A stretch of 64,000 nucleotides of DNA, from the NCBI GenBank assembly GCA_049975425.1, contig JBNGDI010000005.1, positions 24,277-88,276 of the forward strand. Direction: 5' to 3'. Below, one piece after another: positions 1 to 64,000 of this stretch (position 1 is its first letter; every line of letters begins with the position of its first letter). The position numbers were made by a program, and so were the translations under genes. Source of the DNA: Bacteroidales bacterium. GTDB lineage: Bacteria > Bacteroidota > Bacteroidia > Bacteroidales > VadinHA17. The notes beneath the pieces are model-generated. The model had not been told where the DNA came from, made no database searches, and saw only the letters and a list, made by a program, of their open reading frames with translations.

Positions 1-869
1 TCCAGGGTGGTTGCGGCCTGTTTTTTCAGATCATATGTTTTCTGCGGGAGGGAAATGGAAGAAGCGGGCTTGACCGCCAGCCTTACCACCAGTTCATTCC
101 CGCTGGTGATGCCCCCGTTGATGCCCCCGGCATGGTTGGTGGCGGTTGTACCCCTGGAATCCACCAGCGGATCGTTATGCTCACTGCCCCGCATGGCGGC
201 AGCGGCAAAGCCGGCCCCGAACTCCACCCCCTTCACGGCAGGTATGGCAAACAGGATGTGACTCACCAGCGATTCCACCCCGTCGAAAAACGGCTCTCCC
301 AGACCGGCCGGCAATCCCTTAACCCGGCATTCCACAATACCTCCCACACTGTCTTTTTCCTGTAAGGCCTTTCCCACCGCCGCATCAATGTCCTTCCTTC
401 CCCCGGCCTCAGTCAGCACGGCTTCTATCTTCACCGGTTCAAGCAGCTTTTTTGCCACCACCCCGGCAGCCACCAGCGCGGCTGTCAGCCGCCCGGAAAA
501 ATGGCCGCCCCCACGGTAATCGGCATACCCACCGAATTTCTGCAGCGCGGTCATGTCGGCATGGCCCGGACGGGGAACTTCCGTAAAACGGCTGTAATCG
601 TCCGGCCGGGTATCCCGGTTTTCCAGCCATATCAGCAGGGGGGCGCCGGTGGTATAACCACGGAAAACGCCTGTAACCGGCACGGGCAGGTCGGGATCAC
701 GGCGGGCGGTGGTTCCTTTCGCCCCCGGCCTGCGCCGTTCCATGTCGGGGCGGAAATCTTCTTCCCTGAGGGAAAGGCCGGCCGGGCACCCGTCAATCAG
801 CACCCCCACCAGCCGGCCGTGTGATTCCCCCATAAGATTTATGCGGAACATTCTGCCGAAACTGTTCAT
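1..869 (-). CDS. aroC: chorismate synthase, N-terminal ~289 codons (3' end lies beyond the left window edge)
   Basis: Own minus-strand translation from ATG 869-867: MNSFGRMFRINLMGESHGRLVGVLIDGCPAGL...RPGHADMTALQKFG...GGGHFSGRLTAA. It is missing from the ORF track only because no stop lies inside the window. Its ATG overlaps the aroA stop (ATGA at 866-869). Confidence 0.9.
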   Translation of the reverse strand, partial: MNSFGRMFRINLMGESHGRLVGVLIDGCPAGLSLREEDFRPDMERRRPGAKGTTARRDPDLPVPVTGVFRGYTTGAPLLIWLENRDTRPDDYSRFTEVPRPGHADMTALQKFGGYADYRGGGHFSGRLTAALVAAGVVAKKLLEPVKIEAVLTEAGGRKDIDAAVGKALQEKDSVGGIVECRVKGLPAGLGEPFFDGVESLVSHILFAIPAVKGVEFGAGFAAAAMRGSEHNDPLVDSRGTTATNHAGGINGGITSGNELVVRLAVKPASSISLPQKTYDLKKQAATTL

Positions 870-2113
870 AGGATGTTTCCTCCGATTTTTTGTATATCGT
901 CAAAAAAAGCGGGATATGATTTTGCCGTGCAACCGGGATCTGAAACCGAAACCCATGGAACATCCCCGGCCGCCATCACCGCCGCGGCCATGGCAATGCG
1001 GTGGTCACCATGGGGATTGATCTCACCTTCTTTGAGCGGGGCGGGTGTGATCTGCATCACATCCCCTTCCGTTTCCACCTTCACACCCAGGCCGGCAAAC
1101 TCTTCTTCCAGCACCCTGGCCCGGTTGCTTTCCTTGGCAAATAAGCGGGTTATTCCCCTGATGGTACTTTTTCCATGTGCATGGGCTGCCAGCGGCACCA
1201 GGGGTGGAAAAAGATCGGGGCAGTCGGTGGCATCGAAATCAAAAGGCCGGAGTTCCCCTTTCGATACCCGGATCTTCTCCTCGGATATTTCCAGTTTAGC
1301 CCCTGCTTTTTCGAGCACATCCAGAACGGCCCGGTCGGCCTGGCCCGATTGCGGGTCGAGCCCGGTCACCTCCACCGGTCCGCCCAGTGCACCAGCCACC
1401 AGGAAAAAAGCCGCCCCGCTCCAGTCGCCCTCCACTGTGTACCGGCAGGAGCGGTAACGCTGCCTCCCGGGAATATGGAAATACCGGTAACCGGTATGAT
1501 CGATCCGGATACCGAACGATTCCAGCACTTCCAGTGTCATATCCACATAGGGTTTGCTTTTCAGGCTGTCAACTTCCAGCTCCGAATCATTTTCTGCCAG
1601 AGGAAGCGCCATCAGCAATCCGCTTAAAAACTGGGAACTCTTTGAACCGTCAACACGGGATTTCCCACCCCTCAGCGGACCCTGCACCTTTACAGGAGCA
1701 TGGCCCCGGTGCGTTTTACACCTTACGCCAAGTTCCTGCAGAGAATTTTCTATCATATCCATGGGGCGGTATCTCAAAGTACCCCCGGCTTTCACCACCA
1801 TCTCCGCATCATGAAGTGCCACAATGGCTGAAAACAAACGGAAGGCCAGCCCCGATTCACCGCAGTGCACTTCATTGCCCAGCGGGGCAAACCCTCCTTT
1901 TACTTCCAGTTCCGCCTCCCGGTCTGCGATGGCGGCCCCCAGGCGTTCAATCACCTTCATGGCATGCAGGGCATCGTCCGAGCGGGACGGATTCCGGATC
2001 ACGGAAACACCATCGGCCAGCAGGGCTGCAGCCAGAGCCCGCTGGGTGAAGCTTTTCGAACCCGGTATATGAATTTTCCCGGCAGGATAGAATTGTTCAA
2101 TGACCTTCTTCAT
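866..2113 (-). CDS. aroA: 3-phosphoshikimate 1-carboxyvinyltransferase (EPSP synthase)
   Basis: ORF 866..2122. Motifs KIHIPGSKSFTQRALAAALLADG, LRYRPMDM and HGDHRIAMAAAV. Start set at ATG 2113 (MKKVIEQ), which makes an ATGA overlap with the aroB stop at 2110-2112. Confidence 0.9.
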   Translation of the reverse strand: MKKVIEQFYPAGKIHIPGSKSFTQRALAAALLADGVSVIRNPSRSDDALHAMKVIERLGAAIADREAELEVKGGFAPLGNEVHCGESGLAFRLFSAIVALHDAEMVVKAGGTLRYRPMDMIENSLQELGVRCKTHRGHAPVKVQGPLRGGKSRVDGSKSSQFLSGLLMALPLAENDSELEVDSLKSKPYVDMTLEVLESFGIRIDHTGYRYFHIPGRQRYRSCRYTVEGDWSGAAFFLVAGALGGPVEVTGLDPQSGQADRAVLDVLEKAGAKLEISEEKIRVSKGELRPFDFDATDCPDLFPPLVPLAAHAHGKSTIRGITRLFAKESNRARVLEEEFAGLGVKVETEGDVMQITPAPLKEGEINPHGDHRIAMAAAVMAAGDVPWVSVSDPGCTAKSYPAFFDDIQKIGGNIL

Positions 2114-3168
2114 ACAAAACATTCTTTTACTGCCCCTTTGACCAGTTCCCCGAGCTTTGACACAGGAATTTCAACAGGTTTCGCCCGGCCTGGTTTTTCA
2201 AGAACAATAAATTTCATATGCTTATCCTTCTTCTTCTTGTCGGCTGCCATCACCCGTAACAGCTCTCCGGCAGGCACTTTCATCCGGACAGGAAGGCCGT
2301 AGTCCTGAAGCAAATCTGCAATATCCTTCACATCTTCCCGGCGGAGCAGGCCCAGCATGCGGGATATCCCGGCCGCAAGCACCATCCCCAGGCTGACTGC
2401 CTTTCCGTGAGGGATCCGGAGCATTTTTTCGATGGCATGCCCTGCGGTGTGGCCGAAATTCAGCAGGCTGCGGATCCCCGTTTCTGCCTCATCACGGTTC
2501 ACAATATCCGATTTGATCCTGACCGATCCCTCAATGACCCGTGCGAGCAATTCCGGGTTGCCTGCCCTTATCCGGTTTCCTTCCCGTTGCAGCATGTCCA
2601 GGTAATCAAGGTCGGCAATCAGTCCGTGTTTTATCACCTCAGCCCAGCCGTTCTTCCATTCTTCCGATGGCAGGGTATTCAGAACCGACGGATCACACAG
2701 AACAAAACGGGGTTGTTTAATGGTACCAACCATATTCTTGTACCTCTTCAGGTTCACCCCGTTTTTCCCTCCGATGGCGGCATCCACCTGCGCCAGCAGG
2801 GTGGTGGGCGCATACCCGCAGGAAATACCGCGCATATAGGTAGCCGCCACAAACCCGGCCAGATCGGTTACCACTCCTCCCCCTATGCCCAGGAGAAACC
2901 AGCTCCGGTCTACCCCGGCCTGCATCATTTTCAGTGAAAGCTTCGATACAGTATTCAAATTTTTCGAACGTTCTCCGGTTTGCACAGTCAGAAGCAGACC
3001 TTCCGGGAAACGTGATCCGTAGAGGCCTGCCACACGGTTATCGCTTATGATCACTACGTTCCCTTCCGGTAAGTATTCCGGCAGCTTTTCAAAAGTAATT
3101 CCCGTGAGTATACGCGATACTCCGGTCTGCCCCCGGACAATAAATTCTTTCATGGCAGTGGGACCCAT
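2110..3168 (-). CDS. aroB: 3-dehydroquinate synthase
   Basis: Motifs GIGGGVVTDLAGFVAATYMRGI, DAAIGGKNGVNL and FGHTAGHAIE. An alternative ATG lies at 3153. Confidence 0.9.
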   Translation of the reverse strand: MGPTAMKEFIVRGQTGVSRILTGITFEKLPEYLPEGNVVIISDNRVAGLYGSRFPEGLLLTVQTGERSKNLNTVSKLSLKMMQAGVDRSWFLLGIGGGVVTDLAGFVAATYMRGISCGYAPTTLLAQVDAAIGGKNGVNLKRYKNMVGTIKQPRFVLCDPSVLNTLPSEEWKNGWAEVIKHGLIADLDYLDMLQREGNRIRAGNPELLARVIEGSVRIKSDIVNRDEAETGIRSLLNFGHTAGHAIEKMLRIPHGKAVSLGMVLAAGISRMLGLLRREDVKDIADLLQDYGLPVRMKVPAGELLRVMAADKKKKDKHMKFIVLEKPGRAKPVEIPVSKLGELVKGAVKECFV

Positions 3169-3188
3169 TATCCTGCAATATTAATCAT

Positions 3189-4277
3189 TTATGCTTTCAT
3201 TACCTTATTCTGCCGGTTAATGGATTCCTGATGAACAGCCATGAATATTTTTTCGACAACCTCCTTGCTCAGTCCAAGGCCGGCAGCTGCTTTGATCCGA
3301 TTATCCAGCAGCTCCTGCCAGCGTTGCGTTTGCAGGATGGTTACATTCTGTTTTTTCTTCAGCAGGCCGATCTTTTCTGAGATATCCATCCGCTGTGACA
3401 GTAGCCTTACCAGTTCGAGGTCGCATTCGTCAATCAGCCTGCGCAATTCTTCCAGCTCGGTCAGGAAATCCTCGTCATCGCTTTTTTCCTTTCTGATGAT
3501 CAGGCGGTTAAGTATCCGGCTTAATTCATCCGGGGTTACCTGCTGTTCTTTATCGCTCAGGGCCGAGGCCGGGTCGAAATGGGATTCGATAATCAGTCCG
3601 TCAAATCCCAGGTCCATAGCCTTCTGCGAAATTTCATAGATCAACCCGCAGGGGCCGCAGATATGGCTGGGGTCGGTAATAATCGGCAGTCCCGGCACCC
3701 GCCGGCGCAGTTCCACAGGTATCTGCCAGTGCGGATCATTGCGGTAGGTATTGGTTCCGAAGCGGCTGAACCCGCGGTGAATGGCAGCAAGTTTCCGGAT
3801 CCCGGCCCCGTTCAGCCTTTCCAGGGCCCCGATCCACAGATTCAGGTCGGGGTTCACCGGGTTTTTCACCATCACCGGCACTTCGGTTCCTTCCAGGGCA
3901 TCGGCAATTTCCTGAATGGCAAAAGGATTGGCGGTACTTCGGGCCCCGATCCACAGCATATCGATGCCGTATCGCAAAGCCTGGTATACATGCTTCACAT
4001 TGGCCACTTCGATGGTTACCAGCATATCCAGCTCCTTTTTCACCTTTTCAAGCCATTTGAGTCCCCTGGAACCCACCCCTTCGAAGGCATTCGGGCGGGT
4101 ACGGGGTTTCCAGATACCGGCCCGGAAAATTTGTACTCCGGCTTTTTTCAGTTCCCCGGCAGTTCTCATCACCTGCTCTTCCGACTCGGCGCTGCAGGGT
4201 CCCGCAATGATCATGGGTTTTTGCTGCATGTGTCCCGCCGGCAGCAAAGGTTCCAGTTCAAGATGGATCTGTTCCAT
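3189..4277 (-). CDS. bifunctional 3-deoxy-7-phosphoheptulonate (DAHP) synthase / chorismate mutase type II
   Basis: The N-terminal part matches type I-beta DAHP synthase (IIAGPCSAESEEQ, FRAGIWKPRTRP, IITDPSHI). The C-terminal ~90 aa look like a chorismate mutase helix bundle (LEELRRLIDECDLELVRLLSQRMDISEKIG...AVHQESI). Confidence 0.85.
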   Translation of the reverse strand: MEQIHLELEPLLPAGHMQQKPMIIAGPCSAESEEQVMRTAGELKKAGVQIFRAGIWKPRTRPNAFEGVGSRGLKWLEKVKKELDMLVTIEVANVKHVYQALRYGIDMLWIGARSTANPFAIQEIADALEGTEVPVMVKNPVNPDLNLWIGALERLNGAGIRKLAAIHRGFSRFGTNTYRNDPHWQIPVELRRRVPGLPIITDPSHICGPCGLIYEISQKAMDLGFDGLIIESHFDPASALSDKEQQVTPDELSRILNRLIIRKEKSDDEDFLTELEELRRLIDECDLELVRLLSQRMDISEKIGLLKKKQNVTILQTQRWQELLDNRIKAAAGLGLSKEVVEKIFMAVHQESINRQNKVMKA

Positions 4278-4293
4278 TTTATCTCAGTTAATA

Positions 4294-5463
4294 TTATAAA
4301 TGTACAACTCGTTTCGCAGCTTTTTCAAGTATTTCTGCAGGCGAACACAGGGAAATTCTGATATAGCCTTTTCCCTGTTGTCCGAACACGGAGCCCGGGG
4401 TAACAAAAACCAGGGCCTGCTCCAGCAGCCGGTCGGAAAACACCCTGTCATCGGGATCATGCCCCGGCAGCCTGCCCCACAGAAACATCCCCTGCTGGGA
4501 AGGTTCAAACTCAGCACACAGCGAATTCATGAGGGATTCTGCCATTCTGCGCCGTTCGTCATAAACCCTGTACAGTTGCTCGTACCAGGCATCACCCAGG
4601 CGGAGCGCAGTTGCTGCCGCCCGCTGCACGGGCAGGAACATGCCGCTCTGGTAATTGCTGCTGACCAGCAGAATGTCAGCGATGTGGCTTTCATGGGCCA
4701 CAATGAAACCGATCCTCCATCCCGCCATGTTGTGTGATTTGCTCAGGGAATTCAACTCCACCAGCCCCGGTTCCGGGCCGTTTTCATGAAACAGGCTGAG
4801 AGGCTCCCGGTTCAGGATAAAACTGTATGGATTATCGTTACAGATCAGGATGTGATTCTTTTTGCCGAAGTCCCTCAGCTTTCCGAAAAAATCCCTGTGA
4901 GCCGGAGCGCCTGTTGGCATGTGCGGGTAATTCACCCACATCAGTTTCACTTTTTCCAACCCCTCTTCCTCCAGTTCTTCCAGCCGGGGCAACCACCCGT
5001 TGTGCTCATTCAGCCGGTAGGTCCTGGGTATACCTCCTGCCATACGGGCAAGTACCGAATAAGCCGGATACCCGGGATCGGGAACCAGCACTTCATCGCC
5101 CGGATCTAGGTAAGCCAGTGAAATTTGCAGGATGGCTTCCTTTGAGCCCATGACGGGCAGAATATTCCTCTCCGGATCAAGGAAAATGCCAAACCGCTCT
5201 GCATACCAGCCGGCCACCGCTTCACGCAGTTCAGGAACTCCACGGTATGGCTGGTATCCGTGTGCCCCGGGCTCTGATGCGGTTTCCGGCAGGGTTTTCA
5301 ACACCCCGGGATGGGGGGGCAGATCGGGGCTGCCGATACCCAGGTTGATCACATCCAGCCCATCCTCCTTCATGCGCCTGATCTGCGCCAGCTTGCCGGA
5401 AAAATAATATTCTCCCACGCCGGATATTCTCAGCGCTTTTTCAAACATTGTGCTCATGGTCAT
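4294..5463 (-). CDS. class I/II PLP-dependent aminotransferase, probably aromatic/prephenate aminotransferase given its operon context
   Basis: Motifs NLGIGSPDLPP, NYPHMPTGA and the PLP-lysine motif SLSKSHNMAGWRIG. Start set to ATG 5463 (MTMSTMFEK), because 5473-5499 of the longer ORF is occupied by a terminator-like hairpin. It is the first gene of the aro operon. Confidence 0.8.
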   Translation of the reverse strand: MTMSTMFEKALRISGVGEYYFSGKLAQIRRMKEDGLDVINLGIGSPDLPPHPGVLKTLPETASEPGAHGYQPYRGVPELREAVAGWYAERFGIFLDPERNILPVMGSKEAILQISLAYLDPGDEVLVPDPGYPAYSVLARMAGGIPRTYRLNEHNGWLPRLEELEEEGLEKVKLMWVNYPHMPTGAPAHRDFFGKLRDFGKKNHILICNDNPYSFILNREPLSLFHENGPEPGLVELNSLSKSHNMAGWRIGFIVAHESHIADILLVSSNYQSGMFLPVQRAAATALRLGDAWYEQLYRVYDERRRMAESLMNSLCAEFEPSQQGMFLWGRLPGHDPDDRVFSDRLLEQALVFVTPGSVFGQQGKGYIRISLCSPAEILEKAAKRVVHL

Positions 5464-5590
5464 ACAGCGGATAAAAAAAATCCCGGGAAACACCCGGGAC
5501 CAGTTCAGCATGTATGAAAAGACAGCTCACCTGCCCCCGGTTTTCCGGCGGGAAATAGAAAAAATAATAATATGTTCCCTGATGTTTCAT
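5441..5590 (-). promoter_or_regulatory. candidate second aromatic-codon leader ORF (MKHQGTYYYFFYFPPENRG...)
   Basis: ATG at 5590-5588 sits immediately after the U-tract of terminator 1. Codons 7-13 are TAT TAT TAT TTT TTC TAT TTC. GC-rich segments CCCGCCGG (5552-5545) and CCGGGGG (5540-5534) precede hairpin 5499-5481. The ORF has no early stop and runs to 5441. Confidence 0.3.
5473..5499 (-). terminator. intrinsic terminator-like hairpin (attenuator 2), 10 nt upstream of the aminotransferase ATG
   Basis: Minus-strand RNA reads UCCCGGG-uguuu-CCCGGGA followed by U8 (plus-strand A-tract 5473-5480). It lies inside a 5' leader, not after a gene. Confidence 0.5.
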
Positions 5591-5623
5591 AAAAACAAAA
5601 AATCCCGTCGATCGGGACGGGAT
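5591..5623 (-). terminator. intrinsic terminator of attenuator 1
   Basis: Minus-strand RNA reads AUCCCGUC-ccgauc-GACGGGAU (8-bp stem, 5623-5602) followed by UUUUUUGUUUUU (5601-5591). It sits in the 5' leader of the aro operon. Confidence 0.6.
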
Positions 5624-5651
5624 GCTATTTTCTTTTCCTGCAATATGCAGT

Positions 5652-5714
5652 TTATCCCGTCCGTTTCAGTGACACGAAATAATAATAGATAAATATGTTC
5701 ATAAATTGCTTCAT
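5652..5714 (-). CDS. candidate 20-aa Tyr/Phe-rich leader peptide MKQFMNIFIYYYFVSLKRTG
   Basis: ATG 5714-5712 follows a purine-rich stretch (AAAAGGAAGAG). 7 of the 20 codons are Phe/Tyr, including the run TAT TAT TAT TTC. The stop UAA (5654-5652) overlaps segment ACGGACGGGAU (5664-5654). That segment is complementary to the 5' arm of the terminator. Confidence 0.5.
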   Translation of the reverse strand: MKQFMNIFIYYYFVSLKRTG

Positions 5715-5732
5715 CTCTTCCTTTTCAGGCAT

Positions 5733-5740
5733 CAAACCTA
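5733..5740 (-). promoter_or_regulatory. Bacteroidota-type -7 promoter box (TAGGTTTG, fits TAnnTTTG)
   Basis: The minus strand reads ...TTGGATTTCAAAAAAAGAATAAT-TAGGTTTG-ATGCCTG. A TTG about 20 nt upstream could serve as the -33 element. The box sits about 19 nt upstream of the leader ATG. Confidence 0.35.
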
Positions 5741-5850
5741 ATTATTCTTTTTTTGAAATCCAACACGGACTTCTGAAATTTTATTCTTTATTTCGTTTTG
5801 TTTGAAATAACGATCTTTGCTGAAAGCATTTCCGGGTTAAACAAAATATC

Positions 5851-6504
5851 ATGACAAGGAAAGAACGGTTCAAAATGGTCCTGGACTGGTTCAGGGAAAA
5901 CCGGCCGGTAGCTGAAACCGAACTGGAATATTCAGATCCTTTCAGCCTGCTTGTGGCGGTGATTCTCTCCGCCCAGTGCACCGACAAACGGGTGAACATG
6001 ATCACCCCTCCCCTGCTCGAAAGGTTTCCCACTCCGGAAGTTATGGCTGCAGCCGAACCCGAAGACATTTTTCCATATATCAAAAGCTGCACGTATCCCA
6101 ACAACAAGGCAAAGCATCTGTGCGGCATGGCCCGCAAACTGGTCAGCGATTTCAGCGGCCAGGTCCCTTCCGATACCGCCAGCCTTCAATCCCTGCCCGG
6201 CGTGGGACGAAAAACGGCCCATGTAATTGCCTCGGTAGTATTCAAACTGCCCAAACTGGCCGTCGATACCCATGTCTTCAGGGTGGCCAACCGCCTGGGG
6301 CTTGTAAAAGCCGCCACTCCCCTGGCAGCCGAAAAGCAGCTGGTACAGCATATTCCCGAATCGCAGATCCCACTGGCGCACCACTGGCTTATTCTGCACG
6401 GCCGGTATATCTGCCAGGCCAGGAAACCGCGCTGTGAAGAATGCGGACTTAACAGCTTTTGCCTGTATTATCAGAAGATGCAAAAGGAAAAAAACAGGTT
6501 ATGA
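5851..6504 (+). CDS. nth: endonuclease III
   Basis: HhH-GPD motifs (LVAVILSAQCTDKRVN, LPGVGRKTAHV) and a C-terminal 4Fe-4S cluster loop (CQARKPRCEECGLNSFC). Confidence 0.9.
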   Translation: MTRKERFKMVLDWFRENRPVAETELEYSDPFSLLVAVILSAQCTDKRVNMITPPLLERFPTPEVMAAAEPEDIFPYIKSCTYPNNKAKHLCGMARKLVSDFSGQVPSDTASLQSLPGVGRKTAHVIASVVFKLPKLAVDTHVFRVANRLGLVKAATPLAAEKQLVQHIPESQIPLAHHWLILHGRYICQARKPRCEECGLNSFCLYYQKMQKEKNRL

Positions 6505-8711
6505 ACACCATTTATCTTGATTACAACGCCACCACCCCCCTTGATCCGGAGGTGATCGATGCCATGAAACCATACCTCGACCGGTATTTCGGAAATCCTT
6601 CCAGCACGCACCGGTACGGCATCGAAACCCGGCAGGCAGTTGAAAAGGCCAGGGAACAGGTGGCAGCCCTTCTTCATGCTTTCCCCGGCGAAATCATTTT
6701 CACCAGCGGCGGAACGGAATCGAACAATATGGCCATAAAAGGGATAGCCCTGGCCCACGCATCCCGGGGAAAACACATCATCACCACATCGGTGGAGCAT
6801 CCGGCCACACTCGAGGTTTGCCGCTACCTGGAAAAACAGGGATTTGAAGTAACGTATGTTGATCCGGATGAAAAAGGGATGGTGCATGTCTCCGATCTGG
6901 AAAAAGCGGTCAGGGAGGATACCATCCTGCTTTCCATGATGCATGCCAACAACGAAGTGGGAACCGTGCAACCTGTGGAAGAAGCGGGCAAACTGGCAGC
7001 CCGGCACGGATTTTTTTTCCATACCGACGCCGCACAGTCGGCCGGAAAGATTCCCACAGATGTGAACCGGATGCATGTGCACCTGCTTTCCCTGGCGGGT
7101 CATAAACTGTACGGTCCGAAAGGTACGGGGGCGCTTTACATCAGAAAGGGGACCGTACTGGAAAAACTGATCCATGGGGCGGATCATGAACGGAACCTGA
7201 GGGCAGGGACGGAAAATGTGCTGGAGATTGTGGGACTCGGCAAAGCCTGCGAGATCGCCCGGCGCGACCTGGAAAAAAACATGCGCCACATGCGGCAAAT
7301 GAGAGACAGGCTGATGCAGGGAATCACTGAACATATCAAAGGGGTCCGGATCAACGGGGATCCGGCAGGCGGATTGCCCAACACCCTCAGTGTTTCCTTC
7401 CTGAACATGGAAGCCGAAACCATTCTCTCGGGTCTGCCGCAGCTGGCTGCTTCGGCAGGTGCTGCCTGCCATGCGGAACACACCACAGTATCACATGTAC
7501 TTCAGGCCATGCGGGTTCCCAACGAATATGCCCGGGGAACCATCCGTTTTTCCGTGGGCAAACCTACCACAGAGAAGGAAATTGACTCTGCCCTCAGCGC
7601 CCTCACCACCCTGGTCTCTTCACTTCAGACACGGGAAACCGAAACAACCACAGGCACAAAACAGATGATGAACAGCATTGCCCTTACCTCATTTACCAGC
7701 GGGCTGGGTTGTGCCTGCAAAATGCGCCCTCAGACTCTCGAAAGGCTGCTGTCCTCGTTCCCTCCATCGAACGATCCCCGGGTGCTGGCCGACCAGAGCA
7801 CCTCCGACGATGCCACCGTATTTATGATCAAGGATACGGCGCTAATACAAACCCTTGATTTTTTCACACCCATTGTTGACGACCCTTACAATTTCGGGGC
7901 CATTGCCGCCGCCAATGCACTGAGCGACATATACGCCATGGGAGGAATGCCCCTCTTTGCCCTGAATATCGTGGGTTTCCCTTCCTCCAGACTGCCACTG
8001 GAGGTTCTGGAAAAGATTCTGAAAGGAGCCTCAGACAAATGCAGGGAAGCGGAAATAGAAATCCTGGGCGGCCACACCATCGATGACCCCGAGCCCAAAT
8101 ACGGGCTGGTTGTCACCGGAACAGCCGATCCGACGCGTATTCTACGAAACAAAGGTTCCAGACCGGGCGATGCCGTCGTGCTCACCAAACCCATCGGCAC
8201 CGGCATCATTACCACCGGTATCAAAAGAAAGGCGGTCAGCCCCGAACTGGAAGAACAGGCCGTACACCTGATGTCGGAACTGAACCGGAAAGCCGCCGAA
8301 ATACTGTCGCGATATCCGGTCAGCGCCTGCACCGATGTCACCGGTTTCGGGCTGACCGGCCATCTATACGAAATGGTCCGGAACAGCGGAACAGAAGCCG
8401 AAATTTTCATCCGTTCGGTACCGCTGATCGAAGGAGTGGAATCGCTTGCCCGGGCCGGACTGATCCCGGGAGGCACACGGAACAACCTGGCTTACCTGGA
8501 GGGACACATTGCCTGGCCGCCCGGGATTTCCACAACAGAAAAACTGATTCTGTGTGATGCGCAAACATCGGGCGGTTTGCTGTTCACTCTGCCCGAAACG
8601 GAAGCAGAACAGGTAATAAGGGATTTGCATTCGGCCGGAATAAACCGGGCTGGTATGATAGGAAGGATTGCGCGGCAGGGAAAAGGCCTTATCCATGTAA
8701 CAGGACACTGA
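6501..8711 (+). CDS. selD: fusion protein: NifS-like cysteine desulfurase / selenocysteine lyase (N-terminal ~385 aa) joined to selenide, water dikinase SelD (C-terminal ~340 aa)
   Basis: The N-terminal part matches class V aminotransferase/NifS (LDYNATTPLDPEV, PLP-Lys SLAGHKLYGPKGTGALY, active-site loop SAGAACHAEH). A Thr-rich linker follows (QTRETETTTGTKQ). The C-terminal part matches SelD (SGLGCACKMRP, SDDATVF, DFFTPIVDDPYNFGAIAAANALSDIYAMGG). ATG 6501 overlaps the nth stop (ATGA). Confidence 0.85.
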   Translation: MNTIYLDYNATTPLDPEVIDAMKPYLDRYFGNPSSTHRYGIETRQAVEKAREQVAALLHAFPGEIIFTSGGTESNNMAIKGIALAHASRGKHIITTSVEHPATLEVCRYLEKQGFEVTYVDPDEKGMVHVSDLEKAVREDTILLSMMHANNEVGTVQPVEEAGKLAARHGFFFHTDAAQSAGKIPTDVNRMHVHLLSLAGHKLYGPKGTGALYIRKGTVLEKLIHGADHERNLRAGTENVLEIVGLGKACEIARRDLEKNMRHMRQMRDRLMQGITEHIKGVRINGDPAGGLPNTLSVSFLNMEAETILSGLPQLAASAGAACHAEHTTVSHVLQAMRVPNEYARGTIRFSVGKPTTEKEIDSALSALTTLVSSLQTRETETTTGTKQMMNSIALTSFTSGLGCACKMRPQTLERLLSSFPPSNDPRVLADQSTSDDATVFMIKDTALIQTLDFFTPIVDDPYNFGAIAAANALSDIYAMGGMPLFALNIVGFPSSRLPLEVLEKILKGASDKCREAEIEILGGHTIDDPEPKYGLVVTGTADPTRILRNKGSRPGDAVVLTKPIGTGIITTGIKRKAVSPELEEQAVHLMSELNRKAAEILSRYPVSACTDVTGFGLTGHLYEMVRNSGTEAEIFIRSVPLIEGVESLARAGLIPGGTRNNLAYLEGHIAWPPGISTTEKLILCDAQTSGGLLFTLPETEAEQVIRDLHSAGINRAGMIGRIARQGKGLIHVTGH

Positions 8712-8826
8712 CCATGCAAAAAGCCGGGGAAGAATACGAAAAAAGGAATAATTTTTTAAAATTTTTCCTATCTTTTCAGGCTTTTTTCCGTATATACTTA
8801 AAACCATACGATGCGGCAATGCAGCT

Positions 8827-11800
8827 ATGGACAATTTACCCGAAATAAATAAGAGAAAAAAGGGGGCCAACCATAAAAAAATGAATCTCTGGCGAGAAGA
8901 TCCTCACTTAAAGAACATCCCGCATTTTCATGATCTGCTATTCCTGCTCACAGCCGAAGGCCGGATCGTTACCGCCAACCCTCTGGCGGTGAGCCGTACG
9001 GGCAGGTCGCACACTGATCTCGCAGGCGAACTGTTCTACAGGATATTCCCTGATTATCAGCATAATGACATAAATAAATGGCTGGAACATCCTTCCGGAA
9101 AACCTGTCCCCGCCCTGTACCTGAAACTTGAAAGCGCAACCGGCGAAACCCTATATCTTCACTGTTCACAAACGGAATGGACCTGGCGGAAAAAACCTCA
9201 CCGGCTGATCAGGGCGGTTGAGGTAACAAAAGGCCTGTTCCCGGATACGGAAAAAAGCCTGGCCGAAGAAATGTTTTTTAAGGCTTTTCATTCCAATCCC
9301 GCCCTGATGGCCATCAGCAATTTCGAGAACAGCCAGTACATCGATGTGAACGAGAGTTTCCTGAATAATCTGGGATACAGCAGGGAGGAAATCGTCGGAC
9401 ACACCTCATCCGAACTGCAACTGTTTGTTGACCTGGTTCAGAGCGACAAATTTTTAAGGAAACTCAAAAAACTTAGCAAGGTAAGGGATTTCGAGGTCAC
9501 CATCAAAACCAAATCGGGAGAACCTCGCTACGGCCTGTTTTCTGCCGAAACCATCATGCTTCGCGGACAGCCCTGTTTGCTAACCATTATTAACGACATC
9601 ACCGAACGCAAGCTGGCAGAAGAAGAGCTGGAAATATCCGAACAGCGGTTCCGTGAACTGGCCGAGATGCTGCCCCTGATGCTATTCGAAGCCAGACTCG
9701 ACGGAACCATCACCTTTACCAACCAGTTCGCATTCAAAACCACACGGCATACGCCCGGGGAAGTGGAAAAGGGAGTGTCCTTCTTCGATCTGATCAACAA
9801 AAAGGAGCTGCCTGAGATCAGGAAAAAATTAAACCGGATTATCAGGCGCGAATCGGATGAAAACCCGCTGGAATGTACAGTCATCAGAAAAGACGGCACG
9901 GAATTCCCGGCACAGATCTTTATCAGTCTCATTTTCCATGAAAACAAGCCGGTCGGTTTACGTGGCGTTCTTATTGATATTACCGAAAGAAAAAAGACCC
10001 AGGAGGAACTGGAAACCGAAAAAGCCTATCTCGCCGAACTGATCGAGAGCGCCCCCGAGGCCATTGTGCTTTTGAACAATGAAAGCACCATTCTTCAGAT
10101 CAACTCGGAATTCGAAAAACTGTTCGGGTACACCCGGGAGGAAGCCATCGGGAAAAACCTTGACCAGCTGGTAGCCCCGGGCAAATACCTCAAACAGGCA
10201 GAAAAAGTAACCCGTACCATTGCCGGAGGGAAACAGATGGAACTTGAGTCGAAACGGGTAAGAAAGGACGGAAGCCTGGTAGATGTGTCCATCCTGGGAA
10301 CTCCCATAATCGTCAACAAAGCCCAGGTTGGCGTATTCGGTATTTACAGGGACATTACCGAAAGGAAAAAAGCCGAAACGGTACAGCGAATGGTCAACAC
10401 CATTTCCAAGGCTGTGATCACCACCAAAGACCTCGAAGAACTGTTCCTGGTGATCAAAAAGGAGCTCAGCAAGCTGATGGATACCACCAATTTTTTCATC
10501 GCCCTGTATGACAAGGAAAACAACAGCATCAGTCTGCCTTTCTTCCGCGATGAAAAAGACAAATTCAATAATATCCCCGCCGGGAAAACCATTACCTCCT
10601 ATGTGATCAGAACACGCAAATCCATGCTGCTCAAGACTGCTGATATGAAAAAGCTGGAGGAGGAGGGAGAAATTGAACTGGTGGGAACCAACTGCAAAGT
10701 ATGGATGGGTGTTCCCCTGCGATCGAAAAAGGAAGTTATCGGCATTATCAGCCTGCAAAACTATCAGAATGCCGATGCCTACAGCCGGGAAAATCTGGGC
10801 ATTCTCGAATTCATCGCCGATCAGATAGGAATTGCCATCGAATGGAAGAAAGCTGAATCTGAACTACACAACAGCCTGGAAAAATATCGTGCAGTGGCCG
10901 AAACCACCATTGCCGGCATCGGCATTACCGATACCGATGAAAACCTCAACTATGTGAATGCCGCTTTCGCGGAAATGCTGGGATACGACCCTGAGGAACT
11001 CACCGGCAAAAATCTTTCAGCCATCACTACCTCTGAAAAATACCAGTATTTCAGAGAACAAACATTAAAAAGAATGTCGGGACTGGAAAGCCAGTACGAA
11101 ATAACTCTCATAAGAAAAGACGGCACCCCGGTGGAAACCCTGGTCCATGCCTCCCCCCTGTTCGATGAATCCAACCGGTTCCGCGAAACCCTGGCTGTGA
11201 TCATCGATATTACCCGGTTGAAAGAAACCCAGGAAGAGCTGATCAGGGCCAAGGAAATTGCCGAAGAGGCCGCCCGTGCCAAGCAGCAGTTTCTTTCTAC
11301 CATGAGCCACGAAATACGGACGCCCATGAATGCGGTGATCGGCATGGCTCACCTTCTGCTGCAGGAGAACCCACGCCCTGACCAGATAGAAAACCTGCAC
11401 TCGCTCAAATTCTCTGCCGAAAACCTGCTGGTGCTGATCAACGACGTGCTCGATTTCAGCAAAATTGAAGCCGGCAAAATTGCATTCGAGGAAGCCGATT
11501 TCGACCTGCACAGTCTCCTGGAAGGCCTCAGGCAGTCGTTCGTTTTCAAGGCGGCCGATAAAAACATTCAGCTCGAATGCCACATTGAATCAGATGTTCC
11601 TAAAATTGTGATAGGTGATCCCTTGAGGCTGAATCAGGTGCTGACCAATCTGATGTCGAATGCCATGAAATTCACCGAACAGGGAAAGGTATCTCTTTCA
11701 GCCAGGGTGGCCCGTTCCGATGAAAAGACAACCTGTATCGAATTTTCCGTATCCGATACGGGAATCGGGATATCGCCTGATAATATCGGAAAAATATTCG

Positions 11801-12396
11801 ACAGCTTCGTACAGGCAACACCCGATACTACCCGAAAATATGGAGGAACCGGCCTGGGGCTTGCTATATGCAAACAACTCCTGCGCCTGAAAAATTCCAG
11901 CATCCAGGTAGAAAGCGAACCGGGAAAAGGTTCCAGGTTTTATTTCACCCTGTCCTTCAGGAACAGTAGCCTGAAGCATATCAGCGATACCGACGATATC
12001 GGAAAGATCAGCTATGAAAAACTCAAGGGAAAGAAGGTGCTCCTGGTGGAAGACAATGAGATCAACAGGCTGGTAGCCTACAAATTTCTCAGGAAATGGG
12101 GCATGGAGATCACCGAGGCAGGGAACGGAAAAGAAGCCGTGGAATACCTGGGAAAAAATACCTTTGACCTGATACTGATGGACCTGCAAATGCCGGTAAT
12201 GGACGGTTATGAAGCCACCCGGCATATTCGTTCATCCATGCCCAACGGCAAAACCATCCCTGTTGTGGCCCTGACGGCCTCTCTCATGAACGAGGTACAG
12301 GAAAAGATCATATCTTCAGGAATGAACGACCTCATACTCAAACCCTTCAATCCCGGCGAGCTTTATTCGAAAATCGTGAAAGTCCTCGAATCATGA
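8827..12396 (+). CDS. soluble hybrid sensor histidine kinase (multi-PAS, GAF, HisKA, HATPase, C-terminal receiver)
   Basis: PAS boundaries repeat (DITERKLAEEEL, DITERKKTQEEL, DITERKKAE, DITRLKETQEEL). H-box FLSTMSHEIRTPMNAV. G-box GGTGLGLAICK. Receiver VLLVEDNEINRLV...LMDLQMPVMDG. No obvious transmembrane segment. Confidence 0.85.
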   Translation: MDNLPEINKRKKGANHKKMNLWREDPHLKNIPHFHDLLFLLTAEGRIVTANPLAVSRTGRSHTDLAGELFYRIFPDYQHNDINKWLEHPSGKPVPALYLKLESATGETLYLHCSQTEWTWRKKPHRLIRAVEVTKGLFPDTEKSLAEEMFFKAFHSNPALMAISNFENSQYIDVNESFLNNLGYSREEIVGHTSSELQLFVDLVQSDKFLRKLKKLSKVRDFEVTIKTKSGEPRYGLFSAETIMLRGQPCLLTIINDITERKLAEEELEISEQRFRELAEMLPLMLFEARLDGTITFTNQFAFKTTRHTPGEVEKGVSFFDLINKKELPEIRKKLNRIIRRESDENPLECTVIRKDGTEFPAQIFISLIFHENKPVGLRGVLIDITERKKTQEELETEKAYLAELIESAPEAIVLLNNESTILQINSEFEKLFGYTREEAIGKNLDQLVAPGKYLKQAEKVTRTIAGGKQMELESKRVRKDGSLVDVSILGTPIIVNKAQVGVFGIYRDITERKKAETVQRMVNTISKAVITTKDLEELFLVIKKELSKLMDTTNFFIALYDKENNSISLPFFRDEKDKFNNIPAGKTITSYVIRTRKSMLLKTADMKKLEEEGEIELVGTNCKVWMGVPLRSKKEVIGIISLQNYQNADAYSRENLGILEFIADQIGIAIEWKKAESELHNSLEKYRAVAETTIAGIGITDTDENLNYVNAAFAEMLGYDPEELTGKNLSAITTSEKYQYFREQTLKRMSGLESQYEITLIRKDGTPVETLVHASPLFDESNRFRETLAVIIDITRLKETQEELIRAKEIAEEAARAKQQFLSTMSHEIRTPMNAVIGMAHLLLQENPRPDQIENLHSLKFSAENLLVLINDVLDFSKIEAGKIAFEEADFDLHSLLEGLRQSFVFKAADKNIQLECHIESDVPKIVIGDPLRLNQVLTNLMSNAMKFTEQGKVSLSARVARSDEKTTCIEFSVSDTGIGISPDNIGKIFDSFVQATPDTTRKYGGTGLGLAICKQLLRLKNSSIQVESEPGKGSRFYFTLSFRNSSLKHISDTDDIGKISYEKLKGKKVLLVEDNEINRLVAYKFLRKWGMEITEAGNGKEAVEYLGKNTFDLILMDLQMPVMDGYEATRHIRSSMPNGKTIPVVALTASLMNEVQEKIISSGMNDLILKPFNPGELYSKIVKVLES

Positions 12397-12890
12397 GAAC
12401 ACAAATTCAGGCATATCTGCTGTTTCTGTTCCTGTTCACGGTTTTTACCGGCCCCCTCTATCCTCAAAATACCGGCCGGATACCCCCTCTGAACCAGCGT
12501 ATTCTGCAATATGTGGAAAGTGTGGTGGGAACCCGGGTCGACCGCGGAGAATGCTGGGACCTGGCAAGGCAGGCTCTTGACCGCAGCGGAGCCAGCTGGG
12601 ACGGAAGTTACGGTTTCGGGAAGGTGGTGAAATACCGGAAAGAGGAAGTTCTGCCGGGTGATATCGTCCGGTTCGAAAAAGTGATGGTACAGTATACCAA
12701 AGGCCTTACCACCTATACAGAAAATTACAATCATCATACCGCCATTGTTTACCGTGTTAAAGGAAGAGGACAATTCGAACTGGCACATCAAAACACCGGG
12801 TTCTCAGGGAAAAAAGTGGGGGTCAGTTCCCTGAACCTGGATCATGTGATTAGGGGGAAAATTACCGTTTATCGAGCGGTATCCGAATAA
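12393..12890 (+). CDS. small secreted papain-fold (CHAP / NlpC-P60-like) protein
   Basis: Signal peptide MRTQIQAYLLFLFLFTVFTG. Candidate catalytic Cys in DRGECWDLARQAL and His in NHHTAIVYRV. ATG 12393 overlaps the kinase stop (ATGA). The family assignment rests on motif resemblance only. Confidence 0.45.
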   Translation: MRTQIQAYLLFLFLFTVFTGPLYPQNTGRIPPLNQRILQYVESVVGTRVDRGECWDLARQALDRSGASWDGSYGFGKVVKYRKEEVLPGDIVRFEKVMVQYTKGLTTYTENYNHHTAIVYRVKGRGQFELAHQNTGFSGKKVGVSSLNLDHVIRGKITVYRAVSE

Positions 12891-12902
12891 AAGTCAAACA
12901 CC

Positions 12903-13670
12903 ATGTTACAAAATGACTGGAACCTGACTGGTAAAAAGGCATTGATCACAGGGGCCACCAGAGGGATCGGAAGAGCCATCCTCGACATGTTTCTGGAACT
13001 GGGAGCAGAGGTGTTCCCGGTAGCCAGAAACCCAAAAGATATCCGCCATCTGACACAGGAACTCGCCGGTCAATACACTGTGGAAGGTATGGCGGCCGAT
13101 GTTACCATTCCCGGCGAACGTGAAACCCTGGTGAGCATGCTTGAAGAAAAATGGGGCAGGCTGGATATCCTGGTCAACAATGTGGGGATGAATATCAGGA
13201 AAAAAGCCCTGGAATACTCCGAACAGGAAATCCGGCAGATCATGGAAACCAATCTGTATTCCGCATTCAGCCTGGCCCGGCAAGCTCACCAACTGATGAA
13301 AAAATCGGGTCGGGCCAGCCTTGTCAACATCTCATCCGTGGCCGGGTTAACCCATATCCGCACCGGCGTGGTATACGGAATGACCAAAGCGGCAATGGTC
13401 CAGATGACCCGCAACCTGGCGGTTGAATGGGCCGCTCACGGGATCAGGGTCAATGCCGTTGCTCCCTGGTATATTGATACCCCCCTTGCCCGGCAGGTCC
13501 TGAAAAACCTGGATTATCTGCAGGAAGTACTGAACAGGACCCCGATGAAGCGGATCGGAAAACCCGAAGAGGTGGCTACTGCAGTGGCCTTTCTCTGCAT
13601 GCCGGCTTCATCGTACATTACCGGACAAACCCTTGCGGTAGACGGAGGATTCAGTATTTACGGGTTCTGA
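12903..13670 (+). CDS. short-chain dehydrogenase/reductase (tropinone-reductase-like SDR)
   Basis: Motifs [17 protein letters not shown] and the catalytic YGMTKAA, with a C-terminal [11 protein letters not shown]. Confidence 0.85.
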
Positions 13671-13677
13671 CGAGACT

Positions 13678-14919
13678 TTACCGGCAATGTTCCTGCAACA
13701 GCAGGACAGCCTCCCTCTCTCCCAGACGGGCTGCCCTGTTCCAGTCGTAACAGGCACCCTCCGGATCGTTCATGGAAAGGCTGACCTTCCCTCGGTTAAG
13801 ATAGACCCGGCCAATGTTCGGATCCAGGTCCAGGGCCTGCGAAAAATCATCGTACGCATGCTTCCACATTCGGGTAATCATGTATGCTTCTGCCCGGTCG
13901 ATGAAAAATTCGGGCCGGCTGCGGTCGAGGGCAAGGTTGCGGTTGAAATATTCCAGAGCTTTCAGGGCCTGCCCCGCCTCCAGCATGGTTCGGCCCGCCT
14001 TTCTGATCAGCTCTGTATCGTTTTCCCTGAACGACAATACCTCATCATAATCATTTTTTGCCTGATCATACCGTCCCAGGGAAGCCAGCACTGCGGCCCG
14101 TTCGATCATCAGGCCAAGGTCGTGCGGCTCGGCCGAGACGGCCCGGTTCAGGTCGTTCAGCGCGGAGGAGAGATCGCCTGTGCGGAAATAAAACAACCCC
14201 CTTTCCCGGAAGAAGGCAGACTTTCCACCCGACTTTGCCAGAGCCGCAGTATAATCGCCGGAAGCAGCCCGGTTATTTGAAAGATGCTCATGGCATCGGG
14301 CCCTGACAAGGTACAGACGGGCATCGTCCATTCCCTGCCGGATAGCATCATCGGCCACCTGCAGGGCCTCACTGTAAATACCCCTTGAATACAGGTATTC
14401 GGCTTCCGTAAGCACTTCACCGGCTTCACCATACCAGTCGGTTTGCCAGAGCGAAACCCACAGCCGGGTTCTTTCCAGGCGGCGAAAAGCTTCATCGGTC
14501 ATGATTTCCTTTCTCGGTAGCTTATCGCGGAATCCCAGATAGGTTCTCAGCGAAGTAACCGCCAGGGAATCGTTTCCCGTCAGGGCATAATACCTGGCCC
14601 ATTCATAGGCAGCCTGCACCGGATCCAATGATTCCAGCTCTTCCAGTTCACCGGCGGCATCGTCCATTCGGTTCAGAGCCATACAGGCCCGGGCACGCAG
14701 CCTGAAAACCTCCGCCAGTTCCGTTCCCGCCTCTTCGGCCCGGGCCAGCTCCTCCAGGGCACGGTCATAGTGTGACCGTTCCATTTCCACCATGGCCCGG
14801 ATCAGGGCATCGTTCCGCTCCTGCGGAAATACGGCTGACGTTCTGACAAGACCTGCCAGCACCATCAGTAACAGGATCAAGCTCCTGCCTATGCAGAATG
14901 ACGGATCATTTTTCCACAT
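13678..14919 (-). CDS. secreted tetratricopeptide (TPR) repeat protein
   Basis: The whole protein is made of repeated about 34-aa A/L/Y-rich helical units, after an N-terminal hydrophobic segment (LILLLMVLAGLV). The start is uncertain: ATG at 14919 or 14949, and the track start 14961 is TTG. Confidence 0.7.
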   Translation of the reverse strand: MWKNDPSFCIGRSLILLLMVLAGLVRTSAVFPQERNDALIRAMVEMERSHYDRALEELARAEEAGTELAEVFRLRARACMALNRMDDAAGELEELESLDPVQAAYEWARYYALTGNDSLAVTSLRTYLGFRDKLPRKEIMTDEAFRRLERTRLWVSLWQTDWYGEAGEVLTEAEYLYSRGIYSEALQVADDAIRQGMDDARLYLVRARCHEHLSNNRAASGDYTAALAKSGGKSAFFRERGLFYFRTGDLSSALNDLNRAVSAEPHDLGLMIERAAVLASLGRYDQAKNDYDEVLSFRENDTELIRKAGRTMLEAGQALKALEYFNRNLALDRSRPEFFIDRAEAYMITRMWKHAYDDFSQALDLDPNIGRVYLNRGKVSLSMNDPEGACYDWNRAARLGEREAVLLLQEHCR

Positions 14920-17566
14920 GAACCGGCGGATTTTTTTCGGTGAACACATAAACAAATCCAACTATATTCCTTATTTCCTCCCCCGTGAGCCGTTGCTCGG
15001 TCACATCACAAATATAATAGTACACTCCCGGGGAAACGATTTTCCCGGTATTCCTGATCTGCCCGTTCCAGATAAATTCCGAAGGATCATCGTACGATCC
15101 CTCAAAAACAAGCTCCCCCCAGCGGTTGAATATCTGAATGTCCACCGCCCTGACAAAACGGTAGGCCTTCGGCCGGAAGAAATCATTGTCACCGTCGTTA
15201 TTCGGACTGAACACATTGGGCAGTTCAAAATAGGAACATTCATCAATACAAATGCGGGCCGACAGAGCACTTTCATTTCCGAATGAGTCGACCGCCGTCA
15301 TGGCATAACATCCGGCCATGGTTTCTTCCGGGTAATGGTGAAAAACAGTGGTTTCCCGCTCTTCCACCGTTCCTATGGGCTGCAGGGTGCCGTTGTACAG
15401 CGGGGTATAAAACAGGTTATACTTCACAATGTCTTCCCCGCATTCACCTTCAGGAATAGCCCAATGCAGCACATTGTAGAAGCTGTCGCAAACAGAATAA
15501 ACGGTCAGATCAGGCGGACACGGAGGTTCCATGTCTACCGGTGTGCCACAGTTTTCATGGGAAAAATTGATCAACGAGTCAGGAATCCCCGGTTGATTGT
15601 ATGTGCCGATGCTTTTGGCCAGGTAGCAGAATTCAACTCCGTTGGCCAGGCCGGTATCCACATACACCGAATCGGAAACCACCCCGATGGAGTCGAACAG
15701 GAGGGTGGAGTGGTTCTGCCGGTAAACCACATAGCGGGTATTCAGCCATGGGACGTTTTTCCGGAAAAAGATCTTCATTTTATTATCCCCCGGCACCAGG
15801 TGAAGAAACAGGCTGGAAGCGGTACCGGGCTCGCCGATCATAAAGCGGTTGCCGGGTTCATCGTTGTAAAGTTCCACCCGGTAATGGTATGCGAAATCCT
15901 GTGTATTGATATTCAAATCATTATATGTAGTGTCTTCCAGATCGGCCGTTGCAAAGCTGTGTATCTGTGTAAAATCAGTTCCCCATATCCCTTCGGCACG
16001 GTAGATGCGATATTCATAGGGGCCGTAAGCGGGGATGGTATCCAGATCCCGGGGTTTGACCCAGGCCAGGTAAATGTTCCCGGCAGCCGGATCAGTATCG
16101 GTCACACTCACATTGGTTATGACGGGGGTTCCCTGCACCAGAATCCCGCATGCTTCATTTGAAGCTATCCCGGGAGTCCCATCGGGATAAACAGCCACCA
16201 CCAGGTAGCAGTATTCCGTACCCTGCAGCAGCCCGTTGCCGCTATTGTCATCAACAAAAACGGTATCCTGCCAGGAAGAAGTACTTCCGATTTTGTGATA
16301 ACCCAGGTAGGCCGGCACCCCGTATTCGCATGAGTCGGGAATATAACCGGTACTGCCTGTCCTGCGGTACACATCATAGCCCACCACGTTATCGCATGCA
16401 CAGGGTGACCATTTCAGCAGGATAGACCGGTGGGAGGGGATGGCCTCCAGAGGACCGGGCGGTGGACCGATCACCCGGATATTGATGTTATCAATATCCA
16501 CCAGGGAAATATCCTCGTTCACATCTTCCGCTTTCACCAGCCAGTTGTATGGAACTCCCCGCACATGGCTGCATGTGGTCTGCCAATCAAAGCGGGAGGT
16601 AATTGTTCCCGAATCGGAAGAAACCGTGGTAAACACAGGCAGGGATTCCGAAACCTGGTACACACCCCCCGTATCCCAGTGGGTGATCATATCGTTGTTG
16701 GGGTCGGTGGCCGTCACTTCGAAACTTATGAAATCCCCGGCCACCACACACAGGTCGTTCAACGGCCCGTTCACCGGCGGATCATTCTCAGTCTCGTACA
16801 CATCGATCTGCATATCCCGGTGGATGGTCCCGATTTTAATCCCGTTCCGCCATTCATCTATGTTCATGGCCACATTGTAAATCCCCCGGTCGAATTCGCC
16901 GTTCTTTTGCCATTCCTTCACCGGATTTTTCCATACCAGATCCCCCGTCACCTCGTCCACATAAAAGGTATCGCTGGCTGTTGGAAACGTATAGTTTGAA
17001 ATGGGTTCTCCCCCCTCCCGGGTACAGATGGCCAGTCTGTATGACAGGCTGTCGCCGTCAGGATCATAGGCTGCCGGATTATGGATGAAAAGATGCCCCA
17101 CAGCGGCCTTGTCATACGGAGGATTCAGCAAAATGGGTGTGTTGTTTTGCCCCACCTGTGGATTCACCAGCAAAACGGTTTTGATGGAAAACACCACATT
17201 CACCGAACTGGGAATGTTGATCACCCCGTAGTTCCGGTTGGGGTCTTCCACTACCACCTCGTAAACACCCGGCCCGGGGAATGTGTGGGTGGCTTTGTAA
17301 GTATTTTTCTGATAATCGTTGGGCAGTATAAGCGGAGGAGGTATCCGCGGAGCTATGGAAGTAGTATTGTCGCCCCACTGCACTTCCAGCTGGCTGCGAT
17401 CAGCAGGACTTTTCGTATAGGTATAGGTGGTAATGGTAAACTCGAAAGTAAATCCCGATAACTGCCGGTAAGTGATCTCCCCGGCCCGGTTATGGGTTGA
17501 AAAAACCTGCAAAACCGGAATAAGCCACAACAGGGCGGAGACCAACCGTATTTTATACATTTTCAT
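14906..17566 (-). CDS. large cell-surface protein with FN3-like repeats and a T9SS type-B (gliding-motility CHU_C) C-terminal sorting domain
   Basis: Signal peptide MKMYKIRLVSALLWLIPVLQVFS. DPDGD/DPNND Ca-binding-like motifs. Several FN3-like modules (LLKWSPCACDNVVGYDVYR, YNLFYTP...). C-terminus FELPNVFSPNNDGDNDFFRPK...IQIFNRWGELVFEG...WNGQ...PGVYYYI. Confidence 0.8.
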   Translation of the reverse strand: MKMYKIRLVSALLWLIPVLQVFSTHNRAGEITYRQLSGFTFEFTITTYTYTKSPADRSQLEVQWGDNTTSIAPRIPPPLILPNDYQKNTYKATHTFPGPGVYEVVVEDPNRNYGVINIPSSVNVVFSIKTVLLVNPQVGQNNTPILLNPPYDKAAVGHLFIHNPAAYDPDGDSLSYRLAICTREGGEPISNYTFPTASDTFYVDEVTGDLVWKNPVKEWQKNGEFDRGIYNVAMNIDEWRNGIKIGTIHRDMQIDVYETENDPPVNGPLNDLCVVAGDFISFEVTATDPNNDMITHWDTGGVYQVSESLPVFTTVSSDSGTITSRFDWQTTCSHVRGVPYNWLVKAEDVNEDISLVDIDNINIRVIGPPPGPLEAIPSHRSILLKWSPCACDNVVGYDVYRRTGSTGYIPDSCEYGVPAYLGYHKIGSTSSWQDTVFVDDNSGNGLLQGTEYCYLVVAVYPDGTPGIASNEACGILVQGTPVITNVSVTDTDPAAGNIYLAWVKPRDLDTIPAYGPYEYRIYRAEGIWGTDFTQIHSFATADLEDTTYNDLNINTQDFAYHYRVELYNDEPGNRFMIGEPGTASSLFLHLVPGDNKMKIFFRKNVPWLNTRYVVYRQNHSTLLFDSIGVVSDSVYVDTGLANGVEFCYLAKSIGTYNQPGIPDSLINFSHENCGTPVDMEPPCPPDLTVYSVCDSFYNVLHWAIPEGECGEDIVKYNLFYTPLYNGTLQPIGTVEERETTVFHHYPEETMAGCYAMTAVDSFGNESALSARICIDECSYFELPNVFSPNNDGDNDFFRPKAYRFVRAVDIQIFNRWGELVFEGSYDDPSEFIWNGQIRNTGKIVSPGVYYYICDVTEQRLTGEEIRNIVGFVYVFTEKNPPVHVEK

Positions 17567-17579
17567 AGGCTAAACCTGT

Positions 17580-18071
17580 TCATTCCAGGGTAACCCGGGT
17601 TTCCTGTACCTGGTGGGAAAAACAGTATCCCCTCTCAAAAGAGTTCACACCCAGAATCACCAGGTTAGTCTGGTCGTGGAACATATCAAGCAAGATCCTG
17701 TTCACAATAAGCAGCTCTGCCGGATTTCTGACCGATGAAGTTTCGTATTCCAGCCACACTGCCTCTTCATTTTTTTTCATACCATGAAAAACCAGGGAAA
17801 GATTTTTTTTCCCATTTGCCTTCAGGCCAAAGCTTTCGTTGATATATCTCGAAATCACCTCCCGGTCGTCTTCCTGATTCCAATCCAGGCCGGGATCCAG
17901 TGCATATCCGTACTTTTTCAGGATAATATCCATGAAATCGTCGGTAAATACCTTAAAGGATATCCGGAATTTCCCTGATTCCCCATCGTATTCAATATGG
18001 GTAACCGATACGTGTACCGGATGGGTCAGAAAGACCTGAAAAAGCAAGATCCACAACAATCCCTTCAGCAT
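17580..18071 (-). CDS. hypothetical secreted protein, DUF6702-like
   Basis: Signal peptide MLKGLLWILLFQVFL, then HPVHVSVTHIEYDGESGKFRISFKVFTDDF, which resembles the DUF6702 N-terminus. It is 14 nt upstream of the T9SS type-B gene. The ATG at 18071 was verified. Confidence 0.5.
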   Translation of the reverse strand: MLKGLLWILLFQVFLTHPVHVSVTHIEYDGESGKFRISFKVFTDDFMDIILKKYGYALDPGLDWNQEDDREVISRYINESFGLKANGKKNLSLVFHGMKKNEEAVWLEYETSSVRNPAELLIVNRILLDMFHDQTNLVILGVNSFERGYCFSHQVQETRVTLE

Positions 18072-18195
18072 ATTCCCCGGAGTTCCTAAACCTTCTGTCC
18101 ATCCAAAATTACAATAAATTATTACAATTATGGAACCGGCGGGGAAAATTCGGAGGAGCAAAGGTGTGAGCTGGTAGGGATGCGGTGGGAATGGT

Positions 18196-18624
18196 CTATT
18201 TTTGCATGATCACGCGAAGGGCTTCGATGGCCAGGCGGTAGGAATCCAGGCCCAGGCCCATAATCGACCCCCGGCATGCACGGCCAACCAGGGAGGTATG
18301 CCGGAAGGGTTCGCGGGTCAGCAGGTTGGTAATATGCACCTCAATGGCCGGGGCAGGCACGGCCGCCACCGCATCGGCCAGTGCCACCGATGTGTGGGAG
18401 TATCCGCCGGCATTGATCACCAGGCCGTCACAGGCAAAGCCGGCTTCCTGGATATGGGTGACCAGTTCCCCCTCCACGTTCGACTGCAAATGATCGATGG
18501 TATAGGCAGGATACAGTTCCTTCAATAGTTTCAGATACTCTTCGAACGAACGGGTTCCGTACTTCTCCTGCTCCCTCTTTCCCAGAAGGTTCAGGTTGGG
18601 ACCGTTTATGATCATGATTTTCAT
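18196..18624 (-). CDS. aroQ: type II 3-dehydroquinate dehydratase
   Basis: MKIMIINGPNLNLLGKREQEKYG, INAGGYSHTSVA, EVHITNLLTREPFRH. Start at ATG 18624. Confidence 0.9.
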   Translation of the reverse strand: MKIMIINGPNLNLLGKREQEKYGTRSFEEYLKLLKELYPAYTIDHLQSNVEGELVTHIQEAGFACDGLVINAGGYSHTSVALADAVAAVPAPAIEVHITNLLTREPFRHTSLVGRACRGSIMGLGLDSYRLAIEALRVIMQK

Positions 18625-18727
18625 GGCATGAACAGGTTGGCTTTCCTGGCAATAAAAATAAGAACTTGCAGCCAGAAAACGCAGCGGTCGGCGAATTTTC
18701 ATTAATTTCGGGAAGAATCCATCCGTT

Positions 18728-19639
18728 ATGAGCATCTGGCAGGAATATATCCGGTCGTATCTGAGTTACCTGCGTCTAGAGAAATCGGTTTCCCCGAATA
18801 CCCTGCAAGCCTACGAAAGGGATGTAAAAGGGTTTACCTCCTGGCTGAAAAGTCAGCACCCCGGTCGTCCGCCGGAAGAAGTCAGACCGGAACTCCTGCA
18901 GGAATACCTGGTAGAACTGTCCACCCTGGGCATCGGGGCCCGCTCGCAGGCACGTATTGTTTCAGGTATCCGGTCATTTTTTCGTTACCTGCTGCTGGAT
19001 GATAAAATACCATCCGATCCGTCGGCACAGCTGGAAACGCCGAAAATCGGCCGGAAACTGCCAGAGGTACTCAGCGTGCACGAGATTGATGCCATGCTGC
19101 AAACCATCGATCTGAGCAGCCCCACCGGCCAGCGGAACAAAGCCATGATCGAAACCATGTACAGCTGCGGTTTGCGAGTATCCGAACTGGTGAATCTGAA
19201 GTTGTCGAACCTTTACTTCAAACAAGAATTCATCCGGATTGAGGGAAAAGGCAATAAGGAACGGATGGTCCCTGTCGGCAGCAAAGCCTTGAAAGAAATC
19301 GGCCTTTGGCTGGAAATCCGCCGCGGGAACCTGAACATCCGGCCCGGGGAAGAAGACATTGTGTTCCTGAACCGGCGGGGCCACCGGCTCACCCGGGCCA
19401 TGGTGTTTGAAATCGTGAAAAACCTGGCATCACAGGCAGGCATCAAAAAACATGTCAGCCCCCACACATTTCGCCATTCCTTCGCCACACACCTTATTGA
19501 CGGGGGCGCTGACCTGAGGGCGGTACAGGAAATGCTCGGACACGAATCCATCCTCACAACTGAAATTTACACCCACCTCGACAGGGAATACCTGCGGGAA
19601 GCCATCATCAGCTTCCATCCCAGAGGAAGAAAAGCTTAG
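18728..19639 (+). CDS. xerD: site-specific tyrosine recombinase XerD
   Basis: N-terminal SAM-like domain (YLSYLRLEKSVSPNTLQAYERDV). Catalytic residues R (GLRVSEL), HTFRHSFATHL, LGHESILTTEIYTH. It is divergent from aroQ. Confidence 0.85.
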   Translation: MSIWQEYIRSYLSYLRLEKSVSPNTLQAYERDVKGFTSWLKSQHPGRPPEEVRPELLQEYLVELSTLGIGARSQARIVSGIRSFFRYLLLDDKIPSDPSAQLETPKIGRKLPEVLSVHEIDAMLQTIDLSSPTGQRNKAMIETMYSCGLRVSELVNLKLSNLYFKQEFIRIEGKGNKERMVPVGSKALKEIGLWLEIRRGNLNIRPGEEDIVFLNRRGHRLTRAMVFEIVKNLASQAGIKKHVSPHTFRHSFATHLIDGGADLRAVQEMLGHESILTTEIYTHLDREYLREAIISFHPRGRKA

Positions 19640-19747
19640 ACAAATTTATTCGCCCCCGGGTTTTACTAAGTCTGTAAATATTATTTACTGCTTTGTGAAC
19701 ATATGTGAACGATATTGTTTTGTTATTCTGATATATAATATATTTAT

Positions 19748-19791
19748 CTACGTAGTATACTACGTAGTATACTACGTAGTTTACTACGTAG
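19748..19791. repeat. 4 x 12-bp tandem array of the 8-bp palindrome CTACGTAG (array A)
   Basis: Read directly: CTACGTAG TATA CTACGTAG TATA CTACGTAG TTTA CTACGTAG. The first 32 bp are at once a perfect tandem repeat and a perfect palindrome. It begins 109 bp after the xerD stop, in AT-rich DNA. Confidence 0.95.
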
Positions 19792-20110
19792 TCTCTTGTT
19801 TGGACAAGTACTTCAGAGAAAATCGCAGGTCTGTTTCAATATTTAGTATCATTCTATCATTCAGTCATATACTGAATACATACTTTCACCCATCAGCCAA
19901 ATAACACGATTTTTTACAATTTTATGAATAATGAGGATATTCATCCCGCCACCCTTTTTTTTACTTCGTTCAATAACCGGAAAGAAAAACGGAAAGTGGG
20001 AAAATAACATTGAAAAATCTGCTTCAGGTGAGTACAACATATAATTTTTGGTATTAAATTACCGCAAAAAAATTTTCAATTACCCGTTTTAATTGACAAA
20101 CCTCTTTCGC

Positions 20111-21145
20111 ATGAAATCTAGCGGCATTCCATTTACCGGACCGGTGGCCCTGTGGTGCCTGATCCTGTGCTGTGTTACGTCGAACACCTTTTCGCAGGAT
20201 ATCATTTTGAAGCGTTCCGGTGAAGAAATCCATGCCCGGGTTATGGAGGTCGGTTCCGATAAAGTTACGTACAAAAGGTATGATAACCTGAACGGTCCTT
20301 CCTATGTGCTCGGAATTTCAGAAATTGTCAGGATCAGGTATGAAAACGGAACGGAAGATATCTTCAACCCGGCAAAAGAAGAGCCACCAGTTGCAGAAAA
20401 TGATTCTCTTCCGGCCGAAGCTGCACAACCGGAAACAAAAACTTTCAGACCCTACCTGGGAGGCGGCTTTCAAATCATGGCCCACCACGGCATATACGGG
20501 GGCAATGTGCCGGCCAGGCCACAGGGGGGTGAGTTCTATCCTGCCGGAGGTGATCCCTACACCGGCCCCGGTTTCGGCGTCAATATTTTTTACCGCCTGG
20601 CTCCCTTTATTTCCGTATACTTCGATATCAACAACCTCACCAGCTCCACACCGGTTGCCTACAAAGGAGGGTATGCCACCAGCAGCTGGATTTACGAAAT
20701 GACCGGATGGAATGACGACATAATAGGTCCGTTCACTGAAAATGCCAATTACAATATCAATACCACCGGCATCCGGCTGGGCGCCAGGATTTATCCCCTG
20801 AACAAAAACCAGCTACAGCCATGGATCGGCATTTATTACGGTTACTATTCGGTCAATGTGGGTATTTATAACGATAGCAAACAACAAACCTACGGAAATA
20901 CCTCCCTGGATGTTCACGGGCCCTTATTCATGAATTTTGGGGTGGATTTCTGGGACAAATCGAAAAGCTTCGGAGCCAGCCTGTTTTTTGAAGGGGGCGC
21001 ACCAATAGCACAGGATTATACCATCGAAAACTGCCTGCACGAAGGATGGAATTATGAGGATTACGGTGACGCAGGAGGATTTCATATCTACGGATCTTAC
21101 CGCATCGGTCTCAGTGTAAATTTTATTTCCGGGAAAAATAAATAA
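20111..21145 (+). CDS. hypothetical secreted / outer-membrane beta-barrel-like protein
   Basis: Signal peptide MKSSGIPFTGPVALWCLILCCVTSNTFSQ. A small N-terminal domain (DIILKRSGEEIHARVMEVGSDKVTYKRY) is followed by a Gly/Tyr/Asn-rich region with alternating hydrophobic residues. I recognise no family. Confidence 0.4.
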   Translation: MKSSGIPFTGPVALWCLILCCVTSNTFSQDIILKRSGEEIHARVMEVGSDKVTYKRYDNLNGPSYVLGISEIVRIRYENGTEDIFNPAKEEPPVAENDSLPAEAAQPETKTFRPYLGGGFQIMAHHGIYGGNVPARPQGGEFYPAGGDPYTGPGFGVNIFYRLAPFISVYFDINNLTSSTPVAYKGGYATSSWIYEMTGWNDDIIGPFTENANYNINTTGIRLGARIYPLNKNQLQPWIGIYYGYYSVNVGIYNDSKQQTYGNTSLDVHGPLFMNFGVDFWDKSKSFGASLFFEGGAPIAQDYTIENCLHEGWNYEDYGDAGGFHIYGSYRIGLSVNFISGKNK

Positions 21146-21170
21146 AACCGGCAACCGGTTTTTATTTATT
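21144..21170 (+). terminator. intrinsic terminator after the hypothetical OMP-like gene
   Basis: AAAACCGG-caa-CCGGTTTT followed by a T-rich run (TTTATTTATTTTT). Confidence 0.6.
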
Positions 21171-21237
21171 TTTCTATGTTTGCCCTGTCTCATCTTTCAT
21201 GTTGAGTAGGGCAGAATTTTATAAACACTTTTACATC

Positions 21238-23661
21238 ATGAAATATTTCCTTAGCCTGGTTCTGCTATTACAGTTCATTCTTATTCAGTCATCGGCACAA
21301 ATCCATTCCGGCTTTCACGAGAAGATCAACGACCAGTGGAAATTCAGGAAAGGGGACCATCCGGAAGCAGCTCTCCCCGGTTTTAACGATAACCGGTGGA
21401 GAACCCTGGACCTGCCCCACGACTGGAGTGTAGAAGGACCCTACAGCCCTGACCTGGCCAGTGCCACAGGTTACCTGCCGGGTGGCATAGCCTGGTACCG
21501 TAAAACCCTGCACATTCCGGAAAATCAAACCGGCAACACGGTATACCTTTATTTTGAAGGAATATACCGGAACGGCGAGGTGTTTGTTAACGGGAAATCA
21601 CCGGGAATGAGGCCTAACGGATATATTTCCTATTACTATGATATCACCCCCTTCATTCGCTTCGGGGAGGATAACACCCTGGCCGTAAGGGTAGACCACA
21701 GCCAATATGCCGATTCCCGCTGGTATACCGGGTCGGGTATCTATCGAAACGTGTATATGGTCTATGCCCATCCGGTCCATATCAGTCCATGGGGGTTGTA
21801 TATCACCACTCCATCGGTTACGGAAAAAGAGGCGCTGATGGAAGTACAGACTACCCTGCAGAACACCTCCGGAAAGAATGAAATCATACGCATTGTCCAC
21901 CGCCTGGAAACCCCTGAAGGGAATACCGTGGCCAGTACCTCAAGCAGGATCCGGATCCCGGCGGAAGACTCCACAACCCTTACCCGGCAACTCAAAGTAA
22001 AACAGCCCCGCCTGTGGTCGGTGGACGATCCGTATCTCTATTCCCTGCATACTGAACTCTACCTCGGAAACAAGTCCATCAGCCATACGGTACAACCCAC
22101 CGGCATACGTACCCTGGCTTTCGACCCGGACCTGGGATTCTTTCTGAATGGAAAGAACATGAAGGTAAAAGGCGTATGCCTCCACCACGACGCCGGCTGC
22201 CTGGGTGCAGCCGTTCCGAAAGAAGTGTGGAAACGCCGGCTGCTCACCCTGAAATCCCTCGGGTGCAATGCCATCCGTACAAGCCACAACCCCCAGGCGC
22301 CCGATCTGTACAACCTGTGTGATGAGTTGGGATTGCTGGTACTGAACGAAGCCTTTGATGAATGGGAGTTCCCCAAGAAAAAATGGCTGGACGGCTGGAA
22401 TGTGGGGGAGCCAGGGTTTCAGGGACATGCGGAATTTTTTGAAGAATGGGGCGAAAAAGACCTGAGGGACATGATCCTGCGAGACCGGAATCATCCTTCC
22501 GTATTCATGTGGAGCATTGGAAACGAAGTGGATTACCCGAACGACCCGTATTCCCACCCCATTCTTGACCGGGAAGGCATCAGGCAGCAGCACACCCACG
22601 GGTACCTGCCCAATCAGCCCGATGCGCGGAGGCTGGGCGACATTGCCCGCCGGCTGGCTGCCGTTGTAAAAACACACGATCCTTCCAGGCCGGTAACCGC
22701 AGGGCTGGCCGGCCCCGTCATGTCGAACGAAACCGATTACCCCGACGCCCTGGATGTGGTGGGATACAACTACAACGAATACCGTTACGAGCAGGATCAT
22801 GCCGCTTATCCCGACCGTGTTCTTTACGGAAGTGAAACAGGACATTCTTTGGAATCCTGGAAGGCTGTGAGTGATAACGATTACATATTCGGCCAGTTCC
22901 TGTGGACGGGCATCAATTATCTCGGAGAAGCACATGCCTGGCCTTCACGCGGATTTACTTCCGGCCTGCTCGACCTGGCCGGCTTCATCAAACCCCGCGG
23001 CTGGTTCCGGAAAAGCCTGTGGTCTGACGAGCCCATGATATACCTGGGCACCTACCCCGTTCCGCGTGGCAGGCGGTCAGATTACCTTTCCATCGATGCT
23101 CCGCCTGTGTGGAATTATGAGGCAGGAGATACCATCCGGGTGGTAGCGTATACCAACTGCCCTGAAGCCAGGTTGCTGCTGAACGGAAAACAGGCCGGAG
23201 AGATCCGCACCTGTGACAACCAGACCGGGATCATATACTGGGATATTCCCTTTGAACCCGGGAAGCTGGAAGCCGCGGGGATCAGAGACGGCCGGGAATC
23301 AGCCAGGTTTACCGTGGCAACCAGCAAGCGCCCGCACACCATTCGTGCCGAGGTGATAAATCCCGTGGTCGCCCGCGACAAAGGAATTGCGCATATCAAA
23401 ATCCGGATCATGGACGAGGACGGAAACCCCGTTTTCCTTTCCGACAACGAGATCACCTGCACCGTGGAAGGGCCTGCCAGGCTGCTGGGATTGGAAGCAA
23501 GCGATCCCCGCGACATGGGCAATTATACCGATCATGTCCAGCGCGTGTATCAGGGCAACATGCTGGCCTACATTCAGGCCACAGGGGAAGCGGGCACTGC
23601 CCGGATTACTTTTGCTTCCCCCTGGCTTCAGCCGGCCGTGGTGGAGGTGCGAATGGAATAA
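21238..23661 (+). CDS. glycoside hydrolase family 2 (beta-galactosidase-like)
   Basis: Signal peptide MKYFLSLVLLLQFILIQSSAQ. GH2 sugar-binding N-domain (LPHDWSVEG, GIAWYRKTL). TIM barrel with NAIRTSHNP and WSIGNEV (acid/base Glu context). Confidence 0.8.
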   Translation: MKYFLSLVLLLQFILIQSSAQIHSGFHEKINDQWKFRKGDHPEAALPGFNDNRWRTLDLPHDWSVEGPYSPDLASATGYLPGGIAWYRKTLHIPENQTGNTVYLYFEGIYRNGEVFVNGKSPGMRPNGYISYYYDITPFIRFGEDNTLAVRVDHSQYADSRWYTGSGIYRNVYMVYAHPVHISPWGLYITTPSVTEKEALMEVQTTLQNTSGKNEIIRIVHRLETPEGNTVASTSSRIRIPAEDSTTLTRQLKVKQPRLWSVDDPYLYSLHTELYLGNKSISHTVQPTGIRTLAFDPDLGFFLNGKNMKVKGVCLHHDAGCLGAAVPKEVWKRRLLTLKSLGCNAIRTSHNPQAPDLYNLCDELGLLVLNEAFDEWEFPKKKWLDGWNVGEPGFQGHAEFFEEWGEKDLRDMILRDRNHPSVFMWSIGNEVDYPNDPYSHPILDREGIRQQHTHGYLPNQPDARRLGDIARRLAAVVKTHDPSRPVTAGLAGPVMSNETDYPDALDVVGYNYNEYRYEQDHAAYPDRVLYGSETGHSLESWKAVSDNDYIFGQFLWTGINYLGEAHAWPSRGFTSGLLDLAGFIKPRGWFRKSLWSDEPMIYLGTYPVPRGRRSDYLSIDAPPVWNYEAGDTIRVVAYTNCPEARLLLNGKQAGEIRTCDNQTGIIYWDIPFEPGKLEAAGIRDGRESARFTVATSKRPHTIRAEVINPVVARDKGIAHIKIRIMDEDGNPVFLSDNEITCTVEGPARLLGLEASDPRDMGNYTDHVQRVYQGNMLAYIQATGEAGTARITFASPWLQPAVVEVRME

Positions 23662-23696
23662 ACCCGGTAGTTCTCCGGAAAAACAGGATGAGCCGG

Positions 23697-25616
23697 TTAT
23701 TCCCTGGCGGGCGGTTCGTTCATAACCGACGAACGGGAGACGGGCCAGTAGATCATATACCTCGCCTCGTGCACCGTATAGAACGGAACCAGTTCCAGGT
23801 TGCGGTATTCTTCCTGCTCAATCAATCCGGGCATACGGAAAGTAAGGGGTTTGCCTTCCACCGGCTTCACTTCAGATATAAAACCGGGAGAAACGGGGGC
23901 AATTGTTGGGGTTTCTTCCAGAGGATACCGTGGCCCTGAAGGTATGTGATCGTTCCTTCCCGATCCGGCAAACAACCCTTCCAGATTGGTGGTATCGGTC
24001 ACGGAAGCCAGCACCAGCGGCCCGTGTAAAAAAGCAATCCAGTTTCGTGTATTGGGAAGGGTTTCATAATACGTATGCATTGGCAGGCTCACACTGACCA
24101 CATCGCTGTTTTTCCATTTCCTTTCGATAGCCACCCAGGAGGAGTTCAGCCATTCCGTAGCCACCGGTTCGCCATTCACCTGCACTGTCAGCTCACCCGA
24201 TCTCACCCAGCGCGGATTTCTGATATACAGAACAAAGCGTGTATCCTTTTTCAGGGAAAGTCTGAGCTCGGTCTGTTCTTCCAGCGGAAATTCGGTTACC
24301 TGTTCAAGTACCAGGTCCTTTTCCTTCCAGTGCAGAGTGGAAGGAATGAAGAGGTTAACATACAATGCCTTCTTGTTACGGGCATAGATCATTTCCCCGT
24401 ATTTCCCGTGATTTTCCAGTCCCGATCCCACACAGCACCAGAAACAGGAATCGGGGCGGGAATACACACGGTAATGCCGTGGCCTCAGTGGGGTGAAATA
24501 AACAAACCCCCCGTCGGGATGCTGGGTTGTAAGAATATGGTTATACAGGGCCCTTTCATAGAAATCCATATACCGGGATTCGGGTTGTGCAAGATACAGC
24601 ATTTCGGTCAGCCTCAGCATATTGCAGGTATTGCAGGTTTCCGGCCCGGTGATCGAATTCATCGCCCTTTCGAAGCGGCCGGGTGCATGAAAATGTTCGT
24701 TGTCGCTGTTTCCGCCAATGACGAAAGTTCGGTTCCGCACCACGGTTTGCCAGAAAAATTCCGCTGCCCGTGCCCAGGCCGTATCGTTGTCGAGTTCGGC
24801 AATACGCCGGTAACCAATTACTTTGGGGATCTGGGTGTTGGCATGTTTTCCGGTCAGTTCGTCTTTTCCTTCCATCAGGGGATGGAGTATTTCCCGGTGG
24901 GAGAACCTTCTGGCCAGGGTAAGGTATTTTTCATCGCCGGTAATCCGGTATATATCAGCCAGCACTTCGTTCATGCCGCCATGCTCACACCTCAGCATAT
25001 CCTGCATCTGCTCGTCCGTCAGATTATCCGTAAGGTGGTAACACCAGTCGGCCAGCCCTTCAAGAACCTCCCGGGCTTTTTCTACTCCGGTCACCTCCCA
25101 TGCATCGCGCAAACCCGCGAACACTTTGTGCAGGTTATACCAGGGAACCCATGCCCCGTTCAGGGAAAACGGTTCGGCCTGTATATCCCCGGCGGCAATT
25201 TGTTCCCACAGGGCTTCGGATCCGGGAACGCCACCCACATATCCGTTCCCGTGCTCTTCCTGGCATTTTCCCAGCCAGTCGATCATATATTTCAGGCGTT
25301 CGAGCAGTTCCTCATTCCCCGTGGAAGCGTACATAAAAGCCAGAGCACTGAGGTAATGGCCTCCGATATGCCCGTTCAGTCCCGTATTTTCCCAGTTCCC
25401 ATATCCTTCCTTCAGGGGAGTTAATCCGGCTTCTGTAAGATAAGGAGCCAGCAACCGGTCAGGATCCAGAGCCAGGATATACTGCATATCGGCCTGCTGT
25501 GCCCCGTAAAACGGACTTCCCTCGGCAAGTTGTACATCGGACAGGGGAAATAATTCCATTTCGCCGGCAGGTTGTTCGCTGCAGCCTACCAGGACGACTA
25601 CAGCCATTATCCACAT
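23697..25616 (-). CDS. GH127/GH146-type (DUF1680) beta-L-arabinofuranosidase lipoprotein
   Basis: Lipoprotein signal MWIMAVVVLVGCSEQ. GHIGGHYLSALAFMY, the Cys-rich Zn/catalytic motif FWCCVGSGLENHGKYGE, and about 640 aa length typical of the family. Confidence 0.75.
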   Translation of the reverse strand: MWIMAVVVLVGCSEQPAGEMELFPLSDVQLAEGSPFYGAQQADMQYILALDPDRLLAPYLTEAGLTPLKEGYGNWENTGLNGHIGGHYLSALAFMYASTGNEELLERLKYMIDWLGKCQEEHGNGYVGGVPGSEALWEQIAAGDIQAEPFSLNGAWVPWYNLHKVFAGLRDAWEVTGVEKAREVLEGLADWCYHLTDNLTDEQMQDMLRCEHGGMNEVLADIYRITGDEKYLTLARRFSHREILHPLMEGKDELTGKHANTQIPKVIGYRRIAELDNDTAWARAAEFFWQTVVRNRTFVIGGNSDNEHFHAPGRFERAMNSITGPETCNTCNMLRLTEMLYLAQPESRYMDFYERALYNHILTTQHPDGGFVYFTPLRPRHYRVYSRPDSCFWCCVGSGLENHGKYGEMIYARNKKALYVNLFIPSTLHWKEKDLVLEQVTEFPLEEQTELRLSLKKDTRFVLYIRNPRWVRSGELTVQVNGEPVATEWLNSSWVAIERKWKNSDVVSVSLPMHTYYETLPNTRNWIAFLHGPLVLASVTDTTNLEGLFAGSGRNDHIPSGPRYPLEETPTIAPVSPGFISEVKPVEGKPLTFRMPGLIEQEEYRNLELVPFYTVHEARYMIYWPVSRSSVMNEPPARE

Positions 25617-25699
25617 AATTTTTTTCGTTGTATTCAATTTTACGCAGAATTTTTTTCGTGAATATACTGATGATGAAAGGTTATTTCCAGCCCGGTCAA

Positions 25700-25736
25700 C
25701 AAAAAATCCGGGCATGAAAGCTTTTCCTGCCCGGAT
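25700..25736 (-). terminator. intrinsic terminator after the GH51 gene
   Basis: Minus-strand RNA reads AUCCGGGCA-13 nt loop-UGCCCGGAU followed by UUUUUU. 9-bp stem at 25736-25728 / 25714-25706. Confidence 0.6.
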
Positions 25737-25770
25737 TATAATCATCAGGTGGTCCGGATACGTTTTCGGA

Positions 25771-27360
25771 TTATCTGATTTCGCCTATCAGCATGGTGAA
25801 CGAATGGGGCGGGAAAGTATAGGTAAAGACATCTCCCGAAGCCCTGACAGAAGGTTTGGTTTCGGTTTTTACCAGGGTTTTGCCGAAGTCGTTCCGGGCT
25901 TTCACGTCAGGCCCGTTCACTTCGTACACCTCGAAATTTCCCCTGAACCTGCCGGTCTGGGAAATAATCTCAGTTTCAATCGGCTGGTCTTTATGCCGGT
26001 TCACCACAGCGATCACCACTTTTCCGTCTTTATAAACAGAAGACACGTCCAGGTAAGGAACGTTTGTCTGACGGGTGGTTTTTTCGCCCAGTCCGATAAA
26101 GAATTCATCGGTATCATAGGTATCGCAATCCACAAAGATATCCAGGGCGGTCCCATGGGCATACTTCGAAAACAACTGGAATGGATAATAGATGGTTTGT
26201 TTGAACATATCGGTTTCGCTGGTAAAGATAGGCCCGATCACATTCACCAGCTGTGCCATATTGGCCATTTTCACGATGTCGGCATTCCGGATAAAGCCGT
26301 TCAGGAAGGAGGCAATCACCAGGGCATCTTCCAGATTATATATTTCTTCCAGGGCACGATCACCCCGCATGTTATCTCCCGTGCGTGCCCGGTACCATAC
26401 ATTGTACTCATCCCAGGCAATGTAGATGGGGTCCCTGCCTGCCCGGTCGGCATCCTGCATCACTTCCAGGATCATGCCCCTGACGATCTGGGTGCGCTGG
26501 TCCATAACGTGGGGTGTAGACATAAAATTGTAATAGTTATCGTCGGGATTCCCAACATAAATATGCAGGGCAATATAATCGATCACATCCTTCAGTTCGT
26601 GCAGAATAGTCTGGTTCCAGGCATCAGGATCGGCCCATGGGCGGTAGTTGGAAGAACCTGCGGCGATCAGCTTGATATCGGGATCGGTAAGCCGCATCAG
26701 CTTGGCTGTTTCCCGTGCTTTTTTGGAATAGTCTTCTGCATTCAGGTGTCCCATCTGCCAGAACCCGTCCATTTCATTACCCAGGCTCCAGTATTTAATA
26801 CGATAGGGTTCGGGGAAACCGTGCTTTTTCCTCAGTTCGGCATAATAAGGTCCTTCCTTCACATTGGTGTACTCCAGCCAGCGCTGGGCCTCCTCGATGG
26901 TGCCCGTACCCATGTTCACGGCAAAATACGGCTCGGCACCGACCTTTTCACAGAATTTCATGAATTCATTGGTGCCAAATTCATTGGTTTCCAGTCTGTG
27001 CCAGGCCAGCTCCATCCGGGGGACACGTTCCGGTCCCACCCCGTCGAGCCAGTGGTAATTCGAAACAAAATTTCCGCCGGGGTAACGGATGATGGGGATG
27101 TTCAAATCTTTCACGGCTTCCAGCACATCTTTCCTGAAACCGTCTTCATCGGCCAGAGGAGATCCGGGATCATAAATACCTCCGTACACGCAACGGCCCA
27201 GATGTTCAACAAAATTACCGTAAATCATCGGATTCACCTCGCCAATAGTCCGGTCGATATCAATTTTTATCTTCGCCTTCTGCCCTTGCAGAAAAGTCCA
27301 GGGAGTTCCTGCCAGGACAAGTCCTAAAACAAATGTTCGTAAAAGTTTTCTTTTGCTCAT
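25771..27360 (-). CDS. alpha-L-arabinofuranosidase, GH51
   Basis: IRYPGGNFVSNYHWLDGVGP and WSLGNEMDGFWQMGH (acid/base Glu) are classic GH51 motifs. An N-terminal signal peptide is present. Confidence 0.85.
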   Translation of the reverse strand: MSKRKLLRTFVLGLVLAGTPWTFLQGQKAKIKIDIDRTIGEVNPMIYGNFVEHLGRCVYGGIYDPGSPLADEDGFRKDVLEAVKDLNIPIIRYPGGNFVSNYHWLDGVGPERVPRMELAWHRLETNEFGTNEFMKFCEKVGAEPYFAVNMGTGTIEEAQRWLEYTNVKEGPYYAELRKKHGFPEPYRIKYWSLGNEMDGFWQMGHLNAEDYSKKARETAKLMRLTDPDIKLIAAGSSNYRPWADPDAWNQTILHELKDVIDYIALHIYVGNPDDNYYNFMSTPHVMDQRTQIVRGMILEVMQDADRAGRDPIYIAWDEYNVWYRARTGDNMRGDRALEEIYNLEDALVIASFLNGFIRNADIVKMANMAQLVNVIGPIFTSETDMFKQTIYYPFQLFSKYAHGTALDIFVDCDTYDTDEFFIGLGEKTTRQTNVPYLDVSSVYKDGKVVIAVVNRHKDQPIETEIISQTGRFRGNFEVYEVNGPDVKARNDFGKTLVKTETKPSVRASGDVFTYTFPPHSFTMLIGEIR

Positions 27361-27441
27361 CTTCTCAGTTTTTAATAGTGGTTATCCTTATTTATTTTCG
27401 GTAAAGTGTAATAATAACAATTATTAACTGGTTTACCATTC

Positions 27442-28869
27442 CTAATCCACTTTCTTTCCCCAGCCTGCCAGACCTTCACTGGCAAGTCCGGTATACAGGA
27501 TGGTGCGGGTTCGTCTTTCCCAGTCCCATCCGTTCAGCACAGTGGCCTCGTACACGGTATCGCCGTTATTCAGGCTGAGTGTAAGAACCCCGTCGCTATA
27601 GGTCCAGAACGACTGGTTCTTTCCGCTTATGGATCCGCCTTCAATGAACTCAATCATGACCGATTCGTTTTTCGCTTCTGTATCCGCCAGGTCGATATGT
27701 TCCCATTTCCCCACAAGGTCGGCTTCCGAGATAGTGGTCTGCGGCACTCCTGCATAACGTTCGGGAGAGACAACGGGCCATCCCGAGGAGGTAAAAAACA
27801 TTTTCCTCAGATGGAGGTTCATCAGGTATTTATTGCTACCGGGCCGACCCTGGCTCACGAAATAATAATCTTCACCGTCCCTGAGCACTCCGTTATGGCC
27901 CACTCCCTGCCAGCCCGAGTGGTAATCGAATTGATATTGCGCGGTGATCATGGGCAGGTTATCTCCCAGCTGGGCCATATCGTTCCCATAAATATCATAG
28001 TACGGGCCATCGGGACTGTCAGACCGGCCCACACGCACGTTATAGCTGTCTTCCAGCCAACCGTATGACACGAACAGATAGTACTGCTGCCTTCCGGGAT
28101 GATACAGTATCTCGGGCCCTTCAATCGCATCCATATACTGGTTTCTGAAAGCAATTCGTTCCCCCGAATCGCCGGGGCTCAGGAGCATGCCGGTAGCCGG
28201 ATCCAGTTCCACCATGTAAATTCCTGCAAAATAGGAGCCATAGGCCATCCAGTGCTGTCCGGTTTCGGCGTCCACAACCACCGTCGGATCAATGGCATTG
28301 ATCTCGTCCTGCTCATTGGTGGCGATGACAATCCCCTGATCTTCCCAGGGGCCTTCGGGCGAACTGCTGGTTGCCAGTCCGATGCACGAAATTTTCCGTC
28401 CGAAAATGGAGGCGGAATAATAGAGGCGAAAGGTATCCCCCACTTTCAGAATATAAGGAGCCCATATCCCGTTGGGTTCTCCTCCGTTCGATTCATCGAG
28501 TATGTATTGCAAAGCTGTCTGCGGGATCCCGTTAAAGGCCCAGCCAAGAAATTCCCAGTGCACCAGGTCTTTCGACCGTCTGAACATAGTCCCTTTCCTT
28601 TCAACGGGGTATCCGTACATCACATCGGTGGAAAATATATAATAATATTCTCCGTGCCTGATGATGGTGGGATCGTGCAGGTTATATGGCCCCCAGTAAG
28701 CTGAATTACTGATATGCGCCACTGAGCTGTAATCATCGGCAATCATCGGGTCATACGGATCCGGTTCTTCGTTTCCGTTGGGATCAGGCTCAGGATCCCT
28801 GCACGAAAAACACAAAATGGTCATCATCCCGATCCAGAGGATCCATCGCAAGGATATTTTCGTTACCAT
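27442..28869 (-). CDS. GH43 arabinan endo-1,5-alpha-L-arabinosidase-like lipoprotein
   Basis: Lipoprotein signal (ILCFSCRD). NLHDPTIIRHGEYYYIFSTD (catalytic Asp context), AIDPTVVVD, IEGPEILYH. Five-bladed propeller size plus a C-terminal beta-sandwich. Confidence 0.75.
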   Translation of the reverse strand: MVTKISLRWILWIGMMTILCFSCRDPEPDPNGNEEPDPYDPMIADDYSSVAHISNSAYWGPYNLHDPTIIRHGEYYYIFSTDVMYGYPVERKGTMFRRSKDLVHWEFLGWAFNGIPQTALQYILDESNGGEPNGIWAPYILKVGDTFRLYYSASIFGRKISCIGLATSSSPEGPWEDQGIVIATNEQDEINAIDPTVVVDAETGQHWMAYGSYFAGIYMVELDPATGMLLSPGDSGERIAFRNQYMDAIEGPEILYHPGRQQYYLFVSYGWLEDSYNVRVGRSDSPDGPYYDIYGNDMAQLGDNLPMITAQYQFDYHSGWQGVGHNGVLRDGEDYYFVSQGRPGSNKYLMNLHLRKMFFTSSGWPVVSPERYAGVPQTTISEADLVGKWEHIDLADTEAKNESVMIEFIEGGSISGKNQSFWTYSDGVLTLSLNNGDTVYEATVLNGWDWERRTRTILYTGLASEGLAGWGKKVD

Positions 28870-28904
28870 TTCCAGCGCTTTCCTTCTGATATTTTAAAAC
28901 CTTG

Positions 28905-28978
28905 AAAATAGACAAAAAGCTGCCAATGAACGTTAAAAATGCTTGCTGAAACATGCAATTTTCGTTCACTGGCAGCTA
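28905..28978 (-). terminator. long imperfect hairpin plus U-tract between susD and the GH43 gene (terminator/attenuator)
   Basis: The arms AGCTGCCAATGAACG (28919-28933) and CGTTCACTGGCAGCT (28964-28978) pair over 15 bp with one mismatch. On the minus-strand RNA the stem is followed by UUUUUGUCUAUUUUC. Confidence 0.5.
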
Positions 28979-29060
28979 CTGGCACTCCATTCTTCCTCAT
29001 GCGCAATCAACTAAACCTAACCTTATCAATCTAACCCGTCAAATCAGGGTGTATTTTTTG

Positions 29061-30596
29061 TCAATACCCCGGATTTTGCCGGATATTTTCGTTGGTATCG
29101 ATTTCCTGCTGTGGAATGGAGAAGTATTCACGTCCGGGAACATATGCTTCGAACTCAGGATCGTTCACCTTGAGTTCGGCCAGTTTGTCCGGATCATACA
29201 GCCATCCCCAGCGGACGATATCATCGAACCGGTGACCCTCCAGGGCAAATTCCAGGAACCGCTCATGGGCAAGCTGCTCCATCAGCTGGTCTTTCGTATA
29301 GCCTGCAAATTCCATTTCGCGGTCGGGGAGATCCACCCTGTCTCTTACCATCTGTATGTACTGAGCGGCAACACCGGGCTGGTCGAGCTGTATCATGCAC
29401 TCGGCATACATCAGCAGCACATCGGCATAGCGCATCAACCTTTCGTTGATGCCTGAGCGCCAGTCGAACTCATTTTCTCTCCCGCTCTGGTCGTTCTGGT
29501 ATTTTTTCGGGAAGATTTTTGTATGATCGGGGTATGCATCCCGGAAAGCCACACCGTAAAGAGTACATCCGGGGTAATCATAGATAATGGTTTCCCTCAG
29601 CCTGGGATCCACCTCCCCGCCCACGGTTTGTTCAATCTGGAACTGTTCAAACAGGTAGCGGGTTGGCAGCACGTCGGAGAAACCAAAATTCTCGGGGCCG
29701 TAAGTAATGGCCCGGGCCGTAGTTTTGCTCCAGTTGGCTGCCGGCTCATCCACCCATCCCAGAACGGTGCCGCCCACATCGCGGTCAAACTGGACCTCGA
29801 AGATCGATTCCTGGTTGTTTTCAAATTCTTCAGTGAAATTATCGCCGTAATTTTCCATCAGGCCGTATATACCGAGGTCAAAAACATCCTCGAACCGGTC
29901 GGCTGCATCTCCATACCTATGATTGAACAGATACGCCTTTCCCAGGTATGCCAGGGCGGCTCCCCGGGTGGCACGACCGATATCCGCTGCATTTTCCCAT
30001 TGCACCGGAAGCAGGTCGGCCGCATCGGAGAAATCGGCATAGATCTGGTCCCACACCAGTTCGGGATCTACCTGCGGTTGATAAAATTCATCCGAACTTT
30101 GATAGGATTCCAGGATCAGGGGGATGTTTCTGAAAAACTTCACCAGGTGCATGTAATACAGGCCTCTCAGGAATTTGGCCTGTCCCAGTAACCGGTCGTG
30201 CATTTCCTGGTCGGTCCACTCGATATCGTCTATCCGGGTAATCACATGGTTTGCCCTGTGAACCCCTCCGAAGAACACCACCCACAACCATTCCTGCATA
30301 ATTGAGTTATTGGGCAGGCTGAACCGGCCGGTATTGTGTATCACATCCCAGGGGCTGTCACCTTTGACGTCATCGCCGCGAAGGTCGAGAGCCAGCTGGC
30401 AGAATCGCATATAAGAGCCGTCATAATACAGGGTCTGGTAAATGGCATTGGTAGCATACCAGAAATCCTCTTCTGTTTTGAAGAAATTATCCACGTCGGG
30501 TCTGTTCGGGTTGGTCAGCTCCAGGAAATCCTCGCTGCAGGAAGGAGCCAGTACCATCAGAACAGCCGCCATGACAATGTATTTTATCGTTTTCAT
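29061..30596 (-). CDS. susD: SusD/RagB-family nutrient-binding outer-membrane lipoprotein
   Basis: Lipoprotein signal MKTIKYIVMAAVLMVLAPSCSED. It lies immediately downstream of susC. TPR-like helical composition and a typical about 510 aa length. Start at ATG 30596. Confidence 0.85.
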   Translation of the reverse strand: MKTIKYIVMAAVLMVLAPSCSEDFLELTNPNRPDVDNFFKTEEDFWYATNAIYQTLYYDGSYMRFCQLALDLRGDDVKGDSPWDVIHNTGRFSLPNNSIMQEWLWVVFFGGVHRANHVITRIDDIEWTDQEMHDRLLGQAKFLRGLYYMHLVKFFRNIPLILESYQSSDEFYQPQVDPELVWDQIYADFSDAADLLPVQWENAADIGRATRGAALAYLGKAYLFNHRYGDAADRFEDVFDLGIYGLMENYGDNFTEEFENNQESIFEVQFDRDVGGTVLGWVDEPAANWSKTTARAITYGPENFGFSDVLPTRYLFEQFQIEQTVGGEVDPRLRETIIYDYPGCTLYGVAFRDAYPDHTKIFPKKYQNDQSGRENEFDWRSGINERLMRYADVLLMYAECMIQLDQPGVAAQYIQMVRDRVDLPDREMEFAGYTKDQLMEQLAHERFLEFALEGHRFDDIVRWGWLYDPDKLAELKVNDPEFEAYVPGREYFSIPQQEIDTNENIRQNPGY

Positions 30597-30636
30597 ATTT
30601 TCCACGTTTTTGTTCTTTATCATTTGGTTTACTGAC

Positions 30637-33600
30637 TTAGAAACTGACCTGTACACCGGCCATCAGGGTTCTGGGGTTTGGCAGTCCTCCCATAAACCGG
30701 GTAAAAGGCTTGTTGGGATAGGTGGGATGGTCCACTCCGCGGTCCCACAGCACATCATACCCGAAATCGGGGTCAAAACCCGTGTATTTGGTGAAAGTGA
30801 TCAGGTTCTGCGCCTGAAAATACACCCGCATACCTGCCACTCCGACACGTCCAACCAGGTCTGCCGGCAAGGTATATCCCAGCTGCACGTTATCAATTTT
30901 CAGGTAATCACCCGGTTCAAGGAATCTGGCCGAAGCCCGTGCATTCTGGTTTGGATCTCCGATCACAACCCTGGGGATATCGGTATCGGTATTGGAAGGT
31001 GTCCAGCGGTCGAGCATCCGGGTTGACATATTGTTGTAATCACCCCCGTTCTCGAGCGTACCCCTGATGGTATTGAGGATCATGTTCCCGGCCACGCCGT
31101 GAGCACTGACAGTAAAATCAAAATTACGGTAGGCGGCGCTCAGATTAAAACCAAACATAACATCAGGAATGGCACTGCCCAGGTATGTACGGTCGTCGTC
31201 GTCGATTTTTCCGTCGGGCTCACCGGTCAGTTCACCTTCAGCATTTCTTCCGTTAATATCCCTGAATTTAAAGTCGCCGGGAGACGTGCCCGAAAGCTGG
31301 TAGAAACCGGTTGGCGAAGCGGCATTCAGGGCATCGATCTCGTCCTGCGTCTGGAATATCCCGTCAATTATGAAGCCGTAAAATTGGCCTACTTCGCTGC
31401 CCACGGCAGTGCGGGTCATGGTACCGTAAATTGGCCGGTCGCCGTATCCGAGCGAAAGCACTTCATTGTTCAGGGTGGTCAGGTTCCCGCTGACATCGAA
31501 AGTAAATTCGCCCCTCGACTTCCGGTATCCCAGGTTGAATTCAAACCCGCTGTTCCGGATGGATGCCCCGTTCACAGTGGGGGATTTCCAGTTATAAACC
31601 CCCGTGGATTCCGGAATGGGCACACTGACCAGCATATCGTCGGTGGTATTGTCATAATACTCGGCGGTAAGGTATATCCGGTTATTCATGAAACCCATAT
31701 CCACACCGAAATTGGTTGATTTTTTTTCTTCCCAGCGGATATCGGGGGTTCCGAATTCCAGGGGAATGATTCCCGGAGCCAGTATGCCGTTGAATACGGC
31801 ATGGGCATAAGGATTCACATAGGTACTGTACAGGTAATTCCCGATTTCCTGATTTCCCAGCACTCCGTAACTGAAGCGGAGCTTTAACTGGCTGATGGTG
31901 GGATTATCGCGCATGAAACTTTCGTTATGCACCTTCCATGCCAGGGCAACCGAGGGAAAGTTCCCCCAGCGGTAATCTTCACTGAACCGGGAAGAACCGT
32001 CGCGCCTGAGGGTGGCGGTAAGATAATACCGGTTATCATAATCGTATATCACACGGCCAAAGTAGGAAAGCAGTCTGTTCTGACCTTCCCAGCTGGTTAC
32101 ACTGATCCCTGAGGTACCATTGCTCAGGGTTTTGGAATACGGCCTGGGCAGTTCTTCCGCATGGCCTTCAATGCGTTTCACCTGGGCATCCAGCACGGTA
32201 TTCCCCACCATGGCGGTAACGTGATGATCGCCGAAGAACCTGTCGAAGGTAAGGGTTTGCTCAAGGGTTCCGGTAAAACCGAATCCTCTCCAGTCATCCA
32301 GCTTCGATACGGTATTCTGGAAAAACCAGCCCAGGTCATATTCCGGCACGAAGTAAAAATCCCTCCAGTCAACCCGTTCGTAACTCAGGCTGAGGTTATA
32401 GTTCAGGCCTTCGAAGAATTCATAGTCACCGTAAACATTTCCCAGGAAGCGATTTCTTACAGTATTGGCTTCCAGCAGGTTGTTCACACCGATCACATTC
32501 AGGGTGATGGCTTTGTGGATCTGGTTGTCGGCTCCGCCATAGCCGCCCAGCCGATTTTCATCGTACACCGGCATAGTGGGAATAGCTTTAACCATGTCCC
32601 ATATCGGATTGCCAACATGAAGGTGTGTCATTCTGACCTGGTCGGCCGAAGTGTAATGAATGGATTCGCCGAAACTAAAACGGCCCTTTTTATGGTCGGA
32701 GTTTACGGTAACCGAGTAACGGGTATACCGGGGAGCCGGGCCTTCCAAAGTCCCGGTCTGGTCGAAATAGCTCAGGGCGGCATGGAAAGTGGAACTTTCC
32801 GTTCCCCCTGAAATGTTCAGGATATGCTCTGTAATCCCCCCGGTGGTCAGGGCTTCTTCCTGCCAGTCGGTATCAATATCATCGATAAATTCGACTGAAG
32901 TGGGGTCATTGCCCAGCACCAGGGGTTCGCCTGCATTCACACAGGCTTCGTTCACCAGCATCTGGTACTGTTCCCGGTTCAACACATCATAGCGTCCCGT
33001 TACATTTTGCATACCGTAGTATCCCTGGTAATCCACCTTCAGTTTGCCTTTTGTTCCCCGGCGGGTGGTAATGATCACCACCCCGTTGGCAGCCCGTGAT
33101 CCGTAAATGGCACTGGCCGAGGCATCTTTCAGCACCTGAATGGATTCAATCTGCGACAGGGGAAAGTCCTGTATGGGCGCTACCACTCCGTCGATAATAT
33201 AAAGCGGATCATTGTTCCCGAAGGTTCCAATCCCGCGGATCTGGACCTGCGGGCTGGCTCCCGGTTCTCCACCACTCTGCACACTCACACCCGGCACTTT
33301 CCCCTGGAGGGCTTTTGTCACGTCGTGGGTAGCCATTTTTGACATTTCTCCCACATCCACCACAGTAACTGACCCGGTAAGGTCTGATTTCTTCTGGGTA
33401 CCGTACCCGATCACCACCAGTTCTTCCAGGGCCAGGATGTCTTCTTCCATAACCACATCAACCCGGTTTCTTCCGTTCACAGGTTCCTCCAGCGTGGTAT
33501 ACCCCACAAAAGAGAACACCAGCACGGCATCTGGTCCGGGCACGGTGATGGAATAATTCCCGTTTGCGTCGGAAATGGTCCCCGTTTGAGTGCCTTTAAC

Positions 33601-33750
33601 CAGAATATTGACAGCCGGCAATGGCTCACCTGTAGTCTGGTCGGTAATGGTCCCGGTGACCGTAAATTCCTGCGCAAAAACGATTCCCGTTGTCCATAGC
33701 AGAAGAAGAAATATGCTTCTGCACAGACAATAAATGAGTTTTTTGTTCAT
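30637..33750 (-). CDS. susC: SusC-type TonB-dependent outer-membrane transporter
   Basis: Carboxypeptidase-regulatory-like N-domain (VTGTITDQTTGEPLPAVNILVKGT). Plug (QIRGIGTFGNNDPLYIIDGV). About 1000 aa with a C-terminal ...MAGVQVSF. Confidence 0.9.
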   Translation of the reverse strand: MNKKLIYCLCRSIFLLLLWTTGIVFAQEFTVTGTITDQTTGEPLPAVNILVKGTQTGTISDANGNYSITVPGPDAVLVFSFVGYTTLEEPVNGRNRVDVVMEEDILALEELVVIGYGTQKKSDLTGSVTVVDVGEMSKMATHDVTKALQGKVPGVSVQSGGEPGASPQVQIRGIGTFGNNDPLYIIDGVVAPIQDFPLSQIESIQVLKDASASAIYGSRAANGVVIITTRRGTKGKLKVDYQGYYGMQNVTGRYDVLNREQYQMLVNEACVNAGEPLVLGNDPTSVEFIDDIDTDWQEEALTTGGITEHILNISGGTESSTFHAALSYFDQTGTLEGPAPRYTRYSVTVNSDHKKGRFSFGESIHYTSADQVRMTHLHVGNPIWDMVKAIPTMPVYDENRLGGYGGADNQIHKAITLNVIGVNNLLEANTVRNRFLGNVYGDYEFFEGLNYNLSLSYERVDWRDFYFVPEYDLGWFFQNTVSKLDDWRGFGFTGTLEQTLTFDRFFGDHHVTAMVGNTVLDAQVKRIEGHAEELPRPYSKTLSNGTSGISVTSWEGQNRLLSYFGRVIYDYDNRYYLTATLRRDGSSRFSEDYRWGNFPSVALAWKVHNESFMRDNPTISQLKLRFSYGVLGNQEIGNYLYSTYVNPYAHAVFNGILAPGIIPLEFGTPDIRWEEKKSTNFGVDMGFMNNRIYLTAEYYDNTTDDMLVSVPIPESTGVYNWKSPTVNGASIRNSGFEFNLGYRKSRGEFTFDVSGNLTTLNNEVLSLGYGDRPIYGTMTRTAVGSEVGQFYGFIIDGIFQTQDEIDALNAASPTGFYQLSGTSPGDFKFRDINGRNAEGELTGEPDGKIDDDDRTYLGSAIPDVMFGFNLSAAYRNFDFTVSAHGVAGNMILNTIRGTLENGGDYNNMSTRMLDRWTPSNTDTDIPRVVIGDPNQNARASARFLEPGDYLKIDNVQLGYTLPADLVGRVGVAGMRVYFQAQNLITFTKYTGFDPDFGYDVLWDRGVDHPTYPNKPFTRFMGGLPNPRTLMAGVQVSF

Positions 33751-33931
33751 AGATGTTAGATTTTAGGGTTAAGTCTATGTGAAAAATTACAACAAGATGG
33801 GTGGCCTGAGGTGGATAAATACGTATTTATGGTGGACGAATGTGTAAAAGAACAGGAAGGAAGATTCCTTTTCTCTGAGAATGAGATGATTTTGTAAAAA
33901 GGAATGTACAAACTTCGGAAATGCAGGAGAA

Positions 33932-36900
33932 TTATGGTTCTTTTGAGTCCCTTTCCCCTGAGCGGAAAGAAGTGAAGGAAGCATCTTTTCCCGGCAGGGG
34001 GTCCCTGCCGGAATCATTGATATAATCGGTGGGTGATTTACCGAAATATTTTCTGAAACAGCGGCTGAAATATTTCGGGTCGTTGAATCCCACCTCAAAC
34101 GCCACACCGGTAATGTTTAAACGACCCTGCAGCAGAAGCCGGGCAGCTTTCTTTAACCTCAGGGTGGTAATAAAATCATTGGCCGACATTCCCGCTATGG
34201 CGCTAAGTTTTTTATGCAGCAGGCTGCGACTGACACACATCTCAGAAGCCAGCCTCTGCACTCCGAATTCCGGATCAGTGAGGTTGCCGTCCAAAATGTT
34301 CAGGATTTTCCCTATAAACTCCCGGTCTGTAGCTGAGGTGGCAATGTCGCCCGGGTCGGAAATCAGGCTTCCCGAAAAGATCTTCTGGAGCTTGCGCCTG
34401 TTGGAGAGCAAACTGGTTATTTTGGCCTCCAGTATTTCAAGATGGAAGGGTTTGGAAATATAATCGTCGGCGCCCGACTCCAGGCCTTCGACAAAATCCT
34501 CCACTTCTGAACGGGCAGACAACAGAATAACCGGGATATGAGAGGTGAGCAGGTTGGATTTGATCCGGGAGGCAAACTCAATCCCGTCAATGCCGGGCAT
34601 CATAATATCGGAAATAATGATGTCGGGGCTGAATTTTTCGGCCAGAGCCATCCCGTCGGTGGCATTTCCGGCTGTCAGCATCCGGAAAGAAGGCGTGAAG
34701 AAATCAATCATGCATCCTACCATATCCTCGTCATCATCCAGAAACAGCAGCAAGGGTTTGTGTTTTTCATCCAATGCTCCGGCCTCTGCTTCCTGAACCT
34801 TCTTGTTTGACGGCGGAGTTTCTTTTTTCGGAACATAATGTTGATACCATGTATCTCCATGCTTTTCCATAAAAAGATCGTCCTGCTTCCTGAAATATTC
34901 ACCATAAACAAGTTCCTCATTCCCTCTGGGAATCAGTACACGAAATGTGGTTCCCCGGCCGGGGGTACTCTTTACATACAACAAACCCCTGTGAATTTTG
35001 ACCAGTTCCTTGGTCAGAAACAGGCCGATTCCCGTTCCGCCCGAAGAACCTTCCTGACGGGCGGAAATACGGTAGAAATTCCGGAAAATGTCTTTCAGGT
35101 ACTGTGTATCTATTCCGATCCCGGTATCCTGCACCCGGATTTCCAGAAATTCTTCCCGTTCACCCTGTCTGATCATTCGTTTTCCAAGAATCTGAATTTC
35201 TTCATCCATAAGCCGGGGTCCTGTTATACTGACAGAAACCGTAATTTTTCCGTTTTCCGGGGTATTTTTAAAGGCATTGGACAGCAAGTTGGAAACAATG
35301 ATCTCCATCTTATCCCGGTCATAGGTTGTTCTGCAGGTCCCCACGGCATTATTCACCACAAAGGTGATCTTTTTCTGTCGTGCCAGCTCGGAAAAAGACC
35401 GGGAAAGGCTTTCGACAAAGGCAGGCAGGTCACCACGATCGGGTTTGAAATCGGTATGGCCGGTTTTGATCTTTCTGATTTCCATCAATTGATTGATCAG
35501 ATGCAGAAGCCTTCTTGCATTTCTATGTATCAGCATGAGCCTGTTGCGTAAAGGATGATGGGCCTCCAGCTGATTGATAATGTGTGTCAGAGGGGAAATG
35601 ATCAGGGTCAGAGGAGTTTTAAATTCATGGGATATCTGTGTAAAGAAACGCAATTGCTGATGGTTGATTTCCTGTATCCGCTTGTTCAGATCCACCAGCT
35701 TGTTCCTTTGTTGAAGTATCTCGATGTTTCTCGAAACAAGCTCTTCCTTTTGTTCTTCAATCTTTTCCTGGCGGAGCTGGGTTTGCAGGTATGCATTTCT
35801 GAGCTGTTCGTTTTTTTTCAGCAGAGTCCTCTCATGTTCCTCAATTTTTGCCGTACGGCGTTTAACCAGTTCTTCCAGTATCTTTTTCTGTCGTTCCAGA
35901 GAAAAGGTGCGCCAGCGGATATAGAGCATGATACCCATGATCACGGCTACCGCTACCAGAATTCTGAACCACCACTGTACCCAGAAAGGCGGTATCACAG
36001 TAATTTTTATCTTCAGGGGAGGTTCTGTCCATTGCCCGTTCACACCGGCCTTTACCAGGAAGAAGTATTCGCCTCCCTGCAGATTGGTGTAGCTTACCAG
36101 GCGGTGGCTGTGATCAACATATTTCCATTCCTCATCAAATCCCTGCATCAGGTATGCATACTCCACCTTTTCCGGTTGACTGTATTCGAAGGCAGAAAAT
36201 TCAAAGGAAAATTCTTTTTGACGGTATGAAAGCAGAACCTGGTCGGCAAGGGTGATATTTTTCTGCAGAACCACCCGGTTCCCGTATTCAACACCCACGT
36301 CTACGGGGCGGTTGAAAATTTTAAAATCGGTCAGTACCACCCGGGGCGGTTTGCTGAAAAATGAAACACTGTCAGGATAAAATGCCATACATCCGTTCAT
36401 GCTTCCGAAATACATTCTTCCCTCTTCATTCCGGTAAGCAGCCATCCAGTAAAACTGATTGCTTGTCAAACCGTCGGAAACGAACAGGTTGAAAAATCTT
36501 TCGTTTTCCGGATCAAATCTTGATAATCCATGATCGGTACTGAGCCACAGGCATCCTCTGTCATCCTCCAGAATTCCGTATACAATATTATTTGACAGGC
36601 CGTCGTCGGTGGTATAATGAATGAACTGGGGAGTGCCATGTGTTGTGGGTAAGATCATTTTATCCAGCCCGTTCCCGTATGTCCCAAACCACATGGTCCC
36701 GTCGCTTCCCCGGTGTATGGAAATAACATAATTTCCGCCCAGGGAAGAGGGATTATCCGGATTGTGTATAAAGGTGGTTATACTGTTCCGTCTGCCACGA
36801 AGCACACCATCTTCTTCCGGGCTTATCCGGTGCAGGCCGATACGTGTTCCCACCCAGAGATTTCCTTCGGCGTCAAATTCCAGGCACCCAACCTGATCGA

Positions 36901-38482
36901 TCACAACAGACAATGAATCGCGACCCACATGTGTAAAGGTGCCCGTTTCCGGATCAAACCGGTCAAGACCACCCAGGGTACCCACCCACAGGTTCCCCCG
37001 GTCATCTGTCACCAGAGAAGAAATAAAATCAGAGATCAATTGACCGTTTTCTTCTTCCGCATCTCCGTACCGGATAAAAATGCCCGGGGAAACATTCCCG
37101 GGGGTCAGTTTGAACAGACCTTCACCCCAGGTTCCGATCCACAGGTTCCCCCGACTGTCTCTGATCATGGATGTAATGAAATCGTTGCCCAGCGCACCGG
37201 GCTTATCCTGATCGCCCCGGTAAAATCTGAAAGTACCCGTTTTCTTGTTATACCGGTTTAATCCTCCTCCCGCAGTCCCTATCCATATATAGGCTTCATC
37301 TTCATATATTGAATTTACTGTATTGTGATTCAAACTGTTCGGATCGTCAGGTTCATTCACAAAAAACCCGATCCTTTCCTGGAAAACATTGTACCGGTTC
37401 ACTCCTCCCCGCTCCGTTCCCACCCATACATTGCCCGATTCATCTGCGTACAGGCAGTTTACAAAATCATTATTCAGCCCCCAGTCAATATTCAGCCGGT
37501 GCCTGTAATTCGTAAAACCGTCGGATTCTTCCCGGTATATGCTCAAACCACCCAGTGTTCCCACTATCATGTTGCCGAACAGGTCTTCCGTCACACTCAT
37601 CACATAGTTATGGACCAGGCTGGAAGGGTCATCCGGCTGGTGACTATATCCTTTCCAGGTATGTGTTTCCGCATCGTACCGGTTGAGGCCGCTCTGGGTT
37701 CCTACCCAGTAAATGCCCGCACGGTCCTGGTATACACAATGTATCACATTGTTACTCAGCGTATTCTCATTTTCCGGATCATTCCGGAAATGCATAAATT
37801 CGTTACGGTTTTCACGATATACAAACAGACCGTCGCCGGTCCCGATCCATACCTGCCCCTTGCGGTCTTCATAAAGACCGGTAATATTTCTTGATCCGGT
37901 GGAAGAAAAGCCGGGGTGCCGGGAAACATGTACCACCTTCCGGATCTCATAACCGTTTTCACGGAGGATAAGCTTATCCAGGCCTTTGTCCGTTCCCACC
38001 CAGATATTTCCGTTCCTGTCGCATAGCACCGCCTGAACAATATTGGAACAGATGGTATTATCTTCCTCACTTTCGGAAAGGTAGCGGTAAAACCGGTTCC
38101 CTGCATAATGAAAAACATTGAGGCCGTTCCGGGTTCCGATCCAGATATTCCCCGAGGTATCGGCATCCATGGTGTACACAAAATTGCTGGATATACTGTT
38201 CGGATCGGAAGGATCATACCGGTATACATCGAATGAATACCCGTTGAAACGGTTCAGCCCGTCCCATGTGCCAAACCACATAAACCCGTTATGATCTTTA
38301 AGGATGCAATCGATCATGTTCTGCGACAGACCGGCATCGGAAGTAATGTGCTGGAAACGAATGGATTTCTTCTGGGCAGAGATGTAGCCCGGAAGGAAGA
38401 AAAGTAGAAAAAACAGAAAAACAGGTACCCTTCCCGTCCATCTGGCGGGTATGCATGGGCTATATCCGGCGGGATATTTCAT
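33932..38482 (-). CDS. hybrid two-component system (HTCS) PUL sensor/regulator
   Basis: Periplasmic Reg_prop beta-propeller repeats (WFGTWDGLNRF, WIGTRNGLNVF, WVGTDKGLDKL ...). A transmembrane segment. H-box FFTQISHEFKTPLTLI. GGTGIGLFLTKELV. Receiver LLLFLDDDEDM...ISDIMMPGIDG. AraC-type HTH (AFEVGFNDPKYFSRCFRKYFGKSP). ATG 38482; the track start 38509 is TTG. Confidence 0.9.
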   Translation of the reverse strand: MKYPAGYSPCIPARWTGRVPVFLFFLLFFLPGYISAQKKSIRFQHITSDAGLSQNMIDCILKDHNGFMWFGTWDGLNRFNGYSFDVYRYDPSDPNSISSNFVYTMDADTSGNIWIGTRNGLNVFHYAGNRFYRYLSESEEDNTICSNIVQAVLCDRNGNIWVGTDKGLDKLILRENGYEIRKVVHVSRHPGFSSTGSRNITGLYEDRKGQVWIGTGDGLFVYRENRNEFMHFRNDPENENTLSNNVIHCVYQDRAGIYWVGTQSGLNRYDAETHTWKGYSHQPDDPSSLVHNYVMSVTEDLFGNMIVGTLGGLSIYREESDGFTNYRHRLNIDWGLNNDFVNCLYADESGNVWVGTERGGVNRYNVFQERIGFFVNEPDDPNSLNHNTVNSIYEDEAYIWIGTAGGGLNRYNKKTGTFRFYRGDQDKPGALGNDFITSMIRDSRGNLWIGTWGEGLFKLTPGNVSPGIFIRYGDAEEENGQLISDFISSLVTDDRGNLWVGTLGGLDRFDPETGTFTHVGRDSLSVVIDQVGCLEFDAEGNLWVGTRIGLHRISPEEDGVLRGRRNSITTFIHNPDNPSSLGGNYVISIHRGSDGTMWFGTYGNGLDKMILPTTHGTPQFIHYTTDDGLSNNIVYGILEDDRGCLWLSTDHGLSRFDPENERFFNLFVSDGLTSNQFYWMAAYRNEEGRMYFGSMNGCMAFYPDSVSFFSKPPRVVLTDFKIFNRPVDVGVEYGNRVVLQKNITLADQVLLSYRQKEFSFEFSAFEYSQPEKVEYAYLMQGFDEEWKYVDHSHRLVSYTNLQGGEYFFLVKAGVNGQWTEPPLKIKITVIPPFWVQWWFRILVAVAVIMGIMLYIRWRTFSLERQKKILEELVKRRTAKIEEHERTLLKKNEQLRNAYLQTQLRQEKIEEQKEELVSRNIEILQQRNKLVDLNKRIQEINHQQLRFFTQISHEFKTPLTLIISPLTHIINQLEAHHPLRNRLMLIHRNARRLLHLINQLMEIRKIKTGHTDFKPDRGDLPAFVESLSRSFSELARQKKITFVVNNAVGTCRTTYDRDKMEIIVSNLLSNAFKNTPENGKITVSVSITGPRLMDEEIQILGKRMIRQGEREEFLEIRVQDTGIGIDTQYLKDIFRNFYRISARQEGSSGGTGIGLFLTKELVKIHRGLLYVKSTPGRGTTFRVLIPRGNEELVYGEYFRKQDDLFMEKHGDTWYQHYVPKKETPPSNKKVQEAEAGALDEKHKPLLLFLDDDEDMVGCMIDFFTPSFRMLTAGNATDGMALAEKFSPDIIISDIMMPGIDGIEFASRIKSNLLTSHIPVILLSARSEVEDFVEGLESGADDYISKPFHLEILEAKITSLLSNRRKLQKIFSGSLISDPGDIATSATDREFIGKILNILDGNLTDPEFGVQRLASEMCVSRSLLHKKLSAIAGMSANDFITTLRLKKAARLLLQGRLNITGVAFEVGFNDPKYFSRCFRKYFGKSPTDYINDSGRDPLPGKDASFTSFRSGERDSKEP

Positions 38483-38765
38483 GTTGACCAACACCCGGTA
38501 GTGCAACAAAATATCCTTTAATCAGAGTCATGGGAACACTTCGGTTCCTGCCCTGTTCTTTTCCAGTACTTGCAACAGGGCGGAATATCCCATGCAGTAT
38601 TTTCAGGCTCAAATCAGCCTCCCCATTTTCAACTGATGAGGGAAACTGTTAACAGAACCATTGAGTACACAGAGGGATTATCCGCCATGCGGTAATCCCT
38701 TTTCGAAATTTAAGAAATTTATATGAGAACCGGAAATTTCCCCGGTCCGGGTACATAACGGTATT

Positions 38766-40430
38766 TTATTTCACCTTACGTTTGATCTCCTTCAGCCTCT
38801 TCATCACATCATTGTCCCCTCTTCCGAAATAGTCGTGCAATATTTTGTATTCCGCATACAATTTCTCATACACTTTCACATTTTCCGGATTGGGGGTGTA
38901 TTCCTCCTCTTTGACCTTGCCCATCACCCTTGCTGCTTCCACAATGGAGTCATATCCCCCTCTTTCCTTACCAGCGGCTACAGCTCCAAACATGGCTGAA
39001 CCCAGTGCAGGAGCCTGGGGAGAACCCGATATTTTGATCGTGCGGTTGGTCACGTCGGAATAAATCTGCATGATCATGGGGTTCTTTTCTGCGATACCAC
39101 CGGCTGCATACAGTTCATCAACGGGCACACCGTTTTCATGGAATGTGTCGATAATGATCCGCGTACCGTAAGCAGTGGCTTCCACCAGGGCACGGTATAT
39201 CTCTTCCGGTGTGGTAGCCAGGGTAGCCCCCAGAAGCATTCCGGTAAGGTCAACGTCAACCAGCACCGAGCGGTTTCCGTTCCACCAGTCGAGAGCCAGC
39301 AGCCCGGATTCTCCCGGTTTGAGGGTCGATGCTTTCTCTGTCAGCAGCTGGTGAATATCCATCCCTTTATCCCGGGCTTCCTTCATGTAATCTTCCGGGC
39401 AGCAATTTTCTACGAACCACTGAAAATGATCGCCCACGCAGGATTGGCCGGCCTCGTACCCGAAAAAGCCTTCGATGATCCCGTCTTCGACCACCCCGCA
39501 CATACCCGGCACGGTTTTTTCCTTTTCACCCAGTACCATATGGCATGTGGAAGTTCCCACGATCATCAGCATCTTTCCGGCGGTGGTGATCCCCACGGCA
39601 GGTACGGATACATGGGCGTCGACATTGGCTACGGCCACGGCGGTTCCCGGTTTCAGTCCGGTAAGTTTTGCTGCTTTTTCCGTAATTTCTCCAGCTTTGG
39701 TACCGACCGGATAAATTTCATCAGAGAGTTTCTCCTTTACGATATTTTTCATTCGTGGATCAAGGGCGGCAAAAAAGTCGGGTGAAGGATACCCGTCATG
39801 TTTATGCCAGATGGCCTTGTATCCGGCAGTACAGGAATTTCTTTTTTCCACTCCGGTAAGCTGCCAGATCACCCAGTCTGCAGCTTCGATAAACCGGTCG
39901 GCTTCTTCATAAACTTCAGGAGCTTCATTCAGGGTTTGCCAGATTTTTGGGATCAGCCATTCAGATGAGATCTTGCCCCCGTAGCGGGAAAGGAATTTTT
40001 CCTCTCTTTTTTCTGCAATTTCGTTCAGTTTATTAGCCTCGGGCTGTGCGGCATGATGTTTCCACAGTTTGACCCAGGCATTGGGTTCCGAGGCATACTT
40101 TTCCAGTTTGCACAGAGGCGTACCGTCGGCTTTTACCGGTAGAACAGTACAGGCCGTGAAATCAATTCCTACGCCGATTACCTCTTCAGGTTTTGCTCCC
40201 GACTTGCGCATCACCTCGGGAATGGTATTGGCATAAACCTCCAGGTAATCATCGGGGTGCTGCAGAGCCCAGTCGAGCCCCAGAGGGGTGCCGTCGGGCA
40301 GTTTTTCATCCATTACCCCGTGAGGATAATCATAAATACTGGTAGCCGCTTCTTCTCCGGTTTCCACATTGACGATCACCGCCCGGCCGGATAATGTGCC
40401 GAAATCTACTCCAATTACATATTTACTCAT
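38766..40430 (-). CDS. araB: ribulokinase
   Basis: [20 protein letters not shown] (FGGY kinase N-terminus), about 554 aa, and full-length resemblance to AraB. It sits in an araA/araD context. Confidence 0.85.
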
Positions 40431-40494
40431 ACCCAGTGTTTTTTTATTTGATTTCTACTGTCAGATACAACCCCACGCAAAACGACCGGGAAAA

Positions 40495-41184
40495 TCAGTC
40501 TTCGTTTTGCCCGTAATAAGCATTCTTTCCGTGTTTCCTGAAATAATGCTTGTCGAGAAGATACTGCTCCACAGGGTCACCTGATCCCAGAAGTGCCGTA
40601 TTGAAAGCCATGGCTGCCAATTCTTCGAGGACAATGGCATTCTTTACGGCATCTTCGGGATCTTTTCCCCATGCAAACGGGCCATGATCGTTAACGATCA
40701 CACCGGGAACAGCGCGGGGATCCAGGTCAAGGAAACGTTCCACAATCACTCTGCCGGTATTCAGCTCGTAATCCTTTTCCACCTCTTCCTTTGTAAGTTT
40801 GCGGGTACAGGGAATACTGCCGTAAAAATGATCGGCATGGGTAGTGCCCATGGCGGGAATATCCCTTCCGGCCTGTGCCCAGGAAACAGCGTACCTTGAA
40901 TGGGTATGTACAATACCGCCCAGGCCTCCCAGCCTGCGGTACAGTTCCAGGTGTGTTGGGGTATCAGAGGAAGGGCGGAGTTTCCCTTCCACCGTTTTTC
41001 CTTCCATATCGACCACCACCATATCGCGGGGTTTCATCAAATCGTAATCCACCCCGGAAGGTTTGATCACCATGAGTTGCCTTTCGGGATCGAAACCACT
41101 GACATTTCCCCAGGTGAGAACCACCAGACCGCTTCGCATCAGGTCCAGGTTGGACTTCCACACAATTTCCTTCAGTTCTTTCAT
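40495..41184 (-). CDS. araD: L-ribulose-5-phosphate 4-epimerase
   Basis: Class II aldolase/epimerase motifs: [29 protein letters not shown]. Confidence 0.9.
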
Positions 41185-41254
41185 TTCATTCGGTTTTTAC
41201 CGTTCCTGGCTGAAAGGGCATTAGCCCCTGACAAATCCCCGGTCAGTGTGCATT

Positions 41255-41959
41255 TCAACTGACATCCAGGTTAAAATAGAATCCCTGCCTGGTAAATTCC
41301 TCATAATTGGCCGGAAGAAAGCGGTAGTAAAAAGCACCCCGCTTGGAAGTTTCTTTTTCTTTCTCTTCGAGTTTTTCCAGCAGGTTCATCGACTGGATCT
41401 TCTTGCGAAAATTCCGCCGGTCGACCTTTCGCTGGTAAATGGCTTCATACAGGTCCTGGAGATGAACCAGGGTAAATTTTTCAGGCAGCAGTTCAAATCC
41501 AACGGGTTTGATCTTTACTTTCTCCCTGAGCTGCCGCAGGGCCCGGTCAACCATTTTGCGGTGATCAAACACCAGTCTGGGAAGCTCTTTGATCGACCTC
41601 CACTGAGCCCCGGTTGTTTTTTGCTTCAAGGGATCAATGTCGAGATACTTGATCAAGGCAAAATAAGTAATGGAAATAACCCGCCCTCCGGGATCGCGAT
41701 TGACATCGCCGTATGCAAACGACTGTTCCATGTATACATTCTGTAGTCCGGTCAGCTGATTGAGCACACGGCATGCCGCTTCGAACACTCCTTCACCTTC
41801 TTTAACAAAACCGCCGGGGAGGCTCCACTCCCCCCTCCCCGGATCCATATTTCTCTTTACCAGCAATAACTTCAGGTCTTTATCCCTGATGTCATACCCG
41901 AAAATAATGCAGTCAACAGCAACAAGATGTCGTCCTTCAATCTGGTAATATCCTGTCAT
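41255..41959 (-). CDS. araR: NrtR-family Nudix-domain transcription regulator (AraR-type)
   Basis: Nudix fold with a degenerate box (GGFVKEGEGVFEAACRVLNQLTG; the REx2EE glutamates are replaced by N/Q). C-terminal winged-helix (FTLVHLQDLYEAIYQRKVDRRNFRKKI). It is embedded between araA and araD, as in the Bacteroides ara operon. ATG 41959; the track start 41986 is TTG. Confidence 0.7.
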   Translation of the reverse strand: MTGYYQIEGRHLVAVDCIIFGYDIRDKDLKLLLVKRNMDPGRGEWSLPGGFVKEGEGVFEAACRVLNQLTGLQNVYMEQSFAYGDVNRDPGGRVISITYFALIKYLDIDPLKQKTTGAQWRSIKELPRLVFDHRKMVDRALRQLREKVKIKPVGFELLPEKFTLVHLQDLYEAIYQRKVDRRNFRKKIQSMNLLEKLEEKEKETSKRGAFYYRFLPANYEEFTRQGFYFNLDVS

Positions 41960-42009
41960 TATTATGCTGTTTTTCCGGTTATTCAAAGTGCCGGCAAGAT
42001 ACTTCTTTC

Positions 42010-43515
42010 TTACCGTAAACCGCCGGCGATCAGATAATAAATCTCATGCATCTTGATCTGATCTTTCAGCCCGGCAAGGGTTGTATTTTCATCAATCAGG
42101 AAGAATTCAATACCCGCCATGGCGGCAAAGTCTTCCAGGTGTTCTGTATTCAGGGCTTTGGTAAACCCGGTATGGTGAGCCCCGCCGCCCATGATCCAGG
42201 CTTCAGCAGCCGTTTTCAGATCGGGCATGGGTTTCCACAGCACGCTGGCAACCGGCAGTTTGGGCATATCAGGACAGGGTATCACTTCCACTGTATTCAC
42301 CAGCATCCTGAACCGGTTCCCCAGATCCACCACCGAGGCGTTCAGTCCTTTTCCCGGACCAGCTTTAAACACCAGGCGCGGTGGATCTTCTTTTCCACCA
42401 ATGGAGAGAGGATGTATCTCCAGCCGGGGTTTCTCTTCTGCCACCGAGGGGCAGACTTCCAGCATATGAGCCCCCAGTACGGCCATATTCCCCGGTTCCA
42501 GGTGATAGGTATAATCTTCCATGAAACTGGTACCTCCGGGCAAACCCTCGGCCATTACTTTCATCGAACGCACCAGAGCAGCTGTTTTCCAGTCGCCTTC
42601 CGCACCGAAACCGTATCCCTTATCCATCAGCCTCTGAACGGCGATGCCGGGAAGCTGGGGCAATCCGTACAGGTCTTCGAAAGTAGTGGTGAATCCTCCG
42701 AATCCACCCTTCTCCAGGAATGTCTGCAATCCCAGCTCAATGCGCGCTGCATCATGCAGAAATTTAGTATCCTTTACTCCCGCATCCATCTGATACGTTC
42801 CGGCGTACTCATCAATCAGTTTCTTAACCGCCGAATCTTCCACATGTTCCACTTCCTTCACCAGGTCGCCCACCCCGTATCCGTGCACCGAATAGTGCAA
42901 CTTGATATGGGCAGAAACCTTGTTGCCTTCGGTCACGGCCACATCGCGCATATTATCGCCGAAACGGGCAATCTTGAGCTTTCCGGCATCATCGAAGGCA
43001 ACCGCCGCACGGGCCCAGGTCCCGATCCTCAACAGGGCATTTTCATCTTTCCAGTGCCCGGCCACCACTTTCCGGTTAAGCCGCATCCGGGTAACCATGA
43101 ATCCGAACTCGCGTCCCCCGTGAGCCGACTGGTTCAGGTTCATAAAATCCATGTCGATCTCTTTCCATGGTATATCCCGGTTGAACTGGGTGTGAAAGTG
43201 GAGGAAGGGCTTCTGCAATATGCTCAGTCCGTGTATCCACATTTTGGCCGGTGAAAAGGTATGCATCCACGTTATCAGGCCAACACAGGAAGAACTGTTG
43301 TTGGCTTCCTGACACAGGCTATGAATGGCTTCAGAACTGGTCAGCACCGGTTTGAATACCACCCTCAGTGGAATGGCTTCCGATGAGTCCAGGTGTTTGG
43401 CAATCACCCGGGAATCATCATCCACCTGCCTCAGTGTTTTTTCCCCGTACAAATGCTGACTACCCGTCACAAACCACAGCTCCTTGTTCTTGTAATGTTC
43501 CATAATATTTCGCAT
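42010..43515 (-). CDS. araA: L-arabinose isomerase
   Basis: [14 protein letters not shown]-terminus, about 500 aa, and [19 protein letters not shown] motifs of AraA. Confidence 0.9.
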
Positions 43516-43530
43516 ATAGATTTTTTCGGT

Positions 43531-45183
43531 TTACCAGAAATAGATATAAAATGCCACAATAACGCCCAGTATGATAAACGAATGGATCACATCCCATTTG
43601 TTCCAGCTGGCACGTGTAATGGCTTTCTGCACTCCGGTGGCAGAACCCAGGTAAAGTCCCTCAATAGAAGCCTCGTTCTTTCTTTCCGTAAAGAAGGAAA
43701 CCACCACCATCACCAGGATAATCAGGCCGAACAGAACAATCTCGTAATGCAGCCAGTTGGGGGCGACAAACACTTTGTATATCAATGTATCGGGATTCAT
43801 TCCCGATTCGAAAACATTCATTATCAGGCGGGTCATACCAAGGACAAATCCTACCAGCAGGCCTGTAATACCGGCAGCCGGTGTGGTTTTCTTGGACAGG
43901 ATCCCCAGGAGGAACGCTGCGGCAATACCCGGAGCCAGAAGCGACTGCACATCCTGCAGATACTCGTAAAGCACCTTGCCAAGTCCCTTCATAACGGGAA
44001 TCCACAGTACCCCCAGTACCACCACGGTGGCAGTGGCAATACGTCCAACCCTCACCAGCTCTTTTTCCGGAGCATTGGGACGGTATTTCTTATAGAAATC
44101 CACCGTAAACAGGGTGGCGGATGAATTGAACAGCGATGCCAGGGAACTCATCAGGGCAGCCAGGATACCTCCCACCACAATCCCTTTGAATCCGATAGGC
44201 AATAATTCCCTCACCATGGTCGGAAAAGCAGCGTCGGAATGTTCCAGGGGCATCAGGCCTTTTTCATTCAGGGCATAGGCAATCATCCCGGGGATCAGGA
44301 AGATAAATACCGGTGTAAGTTTCAGGTAAGCGCCGAAAATGGCTCCCCTTCTGGATTGCTTCTGATCACGGCCGGAAAGTACCCTCTGTACAATATACTG
44401 GTCGGTACACCAGTACCAGAAACCGATGATAGCCGACCCGAGCAGCACCCCGGTCCATGGAAAGTCCGGATCCTTCGGTGATCGGATCAGATTGGTCATG
44501 CTGTCGCCGTAATCATTGACCGGAACGGCCCGGCATATTTCCATCATTTCGCCCCATCCGCCGAGCTTGATAAGCCCGATTACCAGAACGGCCAGAGAAC
44601 CGACCAGAAGCACAGGAGTTTGAATTACCGATGTCCATAATACGGCTTTCATACCGCCCAGCACCGTATATATTCCCGTAAGGATTACCAGCCCGATGGC
44701 ACTGATCCAGAAAAAATCAATCCCGAACATTGATTCTATACCGAATACCTGCTTAAACACTACACCGCCGGCATAAACCGTCACAGCCACTTTGGTGAGC
44801 ACGTAACTGACCAGGGAGATGATTGACAGAAAAGACCGGGATTGCTTGTTATACCTTCTTTCGAGAAACTCGGGCATGGTAAATACCCCGCTCCGCTCAT
44901 AAAATGGCACAAACAACCATCCCAGCAGAAGGATCATCCATCCATGCATTTCCCAGTGGGCCATGGCCATACCGCTTGAAGCGCCGGCACCAGCCAGTCC
45001 TACCAGATGTTCCGAACCTATATTCGAAGCAAAAATGGATGCACCGATGGCAATCCAGGTTGCATCCCTGCCGGCAAGAAAGTAATCTGCACTGGTATCC
45101 TTTTTCTGGCGTACAACCCAAACGATCACGCCTATCAGAACCATACAGAAAATTCCCAGAACAATCCAATCAAAAATTGTCAT
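43531..45183 (-). CDS. sodium:solute symporter (SSS family), probable arabinose/pentose importer
   Basis: Polytopic membrane protein with SGLT-like motifs (ADYFLAGRD, GASIFASNIGSEHLVGLAG). It is the first gene of the ara operon. Confidence 0.8.
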   Translation of the reverse strand: MTIFDWIVLGIFCMVLIGVIVWVVRQKKDTSADYFLAGRDATWIAIGASIFASNIGSEHLVGLAGAGASSGMAMAHWEMHGWMILLLGWLFVPFYERSGVFTMPEFLERRYNKQSRSFLSIISLVSYVLTKVAVTVYAGGVVFKQVFGIESMFGIDFFWISAIGLVILTGIYTVLGGMKAVLWTSVIQTPVLLVGSLAVLVIGLIKLGGWGEMMEICRAVPVNDYGDSMTNLIRSPKDPDFPWTGVLLGSAIIGFWYWCTDQYIVQRVLSGRDQKQSRRGAIFGAYLKLTPVFIFLIPGMIAYALNEKGLMPLEHSDAAFPTMVRELLPIGFKGIVVGGILAALMSSLASLFNSSATLFTVDFYKKYRPNAPEKELVRVGRIATATVVVLGVLWIPVMKGLGKVLYEYLQDVQSLLAPGIAAAFLLGILSKKTTPAAGITGLLVGFVLGMTRLIMNVFESGMNPDTLIYKVFVAPNWLHYEIVLFGLIILVMVVVSFFTERKNEASIEGLYLGSATGVQKAITRASWNKWDVIHSFIILGVIVAFYIYFW

Positions 45184-45990
45184 AGAACGTTTCTTTAAGG
45201 TGGTTAATAATAAGGGAACAAATCAGAATACACAAAGGGCCCCGCCTGCCGGAAAGCTTGCCGATCAGCGTTACATTACCCTGACTGCCAGTTAATTTAC
45301 AGGAAGACCCCCGCATGATTTTACAATCATTTAACAAATATATAGAAAAACTTTAATGTACTAATTACACTTAAATTATTTAGACTGAATTTAAGTTATT
45401 CCCGGTTATCAGCTCCTGTGTCGGTCTGTTTTCGTCTCAAGCCTTAAAATTCATAAAATTAGCCAAAAGACCAATACCACAGATAGAAAAAACAGGCAAT
45501 ACCCTGTTAAAATCACCCATGAATTCCTGACCATGACTGTCATATGTTTGAAAACATCTTGAATCTGCACTTCTTCAACCGGTTCTCCAGATCATAAACA
45601 GCATAAACCAGGCTGATTTTTTCCTTATCTTAGAATTTCTAACCGGAATAGCAGCATACCCGTTTCCTTCCCCGGCAAAGCCATCCTATTTTGAGATTAT
45701 ACTGGAATATCCGCACGATCTGTTTGCATTGGGGATCGCCTCTATAATGTAAATACGGATATATTCGTCCACATACCGGCCATCCACTGGCTCACCCCGC
45801 TGCCGTGGGTACAGACCTATTCATTTCCACAGTAGAAACCTTTTCTCTCCACTGCAGTCGGTTTCTGTCCTGGTCACCGGGCATGGGGACATTCCAGCCA
45901 TGGAAAGGTCTCGGCATAATGCCCGGCAGCCGGGGCTTTCCCCGGCCATCTGGTATCAAAAAAACAACAAATGCAGGAACAGGCCGGTTT

Positions 45991-47019
45991 CTACTGTTTC
46001 ATTTGTTCTGCGGTGGAAAGCATTCCGCATGCGGCTGAAATGTCCTGGCCACGGGATGCCCTGATGGTGGTTCTGATCCCTTTCCGGTTCAGGCTCAACA
46101 TAAATTGTTCCATTGTGCGTTCATCGGAGCTTTCAAGGGAAATGCCGGGCACAGGATGGAAGCGGATCAGATTCACGCGGCAGCGCAGGCCGTTGAGCAG
46201 CCTGGCCAGTTCCCTGATATGCCGGGGGGTATCATTCACATCCCTGAACATGATGTATTCGAATGAAAGTCTTCTCTGCCTTCCAAAATCAAAATTCCGA
46301 AGTTCAGAAATCAGTTCTTTCAAAGGATGGAGGGAAGCCACGGGCATCAGTTGCCTTCTTTCTCCCTCAAAAGGAGAATGCAGACTGACAGCCAGGTGGC
46401 ACTGGCTTTCACGCAGGAAACGGTGCAGCGGGCCGGTCAATCCTATGGTGGAAACAGTGATCCGCCGGGGACTCATGGCATAACCCCATTCAGCCGTGAA
46501 TATTTGCGTGCTCTTCAGAACTTCGTTCAGGTTATCAAAAGGTTCCCCCATACCCATGTACACAATATTGGTTACCCTGTCTCTTTCGGGCAGGCTGCGG
46601 TACTGGTTCACGATCTCACCTGCCGTCAGGCTCCCGTGAAATCCCTGTTTGCCGGTCATACAGAAGATGCAGCCCATTTTGCATCCCACCTGGCAGGAAA
46701 GGCAGAGGGTATTTCGCTTTTCATCGGGTATACAGGCGGCTTCCACAAAACGCTTTTCTCCTGCGGGAAAAAGATATTTCCTTGTTCCGTCGCGGGAAAT
46801 CTGCACATGTTCCGGCAGGGACACACCCAATCTGTAACGTTGCCCGAGGGTTTTGCGGGTGCGCATCGGCAGATTGGTCATCCGGTCTGTACGGTCCACC
46901 TGTTGCCTGTAAAGCCATCGGGTTATTTGCTTTCCGGCATACCGGGGCCAGCCGTTCTCTGCAGCCAGAGTCTCCAGTTCATCCAGGGTTAATCCGAACA
47001 GGGCAGGTAGTTCATTCAT
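45991..47019 (-). CDS. rlmN: 23S rRNA/tRNA (adenine-C2)-methyltransferase, radical SAM
   Basis: LFGLTLDELETL...YAGKQITRWLY N-domain. Radical-SAM CxxxCxxC (CQVGCKMGCIFCMTG). MGMGEP. C-terminal DISAACGML. Start set at ATG 47019 (MNELPALFG). Confidence 0.9.
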   Translation of the reverse strand: MNELPALFGLTLDELETLAAENGWPRYAGKQITRWLYRQQVDRTDRMTNLPMRTRKTLGQRYRLGVSLPEHVQISRDGTRKYLFPAGEKRFVEAACIPDEKRNTLCLSCQVGCKMGCIFCMTGKQGFHGSLTAGEIVNQYRSLPERDRVTNIVYMGMGEPFDNLNEVLKSTQIFTAEWGYAMSPRRITVSTIGLTGPLHRFLRESQCHLAVSLHSPFEGERRQLMPVASLHPLKELISELRNFDFGRQRRLSFEYIMFRDVNDTPRHIRELARLLNGLRCRVNLIRFHPVPGISLESSDERTMEQFMLSLNRKGIRTTIRASRGQDISAACGMLSTAEQMKQ

Positions 47020-47251
47020 GACTGTATTTCCGGGTTGTATAAGATTCGGTGGGTACTGATCGGCCTTACGGGAAGGCATTTTTCAGCTGCACGGTATCCC
47101 CCTGCAAAGATACAATTTCCGGAAGTAACCCGGCTTATTCTCCGGGAAAGAAGCCCCGTGCCTTATTCCGGAAAATCGGAAAGAATACATTCAGGAATTC
47201 CATAATTATTATTATTTTTGGGCGACTTTTTGAAAACAATTTTAAACTCAA

Positions 47252-49975
47252 ATGATTATGGCCGAGAAAAAACGAGTTTACACATTCGGAAACAGACAAG
47301 CGGAAGGAAGCACCGGCATGAAGAATCTGCTGGGCGGCAAGGGCGCGAATCTGGCGGAGATGAACCTGATAGGAGTGCCCGTACCTCCGGGATTCACCAT
47401 TACCACCGAAGCATGTAATGAATACACCAAACTGGGAAAGGATAAGATTGTTGAACTGCTCAGAGAGGAAGTAAGAAACGGGATTGCACACATTGAAAAA
47501 ATCATGGGCACCGGTTTTGGCTCCAAAGAAAACCCCTGCCTGGTATCGGTCCGTTCAGGGGCCAGGGTATCCATGCCCGGTATGATGGATACCGTACTGA
47601 ACCTGGGAATGAACGACGATGCCGTAATCGGGCTTGCCAGGAAAACAGGCAATGAACGGTTTGCATGGGATTCGTACCGCCGTTTTGTCCAGATGTACGG
47701 AGATGTGGTACTGGGACTGAAACCGGCGTCGAAGGAAGACAACGATCCGTTCGAGGATATCATGGACCGCGTAAAAGAAGAAAAAGGATACGAACTCGAC
47801 ACCGAGTTTACGGTTGACGACCTGAAAGAGCTGGTGAAGCTTTTCAAAAAAGCCGTGAAAGACAATACCGGTCATGATTTCCCGGCCGATCCATGGGAAC
47901 AGCTCTGGGGCGCCGTTCTGGCCGTTTTTGACAGCTGGAACAACAACCGGGCAAAAGTATACCGGCAGCTGAATAACATCCCCGAAGAATGGGGCACGGC
48001 CGTAAACGTACAGGCAATGGTGTACGGCAATATGGGCGAGAGCTCGGCAACCGGCGTGGCTTTTACCCGCGACGCAGCCACGGGCGAAGACATTTTCAAC
48101 GGTGAATATCTGATCAATGCCCAGGGAGAGGATGTGGTGGCCGGGATACGCACGCCTCAGCAGATCACCAAGGAAGGTTCGGTAAGATGGGCCAGACTGG
48201 CCGGAATTTCCGAAGAAGAACGGAAAGCCAAATATCCTTCCCTGGAGGAAGTGATGCCCGAGGTTTACAAAGAGCTGGACGATATACAGCAAAAGCTGGA
48301 AGATCATTACAAAGACATGCAGGACCTTGAGTTCACTATTCAGGAAGGCAAGCTGTGGCTGCTGCAAACCCGGAACGGAAAACGCACCGGCGCCGCCATG
48401 GTGAAAATTGCCATGGACCTGCTGCACGACGGCAAGATCGACGAGAAAACCGCCCTGCTAAGGCAGGAACCCAACAAGCTGGATGAATTGCTCCACCCGG
48501 TTTTTGAAAAATCTGCCCTGGAAAAAGCTACTGTTGTGGGCAAAGGACTGCCCGCTTCGCCCGGCGCCGCCACAGGCCAGATAGTATTTTTCGCTGATGA
48601 AGCCAAAAAATACGAGCAGACCATTCTGGTAAGGATCGAAACTTCTCCGGAAGACCTGGAAGGAATGAATGTGGCCAGGGGTATCCTGACCGCCCGCGGG
48701 GGGATGACCTCCCATGCCGCAGTGGTAGCCAGGGGAATGGGCAAATGCTGTGTTTCGGGAGCCGGCAAAATCACCATTAATTACAAGAACAGGACCTTCA
48801 CCGCAGAGGGGAAAACCTTCAGGGAAGGCGACTGGATCTCACTGAACGGAACGACCGGTGAAGTATATGAAGGCAAGATCAAGACCATCGATCCCGAGCT
48901 GAGCGGCGACTTCGGCAAGCTGATGGAACTGGCTGAAAAACATACCCGTATGAGCGTGCGTACCAATGCCGACACCCCGCACGACGCCACCGTGGCACGT
49001 GAATTTGGAGCAAAGGGGATCGGGCTGTGCCGTACCGAACACATGTTCTTCGAAGGGGAAAGGATCAAGGCCATGAGAGAAATGATCCTGGCCGATGATG
49101 AAAAAGGACGCAGAAAAGCCCTGGAAAAACTCCTGCCTATCCAGCGGAGCGATTTCGAGGGAATTTTCGAAGCCATGCAGGATCTGCCTGTAACAGTTCG
49201 CCTGCTCGATCCACCTCTGCATGAATTTGTTCCCCACGAAGAGGAAAACCAGCAGGAAATGGCCAGGGAGATGGGTATTTCCATTGAGGAAATCCAGGCC
49301 AAGGTGGATTCCCTGCATGAATTCAACCCCATGCTCGGACACCGCGGCTGCCGCCTGGGCAATACCTATCCCGAGATCACAGAAATGCAGGCCCGGGCCA
49401 TCATCGAGGCAGCTCTCAACCTGAAAGCCAGGGGAATCAAAGCTATTCCCGAGATCATGGTTCCGCTGACCGGAACCCTGAAAGAAATGGAGCTTCAGGA
49501 AGAAATCATTCGAAATACTGCCGAAAAAGTTTTTGAGGAAAGAAACGACCGGATCGAATACCTGGTGGGAACCATGATCGAAATCCCACGGGCCGCCCTT
49601 ACGGCAGATGAAATTGCCAAATCGGCCGAATTCTTTTCATTCGGCACCAACGACCTCACCCAGATGGGTTTCGGATACTCGCGTGACGATGCCGGGAAAT
49701 TCCTGCCGGTCTACCTCGAAAAAGGCATCCTGAAACACGATCCGTTCCAGATCCTCGACCAGGAAGGGATCGGACAGCTGGTTGAAATGGGAGTGGAAAA
49801 AGGCAGAAAAACCAACCCCGATCTGAAAGTGGGGATATGCGGAGAACACGGAGGAGAGCCTTCATCGGTGGAATTCTGCCACCGCGTGGGAATGAATTAC
49901 GTCAGCTGCTCTCCGTACCGGGTTCCCATCGCACGCCTGGCTGCTGCACAGGCTGCCGTAAAGGAAAGCAAATAA
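47252..49975 (+). CDS. ppdK: pyruvate, phosphate dikinase
   Basis: GMKNLLGGKGANLAEM, phospho-His loop GGMTSHAAVVARGMGKCCV, C-terminal PEP-utilizer TIM barrel (FSFGTNDLTQM, GICGEHGG). 907 aa. Confidence 0.95.
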   Translation: MIMAEKKRVYTFGNRQAEGSTGMKNLLGGKGANLAEMNLIGVPVPPGFTITTEACNEYTKLGKDKIVELLREEVRNGIAHIEKIMGTGFGSKENPCLVSVRSGARVSMPGMMDTVLNLGMNDDAVIGLARKTGNERFAWDSYRRFVQMYGDVVLGLKPASKEDNDPFEDIMDRVKEEKGYELDTEFTVDDLKELVKLFKKAVKDNTGHDFPADPWEQLWGAVLAVFDSWNNNRAKVYRQLNNIPEEWGTAVNVQAMVYGNMGESSATGVAFTRDAATGEDIFNGEYLINAQGEDVVAGIRTPQQITKEGSVRWARLAGISEEERKAKYPSLEEVMPEVYKELDDIQQKLEDHYKDMQDLEFTIQEGKLWLLQTRNGKRTGAAMVKIAMDLLHDGKIDEKTALLRQEPNKLDELLHPVFEKSALEKATVVGKGLPASPGAATGQIVFFADEAKKYEQTILVRIETSPEDLEGMNVARGILTARGGMTSHAAVVARGMGKCCVSGAGKITINYKNRTFTAEGKTFREGDWISLNGTTGEVYEGKIKTIDPELSGDFGKLMELAEKHTRMSVRTNADTPHDATVAREFGAKGIGLCRTEHMFFEGERIKAMREMILADDEKGRRKALEKLLPIQRSDFEGIFEAMQDLPVTVRLLDPPLHEFVPHEEENQQEMAREMGISIEEIQAKVDSLHEFNPMLGHRGCRLGNTYPEITEMQARAIIEAALNLKARGIKAIPEIMVPLTGTLKEMELQEEIIRNTAEKVFEERNDRIEYLVGTMIEIPRAALTADEIAKSAEFFSFGTNDLTQMGFGYSRDDAGKFLPVYLEKGILKHDPFQILDQEGIGQLVEMGVEKGRKTNPDLKVGICGEHGGEPSSVEFCHRVGMNYVSCSPYRVPIARLAAAQAAVKESK

Positions 49976-49990
49976 ACCCTGCTTGATTAC

Positions 49991-50028
49991 AAAAAAAACT
50001 GCCCGGTTCCCCCGGGCAGTTTTTTTTT
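49991..50028. terminator. bidirectional intrinsic terminator between the convergent ppdK and secA genes
   Basis: A8-CTGCCCGG-ttccc-CCGGGCAG-T9. 8-bp GC-rich stem flanked by A- and T-tracts. Confidence 0.8.
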
Positions 50029-50046
50029 CTCCTTTCAGGAGTATTC

Positions 50047-53000
50047 CTAAGGCCGGGGCCGGGGCGAAGTAGCCGCCACCTGCCGGCCGTGGCAATTTTT
50101 GTATTTTTTACCGCTGCCGCAAGGACAGGGATCATTCCGGCCAATTTTCTTATCCACCCGCACGGGCTGGGTTTTCTGCGGCGGAGGCGGTGGCCCTCCC
50201 TGTGTAGACTGTCCCTCGGTGTATGAGGGAACATCGGTCTTGCTGGTTTCGAACCGGCTCATATCCAGTTTCCTGCGTGCACGGGCTTCCTGTACCTGTT
50301 TCGGATCCTGCACCGGAATATGCCCTTTCATCAGGGTGGCAACCACCTGCTTGTACATATCGTTCACCATGTTCCTGAACAATTCGAACGATTCGAGCTT
50401 GTATATGAGCAGGGGGTCTTTCTGTTCGTAGGTAGCGGTCTGCACCGATTGCCTCAGATCATCCAGTTCCCGCAGGTGTTCTGTCCAGGCATCGTCAATG
50501 CTGGCCAGGATCACCGTCTTTTCATACGATTTCACCAGTTCCTTCCCTTCCGTCTCGGCTGCTTTCTTCAGATTGGTAATCACCTGGTACACTTTCTGGC
50601 CGTCGGATATCGGCACCACTATGTTTTCATATACATGCGACTGGCGTTCATAAACATCTTTGATCACAGGATATGCCTGGCGGGCAATGTCGGCTTCCTT
50701 CCGTTTGTATGTTTCCAGGGCAAGATGGTAAATACGGTCGATGATCTCCTGCCGGTCAAGTTTCATAAACTCATCTTCTGTTATCGGAGCTCCCACGGAG
50801 AAGGAGCGGATCAGCTCGAAATTGAACTCTTCCAGGCTGCCTCCGTAATACATATCCACCAGGTTCTCAATGGTATGCGACATCATATTTGCAATATCCA
50901 CCTTCAGCCTCTCCCCGAACAGGGCATGCCTTCTTTTGGTGTATATCACCTCCCGCTGCGAGTTCATTACATCGTCGTATTCCAGCAGGCGTTTCCTGAT
51001 ACCGAAATTGTTTTCCTCCACCTTTTTCTGTGCCCGCTCAATCGACCGGCTGATCATGGGATGCTGGATCACTTCGCCCTCTTTCAGACCCATACGGTCC
51101 ATCAGGCTGGCAATCCGGTCGGAACCGAACAGCCGCATCAGGTCATCCTCCAGCGATACAAAGAACTGGGAACTTCCCGGGTCACCCTGCCGGCCGGCCC
51201 TTCCCCTCAGCTGCCTGTCAACCCTCCTCGACTCATGCCTTTCGGTTCCCACAATGGCCAGACCACCGGCTTCCCTCACCTCGGGAGTAAGTTTGATGTC
51301 TGTTCCGCGGCCGGCCATATTCGTGGCAATGGTAACCACTCCCGTTCTTCCGGCCTGTGCCACGATCTCCGCCTCTTTCTGGTGCAGCTTGGCATTCAGC
51401 ACATTGTGCCTGATGCCCTTAATCTTGAGCATACGGCTCAGCAATTCCGATATCTCCACCGAGGTGGTACCCACCAGCACGGGCCGTCCGGCCTCCACCA
51501 GGCTGACAATTTCATCGATCACCGCATTGTATTTCTCCCGCTTGGTTTTATACACCAGGTCTTCCCGGTCTTCCCTGATCACCTTTCTGTGCGTGGGAAT
51601 CACCACCACATCCAGTTTGTAGATATCCCAGAATTCCCCGGCTTCCGTCTCGGCAGTACCGGTCATTCCGGCCAGTTTGTGGTACATACGGAAATAATTC
51701 TGCAGGGTAATGGTGGCAAAGGTCTGGGTGGCCGCTTCCACCTTCACCCTTTCCTTGGCCTCGATGGCCTGGTGCAAACCGTCGGAATACCTTCTTCCTT
51801 CCAGAATACGGCCCGTTTGTTCGTCCACGATCTTCACCTTGTTGTCCATCACCACATACTCCACATCCTTTTCGAAAAGGGTATAGGCTTTCAGAAGCTG
51901 GTTCACCGTATGAACCCGTTCCGATTTCACGGCATAATCCTGCAGCAGCCTGTCTTTCTTTTCCAGCCTTTCCCGTTCGGGAAGACCTGACTTCTCGATC
52001 TCGGCAATTTCCGAACCGATATCGGGAAGAATGAAAAAATCGGCTTCTTCCGCAGAGGTGGTGACAAGGTCGATGCCCTTGTCGGTCAGTTCAATGCTGT
52101 TGTTCTTTTCATCGATCACGAAGTACAGCTCGTCGGTCACCAGGTGCATGTTCTTCGAATTCTCCTGCATGTAGTAATTCTCGGTTTTGAGCAGGAGACT
52201 TTTGTTCCCTTCCTCACTCAGGAATTTGATCAGGGCCTTGTTCTTTGGCAACCCCTTGTGGGCCCTCAGCAACATGAACCCGCCTTTTTCCGTGTTCCCC
52301 TCGGCAATCAGTTTTTTAGCTTCTGCCAGCACCTGGGTGATCAGTTTTCGCTGTGCGTTCACCAGCACCTCCACCTTGGGCTTGAGCTCTTCGAACTGCT
52401 GGTTCTCTCCTTTGGGAACCGGCCCGGAAATGATCAGGGGGGTACGGGCATCATCAATCAACACCGAATCCACCTCATCCACAATGGCATAATGATGCAT
52501 CCTCTGCACCAGATCCTCGGGGTTGCGGGCCATGTTGTCGCGCAGGTAATCAAAACCGAACTCATTGTTCGTTCCGAAAGTAACATCGGCCAGGTAAGCC
52601 TTTCTCCGCTCTTCCGAATTGGGCTGGTGCTTGTCGATACAATCCACGGAAAGGCCGTGGAATTCATAAAGAGGGCCCATCCATTCTGAATCCCTCTTGG
52701 CCAGGTAGTCGTTTACCGTCACAATATGCACTCCCCGGCCTGCCAGGGCGTTCAGAAAAACGGGAAGGGTAGCAACCAGGGTTTTCCCTTCGCCGGTAGC
52801 CATCTCGGCAATTCTTCCCTGATGAAGCACCACCCCTCCGATCAACTGTACATCATAGTGCACCATATCCCAGGTGATCCGGTTTCCGCCGGCAATCCAT
52901 GAATTCATCCATATGGCTTTATCTCCCTTGATCCTGATGCTATCGCGGGTGGCAGCCAGGTCGCGGTCAAACTGCTGAGCCGTCACTTCCAGTGTCTCGT

Positions 53001-53379
53001 TCTCATAAAACCTCCTGGCCGTATCTTTCATAATGGCAAAGGCTTCGGGAAGGACCTCGTTCAGAACCGATTCCACCTTGTCGTTGATCTCCTTCTCCAG
53101 ACGGTCGATATTTTGGTATAATGTTTCTTTTTCATCCACCGGCATCTCCGGATCTTCCACCTGCTCCTTCAACCGGTCTATTTCATCCTGCAGATCACGG
53201 ATCGACCCCCTTACATGCTCTTTTAACCGGGCTGAACGTTCCCGCAATTCGTCGTTACTGAGATGCTGCAATTTATCGTATTCTTCCCGGATCTTCTCCA
53301 CCACCGGCATAATCTCTTTAATATCCCTCTCCGATTTGTTACCCAGGAATTTCCCCAGAATTTTATTGACAATACTCAT
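50047..53379 (-). CDS. secA: preprotein translocase ATPase SecA
   Basis: [14 protein letters not shown] (Walker A), [30 protein letters not shown]-terminal zinc finger [14 protein letters not shown]. 1110 aa. Confidence 0.95.
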
Positions 53380-53562
53380 ATTTTCAATTTATCTATATAG
53401 CCCGACAGAATTTAAAATGCAAAGTTAAAGGTTTTTGAAACAAAATACAGGGAAAACAGGATTAAATTAATCAGTCTGATATTCAATGTATTACATAAAT
53501 ATATCCCGGAATTTTCCAAATCAGCGGAAAGTCTGTATTTTTAGATCAACATAATGCAATGA

Positions 53563-56500
53563 ATGATATCCCGGCCTTCCGTCATGAACAAAACCGCCTG
53601 CCTCCTTCTTCTGTGTATCTTCTTCCGGTTGCCGGCCGGCTCACAAACCTGGCTTGACAAACTTTTAGAGAAAAAATCAGCAGCCCCTCACGGGTTCTTC
53701 GAATACCGGAAGGCCTTCAATGATTACCATGAAGAAAAAGGGATAACGGGCGGACCGGGATATAAACAGTTCAGGCGCTGGGAATGGTTTATGCAGAACC
53801 GCATCGACACGGAAGGGTATTTCCATCCCGAAATGCTCTGGAAAGCCAGCCCGGCAAGGTCGTTCCACGGCATAAAGAAATCAAAGGGGGAAGCCACCTG
53901 GACCTATACCGGGCCGGCAGTGGTTCCCAGGAATCCCACCACAGGCCAGCCGATCGGTATGGGGCGCATCGATGCGATAGCCTTTCACCCATCCGATCCC
54001 GATACCTGGTGGATCGGTTCCCCAACGGGAGGAGTATGGAAAACCACCGATAACGGTCTCACCTGGACCTGCCTGACCGACCGGATCCCCCTGATCGGGA
54101 TCGGTGATATAGCGGTCCATCCTGATGACCCCGATATCATATACATAGGAACAGGCGACCGGGATGCTACCGATCTGGACGGAATAGGTATGCTGAAAAC
54201 CACCGACGGGGGTCTCAACTGGGAAACCACCGGGCTCTCCTTTGAAATGCATGAAAAAATAACCGTCAACCGGCTGCTGATCCGCCCCGGGCAACCCGAT
54301 ACCATTCTGGCCGCCACCGATCAGGGAATTTTTTTCAGCAGCAATGCCGGTACCGGCTGGACCCCGGTACTTCCCGGCATACATATCAAAGATATGGAAT
54401 TCAAGCCGGATGATCCGGATATCGTGGTGGCAGCAGGTTACGGAAGCTTTCCCCAGATCTACCGCTCAACCGACGGAGGAAAAACCTTCTTTGAATCTTC
54501 TTCAGGAATCAACAGTACCTATGCCCGGCGCATAGCACTGGCAGTTACAACCGCTAACCCAAACATGGTGTTTGCCATGGTGTCCAAAACGGACGGGGGA
54601 TTCCTGGGATTATACCGTTCCACCAGTTTCGGCAGTCAGTGGAGCCAGCTCACTTCGGGAGATGACATCAACCTGCTGTCAAATGATCCGTCGGGACGGG
54701 GTGAAGGAGGCCAGGGGTGGTATGACCTGTCTGTTGCCGTCGATCCGGAAGATCCGCAAACCGTTTATGTAGGCGGGATCAATCTGTGGAAAACGGATAA
54801 TGCAGGTTACCACTGGGAACTGCTTTCCTTTGGTTACCCCGGATGGGACCAGTCCGACGAACCCTATGTTCATGTAGACCACCATGCACTGGAATGGCAC
54901 CCGCTCACCGGTGTGCTGTATAACGGAAACGACGGTGGTATTTACCGTTCCAACGACGGCGGAGAAACCTGGGAGGACCTGAGCGACGGTCTCCATATCC
55001 TCCAGATATACCGGATTGGCTCTTCCCTCTCAGCACCCGGGCGCATCATGACAGGGAGCCAGGACAACGGCACCTTTGCCAATTTTTCCGCCGCCTGGGC
55101 GGAAATGTTCGGGGGCGACGGCATGGAATGCATTATTCATCCCCTGGACACCCTGATCCTGTATGCTTCTTTCCAGCGGGGAAACCTGATCAAATCATAT
55201 GACGGGGGCATCACCTGGTACAGCATCAAACCTGCAGAAGCACCCGAAGGCGCATGGATCACCCCGTTCGCGATGAATCCACATAAACCAGATGTACTGT
55301 ATGCAGGATACAATGAGGTATACAAAACAACCGACGGAGGATCTACCTGGAAAAGGGTGTCAAATTTCCTTCCGGCCGAGGAAAAGATCTATTCACTGAC
55401 CCTGTGCCCCGCTCACCCTGAAGTGGTGTATGCAGCCAACAGGACCGATGTATGGAGAACGGAAAACGGAGGAGAATCATGGAAACTGATCAATAATAAC
55501 CTTCCGCAACAATTGTCCAAACCGATTACCTATATTACGGTTTCACAGGAAGACCACAACACGGCATGGATCACCCTGGGAGGGTATGATTACCCCTTTA
55601 ACGTAAACAGGGTGTATATGACCAGGGATGGAGGGGAAAACTGGTTCAGCTATTCGGAAAACCTTCCCGATGTACCCGTTAACTGCGTGGTCTACGAAAA
55701 ACATTCCAACGATGCTGTCTATGTGGGAACCGATATCGGGGTGTTTTACCGGAATGCATCGATGGACGAATGGATTCCCTTTAATGAGGGTTTACCCAAT
55801 GTGATCGTCAACGAAATGGAGATTGATTATGCCCGGGGCAAAATCCTGGCCGGCACTTACGGAAGGGGATTATGGGAATCGGATCTTTACCACGACAACA
55901 GCGGCTCCCTGTACGCGGCCTTTGCTGTCGACCGGATTTCTTCCTGTGCTGAAAGTCCGATGCATTTCACCAGCCAGTCGAGCGTGGATATCGACAGCCT
56001 GCGATGGGATTTCGGTCAGGATGCATCACCACCCACCTCTACCCAGGGAGAAGTGAATGTAACATACTCCACGGCAGGAATAAGAACCATCAGTCTGACT
56101 GTATACCGTAACGGGGAACAGGCTACGGAAACCCGGTCCGGCTTTGTGAAGACAGTAACCGATATTACGGTGCATGTACTTCCTGAAGAAGGGATTATCC
56201 CGCTGGGGACAGGGATCACCCTTGAGGCGAGCGGAGCCGATCAGTATGTATGGACCCCAACCGGAGGGCTGGACAATCCGGAAAAACCCGTGGTTTATGC
56301 TTCGCCCGGAACAGAAACCCTGTACACCGTAACGGGAACCCAGGGGATGTGCGAGGACCAGGCCACCGTCAGGATCATTGTTTACCCAAACGACAGTGTA
56401 TGCAACGCCATACCACTGGAATGGGGTGAAAACGGTCCCTTCTATAACCACCGTGCCACCGTGGAGGAAAACGAACCTTTCCCCGATACTGACGGCGCCA

Positions 56501-57123
56501 ATGCCTGTACCTCCCCCCTGAAATGGTGCAGTGAAGGAGGGCTGCAACATTCCGTGTGGTTCCTGTTTGAAGCTCCCGAAGGTGGAACCGTTTCCATCGA
56601 CTCAAGGGGATTCGACAACCAGGTTGCCGTGTATGATGCCGAAAGCTGTGAAGATATTCTCACTGCCCGGGGCACCCTCATCGCAGCATTTGACGATTAT
56701 TACGGGGAAAACCAATTTTATGCGGCAGCTATTGAGAAGATTGAGGGTCTGGTACCTGGCAAAACCTATTATGTTCAGGTTGACGGCAGCGCAGGGGGTG
56801 TAGAGGGGATATTCTACCTGAGCCTTTATGATTCGCCGCTGGATATTTACGATATACCGGGAAAAGAAAACAAGGGCCGTATCATTCTTTACCCCAACCC
56901 TGCCAGGGGTTCGTTCACCCTGCAATGGAACGGCCTGCCTGAAGCAGACTATCTTACGGTAAGTGTGTATACACTGAGCGGAAAGCAGGTATATCTGTGT
57001 AAATTTCCGCATGCACGGGAAAAAGGTACGTACCCTGTCAGCACCTCCCTCCCGGCAGGGATGTATCTGCTAAAGGTAGAAAACCAACATATTTCGGCTC
57101 ATCTGAAGCTGATTCTGGAATGA
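53563..57123 (+). CDS. secreted BNR/Asp-box (sortilin/VPS10-like) beta-propeller protein with a PKD domain and a T9SS type-A sorting domain
   Basis: At least 10 Asp-box repeats (KTTDNGLTW, KTTDGGLNW, RSTDGGKTF, RSNDGGETW, KTTDGGSTW, RTENGGESW, TRDGGENW). PKD-like segment (LRWDFGQDASP...VTYSTAGIRTISLTV). C-terminus ILYPNPARGSFTL...VYTLSGKQVY...LPAGMYLLKV. A signal-peptide ATG is also possible at 53584. Confidence 0.75.
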   Translation: MISRPSVMNKTACLLLLCIFFRLPAGSQTWLDKLLEKKSAAPHGFFEYRKAFNDYHEEKGITGGPGYKQFRRWEWFMQNRIDTEGYFHPEMLWKASPARSFHGIKKSKGEATWTYTGPAVVPRNPTTGQPIGMGRIDAIAFHPSDPDTWWIGSPTGGVWKTTDNGLTWTCLTDRIPLIGIGDIAVHPDDPDIIYIGTGDRDATDLDGIGMLKTTDGGLNWETTGLSFEMHEKITVNRLLIRPGQPDTILAATDQGIFFSSNAGTGWTPVLPGIHIKDMEFKPDDPDIVVAAGYGSFPQIYRSTDGGKTFFESSSGINSTYARRIALAVTTANPNMVFAMVSKTDGGFLGLYRSTSFGSQWSQLTSGDDINLLSNDPSGRGEGGQGWYDLSVAVDPEDPQTVYVGGINLWKTDNAGYHWELLSFGYPGWDQSDEPYVHVDHHALEWHPLTGVLYNGNDGGIYRSNDGGETWEDLSDGLHILQIYRIGSSLSAPGRIMTGSQDNGTFANFSAAWAEMFGGDGMECIIHPLDTLILYASFQRGNLIKSYDGGITWYSIKPAEAPEGAWITPFAMNPHKPDVLYAGYNEVYKTTDGGSTWKRVSNFLPAEEKIYSLTLCPAHPEVVYAANRTDVWRTENGGESWKLINNNLPQQLSKPITYITVSQEDHNTAWITLGGYDYPFNVNRVYMTRDGGENWFSYSENLPDVPVNCVVYEKHSNDAVYVGTDIGVFYRNASMDEWIPFNEGLPNVIVNEMEIDYARGKILAGTYGRGLWESDLYHDNSGSLYAAFAVDRISSCAESPMHFTSQSSVDIDSLRWDFGQDASPPTSTQGEVNVTYSTAGIRTISLTVYRNGEQATETRSGFVKTVTDITVHVLPEEGIIPLGTGITLEASGADQYVWTPTGGLDNPEKPVVYASPGTETLYTVTGTQGMCEDQATVRIIVYPNDSVCNAIPLEWGENGPFYNHRATVEENEPFPDTDGANACTSPLKWCSEGGLQHSVWFLFEAPEGGTVSIDSRGFDNQVAVYDAESCEDILTARGTLIAAFDDYYGENQFYAAAIEKIEGLVPGKTYYVQVDGSAGGVEGIFYLSLYDSPLDIYDIPGKENKGRIILYPNPARGSFTLQWNGLPEADYLTVSVYTLSGKQVYLCKFPHAREKGTYPVSTSLPAGMYLLKVENQHISAHLKLILE

Positions 57124-57138
57124 TTCCCCAGGTAGGAC

Positions 57139-57182
57139 CTACGTTAGGTACTACGTAGTATGCTACGTTGCATACTACGTAG
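57139..57182. repeat. 4 x 12-bp tandem array of CTACGTAG-type palindromes (array B, degenerate copy of array A)
   Basis: Read directly: CTACGTTA GGTA CTACGTAG TATG CTACGTTG CATA CTACGTAG. Same period, copy number and orientation as 19748-19791. It begins 16 bp after the stop at 57123. Confidence 0.9.
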
Positions 57183-57467
57183 TTATGTTTATATATAAAT
57201 CATACCATTCCATAGTATAGAGTCTTTGAGCGCTTCAGGGATTCTTCGCGGGCTCTGCTTTGAGTGATGCCTGGCCGGCAGGCAGGAGAAACCCTGACGA
57301 CGGCTGCGCCATATCAGGGTTCAATTCGATCTGATCCATCCGCTGCGCTCCGCTCCCGGATGGATAGTCTCATTGAACACATAACACAACTGCCTGACCT
57401 TTAGCTTTCATTCTTCATCCTTTTGCCTTTAACCTTTAGTATTCCGGCTCACCGGCTCACTCATACC

Positions 57468-57971
57468 TCAAGCCTCCGACTCAGCTTCGCCCCGCATGCC
57501 GAAAATATCCCGGTCGAACATATACATATTCTTGTCCCCCACCAGGTTCAGTTTATCAAGGATATCCATTACAGACGATTCTTCCTCAATCTGCTCGGTC
57601 ACGAACCACTGCACCCAGTTATGGGTAGTATAATCCTTTTCCTCCAGGCAACGTTCCACAATCTCATTGATCGACCCGGTAATAAACTGTTCGTGCTTGA
57701 GCACTTCGGCGAAAAGCTTCTGCACCGACTCATACTCTTCCGGAGGCTTTTTGAAAGCAGGAATCACTGCCCTTCCACCCCTTTCATTGATGTAGGCAAT
57801 GAACTTCAGCATGTGCATTTTCTCTTCATCGGCCTGGGCATACAGCCAGCGGGCAATTCCAGGATAGCCTCGTGTTTCTGCCCATGAGGCCATGGCAAGA
57901 TACAGAAGGGAGGAATAGCCTTCCCTTTCCACCTGCCTGTTGCAGATTTCTTCAATTTTCTGTGACAGCAT
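57468..57971 (-). CDS. ftnA: ferritin (non-heme)
   Basis: MLSQKIEEICNRQVEREGYSSLLYLAMASWA and EEKMHMLKFIAYINERGG (ferroxidase-centre Glu/His pattern). 167 aa. Confidence 0.9.
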   Translation of the reverse strand: MLSQKIEEICNRQVEREGYSSLLYLAMASWAETRGYPGIARWLYAQADEEKMHMLKFIAYINERGGRAVIPAFKKPPEEYESVQKLFAEVLKHEQFITGSINEIVERCLEEKDYTTHNWVQWFVTEQIEEESSVMDILDKLNLVGDKNMYMFDRDIFGMRGEAESEA

Positions 57972-58038
57972 AATCGTTTCCTTTAAGATGAACCAAAATA
58001 AATACCATGCTTCATAACAAAGGAAACGGCATTTATGT

Positions 58039-59301
58039 TCACATATTCCCGATGATTTCCGTTGCGAATTCGGAAGTTTTCAGCAGGGTGGCTCCCTGCA
58101 TCAGGCGTTCGAAATCATAGGTCACCTTTCCGGAAACGATGGTACGCGAAAGGGCGGCAACAATGGTTCGGGCCGCTTCGTCCCATCCCATGTATTCCAG
58201 CATCATAACGCCGGAAAGGATCAATGAGCCGGGATTGACCTTGTCAAGGCCGGCGTATTTGGGAGCTGTTCCATGGGTGGCTTCAAAAACGGCATGGCCG
58301 GTTTCATAATTGATATTGGCGCCCGGGGCAATCCCGATCCCGCCCACCATAGCAGCCAGCGCATCGGAAATATAATCTCCATTCAGGTTGAGAGTTGCAA
58401 TTACCGAATATTCATCGGGACGGGTAAGTATCTGTTGCAAAAAGGCATCGGCTATTACATCCTTGACAATTACCCTGCCCTGCAGCACGGCCTCCCTCTG
58501 GGCCAGCAAGGCCGCTTCATCGCCCTGCTTACCCCTGATCCTGTCGTAGGCAGCCCAGGTAAAGACCCTTTCGCCGAATTCCCTTTCGGCCAGTTCGTAG
58601 CCCCAGGTCTTGAAAGCTCCCTCAGTAAATTTCATGATGTTTCCCTTATGCACCAGGGTTACCGATGGCTTGCTGTGATCAATGGCATACTGCAGGGCGG
58701 CCCTTACCAGCCGTTCGGTTCCCTCCCGTGAAACGGGCTTGATCCCGATGGAGGAAGTTTCCGGAAAACGGATCTTCTTCACCCCCATTTCCCCGGACAG
58801 GAACCGGATAACTTTTTTCACTTCAGGAGTTTCCGCCATCCATTCTATCCCGGCATAGATGTCTTCTGAATTCTCCCTGAAGATGATCATATTGGTCTTT
58901 TCGGGCTGTTTCACGGGGGATGGAACGCCCTGGTAATACCGTACTGGACGGAGGCAGGTATACAGGTCCAGTTCCTGCCTCAGGGCCACGTTCAGCGAAC
59001 GGATCCCCCCGCCCACAGGAGTGGTAAGAGGACCTTTGACAGCCACCCGATACCGCCGGATGGTATCGAGGGTTTCCCCGGGCAGCCACTGTCCGGTTTC
59101 CCGGTATGCTTTTTCGCCGGCCATAATTTCTTTCCAGAGGATTTTTCTCTTTTTACCGTAAGCTTTTTCCACGGCGGCATCAAAAACACGCACCGAAGCA
59201 GCCCATATATCCGGGCCCGTGCCATCGCCTTCAATAAAGGGTATCACCACCCGGTCGGGAACCACAAGCTTACCCTCTTTCAGTTGTATGGTATCGCCCA
59301 T
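58039..59301 (-). CDS. icd: NADP-dependent isocitrate dehydrogenase
   Basis: [65 protein letters not shown] 59301; the track start 59307 is TTG. Confidence 0.95.
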
Positions 59302-59321
59302 AAACAAAAAGAAATGACAGG

Positions 59322-59699
59322 TTAAGATGATTCAGCCAGCGCTTCATGCACCTGCTCGAGAAAATCTTCGTTGGTAAAGGGCTTGGCCATCACACGTGAC
59401 GCGCCCAGCGTATGGGCGGCATTCAGGTAATCGGCCGGACCGATCCTCCCCCCGCCTGAAATGGCAATCATGGACGTTCCCGGGTAATCGGAACAGATTT
59501 TCATAATAGTTTCGATACCGTCCATATCGGGCATAATGATATCGGTAACCACCAGGTGGATCTCTTCTGTTTGCATGATCGACATTCCTTCTGCACCGTT
59601 CTTTGCATCGAATACACGGTAATGGTTTGTTTCCAGCAACTTTTTCAGCATCAGACGGAAATCGGTATCATCATCAATCAACAGTATCGCTTTGCTCAT
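59322..59699 (-). CDS. stand-alone CheY-like response-regulator receiver
   Basis: [16 protein letters not shown]...[12 protein letters not shown]...AKPF; about 125 aa with no output domain. Start at ATG 59699. Confidence 0.85.
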
Positions 59700-59833
59700 A
59701 GCCCCTTTTATGAAATTTATAAACGTTTCTACGGATAAAAGGTTCGATTGGTTATCCTGAAAGAAACCGACCAGAATATTCAGAAAGGCAAGATACACTT
59801 TTTTCGATAGAAAAGGGAGAATCAGGCGAGAGG

Positions 59834-62800
59834 TTATGAAACAGGTTCCCGGTAAGGGAAAAACACCCTGAAGGTAGAGCCTTTCCCCTCTTCGGTATCC
59901 ACGGTAATCTCTCCACCCATGCTCTTCACTATGCCATGTGTTACCGAAAGACCCAGGCCGGTCCCCTCTCCCACCGGTTTGGTGGTGAAGAACGGTTCAA
60001 AGATTCTCGGTACCACATCGGGTGGCATACCCGTTCCCTCATCACGCACTACGAGCATGAGGTATTTACCGTCAGGCAACTGTACATGTTTATCCAGCTC
60101 CGGATGCCCGGGTTCTATCCAGTCAAGGGCAATAGCCATCACACCACCATTCTTTCCCATGGAGTATGCTGCATTGGTACACAGGTTCATCACCACCTGC
60201 TGTAGCTGGGTAGGATCTCCTGCCAGAGGAGGACAGTCGCCTGCAATGCGCGATCTGATCTTGATTTTCGGACTCAGCGAGGGTTTGATCATTTCGATCG
60301 ATTCCCTTACTATCCGGTCGAAATGAACCGGTTCCATCCGGTGGTCGACCTGCCGGCTGAAGGTCAGAATCTTATTCACCAGGTCCTTGCCCCGCTGGGA
60401 AGCTTTCATGATCTGCTCCAGGTCACGGTGAGCACCCGACTCTTCAGATAATTCCTTATTTAACATATCGGTATATCCCATGATTGTGCCCAGGATATTG
60501 TTGAAATCGTGTGCTATTCCTCCGGCCAGGGTACCGATGGTCTCCATTTTCTGCACCTGCCTCAGCTGTGTTTCCAGTTTCGATTCCCTGGTAATATCCC
60601 TTTTAACCGCCACATAGTTCACCACTACTCCGCTTTCGTTCCTCACCGGCGAAATGGTGGCATATTCCTCGAAAAGGCTTCCGTCCTTTTTCCTGTTTAC
60701 AATTTTTCCTTTCCACACTTTCCCACGGCTTATGGTTTCCCAGAGTTCAGCATAGAATTCTTCAGATTGTTTACCGCTTTTCAGTATTCCGGGTGTTTTG
60801 CCGGTGACTTCATTCCGGGAATAACCGGTAACCTGTTCAAAAGCCGGATTAACATACAGGATGATTCCTTCACGGTCAGTGATCATAACGGTCTCTGCCG
60901 ATTGCTCAATGGCCGTAATCAGCCTTCGTTGTTCCTCCCCGGCTTTTTTCTTTTCGGAGATGTCCCGTACGATGGCCTGAATATAATCTTCTCCTTTCAG
61001 GCGCACGGTATTCAGGCTGACTTCCGCAAAGAAATCAGATCCGTCTGCCCGCAGGTGTATCCACTCGAAATACTGCGGACCTTTCCGGATGGTATTTTTC
61101 ATTTTTTCATAGGAAGAGGTAGTGGATGCTCTCCCGTCGGGCTGTTGCGGCGGCGAAAAGCCGGCTGGTTCCATACCCAGGAATTCATTTTTGGAAAAAC
61201 CGAACATGCGAAGTGACTCCTGGTTGCAATCAAAGACCTTTCCGTCTTTCAACAGGAAAATAGCATCGTTGGCCGTTTCAAAAATGGTCCGGTAGCGTGC
61301 TTCGCTGTCACGCAACCGTTCTTCATTATGTTTCCGGATAATAATGGAGCTTACCTGCCCGCCAAGCCGGTAAAACCGGTCGACTTCCTCCTTCTCATAG
61401 GGTTTCCCGCGTGAATGGACCATAACACCCACCGGTTCGTTCTCTATGTATAGCGGAATAACCAGAACCGCCATGATGTCAAGCGCTTTCTTTATTTTCC
61501 TGAGCTTACTTTTAGGGAGTGCTTCCAGGAAATAAGAAGATATGATTTTCAGGATAACCTCTTCTTCGGTAATCCGGGCCGGTTTCTTTTTATTCAGCGC
61601 ACCCAGGAAAGGGTGGGATGATTTCAGAGGAATGCGCACCAGATGCGTGTTTGCCGGAGGTTTTACACCGGCTGTGGCAGCCACATCCCGGGCGTCTATT
61701 CCCATATATCCGGATACCAGCTCATGGTGGTTTTCTGATAGCATAAAAACACCCACTCCGTTCCCGGAAAAAATCTTCCGGGTTTTTCTGGAAAGCATGC
61801 CCAGAATTTGTTTCAGGGTCTTACCCTTGTTCACAGCATTGTTCAGATCATTGATCAGGCTCAGGTCTTCGGTCTGTTTCCTGATCATGACCTCCGCTTT
61901 TTTGCGGTCGGTGATATCCCTGAACACCCCTCCCAGCATAAATCCCCTGGATGATTTGATGGGGAACACCGATAACTGTATAAACAGTTTTTCCCCGTCT
62001 CTGAGGATTTCCTTTTCTTCTATGCGGTAAAACCAGTCGGCTTTACCGGTTGCCAGGGCTTTTTCAATCAATTCCCTGTACTTTGCAGCATTGCCGTCAA
62101 CTCCCACCAGCCGGTTGATGTCTTCCTGCAGGTCCCATATATACCGGTGAAGCACCTGCTCCCGCCTGATGCCGGTCAGCAACGCACTTCCGGGATTCCA
62201 CTCCACCACCCTGCCCGATTCATCAACAATGACAATCCCTTCAGGGGTTTGTTCAACAAAGCTTTTAAATTTCATTTCCGAAATGCGCAGGGCTTCCTCT
62301 GTCTTTTTCCGGCTGGTAATGTCCCTGAGAACAACCAGTTCGGCATTTTTCCCCTGAAATCGGGTAAGACCGACACTCACTTCCATCAGAAGTACCGTCC
62401 CGTCCTTCTTTTGCAGGACGGTTTCATACAGACTTGGAATACCCGGTTCCTTATTCCTCATGTGGTACATTTCCATCACTTTTTTACGGTAACCGGGATG
62501 GATGAACCGTTCAAAAGGCTGTTCCATCACCTCCTCCATGGAATAACCCGATAGATCCAGCAGGTGGCTGTTGGCAAAAACCACCTTCCCGGAAACCAGG
62601 ATAACAATCCCGTCACGGGCTTTTTCAACCACTGTACGATATTTTTCCTCGCTTTCCCTCAGGGCCTGCTCGGCTCTTTTCTTCTCGGTGATATCCACCG
62701 TATTGACCACCGTATGGGTAATCTCTCCCTTTTTGTTCTTGTACGGAAAGAAAGATACTTCAAAACAGCGCAACCCGTCCCTGGGAGTTTCAAACCATGC

Positions 62801-63436
62801 CTGGTAATGTATCTCTTTGTTTGCAAACGACTGGTCAAGATTTTTCTTGATCTCCCTGTGGAAATTTTCTTCTCCCCATATTTCGGATAGTTTCTTTCCT
62901 ATGATCTCTTCACGTACCAGGTTGTGGGCCGAGCAGAAGGCATTGTTAATGGCTTCATAGGCATAATCACGGTTTACCAGCGAAAGGAAATTGCGGGAAC
63001 TGTTCACGATAAAATCATACCGGCTTTTGATCTCTTCGGCGGTTCTGCGATGTTCCTTTTCCGACTTTTCTTCCAGGGCCCGTTGAATGGAGGGGATCAA
63101 CCGGGCAAAATGGCTTTTCAGCACATAATCGGTAGCCCCCCTTTTAAGCGTTTCGATGGCCAGCTCCTCACCGATGTTCCCCGATACAATGATAAAAGGC
63201 GTGGTAGGCGCCTTTTCACGGGCCATTTCCAGTGCCGACATCCCGTCGAAGGCAGGGAGGGCATAATCGGAAAAGATGATATCAAAATGATCCGTTTCCA
63301 GGGCTTTTACATAATCCTCGCGGGTTTTAACATGCACCAGGTCGAAATCGATATTTCCCTTTTGCAGGGCGGAAGTGAATATCTGTACGTCGAAATCGCT
63401 GTCTTCCAGATACAGAAAGTGAAAAGGGTTATCCAT
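59834..63436 (-). CDS. soluble hybrid sensor kinase: N-terminal receiver, multiple PAS, GAF-like region, HisKA/HATPase
   Basis: Receiver FLYLEDSDFDV...FSDYALPAFDG...VLKS. PAS junctions DITEKKRAEQAL, DITSRKKTEEAL, DITDRKKAE, DISEKKKAGEE. H-box GGIAHDFNNIL. G-box GEGTGLGLSVTHGIV. No transmembrane segment seen. Confidence 0.85.
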   Translation of the reverse strand: MDNPFHFLYLEDSDFDVQIFTSALQKGNIDFDLVHVKTREDYVKALETDHFDIIFSDYALPAFDGMSALEMAREKAPTTPFIIVSGNIGEELAIETLKRGATDYVLKSHFARLIPSIQRALEEKSEKEHRRTAEEIKSRYDFIVNSSRNFLSLVNRDYAYEAINNAFCSAHNLVREEIIGKKLSEIWGEENFHREIKKNLDQSFANKEIHYQAWFETPRDGLRCFEVSFFPYKNKKGEITHTVVNTVDITEKKRAEQALRESEEKYRTVVEKARDGIVILVSGKVVFANSHLLDLSGYSMEEVMEQPFERFIHPGYRKKVMEMYHMRNKEPGIPSLYETVLQKKDGTVLLMEVSVGLTRFQGKNAELVVLRDITSRKKTEEALRISEMKFKSFVEQTPEGIVIVDESGRVVEWNPGSALLTGIRREQVLHRYIWDLQEDINRLVGVDGNAAKYRELIEKALATGKADWFYRIEEKEILRDGEKLFIQLSVFPIKSSRGFMLGGVFRDITDRKKAEVMIRKQTEDLSLINDLNNAVNKGKTLKQILGMLSRKTRKIFSGNGVGVFMLSENHHELVSGYMGIDARDVAATAGVKPPANTHLVRIPLKSSHPFLGALNKKKPARITEEEVILKIISSYFLEALPKSKLRKIKKALDIMAVLVIPLYIENEPVGVMVHSRGKPYEKEEVDRFYRLGGQVSSIIIRKHNEERLRDSEARYRTIFETANDAIFLLKDGKVFDCNQESLRMFGFSKNEFLGMEPAGFSPPQQPDGRASTTSSYEKMKNTIRKGPQYFEWIHLRADGSDFFAEVSLNTVRLKGEDYIQAIVRDISEKKKAGEEQRRLITAIEQSAETVMITDREGIILYVNPAFEQVTGYSRNEVTGKTPGILKSGKQSEEFYAELWETISRGKVWKGKIVNRKKDGSLFEEYATISPVRNESGVVVNYVAVKRDITRESKLETQLRQVQKMETIGTLAGGIAHDFNNILGTIMGYTDMLNKELSEESGAHRDLEQIMKASQRGKDLVNKILTFSRQVDHRMEPVHFDRIVRESIEMIKPSLSPKIKIRSRIAGDCPPLAGDPTQLQQVVMNLCTNAAYSMGKNGGVMAIALDWIEPGHPELDKHVQLPDGKYLMLVVRDEGTGMPPDVVPRIFEPFFTTKPVGEGTGLGLSVTHGIVKSMGGEITVDTEEGKGSTFRVFFPYREPVS

Positions 63437-63533
63437 ATTTACAAAATCATGTTTTCACAATTGTCAGCCATTTTCTGAACCGCAACAACCGGTGTTTTCC
63501 GGTAAGCAGGTTTTAATAAATATTCCCCGGGGA

Positions 63534-64000
63534 TCATCCGGAGGCCAGGTTGAAATAAAATACGGCTCCTTCCCCTTCTTTTCCTTCGGCCCAGATTTTG
63601 CCTCCGTGCCGCTGTATGATCTTTTTTGCGTGGGCCAGTCCGATTCCGGTCCCTTCAAATTCATCATCCAGGTGCAGTCGCTGGAACACACCGAAAATCC
63701 TTTCGGCGTATTTCATCCGGAATCCCACACCGTTGTCTTTTACATAATAAACCGTGCGTCCGTCGATTATTTTTTTTCCCACGGAAATCACCGCCTTTTC
63801 TTCCTTTCCGGTATATTTTACCGCGTTTGAAATCAAATTGTACACCACCTGCCGCAGGAGGGAGGGGTCGGCAACCACTTCCCCCAGAGGTTCGATCTCC
63901 CAATGGATGTTTCTGTCGCGGGTTTCAGGTAAAAATTCGTTGATCACTTCAGTAAACAACAGGTTCAGATTGAAACGAATAAGGTGCAGTTCCGACCGCC
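63534..64000 (-). CDS. sensor histidine kinase, C-terminal HATPase portion (5' end beyond the right window edge)
   Basis: LRQVVYNLISNAVKYT (N-box), VKDNGVGF, GTGIGLAHAKKIIQRHGG (G-box). The reading frame stays open to position 64000, and the track start 63959 is an internal TTG. Confidence 0.8.
   Translation of the reverse strand, partial: RSELHLIRFNLNLLFTEVINEFLPETRDRNIHWEIEPLGEVVADPSLLRQVVYNLISNAVKYTGKEEKAVISVGKKIIDGRTVYYVKDNGVGFRMKYAERIFGVFQRLHLDDEFEGTGIGLAHAKKIIQRHGGKIWAEGKEGEGAVFYFNLASG

Follow-up and report, generated by a model that had tools for sequence, protein, structure and literature searches.

The 64-kb stretch of Bacteroidales DNA analysed here, referred to as the window, carries on its minus strand an operon for aromatic amino-acid synthesis. 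Its first structural gene codes for a class I/II aminotransferase (4294–5463, assigned by Pfam PF00155 and NCBIfam), and is followed by genes for a DAHP synthase/chorismate mutase (DAHPS/CM, 3189–4277), aroB (2110–3168), aroA (866–2122) and aroC (from 869 to the window end, where the gene is truncated), all on the same strand. These gene identities had been proposed in a preliminary description of the locus and were borne out by the present analysis. The ATG codons at 5463, 5457 and 5448 are candidate starts of the aminotransferase. An intergenic gap of 387 bp has this operon on one side and the divergently oriented nth gene on the other, so that the two canonical terminators located in the gap, T1 and T2, terminate no upstream gene.

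With regard to its gene content, the aminotransferase of the window is the ortholog of the aminotransferase that occupies the second position in the usual Bacteroidota pheA-AT-tyrA-DAHPS operons. It is nevertheless the first operon gene in the window and in six clade sequences, a place held by pheA in the usual phe operons, and neither pheA nor tyrA was found in the operon or elsewhere in the 64-kb window. The relatives L001 to L008 and L088 display an operon gene order identical to that of the window.

Anatomy and folding of the two leader units

The preliminary description had placed in the gap a -7 box and two small ORFs rich in aromatic codons, each followed by a terminator-like hairpin, and all these leader features were found on the minus strand where it had put them. 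Unit 1 opens with TAGGTTTG, a -7 promoter box of the Bacteroidota type (5733–5740, read from the sequence), which ends 18 nt 5' of the ATG of leader ORF1 and is invariant in 6/6 clade sequences. ORF1 (5652–5714) comprises 20 codons, reads MKQFMNIFIYYYFVSLKRTG before its stop codon and is conserved in the relatives, where its counterparts are MMKFLNIFTYYYFVPQKRTGS, MMQPLNIFTYYHYFVPQKRTG, ...NIFTCYYF... and MDYRSTYFYFYSVIQTG. Its putative regulatory codons, F-I-Y-Y-Y-F, are codons 8 to 13 (5676–5693), the YYYF part corresponding to 5687–5676. Downstream of them lies segment A, ACGGACGGGAU (5664–5654), which reaches into the UAA stop codon (5654–5652). The paired part of A, GGACGGGAU (5654–5662), includes the first base of UAA, forms the 5' strand of antiterminator 1 and is separated by 13 nt from the last Phe codon, a distance that would leave A free under a stalled ribosome. 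Over 9 bp, A pairs with segment B, AUCCCGUCC (5615–5623), which is common to antiterminator 1 and to the 5' arm of T1. The 3' arm and tail of this terminator (5591–5609) consist of segment C, GACGGGAU (5609–5602), and of a U6GU5 tract, T1 as a whole having an 8-bp stem and a 6-nt loop. Unit 1 has no anti-antiterminator, so that T1 would be read through by default if the leader were not translated.

Unit 2 follows directly, the ATG of leader ORF2 (5590) being the first base past the T1 U-tract. A separate promoter for unit 2 was rejected, as this contiguity leaves no room for it. ORF2 (5441–5590) comprises 49 codons (MKHQGTYYYFFYFPPENRGQ...HNV followed by the stop), opens with MKHQGTYYYFFYFPPENRG... 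and carries seven aromatic codons in a row, Y-Y-Y-F-F-Y-F (codons 7–13, 5552–5572). It has no early stop, passes through T2 and ends with a UGA at 5443–5441, beyond that terminator and 2 nt past the third in-frame aminotransferase ATG (5448), in the context AUGUUUGA. Segment 1 begins at the final base of the last Phe codon of ORF2 and forms with segment 2 an anti-antiterminator hairpin, CCCGCCGG-AAAA-CCGGGGG (5534–5552), which is present in the MFE structure of 5552–5479 and whose DNA encodes a conserved F/Y-P-P-E/G motif. In antiterminator 2 (5494–5540), segment 2, CCGGGGGCAG (5540–5531), pairs instead with segment 3, CUGGUCCCGG (5503–5494), through 9 of 10 bp, a central hairpin being nested inside. 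T2 (5473–5501) is formed by GGUCCCGGG-UGUUU-CCCGGGAUU and a U8 tract, the hairpin with its 9 pairs covering 5501–5479 and the tract, at 5480–5473, ending 9 nt 5' of the aminotransferase ATG at 5463. The mechanism of unit 2 had been called unclear in the preliminary description. Its four-segment layout (1:2, 2:3 and 3:4) is in fact clear, and the uncertainty concerns the off state, since the ORF2 stop comes after T2: the position of segment 1 at the last Phe codon fits the stalled half of an attenuator, while the terminating half, with no stop codon ahead of T2, is one that we infer.

The folding energies are in line with two sets of exclusive pairings. In unit 1, the fold from A to B reaches -19.5 kcal/mol, compared with -12.4 kcal/mol (z = -3.1) for T1, that is, the B:C pairing. 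The sequestration of B by A, as previously proposed, would exclude T1, and the MFE structure of A to C picks A:B in 6/6 sequences. In unit 2, T2 has an energy of -15.5 kcal/mol (z = -2.8) and the 2:3 antiterminator fold, which recurs in 6/6 sequences, one of -23.1 kcal/mol (z = -3.0), and the complete RNA from segment 1 to segment 4 folds as 1:2 plus T2. T1, T2, A:B and 2:3 are all 2.8 to 3.3 sd more stable than dinucleotide shuffles. The early caveat that the aromatic runs lie in AT-rich DNA holds, the leader having a GC content of 40% vs 51% for the window, and the aromatic ORFs and folds nevertheless exceed chance. On both strands of the 64-kb window, only five ATG-initiated mini-ORFs of at most 70 codons have at least 5/7 F/Y/W residues; two of them are ORF1 and ORF2, and ORF2 is the only one to reach 7/7. 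Another of these mini-ORFs, at 29449–29526, sits within a 531-aa ORF of the opposite strand and is a chance occurrence.

Searches for known RNA families gave no match to Rfam at the gathering score anywhere in the window, T-box and riboswitches included, and a gathering-level scan of phe leaders from another 15 loci in Bacteroidota retrieved no relevant family. The best leader match in a permissive scan of 4800–6400 was Trp_leader (RF00513), which scored 15.6 bits (gathering score, 41; E = 7). This and the other sub-threshold matches (anti-hemB, PrrF, NsiR1, SorX/Y and BTnc005) were taken as chance, because the alignments inspected, those of anti-hemB and PrrF, cover mainly the T2 hairpin and U-tract. 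A T-box, a riboswitch and protein-binding repeats were likewise considered for the leader and set aside, no evidence for any of them being found there.

Conservation in the clade and in the phylum

The clade set consists of six distinct sequences with aminotransferase identities ranging from 62% to 100%; a metagenome scan added three loci whose leaders are identical to that of L002, and hence no new distinct sequence. Both ORFs, both aromatic runs, segments A, B and C, and segments 1 to 4 are kept in 6/6 clade sequences, the stem segments staying fixed while the A–B loop and the central hairpin of unit 2 diverge. Among the relatives, Tyr and Phe replace one another at the aromatic positions, the ORF2 runs reading YHTFFYY, YDTFFYY, YYNFFYY, YHYFFYY and SYYFYY. 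Across the clade, the terminator state is 94% paired (T1 and T2, 100% each) and the antiterminator state 97% paired (A:B, 100%; 2:3, 94%), and 79% of cells are paired for the 1:2 hairpin. T1 pairing includes two G.U changes, and T2 one compensatory change, from G-C to A-U, in L001. This is the single compensatory pair among the six sequences; shuffle controls were non-significant and the antiterminator stems hardly vary. Covariation being this thin, the structures are supported by conservation and energetics. The alignment of relatives, which the preliminary description had suggested as a check, displays conserved small ORFs, aromatic codons and stems, and compensatory stem changes at one pair only.

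At the level of the phylum, a survey of Bacteroidota revealed an aromatic mini-ORF upstream of the operon in 113 of 134 distinct phe-operon regions, compared with shuffle expectations for 134 regions of 3.6 (global) and 6.6 (local dinucleotide shuffles), and with 5 matches in 142 regions of a reverse-strand control. In most of the surveyed leaders, the mini-ORF is accompanied by a -7 box, an antiterminator strand and a terminator, the latter adjacent to the gene in the general design. The motif TAnnTTTG is found at most 70 nt 5' of the leader ATG in 96/111 distinct phe leaders vs 1 in control windows, and the antiterminator strand begins 6 to 14 nt past the last aromatic codon in 99/108 units. 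In a duplex test on 117 units, complementarity between the region following the run and the terminator 5' arm reached p ≤ 0.01 in 36% of cases (expectation, 1%), significance being confined to less than half of the surveyed units. The leader stop of almost every other Bacteroidota unit is situated 20 to 45 nt 5' of the terminator, which makes the ORF2 of this clade an outlier. Unit 1 fits fully the design that emerges from the survey, namely, an ORF of some 15 to 30 codons that includes a run of mixed Phe and Tyr codons and stops before the terminator, the antiterminator strand beginning 6 to 14 nt past the run. Unit 2 departs from it by its ORF length (49 codons) and by its stop located after the terminator.

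The doubling itself recurs, since about ten other lineages have units in tandem that are spaced by about 150 nt and individually equipped with a terminator. Doubled leaders account for approximately one in seven distinct phe-operon leaders and are found in Chitinophagaceae, Saprospiraceae/Lewinella and Bacteroidales. A split in which one unit would respond to Tyr and the other to Phe was rejected, both units mixing Tyr and Phe codons in the window and in other tandem lineages.

Two probable attenuators in series and alternative explanations

The codon run, terminator, exclusive antiterminator, conservation and phylum-wide design support, for both units, the ribosome-mediated attenuation put forward in the preliminary description. 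We consider it likely that the leader contains two complete attenuators of this kind, in series on one transcript and sensing charged tRNA-Tyr and tRNA-Phe. Most likely, both switches cause premature termination of transcription except when tyrosine or phenylalanine is in short supply. Transcription would start just 3' of the TAGGTTTG box. Under scarcity, a ribosome translating ORF1 would stall in F-I-Y-Y-Y-F, allowing A to pair with B, T1 would be blocked and RNA polymerase would continue; with plentiful Tyr and Phe, the ribosome would reach UAA and cover A, and B:C with its U-tract would terminate transcription near 5595–5591. As the ORF2 ATG directly follows the T1 U-tract, unit 2 would be reached only by read-through transcripts. 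There, a ribosome stalled in YYYFFYF would cover segment 1, so that 2:3 would form, T2 (3:4) would be blocked and the operon transcribed, whereas without a stall the 1:2 hairpin or the moving ribosome would occupy segment 2 and T2 would terminate transcription near 5475. A ribosome close behind RNA polymerase would itself block T2, and, ORF2 having no stop before T2, termination under plenty would need a lagging or braked ribosome; we know of no characterisation of transcription–translation coupling in Bacteroidota. Overall read-through would be the product of the two units, resulting in a steeper response to aromatic amino acids and a lower basal level than a single unit could provide.

A more elaborate proposal, which we put forward tentatively and regard as rather doubtful in its entirety, is that the doubled attenuator is a recurrent, selected architecture of Bacteroidota and that unit 2 is, in this clade, a hybrid. 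With regard to the first part, doubling would not be a one-off and would make the control of aromatic amino-acid synthesis multiplicative and switch-like. With regard to the second, ORF2 would have lost its stop codon, and the conserved Pro-Pro-Glu/Gly after the Tyr/Phe run would brake the ribosome instead. Held at this motif, the ribosome would cover segment 2, so that T2 would form under amino-acid plenty, and on read-through transcripts ribosomes translating ORF2 would be led across T2 as far as the start of the aminotransferase. If true, the hybrid unit 2 would join transcription attenuation to translational coupling.

The fate of ORF2 also underlies an unlikely alternative, in which only one unit, most probably unit 1, senses amino acids. 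Unit 2 would then either be mainly an upstream ORF in translational coupling with the first gene, its translation unfolding T2 and supplying that gene with ribosomes, or a decaying duplicate that has lost its stop codon. ORF2 indeed crosses T2, with its UGA 2 nt past the in-frame ATG at 5448, in a clade that stands out from the other Bacteroidota and their leader stops upstream of the terminator, and its frame is open to the gene start in 6/6 clade sequences, with the same endpoint in five close relatives and over 70 codons in L088. However, these five relatives are non-independent, a second frame is also open over the ORF2 stretch in L088, which weakens the open-frame test, and the 37-nt overlap between ORF2 and the aminotransferase in L088 does not form a tight stop–start junction. 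The seven-codon run, segments 1 to 4, and T2 with its U8 are conserved down to 62% identity, and an ORF serving coupling alone would need none of them.

The alternative structures are by themselves silent on what selects between them, and translation of the ORFs is presumed from the sequence. A trans-acting factor could thus be imagined to pick the structure, be it a small ligand, an RNA-binding protein or, in the manner of T-boxes, an uncharged tRNA, the ORFs being incidental. We hold this to be highly improbable, since no Rfam family reaches its threshold in the leader, in the window or at the 15 other Bacteroidota loci, and an incidental ORF would neither keep its ATG, F/Y run and stop in one frame in 113/134 regions, where 4 to 7 are expected, nor place the antiterminator strand 6 to 14 nt after the run in 99/108 units. 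Scarcely credible is the absence of any regulatory element, with aromatic runs as by-products of T-rich DNA, and hairpins as ordinary terminators or ends of small-RNA genes. TTT and TAT codons arise readily in AT-rich DNA such as this leader, with its 40% GC in a window of 51%, and the terminated unit 1 transcript could serve as a small RNA, but the survey already contradicts this explanation with 113 occurrences observed vs 6.6 in shuffles of local composition. Further, only 3 other such mini-ORFs are present in the 128 kb of strand that the window represents, the divergent upstream gene leaves nothing to terminate, and both units accompany the operon in the six relatives, their conservation extending across the phylum.

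Relation to known systems and significance

Attenuators in Bacteroidetes/Chlorobi are said to have been predicted by Vitreschak et al. in FEMS Microbiol Lett in 2004. In Flavobacterium psychrophilum, one leader-peptide attenuator with F/Y codons has been annotated upstream of pheA-aspC3 (Guerin et al. 2021, ISME Commun, PMC9723704, SI Appendix D9, Table S7), and in transcript data the 5' segment stands apart from the rest, with read-through that depends on conditions (PMC9723704). This element belongs to the same phylum as the window leader and resembles it in several respects: a promoter of the SigA type (TAnnTTTG) lies a short distance before a short leader ORF with abundant Phe/Tyr(/Trp) codons (MNTNNTFYSNNSFYFYWNIGRDCYMVI), hairpins of a terminator and an antiterminator are predicted, and the operon under control includes the orthologous aminotransferase. 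However, it consists of one unit whose leader ORF stops before the terminator, unlike the two units and stop-less ORF2 of the window, and its operon begins with pheA, whereas that of the window lacks pheA and tyrA, and has aroB, aroA and aroC. An operon without pheA/tyrA but with shikimate-pathway genes is new relative to the known single attenuator. The data that support amino-acid-limited read-through of a translated leader all come from F. psychrophilum, and for the window leader this response is a prediction. The preliminary description had taken an aromatic attenuator of this type as undescribed, which does not stand for the single form already reported (PMC9723704); what appears to be undescribed in the searchable literature is the arrangement in tandem, together with the absence of an early stop from the second ORF.

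In its run of end-product codons, presumed ribosome stalling, exclusive 1:2, 2:3 and 3:4 pairings, and intrinsic terminator, the window leader is comparable to the attenuators of E. coli pheL-pheA, trpL and hisL, and the layout of unit 2 is exactly that of these four-segment attenuators; there is, however, no sequence or structure homology between them. Bacteroidota promoters and translation starts, the latter not known to be driven by Shine–Dalgarno sequences, differ from those of E. coli. Further, pheL contains Phe codons only and is a single unit with its leader stop before segment 2, whereas the window leader mixes Tyr and Phe codons and has two units, the ORF2 stop lying past T2. A review of pheL is available (PMC3082878).

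Tandem attenuators with short ORFs, mgtM and mgtP, are known from the Salmonella mgtCBR leader (Lee and Groisman 2012, PMC3641672). As would be the case in the window, translation of each of two short ORFs in one long leader chooses there between alternative stem-loops, although the operon concerned is devoted to virulence and Mg2+ transport and not to amino-acid biosynthesis. Of the two mgtCBR leader ORFs, one responds to ATP and the other to charged tRNA-Pro; unlike them, both ORFs of the window would share the Tyr/Phe signal, each with its own canonical terminator. In E. coli pyrBI, the leader ORF pyrL, of about 44 codons, passes the attenuator terminator and ends beside the first structural gene, and ORF2 likewise passes through a terminator to the first-gene start. 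The pyrBI signal is UTP-dependent RNA polymerase pausing, a closely following ribosome blocking the terminator, and the pyrBI leader has neither an amino-acid codon run nor an antiterminator stem, unlike unit 2. In Bacteroidota, the Bacteroid-trp leader (Rfam RF01692), which is of the leader-peptide type and lies upstream of the trp operon (Weinberg et al. 2010, PMC2864571), establishes leader-peptide control in the phylum and shares with the window leader its link to an aromatic operon, but its Trp codons, operon and RNA are different and it does not match the window leader.

Leader-peptide attenuation is textbook knowledge in Proteobacteria and has barely been tested in Bacteroidota. The tandem form offers a natural test of multiplied effects in serial attenuators, and the stop-less ORF2 one of how closely RNA polymerase is trailed by the ribosomes of these bacteria. 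For annotation, the presence of two strong terminators directly before an essential biosynthetic operon finds an explanation. The mechanism itself is not new, the window element representing a doubled variant of a widespread control element of the phylum; the survey shows one simple design which, judging from sequence data, would control aromatic amino-acid synthesis across most of Bacteroidota.

Organisation of the leader and its competing folds

The minus-strand operon codes for a class I/II aminotransferase, a bifunctional DAHP synthase/chorismate mutase (DAHPS/CM), and AroB, AroA and AroC, the latter gene being cut by the window end. Its leader lies within the 387 bp between the aminotransferase ATG (5463, read on the minus strand) and nth, the nearest upstream gene (endonuclease III, 5851–6504, plus strand). 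As nth is divergent, the two leader terminators, T1 and T2, cannot be ending an upstream transcript. The preliminary description had placed two candidate tandem Tyr/Phe leader-peptide attenuators here, and all its coordinates proved correct when the minus strand of the window was read. On this strand, a Bacteroidota-type -7 box, TAGGTTTG (5740–5733, as read in the sequence), precedes ORF1 (5714–5652), which translates as MKQFMNIFIYYYFVSLKRTG followed by a stop. A small hairpin then separates ORF1 from the canonical terminator T1, AUCCCGUC-CCGAUC-GACGGGAU with U6GU5 (5623–5591). The ATG of ORF2 (5590, encoding MKHQGTYYYFFYFPPENRGQ...) starts at the first base after this U-tract, and its aromatic run is followed on the same strand by a GC-rich hairpin, a central hairpin, and terminator T2, GGUCCCGGG-UGUUU-CCCGGGAUU with U8 (5501–5473).

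Only five aromatic mini-ORFs (ATG start, at most 70 codons, at least five aromatic residues in seven) are present on both strands of the 64-kb window. Two of them are the neighbouring ORF1 and ORF2, and seven out of seven is reached by ORF2 only. Among the other three, the one at 29449–29526 was discarded, as it lies inside a long ORF, on the opposite strand.

Both terminators and both antiterminators are more stable than their dinucleotide shuffles, by about 3 sd each. In unit 1, segment A (GGACGGGAU, 5662–5654, minus strand), which holds the first base of the UAA stop codon, pairs over 9 bp with segment B (AUCCCGUCC, 5623–5615, minus strand), also the partner of segment C in T1. When the two pairings were compared, as the preliminary description had proposed, the A to B fold reached -19.5 kcal/mol versus -12.4 for the B:C terminator, and A:B was preferred in all six leader sequences of the window clade when A, B and C were folded together. 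Since segment A begins 13 nt past the last Phe codon of ORF1, a ribosome held on the Tyr/Phe codons would leave it free, and a ribosome at the stop would cover it.

Unit 2 has the classical four-segment layout. Segment 1 (CCCGCCGG, 5552–5545, minus strand) begins with the third base of the last Phe codon and, closing an AAAA loop, pairs with segment 2 (CCGGGGG). The extended form of segment 2 (CCGGGGGCAG, 5540–5531, minus strand) has as alternative partner segment 3 (CUGGUCCCGG, 5503–5494, minus strand), also the 5' arm of T2. The 2:3 pairing encloses a nested hairpin and involves 9 of 10 bp (-23.1 kcal/mol), T2 amounts to -15.5 kcal/mol, and the full 5552–5479 fold, at -34.2 kcal/mol, contains 1:2, the central hairpin and T2.

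ORF2 comprises 49 codons, passes through T2, and ends at UGA 5443–5441; the third in-frame aminotransferase ATG (5448) lies 2 nt before this stop. This end is identical in five close relatives; in a further clade member (L088), ORF2 extends to 70 codons, with a 37-nt overlap with the gene start. There the frame stays open, but a second frame is also open over the same stretch, so that this openness is weak evidence. Because leader stops elsewhere in the phylum precede the terminator by 20–45 nt in the loci surveyed, the stop-less ORF2 is a clade-specific variant. For the off state of unit 2, a stop codon is not strictly needed: T2 could form if segment 1 holds segment 2, or if segment 2 is covered by a ribosome that is, by our estimate, over about 45 nt behind RNA polymerase. 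A ribosome close behind the polymerase would instead block T2, as a closely following ribosome blocks the terminator of the E. coli pyrBI leader. The conserved Pro-Pro-Glu/Gly codons directly after the ORF2 run might act as a brake on the ribosome over segments 1 and 2, and the overlap with the aminotransferase start might provide translational coupling.

Conservation in close relatives

Aminotransferases closely related to that of the window are few, at 85–89% identity and one at 62%, before a drop to 58% or less. Their contigs, one from a MAG labelled Bacteroidetes bacterium SpSt-1193, have in common the synteny of nth with aminotransferase-DAHPS/CM-aroB-aroA-aroC. Comparison of six distinct leader sequences revealed that the -7 box, both ORFs, both aromatic runs and all stem segments are kept in every one, whereas the A–B loop and the central hairpin diverge. 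The relatives carry as ORF1 MMKFLNIFTYYYFVPQKRTGS, MMQPLNIFTYYHYFVPQKRTG, ...NIFTCYYF... or MDYRSTYFYFYSVIQTG, and the ORF2 run, YYYFFYF in the window, reads YHTFFYY, YDTFFYY, YYNFFYY, YHYFFYY or SYYFYY. Aromatic positions thus show Tyr/Phe swaps or single losses, a drift that selection on codon identity, and not on the peptide, would produce. Across the six sequences, 94% of the terminator-state pairs are maintained (100% for T1 and T2), as are 97% of the almost invariant antiterminator-state pairs. The alignment of relatives suggested in the preliminary description showed conserved ORFs, aromatic runs and pairings, but of compensatory stem changes it yielded a single pair, G-C to A-U in T2; covariation in the clade was not significant against shuffle controls, six sequences being too few for a claim.

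With regard to the neighbouring plus-strand genes, a single 750-aa ORF (6459–8711) joins a NifS/IscS-type cysteine desulfurase domain (residues 18–390) to a complete selenophosphate synthetase SelD (403–742), and the same fusion, of 736–737 aa, is found in two relatives (L001 and L002). As listed, it overlaps nth by 46 nt, compared with 4 nt in L002, and its true start is probably located further downstream, as in L002. A tRNA-Sec-like Rfam match (5264–5330, plus strand; 18.2 bits versus a gathering threshold of 47, E = 2) inside the aminotransferase gene, about 1.1 kb from the selD fusion, is most likely due to chance, since ARAGORN finds no tRNA in the whole window. Downstream of the fusion gene lies a 1189-aa ORF (8827–12396, plus strand), whose counterpart in relatives harbours many PAS and GAF sensor domains.

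Aromatic leader ORFs across Bacteroidota

A further 160 Bacteroidota loci were fetched via the aminotransferase, and tblastn was used to mark their genes. The usual order is pheA (prephenate dehydratase)-aminotransferase-tyrA-DAHPS/CM, to which aroB and aroA are added in some operons. The 600 nt upstream of the first operon gene were scanned on the sense strand in the 142 loci with at least 350 nt before it, and 121 contained at least one aromatic mini-ORF, versus 5 matches in the reverse complement. Following removal of duplicates, such ORFs were present in 113 of 134 regions, compared with 3.6 in global dinucleotide shuffles and 6.6 in 60-nt-block shuffles. Of 111 distinct leaders, 96 have a TAnnTTTG box no more than 70 nt ahead of their ATG (1 in control windows), and a terminator-like hairpin abutting the first gene follows most leaders. 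Complementarity between the terminator 5' arm and the sequence following the run exceeded that of shuffles in 44% of 117 distinct units at p ≤ 0.05, and in 36% at p ≤ 0.01; the best complementary strand begins 6–14 nt past the last aromatic codon (99 of 108 units), about the front edge of a stalled ribosome. In view of these survey results, the window units belong to a very widespread design.

Two aromatic mini-ORFs occur in 18 of 103 distinct leader sets. In about 10 tandem sets outside the window clade, from Chitinophaga-like bacteria (L042, L048/L057, L167), Bacteroidales (L045, L051), Saprospiraceae (L046), Lewinella (L070) and three other loci (L058, L076, L091), the units are about 150 nt apart, and the scan placed a terminator after each unit in most of them, L051 having none after the second. 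A division of Tyr and Phe between the two units was considered and rejected, as both mix Tyr and Phe in every tandem case. The second leaders of L076 and L091 carry Pro-Pro after the run (FFPPEKEL-stop and FFPLPPGSG...), as in the window clade, but unlike the latter their ORF stops before or at the terminator.

The competing folds, the conservation in the clade and the phylum survey support the tandem attenuator interpretation, and we consider it likely that a two-stage model holds, unit 1 being more secure than unit 2.

Variation among the leaders was also noticed. In 42 of the 96 boxed phe leaders (L009–L171), the -7 box ends 0–9 nt before the leader ATG, and these peptides may be translated from leaderless or nearly leaderless mRNA; in a second group, the spacing is 15–24 nt, as it is in the window. 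In five loci from Spirosomataceae, Arcicella, Aquirufa and related bacteria (L022, L024, L037, L061, L152), the aminotransferase has no pheA before it, and the leader ORF directly upstream is almost purely Tyr-rich (e.g., MNLTINTYRTYYYYYGTPA, MKNHKVTSSVYYYYYGQ, MNVNTNTYYATYYYAGYYPGI), pointing to a form of the attenuator specific for Tyr.

Relation to known systems

The preliminary description did not recognise a tandem aromatic attenuator of a shikimate-pathway operon in a Bacteroidota-type genome as described. A single unit has been reported in one flavobacterium, Flavobacterium psychrophilum, where the TSS of the pheA leader maps behind a TAnnTTTG-type promoter and a 171-nt 5' segment appears as a transcript segment of its own. 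Putative terminator/antiterminator hairpins, read-through in some conditions and an expression maximum in minimal medium are also described there, together with conservation of this 5' element among other Flavobacteriaceae and the lack of an Rfam match to it (Guerin et al., PMC9723704). Weinberg et al. (2010, PMC2864571) list a Bacteroid-trp motif (RF01692), the only mention in the B. thetaiotaomicron transcriptome paper is of sORFs 'reminiscent of leader peptides' in long 5' UTRs, and the term 'tandem attenuators' with two leader ORFs has been used for Salmonella mgtCBR (PMC3641672). No description of tandem aromatic attenuators in Bacteroidota was found in the literature searched, which excluded most subscription journals, and no Rfam 15 family matches the leader in the window or in 15 other Bacteroidota loci. 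A match to BTnc005, a Bacteroides sRNA family, spans exactly unit 1 from ORF1 through T1 (5598–5725, minus strand) at 15.4 bits versus a threshold of 174.8, and is probably driven by composition and the terminator.

The attenuator kind, reported previously from one flavobacterium as a single unit, proves here to be nearly universal in the phylum. What is new is that two units are arranged in tandem, that the second ORF lacks an early stop, and that the operon is rearranged, being devoid of pheA and tyrA and having aroB, aroA and aroC attached. The mechanism itself is not new, but it has received very little study in Bacteroidota, and this leader represents a clean, testable natural case of serial attenuation.
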